From the NCBI GenBank assembly GCA_038060895.1, contig JBBTCT010000024.1:168717-232716 (forward strand): a DNA stretch of 64,000 nucleotides, written 5' to 3'. This DNA comes from Planctomycetota bacterium. GTDB taxonomy: Bacteria; Planctomycetota; MHYJ01; WSZJ01. The position numbers and the translations under genes were made by a program. Shown here piece by piece: positions 1 to 64,000 of the stretch. The stretch's first letter is position 1. Each line of letters opens with the position of its first letter. The notes under the pieces were generated by a model. The model had not been told where the DNA came from, did no database searches, and saw only the letters and a program-made list of their open reading frames with translations.

Positions 1-1
1 T

Positions 2-934
2 CGGGAATTTGCCGGACGAGACGAGGACGAAGCCCCAGCGGCGGCACTTGTCGCGAAGCACCTGGGCCTCGAACACCATGTCAGGGTAATAACGCGTGGA
101 GAATTTGACGCCGATCTTCCGCGCATTCTTGAGGCGATCGACCAACCGAGCATTGACGGGATCAACACCTGGTACGCCGCCAAGGCAGCCGCGGAACTGG
201 GGCTGAAAGTCGTGGTGTCTGGAATCGGAGGAGACGAACTCTTCCAGGGGTACTCCACGTTTCGAAAGCTCCCCCGCCTGGTCTCCACGTGGCGGAAGCT
301 TTCGCTAGTTCCTGGGGCCATGTCGGTAGCGCGCGCGGCAGCCGGGCTAAAGGCCAGGCGAAGCGGCAATCGGCGGTGGAGCCAACTGCCCGAAGGAGCG
401 CGGACGATCGCTGGCGCCTGGTGGCTCAGTCGGGGGCTGTTCAGCCCTGAGGAATTGACCGCTCTCATGGGAGATGATCTGGCGCACCAGGCGCTGCGCG
501 ACTTCAGCCCGGGGCGATGGGTCGAGGAGATGAGCGGGCCGCTTCCGGATGACCTACGGCTGGCCCTGGGACAGATAGAATCCACGACTTACCTGCGGAA
601 CCAGCTTCTGCGCGACAGCGACTGGGCGAGCATGGCTCACGGCGTCGAACTGCGCACTCCCCTGGTGGATACATGGCTTCTGCGAGAGCTACAGCCGCTT
701 CTTGCGAGCTTCGGGAGATTCCCGGGCAAGTCGCTGCTGGCCGGGTCGCCGTCCCGGGGTCTGCCCGTCGAGGTGCTGAAGCGCCCGAAGACGGGATTCG
801 GGATCCCGTTGGGGCGTTGGCTCGGAGGTGATGCGGTTACGAGGTCGCCGGGATCGGACAGCCGGGAGTGGTCCCGGCGAGTCGTGCGGGATTCCCTGAG
901 TGGTTTGTCCGGACGCAGGAATCCGGAAGCGTGA
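2..934 (+). CDS. asnB: Asparagine synthase-like amidotransferase, C-terminal part (5' truncated by window edge)
   Basis: Frame open from base 2; motifs SGIGGDELFQGY, YLRNQLLRDSDWASMAHGVELRTPLVD, RPKTGF typical of polysaccharide-locus AsnB. Confidence 0.85.
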   Translation, partial: REFAGRDEDEAPAAALVAKHLGLEHHVRVITRGEFDADLPRILEAIDQPSIDGINTWYAAKAAAELGLKVVVSGIGGDELFQGYSTFRKLPRLVSTWRKLSLVPGAMSVARAAAGLKARRSGNRRWSQLPEGARTIAGAWWLSRGLFSPEELTALMGDDLAHQALRDFSPGRWVEEMSGPLPDDLRLALGQIESTTYLRNQLLRDSDWASMAHGVELRTPLVDTWLLRELQPLLASFGRFPGKSLLAGSPSRGLPVEVLKRPKTGFGIPLGRWLGGDAVTRSPGSDSREWSRRVVRDSLSGLSGRRNPEA

Positions 935-944
935 GGGAAGGCTC

Positions 945-1823
945 ATGAGTGCTGAGGACAACCCTGGCGGAAAGCAGACCTGCGGCGAAGTGCCGCTGGC
1001 AGTGGTGCTGATTTCGCTGAACGAGGGTCACAACCTCGAGGGGGTCCTTGAGCACCTGGCAGGCTGGGCGCAGGAGATTTTCCTGGTCGACAGCTACAGC
1101 GAAGACGAGACCGTGGACATTGCTCTGAAGCACGGAGTGCACGTCGTTCAGCGGCGATTCCGCGACTTTGGCGACCAGTGGAACTTTGCCCTTCGCGAAC
1201 TTCCGATTACCGCTCCCTGGACGATGAAGCTGGACCCGGACGAGCGCCTGACGCCGGCGTTGAAAGCGTCGATCGCGGCGGCGATGAAATCGCCGGAGAC
1301 GGAGGGGATCCGCTTTAAGCGGCGGCTGTGGTTCATGGGCCGCCCGCTGCCGGCTAGGCAGTCGATCCTGAGGGCCTGGCGTACCGGGCGGTGCCGGTTC
1401 ACGGAAGTGACGGTGAATGAACAGCCTGTGGTGCAGGGCCGCGTCGTTGCCGTAAGTGGGGATCTAGAGCACCACGACAGCCCGGACTTGCACCACTGGT
1501 TTGAAAAACAAAACGCCTACACGACGGCCGAGGCCCGGGCTCAGTTCGAACGACGCGCGGCGAAGGGGCCCGTGCCGGGTACCTGGCAGCGGCGGTATTT
1601 CTGGTGGATCCCTGGCCGGTACTTCCTCATGTTCCTCTACCACCTGGTGCTATGCGGCGCGTGGAGGGCGGGCCGCGTCGGCTGGATCTGGGCGCGGCTG
1701 AGGACCGACCTGTATCGCGCCTGGGAATACAAGCTGCTTGAGATGCGCCTCCGCGGGCGTGGGCCCGCGGAGAGGCCGGCCCGGCGCGGTCAGCCGGATC
1801 CAAGGGTCAAGCAGTACGACTAG
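945..1823 (+). CDS. Glycosyltransferase family 2
   Basis: VVLISLNEGHNL, VDSYSEDET, DFGDQWNFAL, LDPDE motifs; ATG at 945. Confidence 0.85.
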   Translation: MSAEDNPGGKQTCGEVPLAVVLISLNEGHNLEGVLEHLAGWAQEIFLVDSYSEDETVDIALKHGVHVVQRRFRDFGDQWNFALRELPITAPWTMKLDPDERLTPALKASIAAAMKSPETEGIRFKRRLWFMGRPLPARQSILRAWRTGRCRFTEVTVNEQPVVQGRVVAVSGDLEHHDSPDLHHWFEKQNAYTTAEARAQFERRAAKGPVPGTWQRRYFWWIPGRYFLMFLYHLVLCGAWRAGRVGWIWARLRTDLYRAWEYKLLEMRLRGRGPAERPARRGQPDPRVKQYD

Positions 1824-1903
1824 CCGGGCCTTCGGGAGGCGCTAATCATCCGGGAACCTGTTCCGCAGGAAAAAGCCGCTACCAGGGCCACGGAGGCCGG
1901 CGC

Positions 1904-3070
1904 GTGCGTGTAATCCACATTGTTCCGGGTATCTCCGAAGAGGCCAGCGGGCCTTCTTACTCTGTGACCCGGCTTTGCCAGGCGCTGATCGAAGACGGTG
2001 ACGATGTCCGCCTGGCGACCCTGGCACTGGGACCCGTTCCCCCCGGGCTGCCGTTCGTGAAAACCTTCCCGCTGGGAGTCGGACCGCGAAGGCTCGGTCG
2101 TTCACCCGAAATGAAACGCTGGCTGGAGGATCAGGTTCTTTCCCGGAACGCGGACATCCTTCACAACCACGGGATGTGGCAGATGAATGCCGTGTACCCG
2201 GGGCGCCTGGCTCGGAAAGGAAACGTGCCCCTCGTGGTTTCTCCCCGTGGCGCGTTTTCGGAATGGGCCATGAAGCACGGATCTTCGGCAAAGCGAGTCT
2301 TCTGGCCGATGTTCCAGCGCCCCGCGGTCAAGGCGACCGCTCTCTTCCATGCCACCGCGGAATCCGAGTGCCGTGACATCCGGAAACTGGGGTTTCGGCA
2401 ACCGGTGGCCGTCATTCCCAATGGAATCGATGTGCCTGAATTCCTGCCGAAAGTCCCTCGCGAAATCCGGACGATGCTCTTCCTCGGCCGAATCCACCCG
2501 GTGAAGGGCCTGGACACATTGCTGCGCGCCTGGGCGGCAATCCAGGAACGCTTCCCGGACTGGAGATTGCTCATCGCCGGGAGCGACAGGGGGTATGAAG
2601 GCTCGACCGGGTATCTGGACGAGCTGCGAGCGCTGTCGAGGACGCTGCATCTGAAGCGCTTCGAGTTTGTCGGCGAACTCAACGGACCGGCGAAACTGCA
2701 GGCCTACCGGGATTCGGACCTTTTTGTTCTGCCGACCCATTCCGAGAATTTTGGCATAACCGTGGCGGAGGCGCTGTCCGCCGGGACGCCGGCACTTGTG
2801 ACGAAGGGCGCGCCCTGGGCCGACCTACCGCGAAGAGAGGCAGGCTGGTGGGTAGAGGACGGCCTCGATCCGCTCGTGGCAGGCGTCGAGACGGCGCTCG
2901 CAACACCGCCAGAACGGTTGGCGCGGATGGGCGGCATGGGAAGAGACTGGATGCTTGCCGAGCACGGCTGGAATTCCATCGCGGGAAGAATGCGGAAGAC
3001 GTATGAATGGCTATCGGGGTCCGAAGCACCGCCGCCTGAATGGGTTCGCATTGATGAACCGTTGAGGTAG
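1904..3070 (+). CDS. Glycosyltransferase family 4
   Basis: IPNGID, FLGRIHPVKG, SENFGITVAEAL motifs. Confidence 0.9.
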   Translation: MRVIHIVPGISEEASGPSYSVTRLCQALIEDGDDVRLATLALGPVPPGLPFVKTFPLGVGPRRLGRSPEMKRWLEDQVLSRNADILHNHGMWQMNAVYPGRLARKGNVPLVVSPRGAFSEWAMKHGSSAKRVFWPMFQRPAVKATALFHATAESECRDIRKLGFRQPVAVIPNGIDVPEFLPKVPREIRTMLFLGRIHPVKGLDTLLRAWAAIQERFPDWRLLIAGSDRGYEGSTGYLDELRALSRTLHLKRFEFVGELNGPAKLQAYRDSDLFVLPTHSENFGITVAEALSAGTPALVTKGAPWADLPRREAGWWVEDGLDPLVAGVETALATPPERLARMGGMGRDWMLAEHGWNSIAGRMRKTYEWLSGSEAPPPEWVRIDEPLR

Positions 3071-3076
3071 GTCAGC

Positions 3077-3769
3077 ATGAGTTGGCGTACAAACACAATC
3101 CTGGTGGCACTGCGGAGCGTCTCCCGGAAACTCGGCCTGAACCGGTGGATCGCATCGAAGTTCTCGGCCGGATACGAGGCCGCCTACGAAAGAGAGCTGT
3201 CGGCCGCAATCAAGGCCGGGGACTGCCTCTGGGACGTTGGCGCCAACGTGGGTTATTACACCCGGCTATTCGGGGAGCGCACCGGCACAGGAGGAAGGGT
3301 CTTCGCCTTCGAACCGAGCCCCGTCAACTTCTCTCGCCTTTCGGCGGCGTGCTCTGGGCAGGGCCATATCCGGCTTCTGCCGTGCGGACTCGGCAAACAG
3401 GACGGCACCTGTTCTTTCCAACAGGGCTCCGACGACCTGGGAGCGTCGAGCCGGGTCACCGGGAACAGTTCCGGAGGAACCGTGGTCCCGATCCGCGCTG
3501 GCGACAGTCTCGTGGCGGATGAATCGGCCACCGCCCCCGCCGTGATGAAGATCGACGTCGAGGGTCTGGAGCTGGAAGTCCTGAAGGGAATGCCGAAACT
3601 GCTGGCTGACCCGCGTCTTCGCGTGATAGGAATTGAAGTACACTTCGGCATCCTGGAAGGGATCGGCCAGGCGGGCGCTCCCCGGGAAATCGAGAACTTG
3701 CTCAGGGCCGCCGGGTTCCGGTTCACCTGGCCGGACACAAGCCACATCCTGGCGGTAAGGAAACCCTGA
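3077..3769 (+). CDS. FkbM-family methyltransferase
   Basis: WDVGANVGYY, FAFEPSP, MKIDVEGLE. Confidence 0.9.
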   Translation: MSWRTNTILVALRSVSRKLGLNRWIASKFSAGYEAAYERELSAAIKAGDCLWDVGANVGYYTRLFGERTGTGGRVFAFEPSPVNFSRLSAACSGQGHIRLLPCGLGKQDGTCSFQQGSDDLGASSRVTGNSSGGTVVPIRAGDSLVADESATAPAVMKIDVEGLELEVLKGMPKLLADPRLRVIGIEVHFGILEGIGQAGAPREIENLLRAAGFRFTWPDTSHILAVRKP

Positions 3770-4569
3770 TGAGGCGCGTCCAGCTCGAGAATACTGCGCT
3801 CCAGGTGTCGCGCCTCGGGTTCGGGACCGCCCAACTCCACCATGTTCACAGCCGGCCCCAGCGAATCCGTCTCCTTGAAGCGGCCTTTGACGCGGGATTT
3901 ACGCACTTCGACACTTCGCCCTACTACGGTTTTGGCATGGCCGAATCGGATCTGGGTCACCTCCTTCACGGACGGCGAGACCGGGTCACGGTGGCGACCA
4001 AAGTTGGGCTTTACGCGCCCGGCGACGGATCCTTCGGCTCTCCCGGGGTCTACGTGAGAAAAGCGCTCGGCAAGCTGGCGCCGCAACTCTCGGCACCTGT
4101 CGTTGACTGGAGCGTCCAGGCAGCGGAGCGAAGCCTGAACGAAAGCCTGAAGCGATTGCGCACCGACCATGTCGATGTTGTGTTCCTGCACGAGCCCGAG
4201 CCGGGCCTGGTTCCCGCGCAGGAATTCCTGGCCTGGCTCGAAAGAGAAAAGTCTAAGGGAAAGCTTCTGCACTGGGGTCTTGCGGGATTGAGGGACGCCT
4301 TGGACGGTTGGCTCACCTCCTGTCACCCGCTCGCCATGATCCTTCAATCACAGGACAGCCGAGATCGCAATGAGGCAGACCTCGTCCTGAAGCACGGGCG
4401 GAAGCTGCAGTTCACGTACGGATACCTCTCCGGGATTCCCTCGGCCGATCGCCCTGCCAAGGCAGAAGCAGCGCTTCGGTGGGCGCTTCAACGAAACACG
4501 GGCGGGGCTGTTCTTGTGTCGACTCGAAAGCGGGAACGCGTGGCCGGCCTTGCGGCGATCGCAGGATGA
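3769..4569 (+). CDS. Aldo/keto reductase
   Basis: SRLGFGT, FDTSPYYG, ATKVG, SLKRLRTDHVDVVFLH. Confidence 0.85.
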   Translation: MRRVQLENTALQVSRLGFGTAQLHHVHSRPQRIRLLEAAFDAGFTHFDTSPYYGFGMAESDLGHLLHGRRDRVTVATKVGLYAPGDGSFGSPGVYVRKALGKLAPQLSAPVVDWSVQAAERSLNESLKRLRTDHVDVVFLHEPEPGLVPAQEFLAWLEREKSKGKLLHWGLAGLRDALDGWLTSCHPLAMILQSQDSRDRNEADLVLKHGRKLQFTYGYLSGIPSADRPAKAEAALRWALQRNTGGAVLVSTRKRERVAGLAAIAG

Positions 4570-6164
4570 GCGCAGATCCAGCCATCGACCTGCTCACGAC
4601 GGGCAAGACGAAGCTCGAAGTGAAATGCAGCGTCGCCATTGTCGGCGCCGGGGCGGCCGGGATTTACCTGGGAGTCCAGTTGGCCTCCCGGGGAGTCGAG
4701 GTCGTCCTACTCGAGGCGGGCGGCCTCGTTTGTGGAACAGCGGCGGAAGTGGGGTTTGAGGCCCTGTTTCCGGGCGACACCTATCGGGGCGCGACGGAAG
4801 GCCGGGCCTTTGGCCTGGGCGGAACAACTTCACGCTGGGGTGGCTTGCTGATCCCGCATTCGAACGGAGACTCTCGCGACCCGAAGAACCTGAACCGGTC
4901 CGCGTGGCAGGAGATTCTCCGGGCGACCACCGAGAATTCGGACAGGGTCATGAAGACCCTGGGTTTCGCAGGGCCGCCGCGGTTTGTCGAATTTGCGATC
5001 GACAAGCTCGGCCTCGCAGGAACAGAACTGAATGCGGCAGGATTCGGTTCACAGGCGAGCCTCTTCCTTCCCGCGCGCCGCAAGAACCTGGCCTTCCTCC
5101 TCAAGGGAAAGTCTCCCTCCCGTTCCCGGCTACAGGTGTATACAAACGCCGTCTGCTGTTCGTGGAGAATCGAGGAAGGGAGCGAATCCGGCGGAACCGC
5201 GCTGGTGGAACTCGAAGCCAAGGCTTCGAACGGAAACCGGCTCGTCGTCACGGCGGGTCGGTTTGTCCTCGCAGCGGGAGCCATCGAGTGCGCGAGAATC
5301 CTGCTGGAAATGAATGCGACGGCGGCGCGACCCGTTGTAAGGCACTCCGCGGAAGTCGGTTGTTCCCTCTCCGATCACCTATCAGCCTCCATCGCGGACG
5401 TCGAGGAAACGGGCCTCGACACTGCGGTGAACCTCTTCGCCCCGCGCTTCAAAGGTAGCTGGATGCGCAGTTTCCGCCTCCTTGAGAAGGATTCGCCGGC
5501 ATCGGCTCCCCGGGCATTCGCTCATTTCATCTTCGAAAACACAGATCCGGGCTTCCTCCTCGCCAAGCAGGTGCTCGGTTCAATTCAGGCACGCCGTTGG
5601 CCCGCCGTTTCGGGCGCACAATTGGTGGCCGGCGTCGGCGGACTCATGTCCCTGGCGGGCGCGAGATACCTGCGCTCCCGGCTCCATGTGCCCCGTGGGA
5701 CACGGTCTCATCTGCAACTCGACATCGAACAGGAACCCTGCCTCGACAATCGCGTAGGACTGGCCGATGAGCGGGATAGATTCGGCCGCCAGCGCGCCGT
5801 GGTGAACTGGAAAATTCGCGCGAACGACACGGACAACATCCGGGCCACGGCCGACCGAATTCTGTCGAAGTGGCCCGGCACGAAGGCCGGCCTGCCCGGA
5901 TTGATCCCCAGGGGCATCGGCGATGCGTCGTCAAAGCCACACGATTCGTACCATCCGGTCGGGACCTGTCGCATGGGAAATGATCCCGGTGCGGTGGTGG
6001 ACTTCAACCTGAAAGCCTGGGGTGCCCGGAATCTGTGGGTCGTCAGCACAGGGGTGCTACCGAGCGCGGGAACGGCCAACCCGACATTTACGATGCTCTG
6101 CCTCGCCGAAACTCTCGCAGGGCACCTCCTGGGCGGCCGGGGAACGGAAGGACTTCGAACGTGA
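4566..6164 (+). CDS. GMC-family FAD oxidoreductase
   Basis: IVGAGAAG FAD motif, GLGGTTSRWGG, HPVGTCRMG, ANPTFT; ATG at 4566 overlaps upstream stop. Confidence 0.85.
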   Translation: MSADPAIDLLTTGKTKLEVKCSVAIVGAGAAGIYLGVQLASRGVEVVLLEAGGLVCGTAAEVGFEALFPGDTYRGATEGRAFGLGGTTSRWGGLLIPHSNGDSRDPKNLNRSAWQEILRATTENSDRVMKTLGFAGPPRFVEFAIDKLGLAGTELNAAGFGSQASLFLPARRKNLAFLLKGKSPSRSRLQVYTNAVCCSWRIEEGSESGGTALVELEAKASNGNRLVVTAGRFVLAAGAIECARILLEMNATAARPVVRHSAEVGCSLSDHLSASIADVEETGLDTAVNLFAPRFKGSWMRSFRLLEKDSPASAPRAFAHFIFENTDPGFLLAKQVLGSIQARRWPAVSGAQLVAGVGGLMSLAGARYLRSRLHVPRGTRSHLQLDIEQEPCLDNRVGLADERDRFGRQRAVVNWKIRANDTDNIRATADRILSKWPGTKAGLPGLIPRGIGDASSKPHDSYHPVGTCRMGNDPGAVVDFNLKAWGARNLWVVSTGVLPSAGTANPTFTMLCLAETLAGHLLGGRGTEGLRT

Positions 6165-6967
6165 CCGATCCGAAGAAACAAGTTCACGACTTCTGGAACG
6201 AGGCCTCCTGCGGGGAGCAGCTGCTCCTCGATGCCGCCGACAAGGCCGGGTACGTCGCTCAACTGGAAAAACGCTACGCTCTCGAGCCGTACATTGAGCC
6301 GTTCGCGAAATTCCCGGAGTGCAGGGACCGCGACGTCCTTGAGATCGGCATCGGTCTTGGCGCCGACCACCAGCGATTCGCACAGGCCGGAGCGCGGCTG
6401 ACCGGAATTGACCTGACGGAACGCGCGGTAGTACACACCCGGAAGAGGTTTGACCTGTTCGGCCTGAAATCGGAGCTGCGCGTCGGCGACGCCGAAGCAC
6501 TTCCCTTTCCTGATGGCACCTTCGATGTCGTGTACTCGTGGGGAGTTCTGCACCACAGCCCGAACACGGCGCGGGCCGTCGATGAAGCTCTGCGAGTCCT
6601 CAGGCCCGGGGGCAAAGCGCGCATCATGATCTACCACAAGCATTCGCTCGTCGGGACCATGCTCTGGCTGCGGTACGCGCTCCTGAGGGGAAATCCCTGG
6701 CGAAGCCTGAAGTCGATCTATTCGTCGCACCTCGAAAGCCCGGGGACGAAGGCCTACACGAAGCGCGAGGCGGGCGAACTCTTCCGGCAATTCTCCGGCG
6801 TGAAGATCTCAACGGTGCTCACCCACGGCGACCTGCTGGAATCCGGCGCGGGACAGCGACATCGGGGGTGTCTGCTGTCGCTCGCCAGAGTTCTTTGGCC
6901 GCGCCCGATTCTGCGTCTCCTGTTCCCGGGGCGCGGCCTGTTCATGCTGGTCGAGGCGACCAAGTGA
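6161..6967 (+). CDS. Class I SAM-dependent methyltransferase
   Basis: VLEIGIGLGAD, GDAEALPFPDGTFDVVYSWGVLHH; GTG at 6161 overlaps upstream TGA. Confidence 0.85.
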   Translation: MTDPKKQVHDFWNEASCGEQLLLDAADKAGYVAQLEKRYALEPYIEPFAKFPECRDRDVLEIGIGLGADHQRFAQAGARLTGIDLTERAVVHTRKRFDLFGLKSELRVGDAEALPFPDGTFDVVYSWGVLHHSPNTARAVDEALRVLRPGGKARIMIYHKHSLVGTMLWLRYALLRGNPWRSLKSIYSSHLESPGTKAYTKREAGELFRQFSGVKISTVLTHGDLLESGAGQRHRGCLLSLARVLWPRPILRLLFPGRGLFMLVEATK

Positions 6968-6983
6968 AGCGGGAGCAGCGCTG

Positions 6984-8894
6984 ATGTGCGGCATCTCCGG
7001 ATTCGTGGGCGCCCATGTACCCGGGCTGGGGCCGCGCATGAACGTGGCGCAGGCCCACCGCGGGCCGGACGGAAGCGGCGTTTTCGAGGATCCTCCCGCG
7101 GAAGTGCTTCTTGCGCACGTGAGGCTGGCTGTGCTGGATCTCACGTCGGCGGCCGCGCAACCCATGACCTCGGCCAGCGGCCGATTCGTGCTCGTCTACA
7201 ACGGCGAGATCTACAACTTCAGGGACCTGCGCGAGGAGCTCATCCGCGCGGCTGCGACTTTCCGGTCCGCTGGCGACACGGAGGTCCTGCTCGAGGGAGT
7301 CGCGCGACACGGCACTTCTTTCCTGGCACGACTGAACGGCATGTTCGCGTTCGCGCTCTGGGACCGGCAAGAGCGAGAGTTGCTGCTGGCCCGCGACCAG
7401 GTCGGCGTCAAACCGCTCTACTACGCGCAGCCGCAGCCAGGGACATTGCTGTTCGCGAGCGAGATCAAGGCGCTCTTCGCACACCATCAGGTTGCTCGCG
7501 AGCCGAACTTCGCGGCCCTTCAGGAGCACCTGGCGCGGGGGCACTCCAGCGGAACGCACACGGCCTTCACGGGAATCCAGCGGCTCGAGCCCGGCGCCTT
7601 CCTCAAATGGCACGCGTCCACGCGAACGATCGACGTGCAATCCTACTGGCGGCCATTCACCGCCCATTGCGAACAGTCGATGGACGAAGCCGCCGAGGCG
7701 CTTCGCGCAAAGTTCAAGGCGGCGACACGGCGACAGATGGTCTCGGATGTACCCGTCGGCTTGTTCCTGAGTGGCGGGCTGGACAGCAGCCTGGTCGCAG
7801 CCTGCGCGGCTTCCGAGACCGCGCTGCGCTCTTACACCATTACGTATCCACGAAGCGAAAACACGCTCGACCAGTTCGACGACGACGCGCCGTTTGCACA
7901 GGAGATGGCGGCAGCGCTGGGGCTGAAACACACCGAAATCGAGATCAAGCCCGAGGTCGCGTCGCTGCTCCCCCGCCTGCTCCGGCACTGCGACGAGCCG
8001 ATCGCCGACCCGGCGATCATTGCAGCGTTCCTGGTCAGCCAGCGCGCCCGTGAAGACGGCATGGTGGTCATGCTGTCGGGACAGGGGGCCGATGAATTGT
8101 TCGGAGGATATCCCCGGTACCGCGCCATCGCCGGGACCCAGTGGATGGAGGCTCTGCCAGGCGCGCTGAGACGCGGAATTGCGAGGGGCGCGGGGCTCCT
8201 GCCGGGCTCGCGCGAAGGCCGCGCCGGCGGGATGATGAGGCGCGGGAAACGTGTGCTGGCCGCGGCCGGAATGGACGCGCGCGAACGCTTCCTCGCGTAT
8301 TGTTCCTCGACTGCCGATGCGGACATCGGGCAGGTTCTCAGCGCTGAAGCACGGGCCACGCTGGCCGGGAGGCAGTCGATCGACACGGACCTCGCGCTCA
8401 TGGAGGCCAGCGGTCTGCCGCAGGACGATGCGTTCCTTTACCGCGACCTCATGGCATACCTTCCGAACCACAACCTGTTGTACACGGACAAGATGGGGAT
8501 GGCCGTCGGCATGGAAGCGCGGGTGCCGCTTCTCGATCTCGACCTCCTGGACACCGCGACGGGGTATCCCGCAAAGTGGAAGTTCAACAGCCGCGGGACG
8601 AAGCGGATCATGCGGCTGGCGGCGCGGGGGCTTGTGCCGGAGAAGATCATCCGCCGCCCCAAGGCGGGTTTTGGGGCGCCCTACCGCAAGTGGCTGCGCT
8701 ATGATCTTGGGACGCTCTGGAACGACGTGATGTCGGAAGCGTCGGTCAAGCGCCGCGGGTGGTTCGATTTCGCAGGGCTGAACGAGGCGCGGAAACGCAG
8801 CCAGGACGGCAGCGTGGACCTGTACATGTTGCAGTGGGCTGCGCTCGTGATCGAGCTGTGGGCGCGCGAGTTCATCGACCAGCGACAGGCGTAG
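6984..8894 (+). CDS. asnB: Asparagine synthase (glutamine-hydrolyzing)-type amidotransferase
   Basis: N-terminal MCGI (Ntn Cys), HRGPD, YNGEIYN, LSGGLDSS, SGQGADELFGGY. Confidence 0.92.
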   Translation: MCGISGFVGAHVPGLGPRMNVAQAHRGPDGSGVFEDPPAEVLLAHVRLAVLDLTSAAAQPMTSASGRFVLVYNGEIYNFRDLREELIRAAATFRSAGDTEVLLEGVARHGTSFLARLNGMFAFALWDRQERELLLARDQVGVKPLYYAQPQPGTLLFASEIKALFAHHQVAREPNFAALQEHLARGHSSGTHTAFTGIQRLEPGAFLKWHASTRTIDVQSYWRPFTAHCEQSMDEAAEALRAKFKAATRRQMVSDVPVGLFLSGGLDSSLVAACAASETALRSYTITYPRSENTLDQFDDDAPFAQEMAAALGLKHTEIEIKPEVASLLPRLLRHCDEPIADPAIIAAFLVSQRAREDGMVVMLSGQGADELFGGYPRYRAIAGTQWMEALPGALRRGIARGAGLLPGSREGRAGGMMRRGKRVLAAAGMDARERFLAYCSSTADADIGQVLSAEARATLAGRQSIDTDLALMEASGLPQDDAFLYRDLMAYLPNHNLLYTDKMGMAVGMEARVPLLDLDLLDTATGYPAKWKFNSRGTKRIMRLAARGLVPEKIIRRPKAGFGAPYRKWLRYDLGTLWNDVMSEASVKRRGWFDFAGLNEARKRSQDGSVDLYMLQWAALVIELWAREFIDQRQA

Positions 8895-8909
8895 CGGAAG
8901 CGGAGGCGA

Positions 8910-11048
8910 ATGCAGCAGGTCCTGCAGAACATCCGGAACGGCCAGTTGCGGGTGACCACGGTCCCTGATCCGGTCGCGCGGCCCGGGCAGGTACTGATCG
9001 CCAACGTGTGTTCGCTGATCTCCGCGGGCACCGAAAAGATGATCATGGAGCTGGCGCGCAAGTCGCTCATCGGCAAGGCGCGCGAACGCCCTGACCACGT
9101 GCGTCGCGTCCTCGAGAAGCTGAAGAACGAAGGGTTTTTCAGCACGGTCCGTCAAGTGCTGGAGAAGCTCGACGAGCCGATGACCATGGGCTATTCATCC
9201 GCAGGCGTCGTGCTGGCGTGCGGAGCGGGGGTGCAGGAGTTCAAACCGGGCGACCGCGTCGCTTCGAACGGCCCGCATGCAGGAGTGGTGAGCGTCGCGA
9301 AAAACCTCTGCGCGCGTATCCCCGACAAGATCCCGTACGAACACGCGGCGTTCACCGTCGTCGGCGCCATCGCTCTTCAGGGCGTGCGGCTGGCGCAGCT
9401 GCATCTCGGCGAGACCGCGTTCGTGATCGGGCTCGGATTGGTGGGGCAATTCACCGTCGGCCTCCTCAAGGCCGCCGGGGTGCGCGTCCTGGGGACGGAT
9501 CTGGAAGCCGCGAAGTGCGAGCTGGCGAAGAAATTGGGCGCGTACGAAGCACGGCCCGGTCTCGGTGCGCGCGACGTGGCAGCGCTGACAGGCGGGCTCG
9601 GCGCCGATGCGGTCCTCATTACGGCATCCACAAAGTCTGACGAGCCGGTGGAACTGGCCGGCGAGGCAGTGCGCCAGAAAGGGCGCATCGTCGCCGTCGG
9701 GGCCGTCGGCCTGAACCTGCCGCGCCGGCCGTATTACTTCAAGGAAGCGGAGTTCGTCGTGTCCTGCTCGTATGGGCCGGGTCGGTACGACACGCGATAC
9801 GAGGACGGCGGGCACGACTACCCGGCGGCGTACGTGCGGTGGACGGAGCAGCGCAACATGCAGGCGGTGTTAGATCTCATGGAGAGCGGAAGGCTCGACG
9901 TCGCGCCGCTGATCTCGCATCGCTTCGGCATCGCGAATGCGGAAAACGCGTACGACCTGATTACCAAGGGCAGCGAGCCTTACCTTGGGATGTTGCTCGA
10001 ATACCCGGAGGTCGATCCCGCGCGTCTCGCGCGCAAGGTGGTCCTGAAGGCCTCCGAGGCGGGAGGCCGGATCGGGATCGGATGCCTCGGCGCCGGGAAT
10101 TTCGCGCGGATGGTGCTCCTCCCTGCCCTCAAGGCGCAGCCTCGCCTTCAGCCTCTAGTGCTCTGCTCCGCGGGCGGGATGTCGGCCTCGAACAGCGCTG
10201 AGAAACTAGGGTTTGCTGCGGTCGCGACCGACGAGGACGCGGTCTTCGCTGACCCGCAGATGAAGGCGGTGTTCATCCTCACACGGCACGACCAGCACGC
10301 GCGGCAAGTCGTGAAGTCGATTCGCGCGGGGAAGCACGTGTTCGTCGAGAAGCCCCTCGCGCTCACGGTCGAAGAGATCCAAGAGATTGAATACGCCCTT
10401 CTCGCGCACCCTCAGCCGCCACTCCTTGCAGTGGGCTTCAACCGGCGGTTTTCACCGGCGGCGATCCAGGCGAAAGCATTCTTCAAAGGCGTCACGGCGC
10501 CCCTGACGATCTCGATCCGCTTCAACGCAGGTGAAATCTCTGCCGAGCACTGGACGCAAGACGACGCGGCGGGGGGCGGGCGCATTATCGGCGAGGCGTG
10601 CCACGCGATCGACCTCGCAACGTTCCTTGCGGGCTCTCCGCCCGTGCGCGTATTCGCGGAGTCGATCGGCGGCCCCGCGGCCCCTTCGATCCGCGACGAT
10701 CAGTGCTTCCTCCTTCTCCGCCACACCAATGGCACAGTCAGCAGCATCGGCTACCTCGCGGGCGGCGACAAGGCGTACCCCAAGGAGCGTATCGAAGTCC
10801 TCGGCGGCGGAAGGATCGCCGTGATCGAGGACTTCAAGACCCTGATGACCTGCGTCGGCGGGAAGCAAAGGGAGACCGGGCTCGGTGCACAAGACAAGGG
10901 TCACCGCGCGGAGATCGACGCGTTCGCGAAGACGCTCGTCGCCGGCGGCCCGGCGCCCATTCCGTGGGAAGAACTGCGCGCCGTCAGCCTCGCGGCCATC
11001 CTCGCCGTGCGCAGCCTGCGCGAAGGCGTTCCGTTCGAGATCGCATAA
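8910..11048 (+). CDS. Bi-domain oxidoreductase (MDR alcohol dehydrogenase-like + Gfo/Idh/MocA)
   Basis: SLISAGTE, SCSYGPGRYD, HVFVEKPLA, VGFNRRFS. Confidence 0.88.
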   Translation: MQQVLQNIRNGQLRVTTVPDPVARPGQVLIANVCSLISAGTEKMIMELARKSLIGKARERPDHVRRVLEKLKNEGFFSTVRQVLEKLDEPMTMGYSSAGVVLACGAGVQEFKPGDRVASNGPHAGVVSVAKNLCARIPDKIPYEHAAFTVVGAIALQGVRLAQLHLGETAFVIGLGLVGQFTVGLLKAAGVRVLGTDLEAAKCELAKKLGAYEARPGLGARDVAALTGGLGADAVLITASTKSDEPVELAGEAVRQKGRIVAVGAVGLNLPRRPYYFKEAEFVVSCSYGPGRYDTRYEDGGHDYPAAYVRWTEQRNMQAVLDLMESGRLDVAPLISHRFGIANAENAYDLITKGSEPYLGMLLEYPEVDPARLARKVVLKASEAGGRIGIGCLGAGNFARMVLLPALKAQPRLQPLVLCSAGGMSASNSAEKLGFAAVATDEDAVFADPQMKAVFILTRHDQHARQVVKSIRAGKHVFVEKPLALTVEEIQEIEYALLAHPQPPLLAVGFNRRFSPAAIQAKAFFKGVTAPLTISIRFNAGEISAEHWTQDDAAGGGRIIGEACHAIDLATFLAGSPPVRVFAESIGGPAAPSIRDDQCFLLLRHTNGTVSSIGYLAGGDKAYPKERIEVLGGGRIAVIEDFKTLMTCVGGKQRETGLGAQDKGHRAEIDAFAKTLVAGGPAPIPWEELRAVSLAAILAVRSLREGVPFEIA

Positions 11049-12718
11049 TGGACGCCCTTCTGACGTTTCGAACGGTGCGCCACTTGTGGCTGTCGCAACT
11101 GAAGTGGCGCCTGAAGTATCGGCGGCTGCGGCAGCGGGAAGAGCAGCCCGGCTACGACCTGGCTGGCCGGCTGCACGGCAGAACTTCCGGGCTAGCGCTC
11201 GACCCGACTTTCCCACGTCCTGAAATTGCGGCGATGCGGCCCGAGGGGACCTCGAGCTGGCACGAGGGAGCGCTGACGCTTCTTAACGAAATGCGTGGCT
11301 TTGCCGGCGGCGACGACTGGGGGCTCGGACGCCAACAGGCGAAGGACCGCCTCTGGATGGCGACCCTGCACGGACACCGATGGCTGCTCGACCTTGGGGC
11401 CGACGAGCAGCACCGCTTCCTCCGCGACTGGATCGCCGTCTGCCGGCCCGGGACGCCGGGGTTCGCGAACTTCGCGTGGAACAGTTACGACATTGCCACT
11501 AGGCTCCTCTGCTGGGCCTGCCTGCCTCCCGACGTGCTGGACGCGTCGGCGCTCGAGAGCTTCGCGGCCCAGGCGGAATACCTCGATGACCACGTTGAAT
11601 GGGACCTTCGCGCCAACCATCTGCTTCGGGATGCCGCGGGGCTCGCGTGCGCCGGGAGGTTCCTCAAGGGTCCGGCTGCGGAGCGCTGGCTCCAGGCCGC
11701 GACGGCCGTTGCGGACAGCCAGGTTGACGAGCAGGTGCTTCCGGACGGCGGGCACTTCGAGCGCAGTCCGATGTACCACATCCACGTGATGGAAGACCTG
11801 CTGCGGCTGTGGTTCCTGGTCCGGGACGAAGCGACTCGCTCGAAAATCCAGCGCGCCATCGGGCAAATGGCGGAGTGGATCGCCTGGATGAGGCACCCGG
11901 ATGGAAGGTTTCCGCAGTTCAACGACGGCGGATTCAACGGCGCATGCGATGCCACGGGAATCATCGCTGTGGCTGTCGTCTCGGGAACGGTCAGCCCGGC
12001 GAAGCGCCATGGAGGGCGGCGCTTCAGGGACACGGGCCTGGTTGCGTGGCAGGGGGACCCATGGACGGTATTCTTCGATGTCGGGCCGATCGGTCCCGAC
12101 TACCAGCCGGGGCATGCGCACGCCGACACCCTCTCGCTGGAGGCCTCGTTCGCGGGCCATCGACTCTTCATAGATCCAGGCTCCTTCTCCTACGACAACG
12201 ACGCGCGCCGCCGCTACGACCGCTCCACCGCGGCCCACAACACGGTCTGCATCGACGACAGAGACTCGAGCGAGGTCTGGCACATTTTCCGTGTCGGCCG
12301 CCGCGCCTACCCGCTGGACGTGCGCGCCGACTTCTCCGCGGACGGGCTTTTTGCTTCCGCCGCCCACGACGGCTACTCAACGCTCCCGGGCAGGCCGAAG
12401 CACTCCCGCACAGTCACCGTCACGGGCGATCGTATCTTGAAAGTTACGGATCTCGTCGAAGGCCAAGGAAGCCACGCGCTGAACGGCGGGTGGCTCCTAG
12501 CACCGGGCTGGCAGGCGGAAGCGGCCCCCGGGGGATGGCGCCTTTCGATGGAGGGGGCGCGCGTTTCGGTGCACGTGAATGCACCCGCTGGAATGGCGTT
12601 GACTGCGGAGAAGCGCGCCTGCCACCCGGAATACGGCCTGGAAATCGAAACTACGCGCCTGTGCTGGAACCTGGCAGCTTCGCGATTGCCTGCACAGATC
12701 GTGACGGTCGTCGAATGA
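11048..12718 (+). CDS. Heparinase II/III-family protein
   Basis: ANHLL, DGGHFERSPMYH, GHAHADTLS, RSTAAHNTV; ATG at 11048. Confidence 0.85.
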   Translation: MDALLTFRTVRHLWLSQLKWRLKYRRLRQREEQPGYDLAGRLHGRTSGLALDPTFPRPEIAAMRPEGTSSWHEGALTLLNEMRGFAGGDDWGLGRQQAKDRLWMATLHGHRWLLDLGADEQHRFLRDWIAVCRPGTPGFANFAWNSYDIATRLLCWACLPPDVLDASALESFAAQAEYLDDHVEWDLRANHLLRDAAGLACAGRFLKGPAAERWLQAATAVADSQVDEQVLPDGGHFERSPMYHIHVMEDLLRLWFLVRDEATRSKIQRAIGQMAEWIAWMRHPDGRFPQFNDGGFNGACDATGIIAVAVVSGTVSPAKRHGGRRFRDTGLVAWQGDPWTVFFDVGPIGPDYQPGHAHADTLSLEASFAGHRLFIDPGSFSYDNDARRRYDRSTAAHNTVCIDDRDSSEVWHIFRVGRRAYPLDVRADFSADGLFASAAHDGYSTLPGRPKHSRTVTVTGDRILKVTDLVEGQGSHALNGGWLLAPGWQAEAAPGGWRLSMEGARVSVHVNAPAGMALTAEKRACHPEYGLEIETTRLCWNLAASRLPAQIVTVVE

Positions 12719-14004
12719 GGCAGTCCTCGCGGCTACGCATCCTGTACGTCTCCCAGTACTTCCCTCCCGAGATGGGCGCGCCGGCTGCCCGAGTCCACGA
12801 GCTGTCGCGTGAATGGGTGCGCCTCGGGCAGGACGTAACCGTGCTGACAGGGTTCGCTCACCATCCGACCGGCGTCCTCGCGCCGCAGGACCGCGGCCGC
12901 TTCACGCGTCGCGAACGGATTGACGGGATTGACGTCATCCGGAGCTACGTCTGGGCGACGCCGAACAGAGGCACCGTGAAGCGGATGGCCTCGTACGCGT
13001 CGTTCATGCTGTCCGCTGCGGTGATCGGGGCCGTTCGTGCGAAGCGACCCGACGTCGTGATCGCCACGTCGCCGCAACTTCTTTGCGGCTGCGCCGGATA
13101 CGCCGTGGCCCGCCGCTTCAATGCACCGTTCGTGTTCGAAGTCCGCGACCTCTGGCCCGAGTCCATCATGGCCGTCGGCGCCATGGACGAAAACGTGATC
13201 ATCCGAACGCTGCGCGGTGTGGCTTCCTTCCTGTACCGCAACGCCGACCAGGTCGTCACCGTCGGCCACGGCTACCGCGATGAAATCCACGCGCGCTATG
13301 GACTGCCTGTGGAATCAATGCAGGTCGTCCCCAACGGCGTGGACCCGAATCTCTTCGTCCCCGGACCCCGCGCGAACGCGGCGCGCGAGAAGTACGGCTG
13401 GGGGGACCGCTTCGTCGCGATGTACCTGGGCACTCACGGCATGGCGCACGCGCTGGGTTCGGTGCTGCAGGCGGCGAAGCGCCTCGAGTCGAAGCGTGAC
13501 ATCCTGTTCGTGCTGGTGGGCGAAGGGGCCGAAAAGGAGAGCCTCAAAGCCCAGGCCGCCCGGGAGAACCTCACCAACGTCCAGTTCATCGACCAGCAGG
13601 ACAAGGAACACGTCCGCCTGCTCTACGCCGCCAGCGACGTCGGGTTGGTCACGCTTCGCAATACTCCGCTGTTCCAGGGCGTGCTGCCCTCGAAGATTTT
13701 CGAATGCCTCGGCATGGAGCGCGGGATCATCCTCACTGTGGACGGCGAGGCGCGCCGGCTGGTCGAGTCGGCGGGCGCCGGAGTGTTCGTGGCGCCGGAG
13801 GATCCGGCGGCGCTGGCGGCCGCGGTGGCGGATGTCGCGACGAATCGCGAACGCCTCGACGAGATGGGCCGTCGAGGGCGTAGCTTTGTCTTGGCGCACT
13901 ACGACCGCGCGAAGATGGCCAGCCGCTACCTCGAGATCTTGCAGGGCGTCGCCCGGGGCGGTGATTTCCGCCACCGTATCCCCTTGGTATCCTCGGGGAA
14001 ATGA
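12715..14004 (+). CDS. Glycosyltransferase family 4 (WbuB-like)
   Basis: SQYFPPEMGAPAAR, FEVRDLWPES, PSKIFE. Confidence 0.88.
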   Translation: MRQSSRLRILYVSQYFPPEMGAPAARVHELSREWVRLGQDVTVLTGFAHHPTGVLAPQDRGRFTRRERIDGIDVIRSYVWATPNRGTVKRMASYASFMLSAAVIGAVRAKRPDVVIATSPQLLCGCAGYAVARRFNAPFVFEVRDLWPESIMAVGAMDENVIIRTLRGVASFLYRNADQVVTVGHGYRDEIHARYGLPVESMQVVPNGVDPNLFVPGPRANAAREKYGWGDRFVAMYLGTHGMAHALGSVLQAAKRLESKRDILFVLVGEGAEKESLKAQAARENLTNVQFIDQQDKEHVRLLYAASDVGLVTLRNTPLFQGVLPSKIFECLGMERGIILTVDGEARRLVESAGAGVFVAPEDPAALAAAVADVATNRERLDEMGRRGRSFVLAHYDRAKMASRYLEILQGVARGGDFRHRIPLVSSGK

Positions 14005-15098
14005 CGCCCGTGAGGATCATGCACATCGTGGGCGCTCGCCCCAACTTCATGAAGGTCGCGCCGATCATGGCCGCGATGGCGAAGCTCCGGGGGGAGTTCA
14101 GGCAGATTCTCGTCCACACCGGGCAGCACTACGACCGTAACATGTCGGAAGTCTTTTTCGAACAGCTCGGGATGCCGGCGGCCGATGAAACGCTCGGCGT
14201 GGGCTCAGGAACTCACGCGGACCAGACAGCGCGCGTGATGCAGCGGTTCGAGCCGGTTCTCCTCAGGCACAGGCCGGACTGGTTGCTGGTGGTCGGCGAC
14301 GTCAATTCCACGCTCGCCTGCGCCCTCGTCGCCGCGAAGCTCGGCGTGAAGGTGGTGCATGTGGAAGCAGGGCTCCGGTCCGGCGACTGGTCGATGCCCG
14401 AGGAAGTTAACCGTGTCCTTACAGACCGGCTTAGCAACCTGCTGCTGACGCCGTCGATGGACGCCAACCGAAACCTCGCCCACGAGGGAATCGCAAAGTC
14501 GCGCGTCCGACTTGTCGGAAATGTGATGATCGATTCGCTCGTGCGCCTGCTCCCGGCGGCAAGACGGAGCCTCGTGATCAGGAAACTCGGCCTGTCGCGC
14601 GAATCATTCGTTCTCGTGACGCTTCACCGGCCCGACAACGTCGACGAGCCCGCCACGCTCAAGGTGATCCTGTCGGCCCTTGCCGGGATGGCGAAACGGA
14701 TACCGGTTGTCTTCCCCGTTCACCCCAGGACTCGGAAGGTCATCCAGGCGTACCACTTCGAGCGATCCGCCGGCGACGTCCGCCTCCTGGAACCGCTGGG
14801 GTACATGGATTTCCTGGCCCTCACGGATTCCGCGCGTGTCGTCTTGACCGATTCCGGCGGCATCCAGGAGGAGACCAGCTACCTCGGCGTTCCCTGCCTC
14901 ACCGTGCGCCCGAATACCGAGAGACCGGTCACAGTAACCCGAGGCACGAATCGACTCATTCCTGCGAGCGGAATGGCCATAAAAGCGGGGTTCGAGAGGG
15001 TCATGCGCGCCCCTTGCCGGAAGAAATGCACCATTCCCATGTGGGATGGCCAGACGGCCCCGCGCATAGCGAGGACACTGGCGCGGCATGAAAGCTGA
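14001..15098 (+). CDS. wecB: UDP-N-acetylglucosamine 2-epimerase (non-hydrolyzing)
   Basis: GARPNFMK, HTGQHYD, HVEAGLRS, TDSGGIQEE. Confidence 0.93.
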   Translation: MTPVRIMHIVGARPNFMKVAPIMAAMAKLRGEFRQILVHTGQHYDRNMSEVFFEQLGMPAADETLGVGSGTHADQTARVMQRFEPVLLRHRPDWLLVVGDVNSTLACALVAAKLGVKVVHVEAGLRSGDWSMPEEVNRVLTDRLSNLLLTPSMDANRNLAHEGIAKSRVRLVGNVMIDSLVRLLPAARRSLVIRKLGLSRESFVLVTLHRPDNVDEPATLKVILSALAGMAKRIPVVFPVHPRTRKVIQAYHFERSAGDVRLLEPLGYMDFLALTDSARVVLTDSGGIQEETSYLGVPCLTVRPNTERPVTVTRGTNRLIPASGMAIKAGFERVMRAPCRKKCTIPMWDGQTAPRIARTLARHES

Positions 15099-15104
15099 CG
15101 CTTT

Positions 15105-16307
15105 ATGGAACAACCCCCGATCCGCCTCGGAATCTTCGTCACACACCCAATCCAGTACTTCGCTCCCGTCTGGCGGCTCCTGGCAGCAAACGAGAATTTT
15201 CAACTCTCGGTCTATTTCTTCAGTGACCACAGCGTTCGCGGCGGAGTCGACCCGGAGTTCGGCGTCAACGTCGCATGGGACATCCCACTCCTGGACGGCT
15301 ATGCGCACACGTTTCTCGAGCGATCCGCCGATCTCTCGAAACCCTGGTCCGTTGCTCTTCCGAATGCCCGCGAGATCCTGACCAGGGACCGCCTCGACGT
15401 TGTTCTGGTCCACGGCTACACCCACCGTTTCGAGCACAACGTGGTCAAGGCGGCGCGCAAGAGCGGCGTCGCCACGGTCATTCGCGGTGAATTCAGCGAC
15501 TCGAGACCGCCTCGCGGGTGGTCCGCAATCCGAAACCTGATGAGGGACACCTTTCTGAAGCGCTTCTACCGAAAGATCGATTCCTTCTGCTATATGGGAC
15601 AACTCGGGAAACAGCACCTGGAAAGGCTCGGTATTCCGGGGGACCGGATGTTCTTCGCGCCCTACTCAGTCGACACCGCGCTTTTCGAGCGGCAGAAGCA
15701 GCAATTTCAGCGCGTGCAGGTTCGCGCCGACTTGGGAATCCCTGCCGACGCGACCGTGCTTCTCTTCAGCGGCAAGCTTGTGCCCCGCAAGGCTCCCCTG
15801 CTCCTGGTTGAAGCCGTTCGTCGCCTCGGCAACCCGGAAAGTATCTTTCTCGTCCTGGTTGGCGAAGGAGAGCAGCGCGCAGAAGTCGAGGCCGCGGCGC
15901 GCGCGGCGCTGGGCTCTCGCTTTCTCATGCCGGGCTTCGTGAATCAGAGCGGGATCGGCCGGTACTACGCCGCGGCAGACGTGCTTGTTCTGCCGTCCCT
16001 CTTCGACACGTGGGGGCTCGTGGTGAATGAGGCCATGCAGTTCGGGTTGCCAGTAGTCGTGAGCGATCGCGTCGGCTGCGCGCCGGATCTGCTCGTAGAG
16101 GGGACCACCGGATACACTTTCTCGAGCTCAGACGCCGCGTCACTAGCGAAACGTCTGAACTTGCTCATCGAGGATCCGGAGCGAATTCGGTCCATGGGAC
16201 AACACGCCAGCCGGCATGTGGAAAGGTACAGCGCTTCTGCCGCAGCCGCAGGCATTCGCCTGGCGGTGCTTGACGCTTTCCGACACGAGGACACCTCATG
16301 CCGATGA
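15105..16307 (+). CDS. Glycosyltransferase family 4
   Basis: THPIQY, FSGKLVPRK, WGLVVNEAM. Confidence 0.88.
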   Translation: MEQPPIRLGIFVTHPIQYFAPVWRLLAANENFQLSVYFFSDHSVRGGVDPEFGVNVAWDIPLLDGYAHTFLERSADLSKPWSVALPNAREILTRDRLDVVLVHGYTHRFEHNVVKAARKSGVATVIRGEFSDSRPPRGWSAIRNLMRDTFLKRFYRKIDSFCYMGQLGKQHLERLGIPGDRMFFAPYSVDTALFERQKQQFQRVQVRADLGIPADATVLLFSGKLVPRKAPLLLVEAVRRLGNPESIFLVLVGEGEQRAEVEAAARAALGSRFLMPGFVNQSGIGRYYAAADVLVLPSLFDTWGLVVNEAMQFGLPVVVSDRVGCAPDLLVEGTTGYTFSSSDAASLAKRLNLLIEDPERIRSMGQHASRHVERYSASAAAAGIRLAVLDAFRHEDTSCR

Positions 16308-17410
16308 AGCCGGAGAGCGGGCTCGCCGATCTAGGTAAGCTGTCGAATCTGCGCCTTCTCTTCGTAGGAGAGAGCTGGCGCGGATCCTGCGCCCGCAGCC
16401 TCCGGGAAGCGATCTCTCGGCGTCCCGACGTGGTGCTCGACGAGGTGGATGAAGACCATTGGTTCACGAAACCACGCTCGCTCTGGCTTAGAGCGGTCAA
16501 CAGGCTCACGGCAGGTGCATTTCAAGGCGAGTTCCGCGAACAGGTGTTCGCTCGGGTGCGTGAATTCCGGCCTCAAGTGTTCATGACTTACAAGGGTACC
16601 CTGACTGACGCATCCAGCTTGGCGGCGCTCAAGGCTCTCGGGCTGGTAACGGTAAACGTTTATCCTGACTGCTCCCCACACAGTTCGGGTGACTCGCACC
16701 AAAAGGCAGTGGGGGAGTACGACCTGGTAATTTCGACAAAGCCCTTTCACAAGTCGCGCTGGAAAGAAGTATATGGCTACGACAACCGGTGTGAATTCGT
16801 CCCGCAGGGGTACGACCCTTCCCTCCACCTCGTGGAAGGACCCGCCCCTGAGTCGGATTTCGACGTCGTCATGGTTGCAACCTGGCGCGAGGAGTACGCC
16901 AAGCTGATGCAGGACTTCGCTCGGAATCTGGGCATTGACGACCTCAAGGTGGCGATAGGCGGGACCGGCTGGGCGGCCCATTCCGGCTCGTTCCCCCGCC
17001 ACTGGGTGTTCCCTGGCGGACTGCACGGCCCGACCTATGTGGATTGGCTTCGCAAAGGTCGCATCTGCATCGCGCCTCTGACGCGCAGTGTCGTTTTCAA
17101 GGGGCGCCAGCAGCCCGGAGATGAGGACTCCACCCGAACTTACGAATTGGCCGCCGCTCGCTGCTTCTTCATTCACCGGCGAACAGACTACGTAAAGTCC
17201 ATTTTCGACGAGGTCACGGAAGTCCCCATGTTTGGAGACTCGGAGGAACTGGCGCTGCTCGTCAGGCGCTTCCTGGATCAGCCCGCGGAGCGCGCAAAGA
17301 TGGCAGCGGCTGCCCAGCGCCGAGCAGTGCCGGCGTACTCCCTCGACATGCGTGCTGCACAAGTCCTCGACATCCTGAGGAAGTTCCTACTCGGCCAGGC
17401 GTCGCGTTGA
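16298..17410 (+). CDS. Glycosyltransferase (CgeB-like GT-B)
   Basis: PQGYDP, TRTYELAAA, C-terminal GT-B pattern; embedded in operon. Confidence 0.7.
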   Translation: MPMKPESGLADLGKLSNLRLLFVGESWRGSCARSLREAISRRPDVVLDEVDEDHWFTKPRSLWLRAVNRLTAGAFQGEFREQVFARVREFRPQVFMTYKGTLTDASSLAALKALGLVTVNVYPDCSPHSSGDSHQKAVGEYDLVISTKPFHKSRWKEVYGYDNRCEFVPQGYDPSLHLVEGPAPESDFDVVMVATWREEYAKLMQDFARNLGIDDLKVAIGGTGWAAHSGSFPRHWVFPGGLHGPTYVDWLRKGRICIAPLTRSVVFKGRQQPGDEDSTRTYELAAARCFFIHRRTDYVKSIFDEVTEVPMFGDSEELALLVRRFLDQPAERAKMAAAAQRRAVPAYSLDMRAAQVLDILRKFLLGQASR

Positions 17411-18720
17411 CCGCGTCACCTCTGAAGCGATACCACAAAGTCCTCGGCGAGGGGGCGTGGGTAATACTCGGTCAGGCCGCCGTTGTCGCCGGGGGACTTG
17501 TGGGCATGCGGTTACTTACCCACTTTGTGGCGCCCGAAGCGTTTGGCGTGGTGTCTCTCTTGCTGGGTGTGGTTATGCTTGTGAAGAACTTCACATTCAT
17601 GCCGCTCGGACACGCGGGCGCCCGCTTCCTTCCCGACCTTGCGGTCGTCAACGGCGTCGGGTTGCTCCGCCGGGTCATGAATCGATTCCTGAGGTGGAGC
17701 TGGCTGGCCGCGGGACTTGGCTTGCTTGCGGGAACTGCGTGGTGCGTGTGGAACGGTCAATCCGCCTGGCTGGCTCCGCTTGTGGTCCTGCTGTTTGTTC
17801 TCGACGTCAAGCGATCCGCGGAAGCGACCTTCATGGGGGCGGCGCGGCGCCAGAGGGCATTGAGCCTCTGGAACGTCGGAGAGTCCTGGCTACGACCCGG
17901 GCTCGCGATCGCCGCTGCCTTCTGGCTTGGCCCGTCCGCCGGGTCGGTACTTCTGGGTTACGCCGCGGCCAGCACCGTGCTCCTGCTGTTGGTCCTGGCA
18001 CGTGAACCTAGCGATTCGGGCGTCGACGTCGCTGGTAAGTGGACCGAGGCAAGGCTTTCCGCCGAAATCCGGTCGTATGCCGCACCCTTGATCCCGCTGG
18101 CCGCGATCGTATGGGCCAACACGGTCGGGGACCGGTACATCATCGGGTGGCTGCGCACCCCGGAGGAAGTCGGAGTCTATGTCGCGACGTATGGCCTAGT
18201 GAATACACCTTTCCTGATGGCGCAGGGCATCCTGACGCAGACGCTCCGCCCGGTGTACCTGCAGAAGCTCGCGGCGAATCACGAGGCAGACGCCCGCAAG
18301 ACGTACGCAGTCTGGATCGGCTGCACGACAGCCGTCTGCCTAGTTGGGTTTGTGGCTGTCCTAGCGCTCAAGGACGGGATCGCTTGGCTCCTGCTCGCAC
18401 CTGAGTATCGTTCCGGAGCTTTGCTCATGCCATGGATCGCGGGGGGAGCAGCCATCTACGCGGCGGGACAGGTCGTAGCTTTGTACCTGCTGGCGCACAA
18501 GCGGTCGAGCTGGTGGGTGGCCTGTGAAGCGGCCGGCGCAGCCGTCTCAATTCCTGTGACGATCCTGCTGGTCCGGCGACACGGAGCCTTTGGTGCAGCA
18601 GTGGCGTGCCCGATCTACTTCGGCGTGACTTTCGTGCTGCAGTCAATCCTAGCAATGGCGCTTTCGGGTGCTCGCCGTGCCACAGTTGTCTCTCAGGAAG
18701 AGGCCGGCGGCGGGTCCTGA
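17407..18720 (+). CDS. wzx: Wzx-like oligosaccharide flippase
   Basis: Many hydrophobic segments; DRYIIG..EVGVY motif. Confidence 0.75.
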   Translation: MTASPLKRYHKVLGEGAWVILGQAAVVAGGLVGMRLLTHFVAPEAFGVVSLLLGVVMLVKNFTFMPLGHAGARFLPDLAVVNGVGLLRRVMNRFLRWSWLAAGLGLLAGTAWCVWNGQSAWLAPLVVLLFVLDVKRSAEATFMGAARRQRALSLWNVGESWLRPGLAIAAAFWLGPSAGSVLLGYAAASTVLLLLVLAREPSDSGVDVAGKWTEARLSAEIRSYAAPLIPLAAIVWANTVGDRYIIGWLRTPEEVGVYVATYGLVNTPFLMAQGILTQTLRPVYLQKLAANHEADARKTYAVWIGCTTAVCLVGFVAVLALKDGIAWLLLAPEYRSGALLMPWIAGGAAIYAAGQVVALYLLAHKRSSWWVACEAAGAAVSIPVTILLVRRHGAFGAAVACPIYFGVTFVLQSILAMALSGARRATVVSQEEAGGGS

Positions 18721-19183
18721 GGCCAGCCTGAGTTCGTTCCCTGTTTCGCCAGCTGAAACCTGGGATTGCGGAGCTGCTCAGGCGTGTCGGTGCGCCCAGC
18801 CGGGAATCGTCTCCCAAGGCCGGACCAGAGCATCCCTTCGTCGCTGTTTCCGACTGCTTGCAGGTCTTGAATGTCACGCCTGGCCTGGGCCACGCGCCAT
18901 GTGCCGCCAGTTGAACAGACAAAGCTTTCGTGAAAAGCGGGGTATCCCCTCTTGGCCGGGTGAGGTGACATTGCTTGGCATCACGGGCCGGTGGCATTTA
19001 GCTTCATTCCCGTCGATTCTTGTCCGATGGATTGAGGGAAGCTTACCCCCAGGCCGGTCCGTTGTTTTCGAGCTCGCCCACCGTCGCAAGTTACACGACG
19101 GCTCGACTGTGGCGGGGCCCTGAAGAGACCCAGGTAGAGGGGCCGCGCAGGCGCGACGGGCTGCTCTATGAGCAGGAGTTGAA

Positions 19184-19972
19184 ATGACGCTGGCCACCCT
19201 GATCACCCTTGCCGGAAAAGTCCCATTGCTGGGCTCGATACTGAGGCGCATTGCGCATTCGTACCCTGAAGGGTCGATCACAACAATCCGCTCGGGCGTG
19301 GGGCAGGGCCTGAAGTGGCGGCGATACCACCGGTACGTTAACGGGTACTGGCTCGGCCAGTACGAGTTGCCTCTTCAGCTCGCGCTCCGGAACGCCATTT
19401 CCCCCGGTATGACGGTTTTTGACGTCGGGGCGAACGCTGGTTTCTTTTCCGTCATTGCGGCAGGCCTCACTGGACCTACCGGCAAGTGCGTTGCATTCGA
19501 CCCACTCACGGAAAACGTCGCATCCATCCGCGAACAATTCGCGCTCAACGGATTCGCTCACGGGCAGGTGTTCGAGGGAGCCGCCGGGGAGGAGAACGGA
19601 AGGGCCAGTATCGCGTTTCAGGAGTCCAACAACGCCATGGCCCACCTGGGGACACCCGGGCGCGACGAGAAAGTCATCGAGGTCGAGTTACTTACCCTGG
19701 ACGAAGCAATGCGTCGCTTCGGGCGCCCTCATGTCGTGAAGGTGGGCGTGGAGGGGGCGGAACTTGCCGTACTGCGCGGGGCTGCTCGACTCGTCCAGAA
19801 CTTCCGCCCGACGTGGATCCTGGAAGTGCACGATCCGAATTTGTCGGGTCGGATCCGCGAGGCACTGGGTATGTCCTATGGACTCTTCACCCTTGAGGGC
19901 GACCCCATCCCGCTGGGCGATCCGTTGGCCAGCCACGTGATCGCGCGGGACAACACTTCACCTTCCTCCTGA
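19184..19972 (+). CDS. FkbM-family methyltransferase
   Basis: FDVGANAGFF, AFDP, KVGVEGAE (KxDVEG variant); AGGAG RBS. Confidence 0.85.
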   Translation: MTLATLITLAGKVPLLGSILRRIAHSYPEGSITTIRSGVGQGLKWRRYHRYVNGYWLGQYELPLQLALRNAISPGMTVFDVGANAGFFSVIAAGLTGPTGKCVAFDPLTENVASIREQFALNGFAHGQVFEGAAGEENGRASIAFQESNNAMAHLGTPGRDEKVIEVELLTLDEAMRRFGRPHVVKVGVEGAELAVLRGAARLVQNFRPTWILEVHDPNLSGRIREALGMSYGLFTLEGDPIPLGDPLASHVIARDNTSPSS

Positions 19973-20011
19973 ACCCCAGGCTCGGAGCTGCCCTACGTGT
20001 ACTCGTAATGA

Positions 20012-20260
20012 TCACAGGTAACCAGGCACGCCTCGACACCGCGGCCCGTGCCCGCTCATCCTCCCCACGCACCGCGCCAACGCGGCGGACTCGGCCTGGA
20101 ACAGCAACTGCCCGGTCAACATCACGCGGTGATTGAACTCCTGCATCTCCCGGACGACGGCGGCGGCTTCTTTGGCCGTCGTGACCGTGTCGAGCTTCTT
20201 CGAGAGTTCGGGCACCCGGCCGGCGAGGACCTGGTGCAGTTCGCGGATCAAATTGATCAT
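20012..20260 (-). CDS. Small helical hypothetical protein (possibly 3' degraded)
   Basis: ATG overlaps upstream stop (ATGA), GGAG RBS; MINLIRELHQVL... Confidence 0.5.
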   Translation of the reverse strand: MINLIRELHQVLAGRVPELSKKLDTVTTAKEAAAVVREMQEFNHRVMLTGQLLFQAESAALARCVGRMSGHGPRCRGVPGYL

Positions 20261-20700
20261 TTCGGTTCTCCCTTGTCTGCGACGCGGGGGCTCTGGAGGA
20301 GCTTCGCCACGAGCGCGACCTCGTCGTGCAGGAACGCGAGCGTGGCCTCGGCGTCCACGGCCCTTCTCTGGGAAGCAGCCGTGTGCGCGTCGGCGAGGTC
20401 GAGGAGGGTCTTGCGGACTGCGGCGAGCGCCTCGAGCGCGCGATTCCATTCGGCGATTGACGCCGGCGAGAGCGCGGGCGACACGTCGGATTCCTTGAGC
20501 ATCACGAGCGTCTCGACCCGGTCGAGCTGCGCTCTTCGCGAAGCCCGGTTCACTTCGAGGAAAGCCGCGTTGCTTTCCTTCTGCACCGCGTAAAGCCCTT
20601 TCCGGAAACTCGACAGCGATACCGGGGCGGGGGTGGCGCAGCCGGCTGCGGCGAGGAGAACCCCGGCGAGCCACAGTCGGAACGGTCCTCCCCTGATCAC
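20257..20700 (-). CDS. Hypothetical lipoprotein
   Basis: Signal peptide with lipobox AAGC; helical mature region. Confidence 0.65.
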   Translation of the reverse strand: MIRGGPFRLWLAGVLLAAAGCATPAPVSLSSFRKGLYAVQKESNAAFLEVNRASRRAQLDRVETLVMLKESDVSPALSPASIAEWNRALEALAAVRKTLLDLADAHTAASQRRAVDAEATLAFLHDEVALVAKLLQSPRVADKGEPK

Positions 20701-20746
20701 TTCCAGATGGACCGGAGCCCCATGTCAGAAAGGAATTCGGAGGATG

Positions 20747-21865
20747 TCAACTCCATCTCCCCGAGATCCTCGAAACGCGGGCCAGCGCTTCGCGCCGGCC
20801 CGGAAACCTTGCGGGAAAAGCTTCCTGCACGCGCTCCGCGATCTCGGCGAGCGAGTTCATGCCGTCGATCAGGGAGAGCACCAGCCGGTCGATACGGACG
20901 TCGTCGTCGATGACCGGGATGTAGGCCGCGGATTCGCGCCGGAGCGACTCCAGCGTCACAGGATTTCCGTGAAACGTGGACTGGCGGAAATCCGCCTTGG
21001 GCGGCTGCCCGGGAGCGGCCACACGCGTGTCCCACCGGAACAGGTACTCGTCGCCGATGAGGCGGGCGTCGAGCGCGATGCGGAAGACATCGCCGGCGGC
21101 GACGGGAACGGGGCCGGAGAGGGGAAGGAACATGCGGCCCCAGACGAGCTCGGGCTTGTCGGGCGCGTTGGAAAAAGAAATCCCCTCGGCGAGCTCCGCG
21201 TCGAACCAGAGGAGCAGGCCGTGGGCCATGCCCGCACGCTCGGCCTGGGCGTCGAAGGCGGCGGCCACGTCGGGACTTTCGACGGTGGCGTAGTCGAGCG
21301 TGCCCCAACTGACCGGGGGGGCGAGAAGCCGAAGCGGGCCCGCGAGGTTTGTGCCCGCCAGGACACGGTTCGTCACGATCCGCTGCCCCGCGCGCAGATC
21401 GAGGACGTGCGGGCGCGCTTCCCAGGGCCCGATGCTGGCCGCGTGGTGCCCCGGGGCTTCGACGGGCGCGGCCCACAGCGTGTCGCGCTTCCCGATCAGG
21501 ACGCCGCCGGGGGCCAGGAAACGCCTGCGGGCGTCAACAATGGCGGGGATGTGATACGGAGTGAGGGGAAGGAGGCCGCGCAGGTCGGACACGATGACCT
21601 CGGCGCGACCGGGCAGCTCGACGCGCGCGGATTCCTGGTGGAAGAACTGGATCCGGTCGCCGAAGCCGTTCGCGACCGCGAGGTCGCGCCCCACCTGGAT
21701 CGCTTCGTTCGGCTCGATCGCCCAGACGCGCGCGGCGCCGAGTCTGCAGGCGATCAGCGACATGATTCCGGCGCCCGCGCCGATATCGAGCACCGTGGTG
21801 TTCGGCGTCACGACGCGGAGCAGCGCCTCTTCGTACGCCTTCATCCGGACGGCGTCCGCGAACAT
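20747..21865 (-). CDS. PRMT-like class I SAM methyltransferase with C-terminal winged-helix (RRE-like) extension
   Basis: MFAD.VRM.AY, VLDIGAGAG, VIVSDLRG, HGLLLWFDAEL (PRMT beta-barrel pattern); reading frame open upstream to 21892. Confidence 0.75.
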   Translation of the reverse strand: MFADAVRMKAYEEALLRVVTPNTTVLDIGAGAGIMSLIACRLGAARVWAIEPNEAIQVGRDLAVANGFGDRIQFFHQESARVELPGRAEVIVSDLRGLLPLTPYHIPAIVDARRRFLAPGGVLIGKRDTLWAAPVEAPGHHAASIGPWEARPHVLDLRAGQRIVTNRVLAGTNLAGPLRLLAPPVSWGTLDYATVESPDVAAAFDAQAERAGMAHGLLLWFDAELAEGISFSNAPDKPELVWGRMFLPLSGPVPVAAGDVFRIALDARLIGDEYLFRWDTRVAAPGQPPKADFRQSTFHGNPVTLESLRRESAAYIPVIDDDVRIDRLVLSLIDGMNSLAEIAERVQEAFPARFPGRREALARVSRISGRWS

Positions 21866-21903
21866 CCGGCCGTAGTCAACGAGGTTGTAGATACGGGAGG
21901 ATC

Positions 21904-22983
21904 TTACCGGAGACCGCGGACCCTGCGCAGTGCGATTCCCGGCAGCCCTGCCATCGTCCGAGCCACTCCTCGTGCTCCGTCCTGGCTCAGGATTTTGAGC
22001 GCAAAGCGCGCCGTGGTTCCCTCGGCCAGCTCCGGCTGCACGAGGAGCCCGGGCCGCAGGAGGCGCCGGAAGAGAGCGCGCTGCCAGCGCGGAAGCGCGA
22101 GCGCACGGGCAAGCGATTCCGGGATTGCGGCGCCGAAGATGGCCCCGGCGAGCGCGAGACCGGCCGAAAGCGCGGCGGCCGTGCGCGTCTCCGCGGCGCG
22201 CAGGGCGAGAACGGCCGGGTCGGCGCGCAGAAGAAGCTCTCGAAAGTCGAGGATGTTTCCGAGCGGACGGAAGCCGTGGCGCACGAGGTTGACGGCGGCA
22301 AAGACGAGAGCGTCCTCGGCGGAGGGGAAGCGGATGCCGGGAAACGCAGCCACGGAACGCGCGCGCGTCCCCGCGTCGTCGGGGCGCATCTCCCGCACGA
22401 GGCTCAGCTCCCCCATCAGCGTCCAGTGCAGATCGACGTCGAGCACGACGCCATGCCCCAGTTCACGCAGGAACGATTTCTCCATCGCCCCCGCCCCCGT
22501 CTGCGCCGGCCCCCTCGAGAAGCCGAGAGCGATCAGGGCCTCCTCTGCGGCCGCGAGATCAGCCGGACCGACCAGCAGGTCCACGTCTCCGAAGGGGCGA
22601 TCCGCAGGCTCGCCGTAGATGCCGTACGCGAGGTGAAATCCCTTCAGGGCCACCGCCTCGAATCCGCGGGCCGCGAACGCTTCTCCTGCCTCCCGCACCG
22701 CTCCGGCCTTGATCGAATTCGAGTGCCCGTAGGACAGCACCCTCGCTTCGAGCGCCGGCCTGAGTTCCGTGGCCCAGGAGGGCACGGTGCCGGCGGCAGC
22801 GATGCGGCGGCGCAGTTCACCCGCGACTCGGTTCTGGACGGCCAATACCTCGACCCGCCCCCCCTCCGCCCGCGCGGGCCACGCAGACGCGGGAAGACCT
22901 CGCAAGACGGCCAGGAGAGCACGCGCGCCTGGGTCCGCAACGGACGCCAGGTCCGCGTCAACCCAGGCGGCGCATGTGCTCAT
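21904..22983 (-). CDS. Nucleotidyltransferase family protein (lasso-cluster type)
   Basis: LKGxxLA..IY...RPFGDVDLLV, VDLHW motifs. Confidence 0.85.
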   Translation of the reverse strand: MSTCAAWVDADLASVADPGARALLAVLRGLPASAWPARAEGGRVEVLAVQNRVAGELRRRIAAAGTVPSWATELRPALEARVLSYGHSNSIKAGAVREAGEAFAARGFEAVALKGFHLAYGIYGEPADRPFGDVDLLVGPADLAAAEEALIALGFSRGPAQTGAGAMEKSFLRELGHGVVLDVDLHWTLMGELSLVREMRPDDAGTRARSVAAFPGIRFPSAEDALVFAAVNLVRHGFRPLGNILDFRELLLRADPAVLALRAAETRTAAALSAGLALAGAIFGAAIPESLARALALPRWQRALFRRLLRPGLLVQPELAEGTTARFALKILSQDGARGVARTMAGLPGIALRRVRGLR

Positions 22984-23062
22984 CGCGGCTCCGAAAACGA
23001 CCCGGCGCGCGGAGCTGGAGAAGCCGTCGCGCGCCGGGAGTTCCGGTCAGTATGGGCTTCGC

Positions 23063-26000
23063 CTACTTGTTGCGGCACTCGATGCGCCACTGGCCGAGCT
23101 TACTCGGAAGGTCGGTGCCGTCCGAACCTACGATGAAGACCTTTCCGAGGCCCCCGGACGTCGTGGTGACGGCCCAAGCCCTGTCCGGCATGCCAATAAT
23201 GGGAGGGATCGCTGCGCGGTGTTCATAGACGGTAGCGGGGGCGGGATCTGTAAGCACCCAGACGTAAGCACCCGTCGTAGAGTCGTAGATTTTCCACATC
23301 TCAGGAACTCCCGGCACGCCGAACGAGGGATCGCTCTCAATCAAGCCTGGTTGCGCGCCCTCCGTGTTGAACAGCGAATCGAAGGCGAAACTGGACGACT
23401 TCCGCTTCTCGATTCTCCACAGCAGGTCGTCGAGGGGCGCCCTGTTGCTCCCGGCGATAAAGAGCCTGTTTGTATCGAGCACGAGTTGGCCGCATCCAAA
23501 GTCTGCAACCGAGGGCGTGCTCGGAGGCAAGTAAGAACCCAGGAGGTACATCGAAGCGGCACCGACCGGAGACTCGGCGGTCGCCACGTCGACCTTCAGC
23601 AGCGCCCAGTTGTCAAATCCCGGGAAAATAGACGGAGGAACCCAGTACGGGTAGTCGATAGCAGTCCTGTAGGTTGTCAGCGCGTACAGATGAGTCCCAT
23701 CCGTGACGACCGAGTGGACCGAGTCGTCCGAAAAGGTAAAGGTGCCGGTGAAGACGTCGTACAGCGTGATGCCGTTGTCTTTGCGATACGTCCCTTGTCC
23801 GCTGAAGCCGAATCCTGGGTTAACTGACTCTATGTAGACATCGAGGCTGCCATCCGAACAGCGCCGCTTCTGCAACATCGAGTTTCGCGTTGAGCCGGTA
23901 TCGCCGACCGAGTCCTTGAGCCAACCTCCAATGATCAGGAAGTCTTCTGATCCATCGGCGATCGTGACACACGTGGCGGCTGCAGGGCAATCTGTCGTAG
24001 GCAACGAATGGGGTTCGATGTCATTCCAAAAGCTGCTCTGGGTGACGACCCAGGATGATGCGCCCGTCGTCGCGTCCAGCTTCTCTACCCGTATGTTGGA
24101 CATGCCTGCGATGTCATCATCCCCTACGGCGTAGAGGAAGCCATCGGTGTGGAGGGCGATGTCCCCTGCCTTCCCGTTTGCGGTCGTGGTCGTGTACACG
24201 CCGTCTACGTCGAAGGCAGTATCGAGCACGCCGGTGGTAAGAACGCGCTTTTCGACGCGCCAATCATAGGATCCCGCAGTTGTCTCCTGGCTGCCAAACA
24301 GAAACATGTGCGTGGCGTTCACCAGGATCTTTCGTGGAATCATCTCGATTGCGCCTGCCGGATTAATTTTGAGGAGCCCGGTCCCGTCCGGCCAGGATCC
24401 GACCAACGAGCCGTCTGACAGCATCCTCCGCTCAACCCGCCAAGTGTTGTTAACCCCTGTCCCCATGCCTCCTTCGTAGCCGAAGACGTACAGGAAGCTA
24501 CCCTCGGTGGCGACAGAGCGAGCTTCGTCCTTCGTGCTGCTACCCGGTTCGCTCTGGATCACGCCGCCGGTGCCGAAGCCGGTCACCAGCAGGCCGCCGG
24601 TGCTGTCCGAGAAGATCGTGTTGTTCGACAAGGTGATCGATCCGCTGGTGGCGATGACGCGCCCCTGCACGACCGAGTCGGAGCCGAGCACGATGGCCGT
24701 GGGCGACGCAGCCGTGGCCAGAATCGTTCCCCTGAAATTAGTGCTGGCCCCAAGGCTGAATGTGTCGGAGATCCAGATGACGTTGTCGGCGTTGGCGCCG
24801 CGTTCGTACTTGAACTGAAAAACTCCCAGGGCGCTGACGATGTCCAGCGCTCCGGAGTGCCTGAAGATCCAGACGCTGCCGGGGTCGTTTCGACCGTCCA
24901 AGGTGATGGGTCCGTCCACCTTCGGATCTCCCGTGAACGCAAATGAGTCGATCAGGTAGACGCCGCCGGGCAACCGCTTGCCCAGCAAGGTGTACCCCTT
25001 CAGGCTGTAGTCCGCGTCGCGCGCGAGAGCATCTACCTGGGCCAGCAAAGCGGCGGCAACAGCGTCGTCGGGGGGGTCCGTCGCCGTGCCGCTGTCCGGG
25101 TAGAAGGTGCCGGGTGCCTCCACGACGAACGGTGGCGTACCGGGATCCATGATCCCGGTAGCGACGCCAGCGCTTCCCTTGATGAGCGTATCGCCGGTGT
25201 TCGTCATCGAGTCGTAGGCGAGCGCCGCGAAATTCGCGGGGGCGTCTGGATCAGAGGCGGAACCGAGCGCCAGCGTGCCGGTTTCACCGATGGAGATCGA
25301 CCCGTAGACGTTCGTGGCGTAGTACCACCAGCCGTAGTAGAGCGACGCGACGCGCCCGGTCACATTGCTGCCGGCTCCGATCTGGACGTCGCCGTTCACG
25401 AGCACGGTGCCGATAAAATTGGCGTAGCCCGTCACGTCAGGATCTTTCCAGGGAGGAGACTTCTCGTCATCTCCGATGAATGCGCCCGGCATGTTGTCGT
25501 AGGTGTAGCCGTAGGGGCCAAGATCCGGTCCTGTGGACCGGTAGTCTCCTGACGGGATCGCGACTCCCACCTGCCACCATACGTTTTCGGGAAGCGCTCC
25601 CCCGGTCATCACAACCTTGGATTTGCCCCTGGCGTAAAGGTTACCGGGAATCTGGAAAATCCAGGTGTCCGTGGAGCTGCCGCTCAAGGTCAGAGTTCCG
25701 CCACCCAGGGTGACATCTTTGTGGATGTGCCCTGTCACGGGTTCGACGATCGTGGAGTCGAATTTATATATACCTGCGGTCAGGGTTTCCCCGGAAAGGT
25801 CCAGGTCGGTACGGGTCACCGTCGGCGTCCGACCGGCGAGGTCGGTGTAACAAAGGGTGGCGGCCAGCATGGCAGCGGCGTAACCGGTGGGGTCGCCCGA
25901 GGGAAACGCCGTTGAACCGGAATAGGAGTAGTGTTCATCGCCGAAAATCGTGGCTTCCTTGAAGGTCGGCCACACATAGCCGCCGAAACCATCAGAGGTG

Positions 26001-26341
26001 TAGCCATCAGTCATCACCGACGAGTAGTCCTCGTTGTCGTAGTCGCCCCAGTTCGCGCCCACGTCGCCCCAGACCACCGTGTCCTTCTTGTGGTAGAGGT
26101 AGTAGTAGGCCAGCGCCGCGTAGAAGTAGGCGACGCCGAGGTCCGGTTTCGGGGGAGCGGGAGGTGGAGGGATGAGGACCGGGTCTACCGCGGACTTGCT
26201 GCCTGACCCGGAAGAGCCGCTCCCGGAAGAAGTGTTTCCGGATGAGGATGATCCGCCGTCGGAGCTCCTCTTGCACCCAGCGAAAACCAGCGAGACCAGC
26301 GCGAGGACGAGGACCGGCAGCACGTACTTTTTGGAAGTCAC
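23063..26341 (-). CDS. Large lipoprotein with two DUF3494 (ice-binding-like) domains and C-terminal beta-propeller-like repeats
   Basis: Lipobox FAGC; LSGETLTAGIY..WIFQI..GGALPENVWWQVG and PGGVY..ITLDG..VWIFR..GANADNVIW..FRGTILA..GRVIA; WRVERR/WRVEKR/WRIEKR repeats. Confidence 0.8.
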   Translation of the reverse strand: MTSKKYVLPVLVLALVSLVFAGCKRSSDGGSSSSGNTSSGSGSSGSGSKSAVDPVLIPPPPAPPKPDLGVAYFYAALAYYYLYHKKDTVVWGDVGANWGDYDNEDYSSVMTDGYTSDGFGGYVWPTFKEATIFGDEHYSYSGSTAFPSGDPTGYAAAMLAATLCYTDLAGRTPTVTRTDLDLSGETLTAGIYKFDSTIVEPVTGHIHKDVTLGGGTLTLSGSSTDTWIFQIPGNLYARGKSKVVMTGGALPENVWWQVGVAIPSGDYRSTGPDLGPYGYTYDNMPGAFIGDDEKSPPWKDPDVTGYANFIGTVLVNGDVQIGAGSNVTGRVASLYYGWWYYATNVYGSISIGETGTLALGSASDPDAPANFAALAYDSMTNTGDTLIKGSAGVATGIMDPGTPPFVVEAPGTFYPDSGTATDPPDDAVAAALLAQVDALARDADYSLKGYTLLGKRLPGGVYLIDSFAFTGDPKVDGPITLDGRNDPGSVWIFRHSGALDIVSALGVFQFKYERGANADNVIWISDTFSLGASTNFRGTILATAASPTAIVLGSDSVVQGRVIATSGSITLSNNTIFSDSTGGLLVTGFGTGGVIQSEPGSSTKDEARSVATEGSFLYVFGYEGGMGTGVNNTWRVERRMLSDGSLVGSWPDGTGLLKINPAGAIEMIPRKILVNATHMFLFGSQETTAGSYDWRVEKRVLTTGVLDTAFDVDGVYTTTTANGKAGDIALHTDGFLYAVGDDDIAGMSNIRVEKLDATTGASSWVVTQSSFWNDIEPHSLPTTDCPAAATCVTIADGSEDFLIIGGWLKDSVGDTGSTRNSMLQKRRCSDGSLDVYIESVNPGFGFSGQGTYRKDNGITLYDVFTGTFTFSDDSVHSVVTDGTHLYALTTYRTAIDYPYWVPPSIFPGFDNWALLKVDVATAESPVGAASMYLLGSYLPPSTPSVADFGCGQLVLDTNRLFIAGSNRAPLDDLLWRIEKRKSSSFAFDSLFNTEGAQPGLIESDPSFGVPGVPEMWKIYDSTTGAYVWVLTDPAPATVYEHRAAIPPIIGMPDRAWAVTTTSGGLGKVFIVGSDGTDLPSKLGQWRIECRNK

Positions 26342-26406
26342 GTGACCCTCCGGGATTTTGAAACAAGCTGAAGAATCTGAAAACCCCCGAAACTCTTGAT
26401 CGGGAG

Positions 26407-26436
26407 AGTATAGACCAAACTCATCCGGCGGCTCAA
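26407..26436 (-). promoter_or_regulatory. Candidate sigma70 promoter for the DUF3494 gene
   Basis: TTGAGC-N18-TATACT on - strand in AT-rich intergenic gap. Confidence 0.4.
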
Positions 26437-26443
26437 AAGTTTA

Positions 26444-27358
26444 TTAAGAAAGTTCAGATATTTTTTTTTGCACTTCGGCCAGATCCTCGACCCTCCGGGG
26501 ATGGGATAACGCCAACGGCGGGAAGGCGGCGGAGAGGTCGCCAAGATAGCGGAATTCGGCGCAAGCGCGCCCGCGGTCCGTCGGGTCCAGCCGGAAGGCC
26601 TGCCTCACCAGCGCCAGCATCGCCTCGCCGCCGGAAGCGCGCTGGATCCACGGACGCCCGGGACGGTGGGGGGCGAGGAAGAAGAGTCGCCAAAGAGGCG
26701 CCGGAGAGCTGCTCCAGCGGGAGCCGGTGGGAACCAGCCGTTGTTTTGTTTGCGAATCCGGTACCTGCCCTCCCCCGAACACCGGTGCGGATGAGGGCCA
26801 CAACCGATGGATCGGGTAAGCCGGGACGATGCGCGAGTTTTCGTCGAGCAGAACCCCATCATCCGACAACAGCCGCGCCCCCGACGCGCAAAAACTCGCC
26901 GCCAGCGTCGACTTTCCGCTTCCGCTCTCCCCGATGAACGCGATCGCGCCCCGATCGGTCTCCACGGCGCTCGCGTGCAGCACGGTCCGACCGGATGCGG
27001 AGAGAGCGCGCGGCAGGACATCGTCGAGAAACAGGTGGCGAACGGACTCGACGGACGACCCGGGCGCCGGGAGTGCCTCGACATGGAGTTCTCCGCGCGC
27101 GACGAGAAAGTCGGCGAGGCCGTGGAAGCGAAGAAGCATGCGGTCAGCGGCGGGTCCGATCGAGAGACAACTCGTGCCGTCATTGCCCTGCACTTCGAAC
27201 ACCCAGCCTTTGTGCGGCGTTGGTGGCGCGGACGGGCTAAGCCGAAATGTCGCAACGGTTCGACGGGTCGCCGGAGAACCTTCCTCATCCCAGCCTGGCA
27301 GATCGGGGAATTCGATGTCGGTGTCGAGGCGCAGCCCGAAGACGGTGTAGTGCCGCAT
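26444..27358 (-). CDS. HPr kinase-like lasso peptide kinase
   Basis: LHASAV, GESGSGKST Walker A, LLSDD; ATG at 27358. Confidence 0.85.
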   Translation of the reverse strand: MRHYTVFGLRLDTDIEFPDLPGWDEEGSPATRRTVATFRLSPSAPPTPHKGWVFEVQGNDGTSCLSIGPAADRMLLRFHGLADFLVARGELHVEALPAPGSSVESVRHLFLDDVLPRALSASGRTVLHASAVETDRGAIAFIGESGSGKSTLAASFCASGARLLSDDGVLLDENSRIVPAYPIHRLWPSSAPVFGGGQVPDSQTKQRLVPTGSRWSSSPAPLWRLFFLAPHRPGRPWIQRASGGEAMLALVRQAFRLDPTDRGRACAEFRYLGDLSAAFPPLALSHPRRVEDLAEVQKKISELS

Positions 27359-27371
27359 TCCGCCCGGCAGG

Positions 27372-27662
27372 TTACTCGCTCGTGACGTCAATGAGGCCTC
27401 GCTGCGCAAGCGCTTCCACGAACTCCCGCATGTCCTTCCGGATCGTTTCAGGGGGCGCTTCGAATTCCTCAGCGAGGCGGTCGCACGCTGCGGCGATCGA
27501 GGGAGAGGTGGAAAGGCACGCCCAGAAAGCGGTGCCAACGTCATCAAGGCCGTAGTACGACTCGTTCTTCAGATTCAGGATGACGGACTCGCCGTCCACG
27601 GCCCGAATCAGCGTTTCGGGCGAAACCACGGCGCGCCTCGCAAAGGAAAATTCCGGGTGCAT
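27372..27662 (-). CDS. PqqD-family RiPP recognition element (lasso B1)
   Basis: VDGESVILNL..YYGLDDVGTAFW..L.EEF...DMREFVEAL..RGLI; ATG at 27662 with GGAG RBS. Confidence 0.92.
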   Translation of the reverse strand: MHPEFSFARRAVVSPETLIRAVDGESVILNLKNESYYGLDDVGTAFWACLSTSPSIAAACDRLAEEFEAPPETIRKDMREFVEALAQRGLIDVTSE

Positions 27663-27684
27663 CCGAGGTCTCCAGGAAGCTCGC

Positions 27685-27849
27685 TTAGACGATGCCCATC
27701 TGCTTCGACAGGTCGCCGCCAATAGAGCCGGTGCCCGCTGTCAGTTTGACCAGGCTGCCGTATTCGCGAAGGATAGGCGCCTGGTAGGGTTTTTTCGACG
27801 ACGCCGCGACGGGCGGGGTTGCCGGTCTGGATGCCTCGGTCTCTTTCAC
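27685..27849 (-). CDS. Lasso peptide precursor (54 aa; core GTGSIGGDLSKQMGIV)
   Basis: GTG start with GGAGG RBS; leader KKPYQAPIL (YxxPxL), G..L..LT with Thr at -2, core Gly1 and Asp8. Confidence 0.88.
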   Translation of the reverse strand: MKETEASRPATPPVAASSKKPYQAPILREYGSLVKLTAGTGSIGGDLSKQMGIV

Positions 27850-27869
27850 GTGGACTCGCCTCCAAACGT

Positions 27870-29666
27870 TCACGGTTCCGTGATACCAGCCATCGCGCGA
27901 CTGTACCAGATTTCGATGCCGCCGATCATCCAGAGTGGCCACATCAATCGGCTTTGGTCCATCCGGCCGGCGGCCTCTTCCCTGAGGAATTCGCGGTAAA
28001 GGGAGGCGGCGGGGCCCGTGTTGGTCCAGCCCCGGGCAGCGGTTGTCAGCGACTGAAAGCTCCGCTCGCCGCCCAGCGCCCGGAATGCTTCCGCAAACAG
28101 GTGCGAGAAATCCGCTTTGGTCCTGCGGTCGCGGACGGCCGGCGGAAGCAAGTCGCGGAGTCCGCCGCGGAGGACGAACTTTGTGGCCGCTCCGCGGCGG
28201 AGCTGCTCCCGCGGAACGGTCAGCGCGAACTCAATCAACCGGCGGTCATAAAACGGCATTCGCAGCTCGAGCCCGTGCCAGGCCATGTCGCGTTCGTCGA
28301 TTTCCAGCATGTGCTGTCCCCAGCCCGTTCCGTCGATGGCGAAGCGCCGCGCAGCCTCGGCGCCCGGGACGAGGGGGCGATGGCGATCCTTTGCGTGGAT
28401 GCGGTCGACAAGAGAGATGCGGCGGGCGAATTCCGCGGAGATCCAGGCGGGCGCCTTTCGTTTTCCCATCACTTTCGCAACGGTCTCGAACGCCGGATGA
28501 GGCAGGACAGCGCGAAGAGCCGCGCGCAGGACCCCGCCACGTCGCGGCCCTGGTCCCATCAGCCATTCGTCGGAGCCGATGCCGGTCAGCACCGCCCGGA
28601 ATCCGCGCTTTCGCGCGAGCGGGCGGATCGGGAGGGCGACCGCCGAGTTCGGATATCCGGGAAAGTCGAGCGTCCTTGCCGCGGACGCGGCGTAGATCCC
28701 CGGGTCCGCTGCGGCGGCCTCCTCAAAATTTGCCTGGAGCCCCCACATAGACACCACTTCATCAATGTAGGCCCGCTCGTCGCACGGACGCCCCGGAAAC
28801 GAGAGCGAGAACGTCTCGAACCCCTTCCCCTCTGCCGCGCCCTCCCTGAACAGGGCCTGCGCCATCCCGACGACCGAGCTGGAGTCCAGTCCGCCGCTGA
28901 GGTCCGCACAGACCGGCGTATTGCTGCGCAGGCGGCAAAGCACGGCGGCCCGAAAGAGTTCGCGGAATCGGTTTCCATACTCAAGATCCGAAGCGAGACC
29001 AGAGACGTCGGAGACACTCCGCGGGGCGTACTGCCGCGCACGGACTCCCGCCGCGTCCGCCACGAGCACGTGAGATGGCGGCAACCGCAGCACGCCTTTC
29101 CAGACGGTCTCTTCTCGGTGGGTGACGGCGTTGGCGAGGAACTCGCCGATCACTCCTTCGTTTGGCTCGCGGGGGAGGCCGGCGTCGCCGAAAAGGGCGC
29201 CGGGCTCCGAGGCGAAGACAAGGCGGCCGGCGTGGACCGCGTACGCGAGCGGACGCGCTCCGATCCAGTCTCGGGCGCAGAGGAGCCGGCGCCTCGCTGC
29301 GTCCCAGTACGCGAAGGCAAAGTCGCCAAGCAGCCGTCCCGGGGCGTCTTCACCCCATTTCTCGCAGGCCAGCAACGCGAGCTCGGCGTCGCCGTCGCCG
29401 GCCGGCGCAAGCGCTTTGCGCAGTTCGTCGCGATTGTCCAGGCGTCCGTGAAAGACGATGCCGAGCTTTCCCTTCACGAACGGCTGGTGTTCGTGCACGG
29501 CCTCGGGAGTCGTGTGCATCGCCCGGAAGCCGAGAGCGACGGAGCCGTCGATCCAGGTCGCGCAGCCGTCCGGGCCGCGGTGCGCGAGACGCGTGAGAAT
29601 CGATCCGAGAGGCTCCGGCCCCGCCGGCCTGCCGTCGAAATAAAAAACTCCGGCTAGCCCGCTCAC
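27870..29666 (-). CDS. Lasso peptide cyclase (AsnB-like, no N-terminal Cys)
   Basis: Starts MSGLAG, HGRLDNR, GDFAFA, DLSGGLDSS, RMPFYDRRL; adjacent to precursor and RRE. Confidence 0.9.
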   Translation of the reverse strand: MSGLAGVFYFDGRPAGPEPLGSILTRLAHRGPDGCATWIDGSVALGFRAMHTTPEAVHEHQPFVKGKLGIVFHGRLDNRDELRKALAPAGDGDAELALLACEKWGEDAPGRLLGDFAFAYWDAARRRLLCARDWIGARPLAYAVHAGRLVFASEPGALFGDAGLPREPNEGVIGEFLANAVTHREETVWKGVLRLPPSHVLVADAAGVRARQYAPRSVSDVSGLASDLEYGNRFRELFRAAVLCRLRSNTPVCADLSGGLDSSSVVGMAQALFREGAAEGKGFETFSLSFPGRPCDERAYIDEVVSMWGLQANFEEAAAADPGIYAASAARTLDFPGYPNSAVALPIRPLARKRGFRAVLTGIGSDEWLMGPGPRRGGVLRAALRAVLPHPAFETVAKVMGKRKAPAWISAEFARRISLVDRIHAKDRHRPLVPGAEAARRFAIDGTGWGQHMLEIDERDMAWHGLELRMPFYDRRLIEFALTVPREQLRRGAATKFVLRGGLRDLLPPAVRDRRTKADFSHLFAEAFRALGGERSFQSLTTAARGWTNTGPAASLYREFLREEAAGRMDQSRLMWPLWMIGGIEIWYSRAMAGITEP

Positions 29667-31285
29667 CTCCGTTCCTTCTCAATCTTCTCGATCTGGGTCA
29701 TGTAGCGCAGCGCCCGGGCTTCCGCTGCATCGATCGCCAGGGCCTGCGCGAAGCACTCCTTCGCGGGGGTCAACTGTCGATTCATGAAGTGAAACTCCCC
29801 CTTCATTCCCCAGGCCGTCGCGTTTCCCGCGTCAACCTGGACCAGCCGCTCGAAGCACTCCAACGCGAGCGCCCCCTGGCTATCCATGGCGGCGGTGACC
29901 GCGAGGTTGGCCAGCACCGCGGCTTCGTCGGGCCGCAGGGCCCTTGCGCGACCGAACATGTCGATCGCCGCCTTGATGTCTCCCTTTTGACGAAGCAGCG
30001 CCCCGAGGTTGAACCATCCGTTCCAGTGCTCGGGGTCCAGCTCGACCGAACGGCGCAGCCGCGTCAGCCCTTCATCGACGCGCCCCAGCGAGGCGAGCGC
30101 GAGCCCCGCGTGGTAGTTGGCCATCGCCGAATCCGGATCCGACAGGAGCGCCTTCTCAAACCACTTGAGAGCTTCGTCGTCCCTGCCCAGCTGGTGCGCG
30201 CGGAAGCCGCGCAGGTCGAATTCGTGCGCACCGGTTCCCTCGTCGCCGAAAGTCTCGAGGAGCGCCGCCATTTCCGCTTCTGAAACCGCGCGGCGGAAGA
30301 CGCGGCGAAGGGCTCCTTGGGCGTCGAAGACGAAGGTGGAGGGGAGCGGGGCGTCGCCGCCCGGGCCGAAGAAGGACCTGAGGAGAGGTTCGTCGGCGAG
30401 GAACTGCGGGTAGGAGACGCCGGCGGCCTGCACGGCGGCCCGGACCGCGTCGAGGTCCTTTGACTCGACGCTCACGCCCGCAAACGTGGCGCGGTCGCGG
30501 AACTTCCCCGCGAGCGCGACGAGCGCCGGCATTTCCTCCTTGCAAGGCGCGCATGTGGGCGACCAGAAGTTGATGACCGCAGGCGTGCCTTTGGTTGCAA
30601 GCGCCGCTTCCCCGCCCTCGAGCCGACGCGCGGTGGCGTCGAACGAGAACACCGGGCGCGAACGCGGCGGCCCGGACGTCCATCGGGGCAGCTCGCGCGC
30701 TTCGAATCCCGGGCGGCCGTGACGGATCGTGACGAGACGGTCTGCGGGAACGCGTTCGACGGTCTGGACATCTCCGCCGGGCCAGGTCACCGTCACCCGT
30801 TCGGCCAGGGCGGCGTCGCCGAGACCGAAATGCAGGTCGAACGGCACCTGCGTCTGGAAACCGTCGGTGAGGCGCGTGTAGTCCTGCTGCGTGACGCCGC
30901 CGGCCTCGACTTTCACGAGCGCGCCAAGCGCGTCGGCAAGCCCGCGCTGCCCTTCAAGTCGAAGACGCAGAAATCGTCGCGCCGGAGAACTGTTTTCGAC
31001 GACGCGCAGTCCCTGGAGCGAGAAGCACAGGAGGTCGAGGTCGCCGTCGCCATCGACGTCGGCAGGCGCGGCGGCGCGGCCGTCGTCGTCGAAGTCGAGA
31101 CCGCAGACGTAGGCGGCGTTGGGATAGGTCTGCGAAGGGCCGTCCGCGTTGAAGAAAAGGAAATCCCGCTCGTACCCGCTCCAGGAGCCGCGGAACGTGG
31201 GGTCAACCCTGGCTTCGTAGTTGGGCTGTACTTTCTTCGACTCAAGGGCGCGTGCGTCGGCGGCGACCTGCCGCCAGAAGTGCGT
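29663..31285 (-). CDS. C-terminal part of CRTAC-like protein: FG-GAP repeat + ASPIC/UnbV + TlpA-like thioredoxin + TPR (in frame with upstream ORF across a UGA)
   Basis: Open frame from 31285: FWRQV..SWSGYERD..DVDGDGDLD, LHFGLG..VTWPGG, NFWSPTCAPC, TPR helices. Confidence 0.82.
   Translation of the reverse strand, partial: THFWRQVAADARALESKKVQPNYEARVDPTFRGSWSGYERDFLFFNADGPSQTYPNAAYVCGLDFDDDGRAAAPADVDGDGDLDLLCFSLQGLRVVENSSPARRFLRLRLEGQRGLADALGALVKVEAGGVTQQDYTRLTDGFQTQVPFDLHFGLGDAALAERVTVTWPGGDVQTVERVPADRLVTIRHGRPGFEARELPRWTSGPPRSRPVFSFDATARRLEGGEAALATKGTPAVINFWSPTCAPCKEEMPALVALAGKFRDRATFAGVSVESKDLDAVRAAVQAAGVSYPQFLADEPLLRSFFGPGGDAPLPSTFVFDAQGALRRVFRRAVSEAEMAALLETFGDEGTGAHEFDLRGFRAHQLGRDDEALKWFEKALLSDPDSAMANYHAGLALASLGRVDEGLTRLRRSVELDPEHWNGWFNLGALLRQKGDIKAAIDMFGRARALRPDEAAVLANLAVTAAMDSQGALALECFERLVQVDAGNATAWGMKGEFHFMNRQLTPAKECFAQALAIDAAEARALRYMTQIEKIEKERR
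31259..31275 (-). promoter_or_regulatory. Candidate bacterial SECIS hairpin
   Basis: GGCGGC-AGGUC-GCCGCC, stem begins 10 nt after the in-frame UGA at 31288-31286. Confidence 0.5.
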
Positions 31286-33043
31286 TCAGAAGTCCGGGGC
31301 GTTCGCGTCCGAATTCGTCGTGAACCCGTTGGCAACCCAGATCTCGCGATCGCCGTCGTTGTCGATATCCAGGAACAGGCAGGCCCACGCCCAGTCGGCC
31401 CAGTTCAGGCCGCGGGCCACGGACGTCTCGCGCCATTCCCCCGATTTCGGGTCGCGCTCGTAGAACTGGTTTCCCTGGGCGAGCAGGAGCCCCAGCCGGC
31501 GCATCTCTGGCCCGAGGTTATCCGCGAGAAGAAACACGCGATTACCCGCATGGCTGTACATGTTCGAGAGGTACATCCCCCACGTCCCGTCGTTCTCCCA
31601 GTCCGCGATCGTCACGCCCATCGTGTAGTTCGTGTCGGCGTTGAAAATGTGCGTCTTCGCGTCGGCAAAACGCCCCTTGCCGTCGTTCTGCCACAGGTGA
31701 TTCGGTCCGAAGTCGTTTCCCTCGAACAGGTCGAGGTCGCCGTCGAAATCGAAGTCCCACCATTTCGCGACATAGGAGTACTGCGTTCCGGTGATGCCGC
31801 GCGCGTCCGACTCCTCCGTAAACCGCAGGCCGCCCTGGTTGATGAACAGGTAGTTGTCCGCTCCGTCGTAGGCCACGACGCGGTTGAAGGCGTCGTTCTT
31901 CGATCCGCGATTCTTATAGCAGCAGAAGAACAGGTCGATGTCGCCGTCCCGGTCGAAGTCCGCCGGCACGATCCCCTGCACCGACACGCCCACGGTCCCC
32001 GGCGGCACTGCAAACTCCGTCGCGCGCGTCTCCCAGCCATCTCCCTTCCGCACGTGGATCCGCAAGTTCGCCTTGTCCCGCTTCTCCCCGCTGACGTCGC
32101 CGCTCACGAGCTCGTCCACCCCGTCGCCGTCCAGGTCGAGCGCCACGTACGACCACGCCACATCGTCCGGCTTGAGGGCCGGCCCCTGCCCGCGCACGAA
32201 TCCGCCCTTTCCGTCGTTCAGGAACAGCGCGAGCTCGCCGCCGCGCACCCAGGCGAGCACGTCCGGAAACTCGTCCCGGTTCCAGTCCGACACCACCATT
32301 CCTCCCGTGCTCGTGATCCCGCGGTCGTCGATCATCGACCGGCGAAGCTCCCGGTTGGCAGCGGACTCATTGAAGTGCAGACCGGTTTCATCCGTGATGT
32401 CGATCCACGGCGCGCGCCGCGCATCCAGGCGCGTCCCCTCGACCCATTCCAGCCGCTCGACCTGCCAGGTTTTTTCCGCCGTGGCCACCCACCGGCTGCG
32501 CACCGTTCCGGAGAGATCCGCCCGCATCCCGTCGGTCTTGCGCCCGGCGAGCTGGAAGTGCAGCACGACGTAGGCCGATCGAAGGCCGGGATCGAGCAGG
32601 AACTCAAAGGGACGCCACGTCGTTCGCTCGACCGCGACCCAGTCTTTCAAGTGCTCGCGAATCGTCGCGACGAATGCCGCGGCATCTCGCTCGGGAAGTC
32701 CTTCAGCTCCGTACTCCCGGATTCCCATCCAGGCGTCGGGAACCTCCTTGCCATCCTGGGGCGCCGGAAATTTGCCGCGAAACCCCGGAGTGAGAGCGGC
32801 CTTTGCCTTCTCCCAGTCCATCTCGCGAAGGCCCTTCATGAAACTCCGCTTGATCGAACCGTTGGCCGTCTCGTAGGTCGACTCGGAAAGTTCGACGTCC
32901 TTGACAAAGTCCGCCGGGCGCACGAACGGCCGTTCTCCTTCGAGAATCGGCACGCGTTTCTTGAGGACCACCGCGGTAATCAGCGCTGCAATCCCCACTA
33001 CTGCCGCGATGACCCCAGCGCCGCGGGCGCTTCGTCGTGTCAT
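31286..33043 (-). CDS. N-terminal part of membrane-anchored CRTAC1/FG-GAP repeat protein
   Basis: N-terminal TM segment; DWNRD, DLDGDG, DFDRDGDIDL, DFDFDGDLDL, YLSNMYS, WAW..DIDNDG repeats; ends at TGA. Confidence 0.85.
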   Translation of the reverse strand: MTRRSARGAGVIAAVVGIAALITAVVLKKRVPILEGERPFVRPADFVKDVELSESTYETANGSIKRSFMKGLREMDWEKAKAALTPGFRGKFPAPQDGKEVPDAWMGIREYGAEGLPERDAAAFVATIREHLKDWVAVERTTWRPFEFLLDPGLRSAYVVLHFQLAGRKTDGMRADLSGTVRSRWVATAEKTWQVERLEWVEGTRLDARRAPWIDITDETGLHFNESAANRELRRSMIDDRGITSTGGMVVSDWNRDEFPDVLAWVRGGELALFLNDGKGGFVRGQGPALKPDDVAWSYVALDLDGDGVDELVSGDVSGEKRDKANLRIHVRKGDGWETRATEFAVPPGTVGVSVQGIVPADFDRDGDIDLFFCCYKNRGSKNDAFNRVVAYDGADNYLFINQGGLRFTEESDARGITGTQYSYVAKWWDFDFDGDLDLFEGNDFGPNHLWQNDGKGRFADAKTHIFNADTNYTMGVTIADWENDGTWGMYLSNMYSHAGNRVFLLADNLGPEMRRLGLLLAQGNQFYERDPKSGEWRETSVARGLNWADWAWACLFLDIDNDGDREIWVANGFTTNSDANAPDF

Positions 33044-33052
33044 TCGCGCATG

Positions 33053-33355
33053 CTAGCCCTGACGGAAAGTCGCTTCAAGCGGAGTCGGCGCCGGCGCGAG
33101 CGTCTTGCGCAGTTCCTCGCGGTTGTCGAGGCGGCCGTGGAAGACGATCGCGAGGTCTCCCTTCACGAACGGCTGGCGCTCGGCGGCGGCCTCGGGGGTG
33201 GTGTGCATCGCCTGGAAGCCGAGGGCGACGGGGCCCGCGGACCAGCGGGCGCTTCCGTCCGGCCCGCGGTGGGCGACGCGGGCGAGGACGGCGTCGAGCG
33301 GCTGGGGGGCGGCGGGCTGGCCGTCGAAGTGGAAGACGCCGGCGATGCCGCTCAT
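33053..33355 (-). pseudogene. Truncated duplicate of the lasso cyclase N-terminus
   Basis: About 88 aa align with 29666 gene (MSGIAGVF..HRGPDG..MHTTPEA..QPFVKG..FHGRLDNR..LAPA), then similarity stops. Confidence 0.8.
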
Positions 33356-33460
33356 GGGCGGATTCTACAACCGCGAGGAGATTGCGGCGCGAGTGGGGAG
33401 AGACGGGATGACGGTGGACTCGGTCGAAGACCGATATCAAGAATTTGCATCGCAGCGCGC

Positions 33461-33489
33461 TTGACAGTACGGTTGCCGTGAGATATGTT
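33461..33489 (+). promoter_or_regulatory. sigma70 promoter of the deaminase gene
   Basis: TTGACA-N17-TATGTT. Confidence 0.6.
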
Positions 33490-33506
33490 AGTATTCTGTT
33501 AGCACA

Positions 33507-34751
33507 ATGGAACGGATCCCCACAACGAAAAGACCAAGCTCCGATACGGGAGATCCGCTTGCCTACCCGGATCCCGAACTCGTGGTGGCCTTGGTCTACC
33601 CTACGGGTACGGACGGCGACGGTTTGCGTAGCAGGATCACAAGGACGCTTCGACGCTTCTCATTCGGAGTCGATCCGATCCGCATCAGCGAGATCATCGA
33701 GAAACGATGCGGGCGGAAAATTCCAAAACGGCCGCTTCCGGATCGGATCGAGGCGCTGATCCACGAAGGAGATCAGCTCTGTCGGCCTCCGGATGCTGCA
33801 CAGCGAGGAGCCGAGTCGAGGGAGAAGATTCTGGCGCTGGCAGCAATCTCAGAAATCGCCTACAACCGGTCCTTCTCCGACGGGTCCACACCGCAGGCCA
33901 GACCAAAGTGCGCCCACCTGGTTTCATCGCTGAAGCGACCGGCTGAGTGCGAAGAATTTCGGCGAGTTTATGGGCCAGGACTCTTCGTGATCGGAGCGAA
34001 CACTCCGGTACCGAATCGCGTGAAACGACTCATGCGCGGAGGGGCGAGTCTCAATCGCGCCCGGGCGCTGGTTGCTCGGGATATGGAAGAATCCGCCGCC
34101 GGGGGCCAGAAGCTCCAGAAGACGATGCAGATGGCTGATGCGTTCATCCTGCTTGGCGACGGAGACTACGAGAATGCTGTCGATCGGGTGTTCGACCTGA
34201 TCTTTGGAGCACCCTTTGTCACCCCGGATCGTGATGAGCATGCGATGTTTCTCGCGTTTTCGGCCTCGTTGCGTTCGGCCTCGCTTTCCCGGCAAGTGGG
34301 GGCAGCGCTTCTTGACGACAATGGAGAGCTCATCGGAGTCGGATGCAACGATGTCCCTGCGTTTGGCGGCGGTCTCTACTGGCCTGGTCCGGGAGATAAC
34401 CGGGACCATTGCTCTTCAGGCCTGGACACGAACAGGAAGGTCCTCGGTGAGATCATCGACGACGTCGCGGATCGCCTCGACGTGAGACGTGAGACTGTTC
34501 GCGCCAGGCTCAAGGGCGCTCCCATCGAAGACATCACCGAGTTCGGACGCGCCGCGCACGCCGAAATGGAAGCGATCCTTTCAGCGGCACGCTCGGGGGC
34601 CAGGCCCCGGGGTGGAACGCTGTACACCACGACGTTCCCTTGTCATAACTGCACCCGACACATCATTGCTTCAGGTGTGAGACGAGTCGTGTACGTGGAG
34701 CCATACCCTAAGAGTCGCGCTCGCGAGTTGCATGCGGATGCGGTCTGGTAG
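33507..34751 (+). CDS. Anti-phage-type dCTP/dCMP deaminase (P-loop-kinase-like N-terminus + Zn deaminase), cut by in-frame TAG
   Basis: ELVVALV..GT, SLKRP.E...R.VYG, SASLSRQVGA, HAEMEA, TTFPCHNC, YVEPYPKS. Confidence 0.85.
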   Translation: MERIPTTKRPSSDTGDPLAYPDPELVVALVYPTGTDGDGLRSRITRTLRRFSFGVDPIRISEIIEKRCGRKIPKRPLPDRIEALIHEGDQLCRPPDAAQRGAESREKILALAAISEIAYNRSFSDGSTPQARPKCAHLVSSLKRPAECEEFRRVYGPGLFVIGANTPVPNRVKRLMRGGASLNRARALVARDMEESAAGGQKLQKTMQMADAFILLGDGDYENAVDRVFDLIFGAPFVTPDRDEHAMFLAFSASLRSASLSRQVGAALLDDNGELIGVGCNDVPAFGGGLYWPGPGDNRDHCSSGLDTNRKVLGEIIDDVADRLDVRRETVRARLKGAPIEDITEFGRAAHAEMEAILSAARSGARPRGGTLYTTTFPCHNCTRHIIASGVRRVVYVEPYPKSRARELHADAVW

Positions 34752-35036
34752 ACGGAATTTCAGGGTCAGCCCACCGCAAAGAGCCGAAAAACGAGGGTAG
34801 TGTTTGAGCCATTCGTCGGGATCGGGCCTCGGCGATACTTCGATCTCTTCTCCGTGAGCCACGGTTCAGGAGAGCAGTTGCGCAGAAAAGCAGAAGACGG
34901 TGTTCGGAAGGTGGACTGGAGGAGAGAGGGAGCAAGAATCAGATGCCCGATGCTTCCGAATTCCTATCTTGGCCGTGAAGAGGTGGCTGCCAAGCGTTTC
35001 CTGGCGTTGCAGCATCAGTCGAGGATGCCCTCATGA
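34752..35036 (+). other. In-frame C-terminal continuation of the deaminase after the TAG
   Basis: TEFQGQ...VVFEPFVGIGPRRYFDLF, the C-terminal motif expected for this family, same frame. Confidence 0.7.
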
Positions 35037-35218
35037 ACGGCAAGTCGAAGTCCTTGAACAAGGAGCAGGCGAAGTATCTTGCGTTCCTCAGGAGAGCGGC
35101 CGATCGGGTCGATGCGTGGCCGGATTGGATGCGCGGCGATCGACCACACCCTGCGAAAGGGAGTGGGGTCGCGAAGTCACTGCGAGGCGAAGGTTCACGC
35201 AGCCGAACGGTGACGTAG
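35033..35218 (+). CDS. Small hypothetical protein (61 aa, WPDW motif)
   Basis: ATGA overlap with the deaminase continuation stop; GAGGA RBS. Confidence 0.5.
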   Translation: MNGKSKSLNKEQAKYLAFLRRAADRVDAWPDWMRGDRPHPAKGSGVAKSLRGEGSRSRTVT

Positions 35219-35262
35219 AGGCGCCGGGCACCGGAGGCAGGAATCCCACCGACGGCTCGAAC

Positions 35263-35466
35263 ATGAGCGCCGTGCAGGCGGCCGAGCTTATCGGCATCTC
35301 GCGCGCTGCTGTTCACAAGGCGGTTCATGCAGGGAAGATCCAGGCGCTCCGGATCGGCAACGTCACGGTGATCAACAGGAAGTCCGCCGTTGAATACCTG
35401 CGGAATCGTGAGTCGGTCATGCGAGCTCGAGCGTCGCGCGGGAAAGCACGTAAGGCCCTGGGATAG
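35263..35466 (+). CDS. Excisionase-like HTH protein / fragment (paralog of 36616 C-terminus)
   Basis: SAVQAAELIGISRAAVHKAVHAGKI..RIGNV. Confidence 0.6.
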   Translation: MSAVQAAELIGISRAAVHKAVHAGKIQALRIGNVTVINRKSAVEYLRNRESVMRARASRGKARKALG

Positions 35467-35490
35467 CGGTTCGACACGCCTGATTGGCGA

Positions 35491-35919
35491 TCACCGTCCT
35501 CCTTCAAGCGGCGGGTAGACCGCGCGCAGCGCCGCACTCTCCCCGATCGCCTCCCCGCCGACCTCCACCCACGCGTGCGCCTCGATCCCTTTGCCGGCGC
35601 GCTTTGCGCCGAAGCGGATGCGGCCGTCGATGCCGAGGCGGCGGAGGAGGGCGAAGAGGACGAGGGCGCGGGGGACGCAGGAGGCGCGGGGGAGGGAGCG
35701 GCGGGCGACGCCCATGGTGACGCGGGCGGTTTCGCGGGCGCGGGCGAGAACGTCCACGCCTTTCGGCCCTGCTTTTTTCAGCGGCGCGAGAGTGGCGAGC
35801 ATGGACTTGACCTTGCCGAAGCCGAAGACGCGGAGGGCGGGGACGACGAGGGCCTGGAGGGCGGCGGCTTTGGCGGCGAGGGTGCGGTCTGCTGGGGAGA
35901 GATCGCGAAGGCGGGGCAT
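35491..35919 (-). CDS. Lasso peptide leader peptidase B2 (transglutaminase-like)
   Basis: SCVPRAL, GRIRFG, EAHAWVE catalytic motifs. Confidence 0.9.
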   Translation of the reverse strand: MPRLRDLSPADRTLAAKAAALQALVVPALRVFGFGKVKSMLATLAPLKKAGPKGVDVLARARETARVTMGVARRSLPRASCVPRALVLFALLRRLGIDGRIRFGAKRAGKGIEAHAWVEVGGEAIGESAALRAVYPPLEGGR

Positions 35920-36019
35920 GGGGAGGATTCTAGCCCGTCTTTAGGTGGATTGGAGTGAGTGGGGATTCGCCGAGACAGGCTGTAGGATTGAACTGAATCA
36001 AATTCTTTAATAAATGGCA

Positions 36020-36047
36020 TTGACAGGACGATCCTCTGAAGTATAAC
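36020..36047 (+). promoter_or_regulatory. Candidate sigma70 promoter
   Basis: TTGACA-N16-TATAAC upstream of 36079. Confidence 0.5.
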
Positions 36048-36078
36048 TTAAACCGAACATTCAATCGGAGAAGGTGGC

Positions 36079-36444
36079 ATGCCCGATCGCATCGTCTTCA
36101 ACGTCGCGATTCCTCGGACCGACGAATTCACAGGCCAGAGGCACAGCCCTCAGAAGTCGCGTTCCTGGTTCTGGCGAACGGCCGAGCTGGAGTTCTGCCG
36201 CGGAGGGTCTCAGATCGGCGTGGCCATCCTCGGCCTCTGGTTTGAACACGGCCTCCCTCCGGGGGCAGCGCCCGTTCAGGACTTTTGCGACTGGTACAAG
36301 TTCGCCGTGCCCCCGGACCGGGTCGAAGATCTGGGAAAGCATGTTGAACTCGCGACGCAGGAGTTTGGTCAGAAATGCATCTACCTCGAGCGCGCTGGCG
36401 AGGCCGACTTCATCGCGAATCCGAACTATCGTTCGGCAGGGTAG
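36079..36444 (+). CDS. Hypothetical protein (small alpha/beta)
   Basis: Promoter plus GGAGAAGG RBS; ends with F.Q..IY motif. Confidence 0.65.
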   Translation: MPDRIVFNVAIPRTDEFTGQRHSPQKSRSWFWRTAELEFCRGGSQIGVAILGLWFEHGLPPGAAPVQDFCDWYKFAVPPDRVEDLGKHVELATQEFGQKCIYLERAGEADFIANPNYRSAG

Positions 36445-36530
36445 AAAGGCCTGGTGGTTCGACACGCTTGTTCCCTGGGGTTGCTCCCTTCAGTCGCTAC
36501 TCACGGAATCAAAGCTGTCTCGCCACAGGG

Positions 36531-36559
36531 TTGACAATATTCAACCATTGCCTTAGTAT
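36531..36559 (+). promoter_or_regulatory. sigma70 promoter with overlapping palindrome
   Basis: TTGACA-N17-TAGTAT; GGTTGA-N6-TCAACC inverted repeat over the -35. Confidence 0.55.
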
Positions 36560-36615
36560 ACAAAAGTCAACCTGCTGCCAGTGAGACCTGAACCACTTCG
36601 ACGGGAGCTCTTCGG

Positions 36616-37137
36616 ATGAAGACTTACACCTTGCTCGACGGTACCAGGCTCGATCTTCGCGAGCTCTCTCCGGCGGATCACGCCTTTCTCCGCAACCTGC
36701 ACCGGATGGTCCGTCAGGATATCCTTTGCTTCGAGATCGAGCGGGTGGCCATCGGACCCGGGTCTCCGGCGTTGCGCGGCCGTCAGACAATCGATCGCAG
36801 AACGGCCGGTCAGCCGCTTTACCGTGTCGCGGAGGACATCGTCGACAGGGCCGGCATCCGGCAGGGGTTGACTCTCGCCCCCGAGTTCGAGCACCTGCAA
36901 AACCAGTTCCCCACGGACTGCTCTCACATCAGCGCCGTGCAGGCGGCCGATCTCATCGGCATCTCGCGGGCTGCCGTGTACAAGGCGATTCATGCAGGAA
37001 CGCTGCAGGCGCTTCACATCGGCAACGTCACGGTCGTCAACAAGAAGTCGGCCGTGGAGTATCGGCGGCGAAGGGAGACGGCCGCCACGCCACCGGTCCC
37101 TGCGCGAGCGCGAAAAGCGCGCGCGGCACGAGGGTAG
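36616..37137 (+). CDS. DNA-binding protein with C-terminal excisionase-like HTH
   Basis: SAVQAADLIGISRAAVYKAIHAG; GGGAG RBS. Confidence 0.75.
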   Translation: MKTYTLLDGTRLDLRELSPADHAFLRNLHRMVRQDILCFEIERVAIGPGSPALRGRQTIDRRTAGQPLYRVAEDIVDRAGIRQGLTLAPEFEHLQNQFPTDCSHISAVQAADLIGISRAAVYKAIHAGTLQALHIGNVTVVNKKSAVEYRRRRETAATPPVPARARKARAARG

Positions 37138-37143
37138 TCCGCC

Positions 37144-39555
37144 TCACGGCCCGGCCGCTTCATCCCGTAACCGCGCCGCCTCGGCATCCCCCGGCACGGA
37201 CGCGAGGTAACCGCGAAGCACCTCGACCGCTTCGGCGCGTCTCCCCGCGCCGATCAACGCCCGCGCGAGGATGATCACCGCCCCCCGCCGGCCCGGCTGG
37301 GACGCCAGCGCGGCCCGCGCGTCGTCGATCGCGGGCTGCCAGAGCTTTTCATTGAGGTAGAGGTTCGCGCGGCGCGTCAGCAGGAGCGGATCGCCGGGGT
37401 GCGAGGCCAGCGCGTCCGTCACCGCCTGCGCGGCCGCCAGCCGGTCGCCCTGCGCTTCCAGGAAATCCGCGACGAGGCACGGGCCCTCCATGTTCGCGGG
37501 GTCCAGCCTGGCCGCGATCCGCGCGTTCACGAGCGCGGCGTCCCACGCTTCGAGCTTGCCCCACGCCCGCGCGGCGGCGGCATGCGCGGCCGCGTCCGAC
37601 GTCACCGCGAGCCGGGCCTCCCGCACCGTCGCCTCCAGCCCCCACTGCCCCGCTTCCCCGAACGCCTCCGCCAGCGCGTCGTACCCCGGCGCGTTTTCGC
37701 GCGACGCCGGCACCAGCCGCCAGAACACCGCCGCCGCTTCCTCCCACCGCCCGCGCCGCGCCAGGAACACCGCCAGCCTGCCGCCCGCCGCGGGCGTCGG
37801 CATCAGCGCTTCCCACTCCACCACCGGTCCGTCGATCCCCAGCCGCTCCAGCGCTTCCTCCACCGTCCCCGGCTCCCCCTCGAACGCCCGCCGCAGACAC
37901 ACCCCCGCCGGCCCGCGCTTGCCCTCTATCCAGAGCCAGATCCCCGCTTCGATTTGCGTCTCCGGATTCGCGGGCCACAGCGAAGCGGCGGTCTCGAAGC
38001 GTTTGGCGGCGAGGTCGAAGTCGTCGCGGCGTTCGGCGGCGCGGGCGAGGTACCAGGCGGCGTCGGCGTCGCAGGGGGAGAGGCGGAGGATTTTGTGAAG
38101 GGCGAGCTCGGCGGCGGCGGGGTCGAGTTTCGAAGCGGCGCGGGCCTTGTCTTCGGGGTCGAGGCCTGCGAAGGCGAGGGTGGCGGCGAGGGCAAGCGTG
38201 ACGAGGGCGGCGGCGGCCCAGGCGGCGCGCGGGAAGGGGCAGGAGGCGCTGGAGAACGCGGGGGCGAGGCCGAGCAGCACGGCGAACAGGAGGCCGACGC
38301 CCGTGATGCGCAGGTCGAAGTCCACGAGCGCGTGCACGGCGGCGGCCAGCACGGCGGCGACGGCGGCGCTCGCGGCCGCGCGCTCCGCGCCGTCCAGCGT
38401 CGGCAGGCCGCGCACCGCGCGCACGCCCCAGAATGCGAGCCCGGCGACGAGGAGAAGCGCCCACGCGGCGCCTCCTTCGAAGAGGGCGTTCACGTACTCG
38501 CTGTGGGCGTGCCGGAACTGGCCGGGGAGTGACGGCGGCTGGAACGGGCGGAAGGCGCGCGGGTAAGAGCCGAGGCCGAAGCCGAGGACCGGCTGGCGCG
38601 CGGCGGCGGAGAGCGTGGCCTTCCAGCAGACGACGCGCGTGTCCTGGGTGAGGTCGCTGCCTTCCATGCTTTCGAACCGCTCGATCAGCGGCTCGGCGTT
38701 GGCGGCCCAGATCGTCACGCCCGCGGCGAGCGCGAGCGCGGCGCCGCCGGCGACCGCCGCGCCGCGCGTCCGCCGCTGCCACACGAACGCGAGCGCCACT
38801 ACGCCGGCGACGGCCGCCAGCGCACCGCCGCGCGACCGCGACAGGACGATCGCGGCCGCGAAGAGCGCGGCCGCCAGCGCCCACGACAGCCCCGATTCCA
38901 GGAGCGCGATTTTCCCCGCGTCGCGCCGCCGGGACGTCCACCGCCCCCACGCCGCCCCGGCCGCGAGCGCGACCCCCATCGCCATCAGCCCCGCGAAGTT
39001 GTTCCGGTTCACCAGCGTCCCGCTCGCGCTCTCCAGGTCGAAGCGCTTTCCGAAAAACGGCAGGGTCTCGAAGCGAAATCCGGTCTGGGCGACCGCGTAG
39101 GTGGCCTGGAGGGCGAGGACGACGAGGATGGAGTTCAGCGCCAGGCTGCGTCGCAGGCCGGCCTGCGTAAGCCGGAGGGTCAGGAGTGCAGCGAGCGCGT
39201 AGGCGGCGACCTGCGCGGCCTGCCGGACCGTGAGGAAGGCGTCGGCGGTCCCGGGGCCCGCGCCCGCGGCGCCGTGCGAGGCGCGCAGGGCGGAGGTCCA
39301 GGGGAACAGAAAGCCCAGGCCGGGCGCAAGCTGGAGGACGAGGAGGAGTGCGACGCCGGCGAGGAACGCGACGGCCGGGCGCGAGAGGAGCAACGGACCG
39401 GGGAGCAGGAACATCGCGGCGACGTTCAGGCACGCCATCCAGGCGGCGAGCGTCGCCACCGCTGCGGGGGAGACGCCGCCGTAGACGGCCAGCGAGCCGG
39501 CCCAGCCGAGCAGGCCGGCCAGCCAAAGGGTTGAGACGCGCGTCGAGACCGACAT
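37144..39555 (-). CDS. O-antigen ligase/polymerase (Wzy_C) family protein with C-terminal TPRs
   Basis: GTLVNRNNFAG, SRSRGG, P.LGFGLG, HAHSEY; many TM segments then TPR helices. Confidence 0.85.
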   Translation of the reverse strand: MSVSTRVSTLWLAGLLGWAGSLAVYGGVSPAAVATLAAWMACLNVAAMFLLPGPLLLSRPAVAFLAGVALLLVLQLAPGLGFLFPWTSALRASHGAAGAGPGTADAFLTVRQAAQVAAYALAALLTLRLTQAGLRRSLALNSILVVLALQATYAVAQTGFRFETLPFFGKRFDLESASGTLVNRNNFAGLMAMGVALAAGAAWGRWTSRRRDAGKIALLESGLSWALAAALFAAAIVLSRSRGGALAAVAGVVALAFVWQRRTRGAAVAGGAALALAAGVTIWAANAEPLIERFESMEGSDLTQDTRVVCWKATLSAAARQPVLGFGLGSYPRAFRPFQPPSLPGQFRHAHSEYVNALFEGGAAWALLLVAGLAFWGVRAVRGLPTLDGAERAAASAAVAAVLAAAVHALVDFDLRITGVGLLFAVLLGLAPAFSSASCPFPRAAWAAAALVTLALAATLAFAGLDPEDKARAASKLDPAAAELALHKILRLSPCDADAAWYLARAAERRDDFDLAAKRFETAASLWPANPETQIEAGIWLWIEGKRGPAGVCLRRAFEGEPGTVEEALERLGIDGPVVEWEALMPTPAAGGRLAVFLARRGRWEEAAAVFWRLVPASRENAPGYDALAEAFGEAGQWGLEATVREARLAVTSDAAAHAAAARAWGKLEAWDAALVNARIAARLDPANMEGPCLVADFLEAQGDRLAAAQAVTDALASHPGDPLLLTRRANLYLNEKLWQPAIDDARAALASQPGRRGAVIILARALIGAGRRAEAVEVLRGYLASVPGDAEAARLRDEAAGP

Positions 39556-39749
39556 GGGCTAGATTCTCTCCTGAAAACCCCTTTCCTGGCCGGTCCGTAT
39601 TCCTCTCAATGCTCTTTCACTCGCGACTTGTCTTTGCTTTCGCTCTTCAACCGCAAGCCCCGTATGAATTACCGTTTGACTCAGGGTACCCGCGGATCAT
39701 TCAATGGCCGTTCTGCACCCGGGGAATTTCACGCGGAGGGGACCCACCC

Positions 39750-40397
39750 ATGTTCAAGTCCATGTCCGCCGCAGGCGCCCTTCTCGCCGCGGCCGCTTCC
39801 GTGTCGCACGTCGATTTCACCGCGGACGGCGTCGCCGTCGGGGGCAAGCCCGTCACCCAGGAGGCCCTCCAGCTCCGCGAAGCCAACGGCAGCACAGTCC
39901 TCGCTTCACGGAATAAGGTGGAAGCCCTTTCCGGCGTGATCGAAGTTTCACTCGCCGGCGATCGCAAAATCATGCTCGAGCCGGGCGTCCGCCTCGGGCG
40001 GGCCGGAGAAGCGTGGGAAGTCTCGACGCACGGGATGCGCCGTGTGGAACTGACGACGACGGGCGGCTCGATGATCGTTGCCAGCCCGGTTCGTCTGACG
40101 GCCGCAGACGGCGGGTGGCGCACCCACGACGGCGGCGTGCTCGAAGGCGTGGACATCTCCGCCGGCCTCGCCGCCGACCTGGGCGTCCGCCGCGTCGCCG
40201 AATCCTTCGATGTCCCGCCGGACGGCGACCACGACGACATGCTCCTCACCCCCCGCCAGCGCCGGGAGAAGCTCAAGGAAAAGCTCGCCCGCAAGCTCGA
40301 AACGCGGCGCCTCTTTATGGACGACCTGATGCCCGCCGCCGAAGCCGTCGATGAGAAGGCCCTGAAGCGCGTCAAGGAAGTCAGTCCGGCCGGTTAA
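39750..40397 (+). CDS. Hypothetical exported protein
   Basis: GGAGG RBS, signal-like N-terminus, GC3-rich codons. Confidence 0.65.
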   Translation: MFKSMSAAGALLAAAASVSHVDFTADGVAVGGKPVTQEALQLREANGSTVLASRNKVEALSGVIEVSLAGDRKIMLEPGVRLGRAGEAWEVSTHGMRRVELTTTGGSMIVASPVRLTAADGGWRTHDGGVLEGVDISAGLAADLGVRRVAESFDVPPDGDHDDMLLTPRQRREKLKEKLARKLETRRLFMDDLMPAAEAVDEKALKRVKEVSPAG

Positions 40398-40438
40398 TAG
40401 AGCACATTTCCTCTTTCCAGGCGTCCTGCGGAGGAGTG

Positions 40439-41638
40439 ATGTCACGAACCTTTGGCGCGGTGTTCTTGCTGGCCTGCGCGCTTCCGTCTTTCGCTGACAA
40501 CCTCGCCACAGAGTGGATGGACCGTGTCACGCACGAGGTCCAGCAGCAGGAAGGGCCGCTCTCGACGCGCCCGGTAGACTTCCACCTCTACGGCGGCGTG
40601 TACGGCTACTACACCGACAACCTCTTCCTCGCGAACAACCGGGACGCCGACGGCGACTCTGCCGTCATCGGCCTGGCCCGCGCGCGCATCGACTACGTCG
40701 ATTCCCAGCTCGAAATCTCCGCCGACGCCATGGTCAATTTCGACTACTACATGGAGCACCACGAGGGACGCGAGGACGAAGAGCGCTTCTTCGGCAAGAT
40801 CCGCTGGACCGACGGCGTCGTCGACCTGCAGCTCGTCGAAATCGCCCGGCGCGAAAGCGACCCGATCGACGCCGTCTTCGCCGACCGCGTCCGCCGCGTC
40901 GTCACCGATACCTTTCCCCGCGCCGGCGTCCGCTTCGCCGAACTGTTCAAGCTGGAAGCGTTCGCGCAGATCGAGACGGTCTGGTTCGAGCACGACGACT
41001 TCGACGGGCGCGAGAACGAAAGCGTCCGCGGAGGCGTGGCGTTCCTCGGCGACATCACGCCGACGATCGCCATCGGCGCCGAGGCCGGCCTCTACGGCAT
41101 CCACTATCGCGACGAGGACACGACCAATTCGGCGGAGGGAGCATTCGTGCGCGCCCTCATGCGCGGCGAGCCTCTGTCGAAGCTGCTCATCGAGGTCGCG
41201 GCGGGCTGGGGCGGGATCCGGTCGGACGATCCGGACGACCCGGATGACCGGAAGCGCACCCGGTCGACCTTCGACGCCGAGCTGCACGTCCGCTGGGAAG
41301 CGACATCGACGATCACGATCTTCTTCGACTACACCCGCCGGTACGGCTTCGCGGGGTTCGGCGACCCGTACCAGCACATCGACCGCGGCGTTGTGATCGC
41401 GGAGTGGCAGGTCTTTGAGAAGCTGAAACTGCGGGGGCGCGGGCAGTACGATTACGTCCACCCGTCGCAGTCGCAGGCGCGGACGTTCTGGGCCGGGACG
41501 CTCAGCGCCTCGTTCCAGGTTTTCGAAAACATGACCGTCGAGGGCGGCGTGATCTATAGGGGCGGGAACCAGCGGGGCGTTTCCGGCGACAACTACGACA
41601 ACTGGATTTTCTATCTGGGCGTCGTGTTTGGTTTCTAG
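40439..41638 (+). CDS. Outer-membrane beta-barrel protein (polysaccharide-locus type)
   Basis: Signal peptide, YTDNLF, alternating aromatic strands, C-terminal Phe. Confidence 0.75.
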   Translation: MSRTFGAVFLLACALPSFADNLATEWMDRVTHEVQQQEGPLSTRPVDFHLYGGVYGYYTDNLFLANNRDADGDSAVIGLARARIDYVDSQLEISADAMVNFDYYMEHHEGREDEERFFGKIRWTDGVVDLQLVEIARRESDPIDAVFADRVRRVVTDTFPRAGVRFAELFKLEAFAQIETVWFEHDDFDGRENESVRGGVAFLGDITPTIAIGAEAGLYGIHYRDEDTTNSAEGAFVRALMRGEPLSKLLIEVAAGWGGIRSDDPDDPDDRKRTRSTFDAELHVRWEATSTITIFFDYTRRYGFAGFGDPYQHIDRGVVIAEWQVFEKLKLRGRGQYDYVHPSQSQARTFWAGTLSASFQVFENMTVEGGVIYRGGNQRGVSGDNYDNWIFYLGVVFGF

Positions 41639-41699
41639 GTCGGGCGCCCAGCGCAGGAATCCTGTGCCTTCTCCGTTGCAGCGATCCGCGCCCGGTCGT

Positions 41700-41867
41700 T
41701 AAGTAGCTCCACGTTGATTCTGTGCCATGCATCCGCGCGCCTTTCGCCGTCCCGCTTCGTTGTCGATCCTCACTGGAGCTCCGTTCCGCTCCAGTTCCGG
41801 TCTCCGCCTTGCGGGCCGGCGAAATTCGCGGCGGCTGCATGGCACAGAATCAACGTGGAGCTGCTTA
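41700..41867. repeat. 168-bp element with 37-bp terminal inverted repeats (MITE/REPIN-like)
   Basis: 41700-41736 vs 41831-41867, 2 mismatches; further internal pairing. Confidence 0.7.
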
Positions 41868-42863
41868 GAACAATTTCCGCTCCGGCACCCACACCACGTC
41901 CCCCGGTTCCAGCACGACGTCCGCTTCCAGCTTCCCGCCCACCACGTCGTCCAGATCCACCGGCAGGCGCTTCGACGCCCCCTCCGGCGTCTGCCTCAAC
42001 ACCTGGATCCCCGACGTTGACGCAAACTTCGTGTAACTCCCCGCCCGGCTGATCGCCATCGACGCCGTCATCCGCGTGTCCGCCGGAATCTCGAACCACC
42101 CCGGCTCCTTCACCGCCCCCAGCACGTACACCACCCGCGCCGCCGACGGAATCATCACCAGGTCGTCCGGCTGAAGCTCAATGTCCGCTTCCCCGTTCCC
42201 CTTCGCAATCGCCTGCTCCACCTGCACCAGCGACAACTGCACCACCTCCCGCGCCCCTTTCGGCCCCCGCCTCACGATCTGCACGTACTCCTTGTACGCC
42301 TTGTCCGTGATCCCGCCCGCCACCGAAATCAGCTGCAGCAGCGTGATCCGCTCCGACGGCGGCAACACATACCCGTCGGGCTTCTGCACGCCCCCCAGGA
42401 TGAACACCTTCCGCGGCGCGAATTCCACCACCGTCACCGTCACCTGCGGATTGTGCAGATAATCCTTCGCCAGCCGCTCCCGGATCCCCGCTTCCAGCGT
42501 GTTCGGCGACAAACCCGCCGCGTCCACCTGCCCGATCAGCGGAAACGAAAACGACCCGCTCTCCGGCAGCCTCACCGACACCTTCAGGTCCGGCTCGTTG
42601 TACACCGTGATGTCCAGCCGGTCCCCCGCCATCAGCACGGGATCCCGCGGCGCCACCAGCCGCCCGGCCGGAAGCGGTGCGTTGCTGAACGGGTGGACGG
42701 CCGGCGGTGGAAGCGTCGGCGGCGGACCGACGCCGCTGTCGCCCGTGCCGTTGCCCGTCGCGCCGTTGTTCGCCGGGGGCTTGTCGCCGTCAGACGTGCA
42801 CGCGGCGAAGAAGAGGCCCATGAGAAGAAGTGCGGCGAGGATGGCGCCCTTCGATGACATCAT
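41865..42863 (-). CDS. wza: Polysaccharide export lipoprotein (Wza/SLBB)
   Basis: Lipobox FAAC; GDRLDITVY.EPDL, FPLIG.V.AAG, Y..NPQVTV, SLBB repeats, L.PGDVVWVP. Confidence 0.88.
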   Translation of the reverse strand: MMSSKGAILAALLLMGLFFAACTSDGDKPPANNGATGNGTGDSGVGPPPTLPPPAVHPFSNAPLPAGRLVAPRDPVLMAGDRLDITVYNEPDLKVSVRLPESGSFSFPLIGQVDAAGLSPNTLEAGIRERLAKDYLHNPQVTVTVVEFAPRKVFILGGVQKPDGYVLPPSERITLLQLISVAGGITDKAYKEYVQIVRRGPKGAREVVQLSLVQVEQAIAKGNGEADIELQPDDLVMIPSAARVVYVLGAVKEPGWFEIPADTRMTASMAISRAGSYTKFASTSGIQVLRQTPEGASKRLPVDLDDVVGGKLEADVVLEPGDVVWVPERKLF

Positions 42864-42928
42864 CGTTCGTCTCCCTGGTTGTGCGAACCCCAAGGTTACA
42901 CCAAAACCGCCCCGCAGCCGGCGACGGT

Positions 42929-44575
42929 CTACTTCGCCTCCACCTTCGCCTTCAGCCTCCCGGCCAGGCACGTATCCGCGTACTTCCTGAGAAGCGCTTC
43001 CCACGCCGCCTTCGCCGCCTCCGGCTCCAGCTTCTGCGCTTCCAGCTTCGCGATGTCCTTCTCCCCGATCACGACGCTCTTGAACGACGCGTCCTTCTCC
43101 CATTTCGCGGCCGTTTCGAGCGTGTCCGCGCCGGGGACGTTCTTGAACACCACCACCCAGCGCTTCAGCCGGTCCATCGCGTCCTTCGGATACCCCGCGT
43201 CCCGCCGCGCCTCAAACCGGTTCATCACCACGAGGATCAGCTCCTTGATCTGCGCCACCACCCGGACGCTCACCGGGTCCGCCGCCTTCGACGCTTCGAG
43301 GTACGCCTTCCCGTACTCCTCCAGCGCCAGCAGCTCGCCGAGTTTCCCCGGCGCATGGATCCGCGCAAGCGGCGCCGAGGCCGTGACGCGCTCAGTCAGC
43401 CAGATCGCCGGATCGTGCCAGTCCTCCAGCCCGTCGCTCACCGGCTTGTACCCGTAGTTGTGATTCACCACGAACGCGCCCGGGTAGAGGCCGAAGTGCA
43501 GGTGCGCGAAGTGTCCGCCGTTCTCGATCGAGTAGCTCAGCCCCATCGTCGTGAGTAATTGTCCGGATGACACTTTGTCCCCCACCTTCACGAACACCGT
43601 GTCCCCTCCGTGCATGTACACCGCGCACTCGACGCCGTCCCCCGCGTTGTGCTCCACCACGATCAGCGTCCCCATGTCGCTTCCCGTGTGCACGAACTTC
43701 ACGATCCCCTCGGCAATCGCGTAGTACCCCGCGCCGTCGAGGCAGCACCCGACGTCCTGCCCCGTGTGGTAGACCGTCCCGTTCTGGCGGAGGTTCGCGA
43801 ACGGCTGCAGGGACCCGTTGACCTCCTCTTTCCCCCACGCGCACAGCGGAAACGCCCACTTCGACGCCACCGGATACGCCGCCGCGTTCGCTCCCCCCAT
43901 CCGCGGATTTGGCTTCGCCACATACTCAGGCGCGACAGCCCGCACCTTGTCCATCCCGTCCAGGAACGGCGTCACGATCAGCCCGTCGTCGAGCTTCCGC
44001 GTGAACTCCGGCGCCACCTTTTCCGGCACCAGCTTCCCCGCGATCCGCTTCGCCAGCGCCTCCATCGCCCCCCGCACCTGCTCGTCGTCCTCCTTCGAAA
44101 TCAGCGCCGCCAGCGCTTCCGCCGGCTTCCCCCCCGCCACCTGCTTCGGCGCCGTCGCATCCCAGGTCTTTAGACAGTAAATCGCCGCCTTCTCCCGCAG
44201 CCGCGCTTCTCCGTGCCCCAGCCACGGCCACGCATCCCGGATCGCCGAAGCGTCGCCGTAGTACTCGAGCACATGGAGCGCCCGATGGTTCAGCTGCCAG
44301 TCCGGGCTGCGCAGCAGCAGGAGGAACAGCGGCTTCAGCTCCGGGTTGCGGAAGCGCTTGAGCGCTTCGATCAGGAGAGGCGCCCTGTTTTCGGCGTAGG
44401 CCTTGATCAGCGCGGTCCGGTCTGCGGGCGCGGCCTTCACGATTTCCGCCAGCTCCGCGCGCGCGCCGTCGACCAGCGGCTCCCCCGCGCCCGTGTTGAC
44501 GTCGGTGCCCCAGCCGCCGGCGAAGCAGGGGGTGGCGCAGAACGTGAAGGCGATGGCCAGCTGACGAAGCTTCAT
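42929..44575 (-). CDS. Secreted HEAT-repeat + M23 metallopeptidase
   Basis: Signal peptide; HTGQD (HxxxD), YMH, HLHF (HxH). Confidence 0.8.
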   Translation of the reverse strand: MKLRQLAIAFTFCATPCFAGGWGTDVNTGAGEPLVDGARAELAEIVKAAPADRTALIKAYAENRAPLLIEALKRFRNPELKPLFLLLLRSPDWQLNHRALHVLEYYGDASAIRDAWPWLGHGEARLREKAAIYCLKTWDATAPKQVAGGKPAEALAALISKEDDEQVRGAMEALAKRIAGKLVPEKVAPEFTRKLDDGLIVTPFLDGMDKVRAVAPEYVAKPNPRMGGANAAAYPVASKWAFPLCAWGKEEVNGSLQPFANLRQNGTVYHTGQDVGCCLDGAGYYAIAEGIVKFVHTGSDMGTLIVVEHNAGDGVECAVYMHGGDTVFVKVGDKVSSGQLLTTMGLSYSIENGGHFAHLHFGLYPGAFVVNHNYGYKPVSDGLEDWHDPAIWLTERVTASAPLARIHAPGKLGELLALEEYGKAYLEASKAADPVSVRVVAQIKELILVVMNRFEARRDAGYPKDAMDRLKRWVVVFKNVPGADTLETAAKWEKDASFKSVVIGEKDIAKLEAQKLEPEAAKAAWEALLRKYADTCLAGRLKAKVEAK

Positions 44576-44603
44576 GCGAAAAACTCCGTTGTTTTCTTTT
44601 CCG

Positions 44604-45359
44604 TCAATCCCACCAGAAAAACCAGCAGTGACTGCCGAGAATTCCGTGAGCCATCTTCTCGATGGTGCCGTAGCCCTGGTCCACGGAGTCGAGGCAGTAA
44701 GTGAACATCTCCTTCGCGAGCGAGAGCGCGTCCTTTTTCGTCTCCGGTGGCCGCTCGCAGTACAGCTCGATGAAGTCGCCCCCGTCCGAAACGAGCGCCG
44801 CGCCGAAGCGGTCGTGCCACGACTTCAGCATGCAGACCTGCGCCTCAGGGTCTGGCGCGTCGTTCCACCCACCCCAATAATGGTACGCCATCGCTTCCCA
44901 GGACTCCGTGACCGGCAACAACTGCACACACACGTTTTTCAGATCCTGGATGCTCGCGACGTGGATGCTCTTGTTCGAGAACTCCGTCTGCGGACTCTTC
45001 CCTGACGGCCAGGGACCGTGATAGGCCGGATCCCGAAGTGTCTCTTCCCGGTCTTCTTCGCTCGCGCGCTCTGCGAGCCATGCCGCTGCCTTGAGGCGCA
45101 GTCCTCGGCGCAGCACCGCGGAATACGGGTTCTTTCGATAGATTTCCTGCATGCTCCCGTCCTCGTCGTATCGGGACTTCGCCCCGAGCAACGGGTAGAA
45201 GCCCAGGGCGTGCCGACCTTTCCAGAGTGCCATCCAGGTGTCTGCGTGAGTCTTGGCGAGAATTTCAAACTCCCATGCATCGTCGCCGCCGGCGCGCTTG
45301 ATCCGCTTCAGCGGTGGCAACTTCGGGAGGATTTTCCTGAGTTTCTCTTCGAGACCCAT
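44604..45359 (-). CDS. DUF4253-domain protein
   Basis: WGGWN..P, W..RFGA, A.E....C.D.VDQG, W.FWWD C-terminus. Confidence 0.8.
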   Translation of the reverse strand: MGLEEKLRKILPKLPPLKRIKRAGGDDAWEFEILAKTHADTWMALWKGRHALGFYPLLGAKSRYDEDGSMQEIYRKNPYSAVLRRGLRLKAAAWLAERASEEDREETLRDPAYHGPWPSGKSPQTEFSNKSIHVASIQDLKNVCVQLLPVTESWEAMAYHYWGGWNDAPDPEAQVCMLKSWHDRFGAALVSDGGDFIELYCERPPETKKDALSLAKEMFTYCLDSVDQGYGTIEKMAHGILGSHCWFFWWD

Positions 45360-45550
45360 CGGTTGCTCCCCATTTCCCGGCCTTTGTTCTACGCGCTGCG
45401 ATGCCCCGCCTCCGACCTGCCGCAGGTAGAGTATCAACCGCCTCATCGGAGGAAGAAGCACTGACTCGGGCGGGACTCACCTCCTCGCCCTCACGTGCAA
45501 TAAGTACGGCACGATCTGGGCGTCCTGCACTTCCGGATGGCGCCCTCGCC

Positions 45551-45578
45551 AAGAAAATCGGCCACCCGAAGGTGGCCG
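45551..45578 (-). terminator. Intrinsic terminator after clpX
   Basis: CGGCCACC-UUCG-GGUGGCCG then AUUUUCUU on - strand. Confidence 0.65.
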
Positions 45579-45626
45579 TAATAGTTTTTCTGCCCGCGGG
45601 CCCGCTCGCCCGCCTGCCCGCTGCCC

Positions 45627-47000
<1,374 letters not shown>

Positions 47001-47064
47001 CGTTCCTCCAGGAAAGCCCGGCTCGTTTATCCAGTTGGGCGTTGCGTCTGACTCCGGTCGTTCG

Positions 47065-47682
47065 CTACCCCTTCTTCTCCGGCGTCCTCATCGTCTCCAC
47101 CACCTCGTCCACGAGCCCGTACGCCTTCGCCTCGGCGGCGCTCATGAAGAAGTCGCGGTCCCCGTCTTTCTGCACCTTCTCAACCGTCTGCCCCGAATGC
47201 TTCGCAAGGATCTCATTCAGGCGCTTCTTCATCCGGATGATCTCTTCCGCCTGGATCATGATATCCGTCGCCTGCCCCTGCGCTCCACCCCACGGCTGGT
47301 GAATCATGATGCGGCTGTTCGGAAGCGCGTGCCGCTTCCCTTTCGTCCCCGCCGCCAGCAGCACCGAGCCCATCGACGCCGCCTGCCCGATGCAGTACGT
47401 CGCGACGTCGCACTGCACGAACTGCATCGTGTCGTAGATCGCCAGCCCCGCCGTGACGCTTCCCCCCGGCGAGTTGATGTACATGTGGATGTCCTGGTTC
47501 TTGTTTTCCATCTGCAGGAACAGCAGCTGCGCGATGATCAGGCTCGACACGTAGTCGTCGATCGGCACGCCCACGAACACGATCCTGTCCTTGAGCAGCC
47601 GGCTCCAGATGTCGTAGGCGCGCTCGCCGCGCCCCGTCTTCTCAATGACAACCGGCGTCAACATCGCATGATTCGTATTCAT
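47065..47682 (-). CDS. clpP: Clp protease proteolytic subunit ClpP
   Basis: YINSPGG, QAASMG, IMIHQP, DRDFFM. Confidence 0.97.
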
Positions 47683-48971
47683 CAGTTCGTCTCCGTAATT
47701 TTCGCCTTCTCCCTCAGAAACCGGCGGATCTTCTCTTCGCGCAACGTGCTCCGGAGCTCGCTCATCTGCCCGCGCTCCTCCAGCTCGCCGCGAACTTCAC
47801 CCGGGTTACGCCTGTACGCCATCGCCATCTGGTCAATCCGGGACTCGACCTCGTCCTCCGTCACGAAGATCCGTTCCTTCTGCCCGATCGCCTCCAGGAG
47901 AAAGTGAGAACGGAGCGTCTTCTCCAGCTCCCCCCGGGAGCCGTCGCGTTCCTTCTCCACTATCTTCCCGGCTTCTTCGGCAGAAACGCCGCGCAACTGG
48001 AGGTCCAGCTTCGCGCGCTCCTCGGAACGCTCCGCAAATTTGCGAAGGAGCGCCTCGGGAAGCGGGATCTCGTGCTTCTTCAAAAGGTCGTCCAGGATCT
48101 CGCTTTCGACGCCGCGAAGCGCCGCCGCGTCCTTCTCCGTCGCCAGCCGGCGCTTCAGCTCGACTTTCACGGCGTCCAGCGACTCGTAGTCGAGCGACTT
48201 CGCCCATTCCTCGTTGATCACCGGCTTGTTCAGGTGCTTCACTTCCTTAACAACAGCCGAGAACGTCACTTTCTTCCCTTTGAGCTTTTCGTCCTGGTGA
48301 TCCGCCGGCATTTCAACGACCGCCGTGCGCGAGTCGCCGGATTTCGCCCCGAGGAGCGCCTTGTAGACCTGCGGCGCGGGCTGGTGCGCGACCTCGATGT
48401 CCTTCGCGACGACGACGCGCATGTTCTCTTCGGACAGGAGCTGCGTTTCGCCGTCCTTAAGCGTCAGGTCCGCGATCACCATGTCGTCGTCGGCAACGAC
48501 CTCCGCGGGCACCCATTCCGCCCGCGTCTCCGCGAGCCGCTCGAGCGCCTTGGTGAGATCCTCGTCCGTGACTTCGGTCTTCTTTTTCGACACCGCGACG
48601 CCAAGATAGTCCTTCGGCTTGATCTCCGGCTTCGTCTCGACCGTCAGCTCGAAATTCAGCGGCTTGTCGAGCGCGAATTCGATCTTCTCAGGATCCATGT
48701 CCGGGTCGCCGACCGCCTGGATTTTCTTCTCCTCCAGCGTCTTGGCGATCGACTTCTCGATGAGGTCGACCTTGGCGTCGGCCTCGACCGATTTGCCGAA
48801 GCGCTTTTCGAGAATCGGCCGCGGAACATGTCCCTTGCGGAAGCCGGGGAGCGAGACGTTCTGGCGGACTTCGTTGTACTTCTCTTCGACCTTGTCGCGG
48901 ATCTCGTCGGTCGGGATCTCGACCTTGATCTTGATCTTGCAGGGGCCGAGGTTTTCGATTTCGGACTTCAT
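47682..48971 (-). CDS. tig: Trigger factor
   Basis: PGFRKGHVP motif; upstream of clpP-clpX; ATG at 48971 with AGGAG. Confidence 0.95.
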
Positions 48972-49128
48972 GGGACTCCTGGTGAGTTGAAGCGGCGCGG
49001 ACCGCAAATCGCGTTGACCTAAACCATTGCGCTTCAAGGGGTTGCGACAGCCGCAAGTCCTTCTGGCGCGGGACTGCGTAGGGTAGGAGCGGAGGGGGGT
49101 GATGTCAAGGAACAGTCCTGAGTGTCCT

Positions 49129-49252
49129 GCCTTATCCGCGGCTGTTTCCGCGACATCAGCCTTTATCAGCGTATTCCTTAGCCGTTTTTCAGAAGGACAA
49201 AAGGAATACGCGGATAACGGCCGGATGCCGCGGAAACAGCCGCGGATAAGGC
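49129..49252. repeat. 124-bp imperfect inverted repeat
   Basis: GCCTTATCCGCGGCTGTTTCCGCG ... CGCGGAAACAGCCGCGGATAAGGC (24-bp perfect outer stem, more pairing inside). Confidence 0.75.
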
Positions 49253-49306
49253 CATGCCCATCCTCGCTTCCTTCCCTCTCCTTATCCGCCCCCTACAATG
49301 CCCTCC

Positions 49307-49666
49307 ATGCTCCTCACCCGCGAATTCACCTTTGAAGCCGCCCATCACCTCACCAAGCTCCCAACCGGCCCCGAGCCCGCCCACGGCCACACCTGGCGGC
49401 TCAACGTCACGCTTGAAGGCCCCGTCCAATCCGACGGCATGGTCTTCGACTTCGTGAAACTCGGCGAAGTCGTCTCGAAGAAAGTGCTCAAGCACCTCGA
49501 CCACGCCGACCTCAACCGCGTCATCCCGAATCCGTCGGCCGAACGCGTCGCGCTCTGGGTCTGGAAGCAGCTGAGAGGGCTGCCGCTTCTCAGCGAAGTC
49601 CAGGTCTGGGAATGCCAGGGCTGCTCCGTCACCTACCGCGGCGGCGGCGAAAAGGAAACGGTATGA
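49307..49666 (+). CDS. 6-pyruvoyltetrahydropterin synthase family (QueD/PTPS; ExxHGH variant)
   Basis: FEAAH, HGH, DF, LDHADLN, PSAE, VWE motifs. Confidence 0.85.
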   Translation: MLLTREFTFEAAHHLTKLPTGPEPAHGHTWRLNVTLEGPVQSDGMVFDFVKLGEVVSKKVLKHLDHADLNRVIPNPSAERVALWVWKQLRGLPLLSEVQVWECQGCSVTYRGGGEKETV

Positions 49667-49830
49667 ACGACCCGCAGAAACCGCCCGCGTCCTCTCCCCG
49701 CGAGGAACTCGCGCCCGAGAAGTGCGAGATCGACCATTCGATCTGCGTCCAGTGCGGCACCGAAATGAACCTGATCAAGACCAAGTGGATCTGCCCGAAG
49801 TGCAAGTGGATCATCGGGTGCTGTGATTAG
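49663..49830 (+). CDS. Small zinc-finger protein
   Basis: CVQCG..CPKC..GCCD; ATGA overlap, AAGGA RBS. Confidence 0.65.
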   Translation: MNDPQKPPASSPREELAPEKCEIDHSICVQCGTEMNLIKTKWICPKCKWIIGCCD

Positions 49831-49856
49831 TCTTCACCCATGAGATTCCTCGCCAG

Positions 49857-50258
49857 CTAGCGGTTGCGGCGCAGCACCGGCTTCGGCACCGACTCCGCCT
49901 GCGGCACCGGCCGCGGCACGCCGAGGATCGCGCGAAGAATGTCCACCGTGATCTTGCCGTCCTTCACACCGTCGGCGGCATCGACCGCATCGATCTTCGC
50001 AAGCACTTCGGCCATCGTGACGAGTCCCTTGTCGGCGAGCGTTCGAATCGTCGCAGCGACGATCAGCGAGAGAAACCCGAGTTCGGCGTCAACCCGGGCC
50101 GCGTCCTGCTTCGCCTTCGAACCGTGGTCCGCGATGCGGGCGCTCTGGCTGGTCAGAATCGCGGTCAGGTTCCGGATCCGGTCGGCCTGCACGTAATCGT
50201 TCGTGCTGGTCATCGCGTCGAGCAGGCCCGAGACGAGCGTGTTCTGGCGGCGGAGCAT
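49857..50258 (-). CDS. Hypothetical protein
   Basis: GGGAGG RBS; KGLVT..E....ID..DG..DGK motif. Confidence 0.65.
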   Translation of the reverse strand: MLRRQNTLVSGLLDAMTSTNDYVQADRIRNLTAILTSQSARIADHGSKAKQDAARVDAELGFLSLIVAATIRTLADKGLVTMAEVLAKIDAVDAADGVKDGKITVDILRAILGVPRPVPQAESVPKPVLRRNR

Positions 50259-50310
50259 CGTGGACCTCCCTGAGACCAATGACCCTGAACCACCCCAGCA
50301 AGACGCCGTA

Positions 50311-50345
50311 CCTACTCCCTACCCCCTACTCAACACTCAACACTC
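50311..50345. repeat. Heptamer tandem repeat
   Basis: CCTACTC CCTACCC CCTACTC AACACTC AACACTC. Confidence 0.55.
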
Positions 50346-50356
50346 CCAACTGCAGT

Positions 50357-52177
<1,821 letters not shown>

Positions 52178-52368
52178 GGGGCGAGTCCTGGTGCTTAGGA
52201 GTGCGGGCCGTTCGAGGGGCGGGGACTATAGCGGCGGAAGGGAGAGTCCGCAATGGCGGCACGAATACTGCGAGGCGGGCGGAGTCGGCCCAACTCAGAC
52301 AGGGCGATCTCAAACCACCACTGGGCCGACGCAGCTTGCCTCGCAGGATTTTTGCCCGGGCTCGGAGG

Positions 52369-52396
52369 TTGACTCGGACCCCGCGCTTCCTATAAT
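52369..52396 (+). promoter_or_regulatory. sigma70 promoter of tRNA-Gly
   Basis: TTGACT-N16-TATAAT. Confidence 0.7.
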
Positions 52397-52407
52397 CCCT
52401 CCAGTTC

Positions 52408-52480
52408 GCGGGCGTAGCTCAGTTGGTAGAGCACGACGTTGCCAACGTCGTTGTCGCCGGTTCGAGCCCGGTCGCCCGCT
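52408..52480 (+). tRNA. tRNA-Gly(GCC), CCA not encoded
   Basis: GCGGGCG acceptor, AGTTGGTAGA D-loop, CGACG-TTGCCAA-CGTCG anticodon arm, GGTTCGAGCCC T-arm, U discriminator. Confidence 0.95.
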
Positions 52481-52518
52481 TGAAGAGGTGGAAGGTAAGA
52501 GAAGAGCTCATCGCTCCG

Positions 52519-52564
52519 AAAAAAAGGGGGCCGCGCGAAATGCTGCGCGGCCCCCCTTTTTTTT
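52519..52564. terminator. Bidirectional intrinsic terminator
   Basis: A-tract, GC-rich stem GGGGGCCGCGC/GCGCGGCCCCC, T-tract, between convergent genes. Confidence 0.8.
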
Positions 52565-52643
52565 CTCCGCTCTTCGCCCTTCTCTTACCTTCCACCTCTT
52601 CAAGCGGACTGACGACACGGACAGTCTGAACTGCGGTCCCCGG

Positions 52644-53450
52644 CTAGGTTGAGCGGCTACGCTTCAGCGCCCGGCGTGATGCGGCCCACAGACCAAACAG
52701 CAGGGGGAATTCCAGGCCCGTCAGGCCGCAGCGCTTTTTGTCGTCGTCGTCGTCATCGTCGCTGCTGCTGGAACTGCCGCCTCCGCCGGACGGGGGGGGC
52801 GGAGGAGGAGGAGGAGGCGGCGGGGGCGGCACGCCTCCTACGCCATCGCCGCCGGGACCGGTCCCGTAGAGGCCGACCATGCCGGAGATGTCGTCGGGCT
52901 GGGGGTCCAGGGTGCCGGTGAAGCTTGGGGCCATGACGGCGCCTGCCACTGCGGTGTGGCCCAGGCCGAGCGCATGGCCCAACTCGTGGAGATTGATGCC
53001 TTCGATCTGGGAAGAGGAGGCCCAGGAAATCGTCCCATTCAGTTCGACGTTTCCCTCGATGATCGTGTTCGAGCCGTCCACCACGGAGCCGCCGAGGCCG
53101 GCGACGCCCGCGGGAGTCGTCCACGCTTCATTCCAGTAGATGACGTTGAGGCCGTCACCATAGGTGGCGTCGGCTGCCGTCGATCCGCCGTACTCGAGAT
53201 CCAGGTTTCCGCTCGTCGAGTTCTCCCAGTCGAGCAGGTCCGCAAGGATCAGCGTGACCTCGCCGTCCGTGGTCGCCGGGCCGCCCGGGAAATCCGGCGT
53301 CCCCGCGGAATTCATGAGCCAGACCACGTCCCCCGAAGGGCCGGGAATCGCGCCGGCGCCCCATTTTGCCGGTGGCGCCCAGACATACGTGAAGCTGCCG
53401 GCGACGGTCGCGGCGGAGAGGAGCAGGCCGAGAGTCAGGAAGCGTTTCAT
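52644..53450 (-). CDS. Secreted matrixin-like (metzincin) metalloprotease
   Basis: Signal peptide; HELGHALGLGH, Met-turn AVMAP, DDI.G...LYG; poly-Pro linker and CGLTGLE tail. Confidence 0.85.
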   Translation of the reverse strand: MKRFLTLGLLLSAATVAGSFTYVWAPPAKWGAGAIPGPSGDVVWLMNSAGTPDFPGGPATTDGEVTLILADLLDWENSTSGNLDLEYGGSTAADATYGDGLNVIYWNEAWTTPAGVAGLGGSVVDGSNTIIEGNVELNGTISWASSSQIEGINLHELGHALGLGHTAVAGAVMAPSFTGTLDPQPDDISGMVGLYGTGPGGDGVGGVPPPPPPPPPPPPPSGGGGSSSSSDDDDDDDKKRCGLTGLEFPLLFGLWAASRRALKRSRST

Positions 53451-53496
53451 GAAGGTTCCTTGAAGTCGGGAAAACGACGACACCCCGGAGGACAGG

Positions 53497-53514
53497 CAGC
53501 AATCCACGTTCCCC
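53497..53514 (-). promoter_or_regulatory. Candidate sigma54 promoter
   Basis: GG-AACGTGGATT-GC (GG-N10-GC), near-identical to the site at 55216-55233. Confidence 0.5.
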
Positions 53515-53706
53515 GTTCGACTCAGGGCGTCAGAATAGTGAATTTCTTTAAGCTCTTCAAGCCCGCTTCTAAGCAATTGTACGGCAGGAGCTTGTGTTCC
53601 TGGGGCGCGGCGAGGCCGGGTCCGGGAGGATCGTTGTACGGATTTGCGGTGCCAATAAGCCATACAAAGGGGCCGCATTGCTTACAGCTGGCCTCGGAGC
53701 GGGACG

Positions 53707-53734
53707 AAAAAAGGCCGGGCTTTTGGCCCGGCCT
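53707..53734 (-). terminator. Intrinsic terminator
   Basis: AGGCCGGGC-CAAAA-GCCCGGCCU then U-tract on - strand. Confidence 0.7.
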
Positions 53735-53754
53735 GAAGTCGGTCAAACGAATTG

Positions 53755-54552
53755 CTAGGCGCGTCTGCGCCTGGACCAGCGACGGGCCAGGCCCCAGAGT
53801 CCGAAGAGCACCGGATACTCCAGGCCCGTCAGGCCGCAGTTGCTTCCGTTGTCGTTGGAGGAGCTCGAAGAGCCGCCCGGCGCGGGCGCCGGCCCCGGAG
53901 GTGGCGGAGGAGGAGGCGGCGGCGGCCCGCCGGGAGAATCCACGCCGTCGGAGCCCGAACCCGTCCCGTAAAGACCCACCATGCCCGCGATGTCGTCCGG
54001 CTGCGGGTCGAGCTCGCCCGAAAACACCGGGGCCATCACTGCGCCCGAGGTCGTGGTGTGTCCAAGGCCGAGCGAGTGGCCTACTTCGTGAAGCGTGATC
54101 CCCTCGATCAGAGAGGAACTCGCCCAGGAAACCGTCCCGTTCATCTCGACGTTCCCCTCGATGATCGTTCCGGCGCCTCCCACCATCGAGCCGCCGAGCC
54201 CAAGGACGCCGGCCGGCCCTCCCCATGCTTCGTTCCAGTAGATCGCCGTGATCCCGTCGCCATACGTGGCGTCGGCCGGCGTGCTGCCGCCGTACTCAAG
54301 GTCGAGGTTCCCCGCGGTCGAATCTTCCCAGTCGAGCAGGTCGGCCCGGAACAGGTCGACCTCGCCGTCAGCCGTCGCCGGCCCGCCCGGAAAGTCCGGC
54401 GTCCCCGCGGCGTTCATGAACCAGACCACTTCTCCCGACGCGCTCGGAATCGGGAACGGTCCCCATTTCGTCGGCGGTGCATACGTGTACGTGTAGCTCC
54501 CGGCGACCGTCGCGGTCCCCAGCAGCGCGGCAAGGGCCATGAATCGCTTCAT
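53755..54552 (-). CDS. Secreted matrixin-like metalloprotease (paralog 2)
   Basis: HEVGHSLGLGH, AVMAP, poly-Pro, CGLTGLE tail. Confidence 0.85.
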   Translation of the reverse strand: MKRFMALAALLGTATVAGSYTYTYAPPTKWGPFPIPSASGEVVWFMNAAGTPDFPGGPATADGEVDLFRADLLDWEDSTAGNLDLEYGGSTPADATYGDGITAIYWNEAWGGPAGVLGLGGSMVGGAGTIIEGNVEMNGTVSWASSSLIEGITLHEVGHSLGLGHTTTSGAVMAPVFSGELDPQPDDIAGMVGLYGTGSGSDGVDSPGGPPPPPPPPPPGPAPAPGGSSSSSNDNGSNCGLTGLEYPVLFGLWGLARRWSRRRRA

Positions 54553-55181
54553 TTCTTGCTCTCCTCCTGTCCCTGTCGGGACCCGTTGAATTTTTTCTCG
54601 GCAGCCTGTTTGTCGATTTCCTTCTGGAAGCGTGCAAGCACGTCGGCGAGCGGCTCTTCGGCTTCGCTCGGCTTGACCTCGTCCTCGTGCGTGTCCTTGT
54701 CGAGCCGCACGAAGGTCGAATCGGAGAAATCGCGGCGGGCGAAGCGGGTGCCGTCGTTCTCGGTGCGGACGATCCAGCGGCCCTGGGCCAGACCGGGGAT
54801 CGGGGAATAGTGCGGGTTGGTGAGGCTGCCTTCGAGGAAGAGCAGCGCTGATTCGCCCTCGGAGAATTTCGGGAGGCCGGGGATGCTGGTCGCGAGGTTG
54901 CCGATGCGGCCACCGAGCTGGCGGAAGGTTACGGTGCTGCCGGCGGTGGCGCCGCCTTTGAGCGACTGTTCAACACGGATTTCGACGGTGGTGAAGATCT
55001 GGGACTGGCCGTCGCCGTCGGGGTCTTCCCAGGAAGTAGAGACCCGTGTGACGGTGCCCAGGACGATCTGGTCGCCGTGTGTGACGAGTTCGGCGTCGCT
55101 CAGTTTGATGAGCGTGGCGGCGTGGCAGAGCATCGCCGCGGTGGCTGCGAGAACGACAGTGGTGGCCAGACGTTTGGCCAT
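54549..55181 (-). CDS. Secreted beta-rich partner protein (TIMP/OB-fold or prodomain-like)
   Basis: Signal peptide; IVLGTV, IFTTV..RVE..LKG, RQLGG, P.F..GE..LLFL, G..QGRW; ATGA coupling to protease. Confidence 0.7.
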   Translation of the reverse strand: MAKRLATTVVLAATAAMLCHAATLIKLSDAELVTHGDQIVLGTVTRVSTSWEDPDGDGQSQIFTTVEIRVEQSLKGGATAGSTVTFRQLGGRIGNLATSIPGLPKFSEGESALLFLEGSLTNPHYSPIPGLAQGRWIVRTENDGTRFARRDFSDSTFVRLDKDTHEDEVKPSEAEEPLADVLARFQKEIDKQAAEKKFNGSRQGQEESKK

Positions 55182-55215
55182 GGACCCTCTCCCCGGAATC
55201 GGAATGATGACTACC

Positions 55216-55233
55216 CAGCAATCAATGTTCCCC
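55216..55233 (-). promoter_or_regulatory. Candidate sigma54 promoter
   Basis: GG-AACATTGATT-GC (GG-N10-GC), with AT-rich repeats 55292-55355 upstream. Confidence 0.5.
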
Positions 55234-55451
55234 CGAGTGGTGTACAGCGAATTTCGTGTCCAAGACGTCGGAGACGGCAATTGGCCTCCTCAATGATTTC
55301 ATATTGATATATGCATCATAACTTACTATACAGTAATGATTTGCGAATGCATCATGCTTTTCAAAATGAAATGGCGGCGGACCTCTGGCCCCAGCCTCAG
55401 TCCGCCGCTTCCATGGAAACGTCAAGTCAACTGTACATTGCTCAGAATCGC

Positions 55452-56204
55452 TTACGGTTTCGTCAGGCGCCGGCGAACTCTTAGAAGGTGAAGCAGCCCG
55501 AGCAGAATCGGAGCCTCAAGACCCGTCAGCCCGCACTTGCTGCCCTTGTGCCCGCTCCCGCCGCCGCCGCCATCCCCGGATTCCGCGGTCCCGCTTTCGC
55601 TCGAACCGCTGTCCGCCGGCGGAGGTGGCGCGCTGCTTCCGGTGCCCTTCCCGTAAAGCGCCGAAATCCCGGCGATGTCGTCCGCCGTCAGCTCCGTCGT
55701 CCCCAGCGCCGCCGACGCCATGACCGCCGGCGCAGCGTCTTCGTGATCCATCCCCACCGTGTGACCCAGCTCGTGCAACAGCACGTTCTCGAACAGCACC
55801 GGGTCCGACCAGTCCATGTCCGAGTTCATCTCAATGTCCGCTTCTTCCATCACGCCGTCGAAATACATCGGCGAAGCGACCGCCCCGATGCCCGGCCCGA
55901 GGCTCCCCCACGCCACGACGTTGAGGCCGTCGCCGGGAATGGCGCCGGACGGCACCGAGCCGCCGTACGCGACGTCCAGGCTCCCCGCCGTCGCGGCTTC
56001 CCACTTTGCCAGGTCGGCCGTCAGCATCGCGACTTCCCCGTCGCCCGCGACGTCGTCCGTGCCGGCGGCGTTCATGAAGAAAACGACCGTCCCGCCGCTT
56101 CCGGACCCGACCGGCGGCCCGCCCCATTTGGGCGCGGGAGCATCGAGGTAAGTGAAGGCGGCGGACGCGCCGGCCAGCGCGACGAGAAGAGCGAGCGTTT
56201 TCAT
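55452..56204 (-). CDS. Secreted matrixin-like metalloprotease (paralog 3)
   Basis: HELGHTVGMDH, AVMAS, DDIAGISALYG, CGLTGLE tail. Confidence 0.85.
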   Translation of the reverse strand: MKTLALLVALAGASAAFTYLDAPAPKWGGPPVGSGSGGTVVFFMNAAGTDDVAGDGEVAMLTADLAKWEAATAGSLDVAYGGSVPSGAIPGDGLNVVAWGSLGPGIGAVASPMYFDGVMEEADIEMNSDMDWSDPVLFENVLLHELGHTVGMDHEDAAPAVMASAALGTTELTADDIAGISALYGKGTGSSAPPPPADSGSSESGTAESGDGGGGGSGHKGSKCGLTGLEAPILLGLLHLLRVRRRLTKP

Positions 56205-56782
56205 CAGCGCACTTCCTGCGGCGTCAGCCGCGAGACGACGACCGAGAGAAGCTCTTCCGGCGTTTCAGGCCGTTCGGAGGGAACCAGTTTCCCGTTTTCG
56301 ACGGCCGCGAAGCACGAGTCGCCGTAGTCGCGGCGCGCGAGATCCTGGCCGTTCCCATCGGCGCGCACGATCCAGCGTCCCTGCGTCCAGCCGACGAGCG
56401 GCGTGTACTTCGGGTCCATCAGCCGGTCGCCGAGGCACAGAAGAGCGCGGTCGCCGGCCGCGAACGCCGGCATCCCGGAAATCCGGAGCGTCCGCCCTCC
56501 GGCTTTCCCTCCCATCTGGCGGAACACCAGCGGATCCCCCGCGCGCCCAGGCCCCTTGACAACGCTCTCCACCCGCGCCGTCACGGTGGTCCACGGCTGC
56601 GCCACCCCGTCCCCGTCCGGATCCTCGACCGACTCCGTCACCTGCGTCACCGTGACCACCACGATGCGCGCGCTCGCCAAAGCGATGTCCGGATCGGGAA
56701 GCGGAACCAGCGTGACGGCCATCACCGGAATCGCCGCGGCGGCCACCCAGGCCGCGGCGGCCAGAACTTGTCTGCATTTCAT
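56204..56782 (-). CDS. Secreted partner protein (paralog of 54549-55181)
   Basis: Shared EDPDGDG, FRQMGG, GWTQGRW, ARRD motifs; TGATG overlap with protease. Confidence 0.7.
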   Translation of the reverse strand: MKCRQVLAAAAWVAAAAIPVMAVTLVPLPDPDIALASARIVVVTVTQVTESVEDPDGDGVAQPWTTVTARVESVVKGPGRAGDPLVFRQMGGKAGGRTLRISGMPAFAAGDRALLCLGDRLMDPKYTPLVGWTQGRWIVRADGNGQDLARRDYGDSCFAAVENGKLVPSERPETPEELLSVVVSRLTPQEVR

Positions 56783-56858
56783 GGCGCGGATCCTTGAACG
56801 AATGCCTTCCCCCCGCGCCTACGTTGGGAAGCGGTCCTCCGGCTGGAAGTGGATTCCG

Positions 56859-59261
56859 CTATTTGTTTCCGGCCACGGGGATCGCCACCACTCGAATCCC
56901 GACGTACGGCCGGATGATCTTCGGCCGGATCCCGAATTTGTACGCCGACCGCAGCATCTCCCCCGTGTTCATGCACGCGCCGCCGCGGACCGCGCGCCAG
57001 TCGCCGCCGGAGCGGGAAGCGAAATTGCGGCACCAGGTGGCGACGTTGCCGGCGAGGTCGCGGACGCCGTAAGGCGAAGTGTCCGACGGCATCGCGCCCA
57101 CCGGCAGCAGCCGCGGCCCTTCCTTGTGCGCGTGGCGGCAGTTCGAAAACGTCGGGTCGTAGTAGTCGCCCCACGGAAACTTGCGCCCGTCCACGCCGCG
57201 CGCGGCCTTCTCGAAATCGTTGTCGTGCGGCAACCGTATCGCCCGACGATCCCGCTTCGCGCGCCACGCCGCGTACGCCGCCGCCGTCGCCCACGCGATC
57301 CCCATGATCGGAAAGCGCGGGTTCCACGGCTGCTGCTGGATCGGCGTCGGCAGCTTTCCGCCCGGCGGCCGTTTCGGGTACAGGCCGTCGCGCCCCGGCT
57401 TCCACCACGACTCGAGCGTCACGTCGTGCCGCGGCGCGTGCGCCGCCGCTTCCGCCGGGTCGATGCCGTTCAGGAACTCGCGGTACTCGGCGAGCGTGAC
57501 CGCGTCCTTGCCCACGAACACGTCCGGCCAGTCGATCGTCCCGCGGTCGGGCACCGTCGCGTCCGCGTCGCCGCCGGCGATGAAGGGGCCCGCGGGGACG
57601 TGGATGAATCCGTCGCCGATTTCGTCGCGCGTGAACATCGTCACCTCGGGCGACGCGTCCTCGCACCGGCCGATGCGCACCGGCAAGCGCGTCGGCGCGA
57701 GCCCTTTCGCTTCGAGCACCACGAAGTAACTCCCCATCGGCAATCTCACGCGCGGCGTCGGCGTGCGCCCGAGGAACGCCGCTCGGACCGGCACCAGCCG
57801 CCGATCGCGCTCCTTCCACTCGAAGAGCTGCGCTTCCGCGACGATCTCCTCGCGCCGGCACTTCGCGCCATGCTGCCGCTCGCCGCCCGCGTCCCGGGTG
57901 AGGCAGTCGCACGCGAACCGGAAAGCCCGCGCCGTGAGCGACCCGTCGCCCTTGAGCCGCTCCGCGTACTCTCCGCCGTCCACGGCTTCCAGCACTCGCC
58001 GGGCCAGCCGCGCACGCGATTCGTCGCCATCCGTCTCCGCTTCCGCAAATCGCTCCCAGTGAAGCCGCGCCTTGCCCGCGCGCGCGGCTTCGCACGCCGG
58101 GTCCACGCCGAGCGCCGACGTGAACGCCGCGTCCGCCGTGGCGAATGCGTCGATTGCCGCGTTGGACATCGTGCGTTCCCGGTCCTCCAGCGCCCAGAGA
58201 GCGCGCCGTTCCGCGGCCGTCCGCCACACCGACCCGTCGCCGCGCAGCCGCTTGACCTGCGCCGACACCCGCGCGAGCGAGGCGCGCAGCTTCGGAAGTG
58301 ACGATGACGCCTTCACGCCTTCCGCCACGCCGTGCAGCGCCAGCGCGCGCCGGCGTTCGAGATCCTCGGCGCGCTCGAGCCACACCTGGACGGCGTCGTG
58401 AAGTTCGCGCGCGCCCGCGGGGCGATTCGCCGGGTCCCGCTCCATCGCGCGCGCCGCGAGCGCGCCCAGCTCCCGCGGCGGGTCCTTCCCCAGCACGTCG
58501 CGCAGGATCGCCCCCAGCGACCAGACGTCGCTACGCTCCGTGACGGTCCGCCCCTCGGCCTGCTCCGGCGCCATGTACCCGGGCGTCCCGAGCACCTGCC
58601 CGTCGAGCGTGAACGTTGTCTCCCCTTCCTTCACGGCCCGCGCCCTCGCCGTCCGCGTGCGCTCGGCGGCACTCCCGAGACCCGGTGCCTTCGCGAGCCC
58701 CCAGTCCACCAGAAGCGTCTCCCCGAATTTTCCGATCATCACGTTCTGCGGCTTGAGGTCCCGGTGGATCACGCCGCGGTCGTGCGCGAACGCGATCGCC
58801 ATGCAGATGTCCTGGAAGATGCCGAGAAGACGCACGCGGCCGGCCTCGTGCCTTTTGAGAAGCGTCGCCAGGTCCTCGCCTTCGATCAGCTTCATGCAGA
58901 AAAACGCCTGGTCCCCCTCGCGTCCGAGGTCGTGGACGGGAACGATGTGCGGATGCTCGAGGCGCGCCGTGACCTCCGCCTCGAACACGAAACGTTCCCG
59001 GACTTCCGGCGCGACGTCCGCCCCGAGCCGGATGACTTTCAGCGCGACCGGGCGGCCGATCGTGTTGTCCCACGCCTCGAGCACGGTTCCCATGCCCCCG
59101 TGCGCGATCTCGCGGCGGATCGAGTATCGGCCGCCGAAGCGCGCGGCTCCGGCCGCGGCCGGTGCCGCGGCGAGAGGCTCGCCGAGGATCGAGGCCGCGA
59201 TGCGGCGCGCGGCGCGCACCGATGTTTTGTTTTCGGAGGGGCGTTTCTTACCCGAGCGCAT
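56859..59261 (-). CDS. Hanks-type Ser/Thr kinase fused to FGE-sulfatase (SUMF1-like) domain
   Basis: GGMG.V, VALK, HRDLKPQN, DWGLAK, GTPGYMAPE; FEKAARG.DGR.FPWG, SPYG..DLAGNV. Confidence 0.9.
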   Translation of the reverse strand: MRSGKKRPSENKTSVRAARRIAASILGEPLAAAPAAAGAARFGGRYSIRREIAHGGMGTVLEAWDNTIGRPVALKVIRLGADVAPEVRERFVFEAEVTARLEHPHIVPVHDLGREGDQAFFCMKLIEGEDLATLLKRHEAGRVRLLGIFQDICMAIAFAHDRGVIHRDLKPQNVMIGKFGETLLVDWGLAKAPGLGSAAERTRTARARAVKEGETTFTLDGQVLGTPGYMAPEQAEGRTVTERSDVWSLGAILRDVLGKDPPRELGALAARAMERDPANRPAGARELHDAVQVWLERAEDLERRRALALHGVAEGVKASSSLPKLRASLARVSAQVKRLRGDGSVWRTAAERRALWALEDRERTMSNAAIDAFATADAAFTSALGVDPACEAARAGKARLHWERFAEAETDGDESRARLARRVLEAVDGGEYAERLKGDGSLTARAFRFACDCLTRDAGGERQHGAKCRREEIVAEAQLFEWKERDRRLVPVRAAFLGRTPTPRVRLPMGSYFVVLEAKGLAPTRLPVRIGRCEDASPEVTMFTRDEIGDGFIHVPAGPFIAGGDADATVPDRGTIDWPDVFVGKDAVTLAEYREFLNGIDPAEAAAHAPRHDVTLESWWKPGRDGLYPKRPPGGKLPTPIQQQPWNPRFPIMGIAWATAAAYAAWRAKRDRRAIRLPHDNDFEKAARGVDGRKFPWGDYYDPTFSNCRHAHKEGPRLLPVGAMPSDTSPYGVRDLAGNVATWCRNFASRSGGDWRAVRGGACMNTGEMLRSAYKFGIRPKIIRPYVGIRVVAIPVAGNK

Positions 59262-59973
59262 CCAGCAGCTCCTTCAACCCCGCCTTCAGATCCTCCCCCG
59301 CCACTTCCCCCAGGTCCGCCCTCACCTGCGCCTCAAGGCACGCGCGCAACAGCCCCTTCACCCGCGCCTCCGACGCCTTCGCCCGCCCCTCCGTCAGCTT
59401 CAGCGCCCGCCCCGCCTCCGACCGCGACGGCCGCTCCGCCCCCGACTCCAGCGGCCCCCGGTACCGCGCTTCCAGCCACCGCGCCGCGTCCAGCTCGCCC
59501 GCCGCCGCCAGCGCCCGCTCGCACGCCGACACCGCGTCGCGCACGGACGCCAGCGCCCACTCCCGTTCGAACGCCCGTTGCGGATCCACCCCGCCCGCAC
59601 GGTACTCCGCGACCCGCTCCTCGAGATTCCCGACCTTCACCCAGCCTCCCCCGCGCTTCGCAGCCCGCTCCGCGACCTTGCGGTCCTTGTGGAAGCGCTT
59701 GAACACCACCAGCAGCCACGACCGGAACCGCCCCTTCGCCGGGTCAAACCCCTCGACCCGCGGCGCTTCCATGAGGTAGGCCAGGAACGACTGAACGAGA
59801 TCCTCCGCGTCCACCTGCGAGAGGCGCCGCTCGAGCAGCGCGAAGACGAGAAGCGGCCGCGAGTACCGCCGATAGAACTCCTCCCACGCCTCCGGCCCCG
59901 GCGACGCCAGCCGGCGCACGAGGCCGAGGCTGGTCGGGGGAAACGGTCCGTGCGAGGGGAATCCCGCGGTCAC
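59248..59973 (-). CDS. ECF RNA polymerase sigma factor
   Basis: FPPTS, AW..FY.RY, DAEDLVQ.F, KGRFRSWL, KRGGG, F.REWA; GTG at 59973. Confidence 0.85.
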   Translation of the reverse strand: MTAGFPSHGPFPPTSLGLVRRLASPGPEAWEEFYRRYSRPLLVFALLERRLSQVDAEDLVQSFLAYLMEAPRVEGFDPAKGRFRSWLLVVFKRFHKDRKVAERAAKRGGGWVKVGNLEERVAEYRAGGVDPQRAFEREWALASVRDAVSACERALAAAGELDAARWLEARYRGPLESGAERPSRSEAGRALKLTEGRAKASEARVKGLLRACLEAQVRADLGEVAGEDLKAGLKELLDALG

Positions 59974-60467
59974 GCGTCGCGCGGCAGTGCCGGCACCGCC
60001 GGCGCCGGGGGGCGCGGAAGCGCGCGACGGAGCACGAGCGCGTAGCGCGGATCCCACCGCCTCGCACACTTGCCGCACGACAGCGTCACCCTCTTGCGTG
60101 TCTTCACCTCGATGCCGCAGGCCGGGCACGCGTACAGCCACTTGTACGGGCGCCCGGGCATCGGCCGCGCCTTGACGTCGCACCCGAGCCGCTTCGCTTC
60201 CTCGCGGAATTTCCGCCCGTGCCCGAGCACGCCCGCCGCATGGATCAACTCGTGCTTCAGCGTGTTGAGGATTTCCTGCGGGAACGCCGCGTGGTACTGC
60301 CAGCTGAGCCGGATCACGCCGCGTTTGTAGTAGCAGAGCCCCGCCGACCGCCGCATCCGCCGGCTCCACTGCACGCGGTACGAAACGCGCACATCGGGGA
60401 AGTACTGCGCCAGGAGCGCCTTCAGCGCGAGGTCGAGTTCATGTTCCTCAGGAAGCGAATGGCTCAT
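59970..60467 (-). CDS. SprT-like zinc metalloprotease
   Basis: WS.RM.RSAG, HELIH, HG..F, Y.C..C and C..C. Confidence 0.85.
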   Translation of the reverse strand: MSHSLPEEHELDLALKALLAQYFPDVRVSYRVQWSRRMRRSAGLCYYKRGVIRLSWQYHAAFPQEILNTLKHELIHAAGVLGHGRKFREEAKRLGCDVKARPMPGRPYKWLYACPACGIEVKTRKRVTLSCGKCARRWDPRYALVLRRALPRPPAPAVPALPRDA

Positions 60468-60605
60468 GGGCCCACATTTACTCCCGCCTCCGCCTCCCGG
60501 TCAACGACCCGCGCTCGCGGGTAGTGGGTCAGATTGAATCTCGCGGCTGGTGAAGTTCACCCGGAATTCTGTTGACCGAGGTTCGGCGGAGGTCGCCGTT
60601 TTTCC

Positions 60606-60774
60606 CTCGGGGGGTGCTGGCCAGGCGCATTCGCGGGTTTGGGAAGGGCGGGCGCGGAGGTGGCAGCGGCGGCGACAAATCTAGACTTTTCTTTGACCTG
60701 AACCCGTTCGCCGCTGCCGCCGGAGCATCCGCCCTTCCCAAATCCGCGAATGCGCTTGACCAGCACCCCCCGAG
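60606..60774. repeat. 169-bp long inverted repeat upstream of pilB
   Basis: About 50-bp arms differing by 5 transitions, plus an inner GC stem. Confidence 0.75.
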
Positions 60775-60853
60775 AGGCGTAAAAAACATGTTCGCCCTCT
60801 GCGGAATCGGGCACCCTTCTCACCCCACGGCACCCCGCGACGGAGACACCCGG

Positions 60854-62578
60854 ATGGCCCTGAACGGTCCGCAGAAACCCCTCGGCCAGCTCCTGAAGGA
60901 AATGGAGCTCGTCACCGAGGGGCAGATCCAGGAAGCGCTCGCGCTCCAGCGAGAAAAGGGCGGCGCCCTCGGAAGCATCCTGGTCGAACTCGGTTACGTC
61001 AGCGAAGAGGAAATGCTGCTCGCGCTCGGCGCCCAGGTCGGGATGGAGGTCGTCAACCTCGACGACATGAAGATCGAGCGCGGGACGCTCGAAAAAGTCT
61101 CACCGACGATGGCGAAGGTCTACAAGATCATCCCGGTGAAGTTTGAAAACAACATGCTGACGGTCGCGATGGCCGACCCGCTCAACGTCAGCGTGCTCGA
61201 CGACCTGCGCTTCATGCTCAACTGCGACGTGCAGGGCGCCGTCTCGAACGAAGAAGCGGTGACCCGCGCGATCAACCACTACTACGCGGGGCAGACGGCG
61301 ACGGTCGAAGACCTGCTGGCCAAGCTCGGCGAGGACACCGCGGCCGACGCGGAGGTCATCAAGGAAGGCCAGAAGGGGATGGTCGATCTTTCCAACGTCG
61401 CCCAGGCCGCCAACGCCGCGCCCGTCGTCAAGCTGCTCAACCTGATTCTCCTGCAGGCCATCAAGGACCAGTCCTCCGACATTCATTTCGAGCCCTTCGA
61501 GACCGAATTCAAGGTCCGCTACCGCGTGGACGGCGTGCTCTACGAAATGATGCCGCCGCCGCTTCACCTGGCCATCGCGCTCATCTCCCGCATCAAGGTC
61601 ATGAGCAACCTCGACATTTCCGAAACGCGCCTGCCGCAGGACGGCCGCATCATGCTGGCGATCGGCGGCAAGCCGGTGGACCTGCGCGTCTCGACGCTCC
61701 CGACGATGTTCGGGGAGTCGGTCGTCATGCGCGTCCTGGACCGGTCGGTCGTGTCGCTGGACATCGACAACATCGGGATGCGGGAAGAAGACTTCAAGCT
61801 CATCAAGCTGCTCCTCGAGCTCCCGAACGGGATTCTCATCGTCACGGGCCCGACCGGCTCCGGCAAGACGACGACGCTGTACTCGTGCCTGAACTACATT
61901 AACGACGTGAAGTGGAAGACGATCACGACCGAGGACCCGGTGGAATACGACCTCGACGGCATCGTGCAGGTGCAGATCAACGAAGAAGTCGGCGTCACGT
62001 ACGGCGCCTGCCTGCGCGCGATCCTGCGTCAGGACCCGGACTACATCCTGGTCGGAGAAATCCGAGACCTCGAGACGGCGCAGATCGCCGTCGAAGCGGC
62101 GCTCACGGGCCACCTGGTGTTCTCGACCCTGCACACCAACGACGCGCCGTCCGCCATCACCCGACTGCTCGACCTCGGGATCGAGAGCTTCCTTATCAGC
62201 GCGTGTCTTGAAGCCATCGTCGCCCAGCGCCTCGTGCGCCGCATCTGCGTGAAGTGCAAGTCCGAGTTCGAGCCGACCGAGGACATGCTCCTGCAGCTCG
62301 GCCTCCGCCCCGCCGACGTCGAAGGCAAGCGCTTCATGTATGGCACCGGCTGCAACCACTGCAACAACACGGGCTACAAAGGCCGCCAGGCGATCTTCGA
62401 GATCATGCTGCTCACCGACCGCATCAAGAACCTGATCATGACGCACGCTTCGACGGACGAGATCCGCCGCACCGCGCGTGAGCAGGGATTGAAGGTTCTG
62501 CGTGAATCCGGGCTTCTCGCCATTTACGATGGCGTGACCACCATTGACGAAGTCGTCCGCGAGACGCTGTTCAACTAA
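60854..62578 (+). CDS. pilB: Type IV pilus / T2SS assembly ATPase (PilB/GspE)
   Basis: N-terminal LG..L motifs, [34 protein letters not shown], tetracysteine motif; ATG at 60854. Confidence 0.9.
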   Translation: MALNGPQKPLGQLLKEMELVTEGQIQEALALQREKGGALGSILVELGYVSEEEMLLALGAQVGMEVVNLDDMKIERGTLEKVSPTMAKVYKIIPVKFENNMLTVAMADPLNVSVLDDLRFMLNCDVQGAVSNEEAVTRAINHYYAGQTATVEDLLAKLGEDTAADAEVIKEGQKGMVDLSNVAQAANAAPVVKLLNLILLQAIKDQSSDIHFEPFETEFKVRYRVDGVLYEMMPPPLHLAIALISRIKVMSNLDISETRLPQDGRIMLAIGGKPVDLRVSTLPTMFGESVVMRVLDRSVVSLDIDNIGMREEDFKLIKLLLELPNGILIVTGPTGSGKTTTLYSCLNYINDVKWKTITTEDPVEYDLDGIVQVQINEEVGVTYGACLRAILRQDPDYILVGEIRDLETAQIAVEAALTGHLVFSTLHTNDAPSAITRLLDLGIESFLISACLEAIVAQRLVRRICVKCKSEFEPTEDMLLQLGLRPADVEGKRFMYGTGCNHCNNTGYKGRQAIFEIMLLTDRIKNLIMTHASTDEIRRTAREQGLKVLRESGLLAIYDGVTTIDEVVRETLFN

Positions 62579-62597
62579 TCCTTAGGAGCCGCGCGCC

Positions 62598-63830
62598 ATG
62601 CCGATTTTTACGTACGAAGCGGTCGACAACAAAGGCAAGAAGATCAAGGCCGAGGTTGACGCCGCGAACCAGCAGGAGGCGATGACCAAGGTCCACGCCC
62701 AGGGCCTGTTCCCGACGAACGTGCAGCAGAAGGGCGCCGACGCCGCAAAAGGCGCCATGGCGGCGACGAAGAAGAAAGGACTGAAGCTGGGCGGCGGCGT
62801 CTCCCAGAAGCAGCTGACGCAGTTCACGGTGCAGCTTTCGATTCTTCAGGACGCCGGCCTGCCGATCGTCCGGTCGCTGAAGATCCTGGCGGACCAGATG
62901 AAGCCGTGCGCGCTCAAGGGAATCGTCGCGCAGGTGGCCGAGGACGTCGAATCCGGCTCGAGCCTTTCGGAAGCGCTCTCGAAGCACCCGAAGGCGTTTG
63001 ACCGGCTGTACGTGAACATGGTGAAGGCAGGTGAGGCAGGCGGCGTGCTCGACACCATCCTGCAGCGTCTTGCGGTGTACATGGAAAAAGCCGCGGCCTT
63101 GAAGCGGAAGATCATCGGCGCCAGCATTTACCCGGCGGCGGTCATCTCGATCGCCGTCCTGATCGTGTCAGGCATTTTGATCTGGGTCATTCCGCAGTTC
63201 AAAGTCGTGTTCGACGACCTCGGCGCCGAGCTGCCGATCCCGACCATGATCCTGATGAAGCTGTCGGACTTCCTGGTCGCCTTCTGGTGGCTCCTGCCCG
63301 GCGTGCCCTTCGCCCTCTACATGTCCTACAAGATGACGGTCAAGAACAAGGGCGGCCGCATCGCGCTGGACAAGTTCAAGCTGCACATGCCGCTCTTCGG
63401 CGACATCATCAAGAAGTCCACGATCAGCCGCTTCTGCAGAACGCTGGGAACCCTGATCGCGTCCGGCGTGCCCATCCTTGAAGCGTTGTCGATCGTGAAG
63501 AACGCCGTCGGCAACGAAGTCATCGCGAACGCGGTGCAGGTCGTGCACGATTCGATCCGTGAAGGAGAATCGATCGCCGAGCCGCTCGCGCAAACCAAGG
63601 TGTTCGACGACATCGTCATCAACATGATCGACGTCGGCGAAGAGACGGGAGAACTGGACAAGATGCTCATCAAGGTCGCCGACAACTACGACGACGAGGT
63701 CGACGCCGCCGTCGGCGCGCTCATGTCGATCATGGAACCCATGATGATCATCGGCATGGGTCTCACAATCGGATTCATCGTCGTCGCCCTGTTCCTTCCG
63801 CTTGTGAGCTTGATCAACACGATGAAGTAG
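62598..63830 (+). CDS. pilC: Type IV pilus / T2SS platform protein (PilC/GspF)
   Basis: FTVQL..L..AGLP, GEAGG.LD, GEETGELD, EP. Confidence 0.9.
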   Translation: MPIFTYEAVDNKGKKIKAEVDAANQQEAMTKVHAQGLFPTNVQQKGADAAKGAMAATKKKGLKLGGGVSQKQLTQFTVQLSILQDAGLPIVRSLKILADQMKPCALKGIVAQVAEDVESGSSLSEALSKHPKAFDRLYVNMVKAGEAGGVLDTILQRLAVYMEKAAALKRKIIGASIYPAAVISIAVLIVSGILIWVIPQFKVVFDDLGAELPIPTMILMKLSDFLVAFWWLLPGVPFALYMSYKMTVKNKGGRIALDKFKLHMPLFGDIIKKSTISRFCRTLGTLIASGVPILEALSIVKNAVGNEVIANAVQVVHDSIREGESIAEPLAQTKVFDDIVINMIDVGEETGELDKMLIKVADNYDDEVDAAVGALMSIMEPMMIIGMGLTIGFIVVALFLPLVSLINTMK

Positions 63831-63847
63831 CGTTTTGGTTGAACATC

Positions 63848-63879
63848 AGCCCCCGCCGCAAGGCGGGGGCTTTTTTTTT
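63848..63879 (+). terminator. Intrinsic terminator after pilC
   Basis: GCCCCCGCC-GCAA-GGCGGGGGC then T9. Confidence 0.85.
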
Positions 63880-64000
63880 GGAAAACGGCAGGGGATGGGG
63901 TGACGGCGATGCCATCCGCGATCTCGAAGCAGCCGGACCTGCTGTGGTGTGCAATCGGCGACGGCAGAGAGCGGCAGGCGCTCGAGGCGCGGTCTCGGCG

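Follow-up and report, generated by a model that had tools for sequence, protein, structure and literature searches.

SelB-dependent selenoprotein genes, of which Escherichia coli fdhF is the archetype, carry a stem-loop directly after the UGA and inside the coding sequence. The same arrangement was found in the window analyzed here, a stretch of 64,000 nucleotides from a Planctomycetota bacterium. The apical loop of fdhF is also GGUC and lies at nearly the same distance from the UGA. The protein encoded at 29663..33043 differs in kind: it is no formate dehydrogenase, and its predicted selenocysteine (Sec) site does not lie in a thioredoxin-fold enzyme domain. The hairpin at 31259..31275 has no evident bulged U and no Rfam model match. 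In the CRTAC1/ASPIC/UnbV family (9etn) an FG-GAP propeller is followed by a UnbV_ASPIC domain. The same order is seen here, but the present protein adds the putative Sec, a ResA/TlpA-like domain and TPRs. Its C-terminal thioredoxin-like domain superposes on ResA, TlpA, DsbF and StoA and carries W-x-x-x-C-x-x-C, like the ResA/TlpA/CcmG reductases. Such domains can recycle a neighboring catalytic domain, as in Neisseria PilB, a Trx-MsrA-MsrB fusion. As in reductase fusions, the CxxC of this protein family and the presumed catalytic residue are retained or lost jointly. Here, by contrast, the CxxC is partnered by a candidate Sec beta-propeller instead of an Msr, a Prx or a client of cytochrome maturation.

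The minus strand from 33043 to 29663 is read here as one gene for a selenoprotein of 1126 residues, with stop codon 586 decoded as selenocysteine. The probability of this reading, which draws on sequence comparison, is put at roughly 0.9. The features are as follows.

29663..33043, minus strand: candidate selenoprotein gene of 1126 codons plus a terminal TGA stop (29665..29663); gene callers would give ORFs of 585 and 417 aa
32963..33019, minus strand: N-terminal hydrophobic stretch, about residues 9-27, after MTRRSARG (read from the translation)
30728..32305, minus strand: CRTAC1-like FG-GAP beta-propeller and UnbV/ASPIC region bearing the predicted Sec site, about residues 247-772 (Pfam)
31286..31288, minus strand: in-frame TGA, codon 586, predicted to be read as selenocysteine in the motif A-P-D-F-U-T-H-F-W-R-Q-V
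31259..31275, minus strand: SECIS-type hairpin with a 6-bp stem (GGCGGC/GCCGCC) and a 5-nt loop (AGGUC), inside the W-R-Q-V-A-A codons
30266..30625, minus strand: ResA/TlpA-type thioredoxin-like domain, residues 807-926 (Pfam AhpC-TSA, Redoxin, Thioredoxin)
30553..30542, minus strand: CxxC motif C831-A-P-C834 in WSPTCAPC (Cys831 and Cys834)
29696..30196, minus strand: C-terminal TPR repeats, residues 950-1116 (Pfam TPR_2, TPR_1, TPR_11 and others)

Translation of 33043..29663 gave 1126 residues with exactly one internal stop, codon 586. The ORFs at 31286..33043 (585 aa) and 29663..30916 (417 aa, beginning at GTG 30916) are both on the minus strand and share one frame. The 123 codons separating them are open. 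The initial annotation had joined these ORFs into a 1126-aa readthrough product with the UGA at codon 586 and an open stretch between them, and both points were borne out by the translation, the codon itself by the DNA at 31288..31286. An RNA run contained one contig of 152 nt that matched exactly at 30900-30987 only, outside the UGA, and may reflect DNA carry-over. It was rejected as a sign of expression, as the UGA and most of the gene were uncovered.

The proposed make-up of CRTAC/FG-GAP-ASPIC, thioredoxin and TPR regions was recovered by Pfam, with FG-GAP_3 at 2.4e-29 (three stretches), UnbV_ASPIC at 2.7e-17 (residues 705-772) and WSPTCAPC within the thioredoxin-like domain. The AF2 model had a pLDDT of 92.5 and a pTM of 0.93, and residue 586 opens a helix spanning 586-602 in it. 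The best solved Foldseek match was murine CRTAC1 (9etn_A, E 5.1e-23, TM 0.68 on the target). ResA, TlpA, DsbF and StoA were also matched (target TM 0.75-0.82). A profile search of solved structures returned mostly TPR proteins and recovered 9etn_A at 6.1e-31. No NCBIfam model scored above its cut-off for this protein, with ResA at 38.8 (cut-off 170), TlpA at 34.2 (230), StoA at 24.8 (210) and DsbE at 20.6 (123). The thioredoxin-like domain has the fold and the motif, yet is no ResA, TlpA, StoA or DsbE equivalog. The hydrophobic stretch at residues 9-27 is a probable signal anchor or export signal, judged from the translation, and an L-A-A-C-G lipobox-like consensus was found at the N-terminus of non-Sec homologs. 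The selenoprotein is probably extracytoplasmic; its earlier description as membrane-anchored and exported is an inferred reading.

The UGA was present in homologs at the same column. The earlier suggestion to compare homologs around D-F-*-T-H-F-W-R-Q yielded TGA at every one of the 30 loci fetched from 13 related genomes, at 29.5-85% identity over a 95-residue query around the site. Across 41 related genomes, 55 of 58 matches had exactly one TGA, and two of the three exceptions ended before the column. All seven paralogs in the source genome had it (7/7, including the last two, added later). Family members number seven copies in this genome, five of them on one contig. Genome contigs were also scanned with a 13-sequence alignment as query, and TGA was found in 13 of 34 alignable loci among the matches listed, from which the closest relatives were absent. 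The taxa named for these 13 loci were Planctomycetota, Vicinamibacterales, Verrucomicrobiia, Akkermansiaceae, Ca. Multivorans and Myxococcales. Acidobacteriota is also among the groups with TGA-form genes, beside Planctomycetota, Verrucomicrobiota and Myxococcales. The same TGA was seen in eight further places, and the tally came to 53 places (30 + 13 + 8 + 2), five of which are repeats of earlier places or doubtful. Protein conservation extends on both sides of the UGA, which stays unchanged across deeply diverged homologs even as the residues next to it vary.

Genes for Sec insertion, absent from the window according to the initial annotation, were found elsewhere in the genome. SelA (541 bits), selB (310.7 bits, or 344.3 with a neighboring same-frame match), selD (364 bits) and tRNA-Sec (71.7 bits against a gathering score of 47) were all above curated cut-offs. 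SelD itself has an in-frame TGA. In the related genomes selA was above cut-off in 36 of 41, including all 13 with the TGA form.

The hairpin was found in the DNA where it had been described, ten nucleotides past the UGA. The arms GGCGGC (31275..31270) and GCCGCC (31264..31259) pair around the loop AGGTC (31269..31265), the spacer is 10 nt (31285..31276), and the first stem nucleotide lies 11 nt past the UGA. The 5-nt loop has G at position 2 with G/U next and is spaced 16 nt from the UGA; the stem counts 6 bp, and the MFE was calculated at -15.4 kcal/mol. These values lie within all four consensus bSECIS constraints quoted in the main text of PMC13188914, namely a loop of 3-9 nt that has a G among its first two nucleotides, a stem of 4-16 bp, a spacing of 16-37 nt and an MFE <= -7.5. 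As a single sequence the hairpin was not above chance, with shuffles at -13.35 ± 2.52 kcal/mol (z -0.81) and 40 of 200 folding at least as well. The earlier caveat that a 6-bp GC stem may be due to chance was correct for the lone sequence. The TGA together with the predicted hairpin is far beyond chance only in the comparison of homologs.

That comparison showed the hairpin to be kept, with compensatory changes and strongly skewed synonymous codons. In 28 homologs of the main clade 98.2% of 168 stem cells were paired. Covariation in this clade is confined to one stem pair (GC 14, AU 9, GU 5), and the 3' arm slid by -3 still pairs 92.9% of cells owing to a GCC repeat. In a second clade the stem was 96.3% paired with two compensatory pairs. 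The Arg codon in the stem (n = 28) was CGG in 19, CGA in 9 and CGC in none, against a background elsewhere in the same genes of 50.9% CGC and 4.5% CGA. The partner codon was GCC in 14/14 (background 36%) or GTC in 14/14 (background 48%). One paralog in the source genome, L136, has CGC in the stem, giving a C-U mismatch. Among non-Sec homologs, L131 and L140 share the WRQ peptide; both used CGC and had no hairpin (n = 2, too few for statistics). L140 was the sole close non-Sec locus among the matches listed for metagenome contigs searched with Gln/Asp-form queries. The SECIS element of selD in the same genome has the same geometry, with a GGU-type loop in both. No Rfam family was assigned to the hairpin when 31100-31400 was scanned at E <= 10, where only chance-level Gl_U6 and mir-571 matches appeared.

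Among full-length homologs (n = 101) the Sec column was occupied by Gln in 53, Asp in 15, Glu in 9 and Cys in 3, and Ser was also found among non-Sec homologs. Cys occurred elsewhere at two genome loci and three metagenome loci. Every Cys form was a distant, UnbV/E4-like one, and in the nearest homologs the residue is Gln, Asp or Glu. Among annotated full-length bacterial proteins, the closest homologs (48-50% identity) show Gln or Asp for Sec and are without the CxxC. A phylum-wide search with a Gln-form protein gave matches at E <= 1e-80 in 6 of 301 genomes, and only one match (G109) was non-Sec. The initial annotation had treated homologs with no TGA or Cys at the site as evidence against a selenoprotein. 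TGA was present in the genomic loci, whereas Cys was absent from close homologs, and this clause would mislead if annotated proteins alone were checked. According to the main text of PMC13188914, Cys homologs exist for most selenoproteins, and Cys/Sec pairing is the strategy it describes for selenoprotein searches. The apparent replacement by Gln, Asp or Glu rather than Cys in the nearest non-Sec homologs is unusual, and searches relying on Cys/Sec pairs would therefore miss this family.

The CxxC was present in 46 of 51 Sec forms compared to 4 of 110 non-Sec forms; five Sec forms were without it. The read-through alignment comprised 20 segments and 23 database proteins. A phylogenetically independent test, using a FastTree tree only, had just four supported pairs, of which 2-4 agreed and none disagreed (median p 0.25, not significant). 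The co-occurrence supports the suggestion, made earlier, that the putative Sec site may work together with the thioredoxin domain of its own chain.

Three other explanations of the UGA were weighed. A near-cognate tRNA (Trp, Cys, Arg) or a suppressor may read it, with the hairpin merely slowing termination. The assignment of codon 586 to Sec comes from comparison, and the Gln, Asp, Glu or Ser tolerated in non-Sec homologs might mean that the chemistry there is non-essential, which would suit such recoding. It is nevertheless very improbable given a hairpin of SECIS geometry whose GGU-type loop resembles that of the genome's own selD element, selA in every checked genome with the TGA form, a UGA that stays invariant as its flanks change, and a CxxC redox partner that co-occurs with Sec.

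Still less probable is a true, selected stop, with a propeller fragment of 585 residues and a thioredoxin-TPR protein of 417 residues made separately. Gene callers yield exactly these products. Relatives of the N-terminal ORF formed 469 clusters at E <= 1e-20, and of the 120 listed and inspected 119 end at ...PD[FYWL] or LDY, the position of the UGA. TGA is also the normal terminal stop in 26 of these genes out of 39, which means that the codon has not been reassigned across the genome. Against termination, the 123 intervening codons contain no stop and encode conserved protein (SWSGYERD, DVDGDGDLD), and a confident model of the single chain places their residues within the one propeller/ASPIC fold. 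A 721-codon frame without another stop was found in 42 of 43 loci, open for 349 codons past the UGA, and full-length non-Sec homologs are single chains. Since 119 of the 120 end exactly at the site, these entries are gene calls cut at the UGA, and the comparison points almost certainly to one widespread bacterial protein family split by gene callers into two genes.

Assembled contigs (not raw reads) from independent samples of two other studies carried the TGA, with no other letters at 31286-31288, and a third contig over the site, from a diverged relative, showed no difference. A pseudogene with a fresh nonsense mutation, or an error of sequencing or assembly such as a wrongly called base, to which a 47-contig, 86.5% complete assembly and the look of a lone TGA in a long gene viewed alone might point, is for practical purposes refuted by these contigs, by otherwise intact frames and by TGA at the places tallied above, including the seven paralogs and other phyla.

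If the selenoprotein reading is correct, the UGA at codon 586 would be decoded by the organism's own SelA/SelB/SelD/tRNA-Sec system, with Sec insertion directed by the in-ORF hairpin. Sec would then stand at the N-terminal end of an alpha-helix after the CRTAC1-like propeller and may act as a redox-active nucleophile on an extracytoplasmic substrate. The fused ResA/TlpA-type CxxC domain would regenerate Sec after each turnover and would itself be reduced by a membrane thiol-reductant system, and the TPR tail may recruit partners. A Sec-CxxC relay is, on balance, the reading we lean towards. More tentatively, and with some doubt, the family may represent a new class of extracytoplasmic selenoenzyme, in which Sec caps a helix on a CRTAC1-type propeller rather than sitting in a thioredoxin fold and is served by the fused CxxC domain. 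Lineages abandoning this chemistry would have taken Gln, Asp or Glu for Sec and lost the CxxC simultaneously, and replacement of Sec by Cys would not be the typical way out.

The main texts of PMC13188914, PMC13326102, PMC12013277 and PMC9312934 contained no mention of an FG-GAP/ASPIC/CRTAC selenoprotein. The main text of PMC4807772 (2016, PLoS One) discusses only fdhA and fmdB and has no occurrence of ASPIC, FG-GAP or UnbV. No CRTAC1/ASPIC/UnbV member was described as a selenoprotein in the texts searched. The family is absent from searchable selenoprotein catalogues at the level of main texts, and the 2016 supplementary table (S9 Table) may already list candidates.

Judging by the entries inspected, hundreds of public entries are cut at the UGA, so domain architectures and selenoproteome counts are wrong for this family in Planctomycetota, Acidobacteriota and Verrucomicrobiota. 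A selenoenzyme that bears Sec on a beta-propeller and that is apparently exported and joined to a reductase domain of its own would be unusual. We know of no biochemical function for the animal CRTAC1 protein, and the predicted Sec site gives the CRTAC1/ASPIC/UnbV family, which is poorly understood, a concrete candidate for its active site. If the reading of a helix-capping selenoenzyme is true, the Sec position would mark the active site of the whole family, the animal protein included. Given seven copies in this genome, whatever cell-surface process these proteins serve may be sensitive to the supply of selenium.

The UGA at codon 586 of the studied gene (Sec586) is very probably a real selenocysteine codon, with a probability of about 0.9 from sequence comparison. 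The gene and its neighbors are listed below.

33043..29663, minus strand: studied gene, a single frame, 1126 residues in translation, interrupted only by the stop at codon 586
31286..33043, minus strand: N-terminal piece as a gene caller would report it, an ORF of 585 aa
31288..31286, minus strand: in-frame TGA, codon 586, read in the DNA
31275..31270, 31269..31265 and 31264..31259, minus strand: hairpin arms and loop in the DNA, GGCGGC, AGGTC and GCCGCC, 10 nt past the TGA
29663..30916, minus strand: C-terminal piece as a gene caller would report it, an ORF of 417 aa
27870..29666, minus strand: asparagine synthase/GATase (glutamine amidotransferase) gene, overlapping the stop of the studied gene
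26444-27547: ORF of 367 aa with no assignment, beyond the asparagine synthase gene
23063-26341: Ice_binding-like protein of 1092 aa, also beyond the asparagine synthase gene
upstream of the studied gene, other strand: deaminase
37144-39555, minus strand: Wzy_C (O-antigen ligase) protein with C-terminal TPR, 803 aa, further upstream

Pfam placed three stretches of FG-GAP_3, UnbV_ASPIC (residues 705-772), AhpC-TSA/Redoxin/Thioredoxin (residues 807-926) and TPR repeats (residues 950-1116) on the read-through translation. The initial annotation had described a frame split by one TGA, a hairpin and this domain content, and its factual statements all agreed with the translation, the DNA and Pfam. 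A 920-codon ORF antisense to the gene (30719-33481, plus strand) is most likely a by-product of the high G+C content. The asparagine synthase gene overlaps the last 4 nt of the studied gene, and the two may therefore be translationally coupled. The Wzy_C protein and the asparagine synthase hint at a cell-envelope or exopolysaccharide context.

When 41 related genomes were searched in six frames (E ≤ 1e-50), 58 matches resulted, 55 of which contained exactly one TGA. Two of the other three end short of the Sec column and the third (G008:C104:11721-14813) has no stop. The initial annotation had raised the choice between TGA, Cys and other residues at this site in homologs. TGA aligned to that of the window in 30/30 fetched loci, with identities of 29.5% to 85% over a 95-residue query around the site, and the motif among these loci was D-[FYWLT]-U-[TSVAP]-x-[FYL]-W-[RK]. 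All seven family members in the window's own genome (G000) carried the TGA: the studied gene and six paralogs, of which contig C36 carries five and C30 the sixth. The paralogs each have a same-column TGA and a downstream CxxC:

G000, C36, 18412-52082: L132, L220, L136, L034 and L044
G000, C30, 14499-16910: L221

Four of the five paralogs sharing a contig almost adjoin, and related genomes have the same tandem arrays.

At least 80 loci were returned when species-representative genomes were scanned with a pattern, and 34 of those listed aligned across the Sec column. TGA was found there in 13/34 among the matches listed. By record title these 13 came from Planctomycetota/Planctomycetaceae, Vicinamibacterales/Vicinamibacteraceae, Verrucomicrobiia, Akkermansiaceae, Ca. 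Multivorans and Myxococcales. Five genus paralogs and three metagenome contigs provided additional TGA loci. No stop except the Sec-column TGA was present in 42/43 loci, over a frame that spans 371 codons on the 5′ side of the site and 349 on the 3′ side. In L078, from a Planctomycetota MAG, a TGA falls in the Sec column, but the frame contains 4 stops and only 201 residues follow; this doubtful locus is likely a pseudogene or a misalignment and was left out of the clean count. Locus L137 (G002:C253:34307-37597) showed two TGA with a Gln-form query compared to one with the window's protein at nearly the same place, the second probably being a neighbor's terminal stop at the match edge.

TGA also terminates 26/39 of the genes, and the code has therefore not been reassigned. 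Support for the TGA itself, another point of the initial annotation, came from assembled contigs of two other studies, in which 31286-31288 is identical. The sole nearby variant in those contigs is 31290 A>T, which changes Phe585 to Tyr, as in the paralogs.

The caution that the hairpin could arise by chance was borne out for the single sequence. The 40 nt from the UGA folded at -15.4 kcal/mol compared to -13.35 ± 2.52 for dinucleotide shuffles (z -0.81), with 40/200 shuffles equal or better. An Rfam scan found no match for the hairpin. As the hairpin alone is not above chance, the case rests on comparison. The hairpin lies within the consensus bSECIS constraints quoted in PMC13188914, given in its section 5 and Fig. 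2 legend as a loop of 3-9 nt, a stem of 4-16 bp and a G in the first two loop positions, with a spacing of 16-37 nt and an MFE ≤ -7.5.

In the main clade (n = 28) 98.2% of 168 stem cells were paired. One stem pair was GC in 14, AU in 9 and GU in 5 sequences with no mismatch, and 0/500 shuffles matched the observed covariation score. A -3 slide of the arm still left 92.9% of cells paired because of the GCC repeat. A second clade (n = 9, other phyla) has its 3′ arm displaced by two bases, over codons for other residues; 96.3% of cells were paired, with compensatory changes in two stem pairs. In more distant genes the stems at this position differ, and their loops are rich in G (GGU, GUUC, GGUC, CGGGU). 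The sharpest hairpin signal is codon choice. The Arg codon in the stem was CGG in 19, CGA in 9 and CGC in none of the 28 main-clade sequences, compared to 32.6, 4.5 and 50.9%, respectively, elsewhere in the same genes. CGA occurred in the stem only with GUC as partner codon (9/14), and GGCGAC/GUCGCC is one naturally occurring variant of the stem. The partner codon was GCC in 14/14 Ala codons (background 36%) and GTC in 14/14 Val codons (background 48%). The non-Sec controls with the same W-R-Q, L131 (Glu form) and L140 (Gln form), had CGC and no hairpin (n = 2 only). The own-genome paralog L136 (G000:C36:42299-45514) has CGC in the 5′ arm rather than CGG or CGA, giving a C-U mismatch, the sole such case in 37 main-clade hairpins inspected.

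The sel genes that the initial annotation looked to the genome for were all found in the assembly (47 contigs, 86.5% complete): selA (541 bits), selB (310.7 bits, or 344.3 counting a neighboring same-frame match), selD (364 bits, with an in-frame TGA inside) and tRNA-Sec (71.7 bits; gathering score, 47). selA was above the cut-off in 36/41 related genomes, among them all 13 with a TGA form of the studied protein. The selD gene (L001, G000:C2:48628-49548, minus strand) also codes for a selenoprotein (...SSCAG-U-ASKLGPADL). The SECIS of selD, GGGUCC-GGC-GGACCU, has an 11-nt spacer (starting 12 nt past the UGA), a 6-bp stem and a GGC loop, the same geometry as the hairpin of the studied gene.

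Among 101 annotated full-length homologs, whose identity does not exceed 48-50%, the Sec column held Gln in 53, Asp in 15, Glu in 9, Leu in 6, Ser in 5 and Cys in 3. Replacement of Sec by Gln, Asp or Glu rather than Cys is atypical. Search methods that are built on Cys/Sec pairs, as described in PMC13188914, would for this reason miss the family. The Cys forms are distant UnbV/"enediyne biosynthesis E4"-like proteins, often with C-x4-C. Cys was at the Sec column in L062, L064, L144, L145, L162, P0077 and P0096, frequently joined by another Cys 5 positions further along (C-x-x-x-W-C), possibly a disulfide version of the Sec site.

Most Sec forms have a CxxC 239-285 residues past Sec in the context W-x-x-x-C-x-x-C. 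Among 161 sequences in a FastTree tree, 46 had Sec and CxxC, 5 Sec only, 4 CxxC only and 106 neither. Gln forms that still match AhpC-TSA/Redoxin have lost the cysteines. On the tree Sec changed at least 9 times and CxxC at least 11 times. Only 4 independent pairs were well supported; CxxC followed Sec in 2-4 of these and the opposite was seen in none (median p 0.25). The link is strong descriptively but statistically unproven. One ortholog group (L022, L023 and L025, from G004, G003 and G001) keeps Sec and the hairpin with a degenerate CxxC (e.g., SFWPKSSAPS), and L040 keeps the UGA and hairpin with a thioredoxin-like domain lacking CxxC. These loci adjoin paralogs with a CxxC, and such neighbors might serve them in trans.

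An AlphaFold2 model of residues 215-935 (43-row alignment) had a pLDDT of 92.5 and a pTM of 0.93. Among solved structures the model is most like murine CRTAC1 (9etn_A, E 5.1e-23), and the C-terminal domain matches ResA, TlpA, DsbF and StoA. In the model Sec586 opens a helix (586-602) preceded by a strand (567-572) and a loop. The N-terminal position of a helix is typical of redox-active Cys/Sec, and the predicted placement would fit such a role. The protein is probably exported, given its N-terminal hydrophobic segment, the lipobox-like LAACG in homologs and the extracytoplasmic ResA/TlpA family. Sec586 would act as a redox nucleophile and could be recycled by Cys831/Cys834.

The N-terminal ORF was searched against 5.8 billion proteins (E ≤ 1e-20), giving 469 clusters. 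Of the relatives listed, 119/120 end in ...PDF/PDY/PDW/PDL/LDY, so these gene calls were cut at the UGA. Those of the cut entries that carry a name are called "VCBS repeat-containing protein," "putative FG-GAP repeat" or "ASPIC/UnbV domain-containing," and the closest named entries among those listed come from Planctomycetota MAGs (86-87% identical). No NCBIfam model covers the family. Among the papers listed by a full-text literature search, nothing relevant tied selenoprotein or selenocysteine to FG-GAP, ASPIC, VCBS or UnbV. The family is not mentioned in the main texts of selenoproteome papers PMC13326102, PMC12013277, PMC9312934 and PMC13188914, the last of which describes its own list as the most comprehensive inventory. 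ASPIC, UnbV and FG-GAP are likewise absent from the main text of Kim et al. 2016 (PMC4807772). The selenoprotein family is apparently uncatalogued; it is widespread and mis-split by gene callers. The recoding mechanism is standard. What is unusual is the protein context: the scaffold is a propeller, a reductase is fused to it, and the homologs have Gln, Asp or Glu where Cys would be usual.
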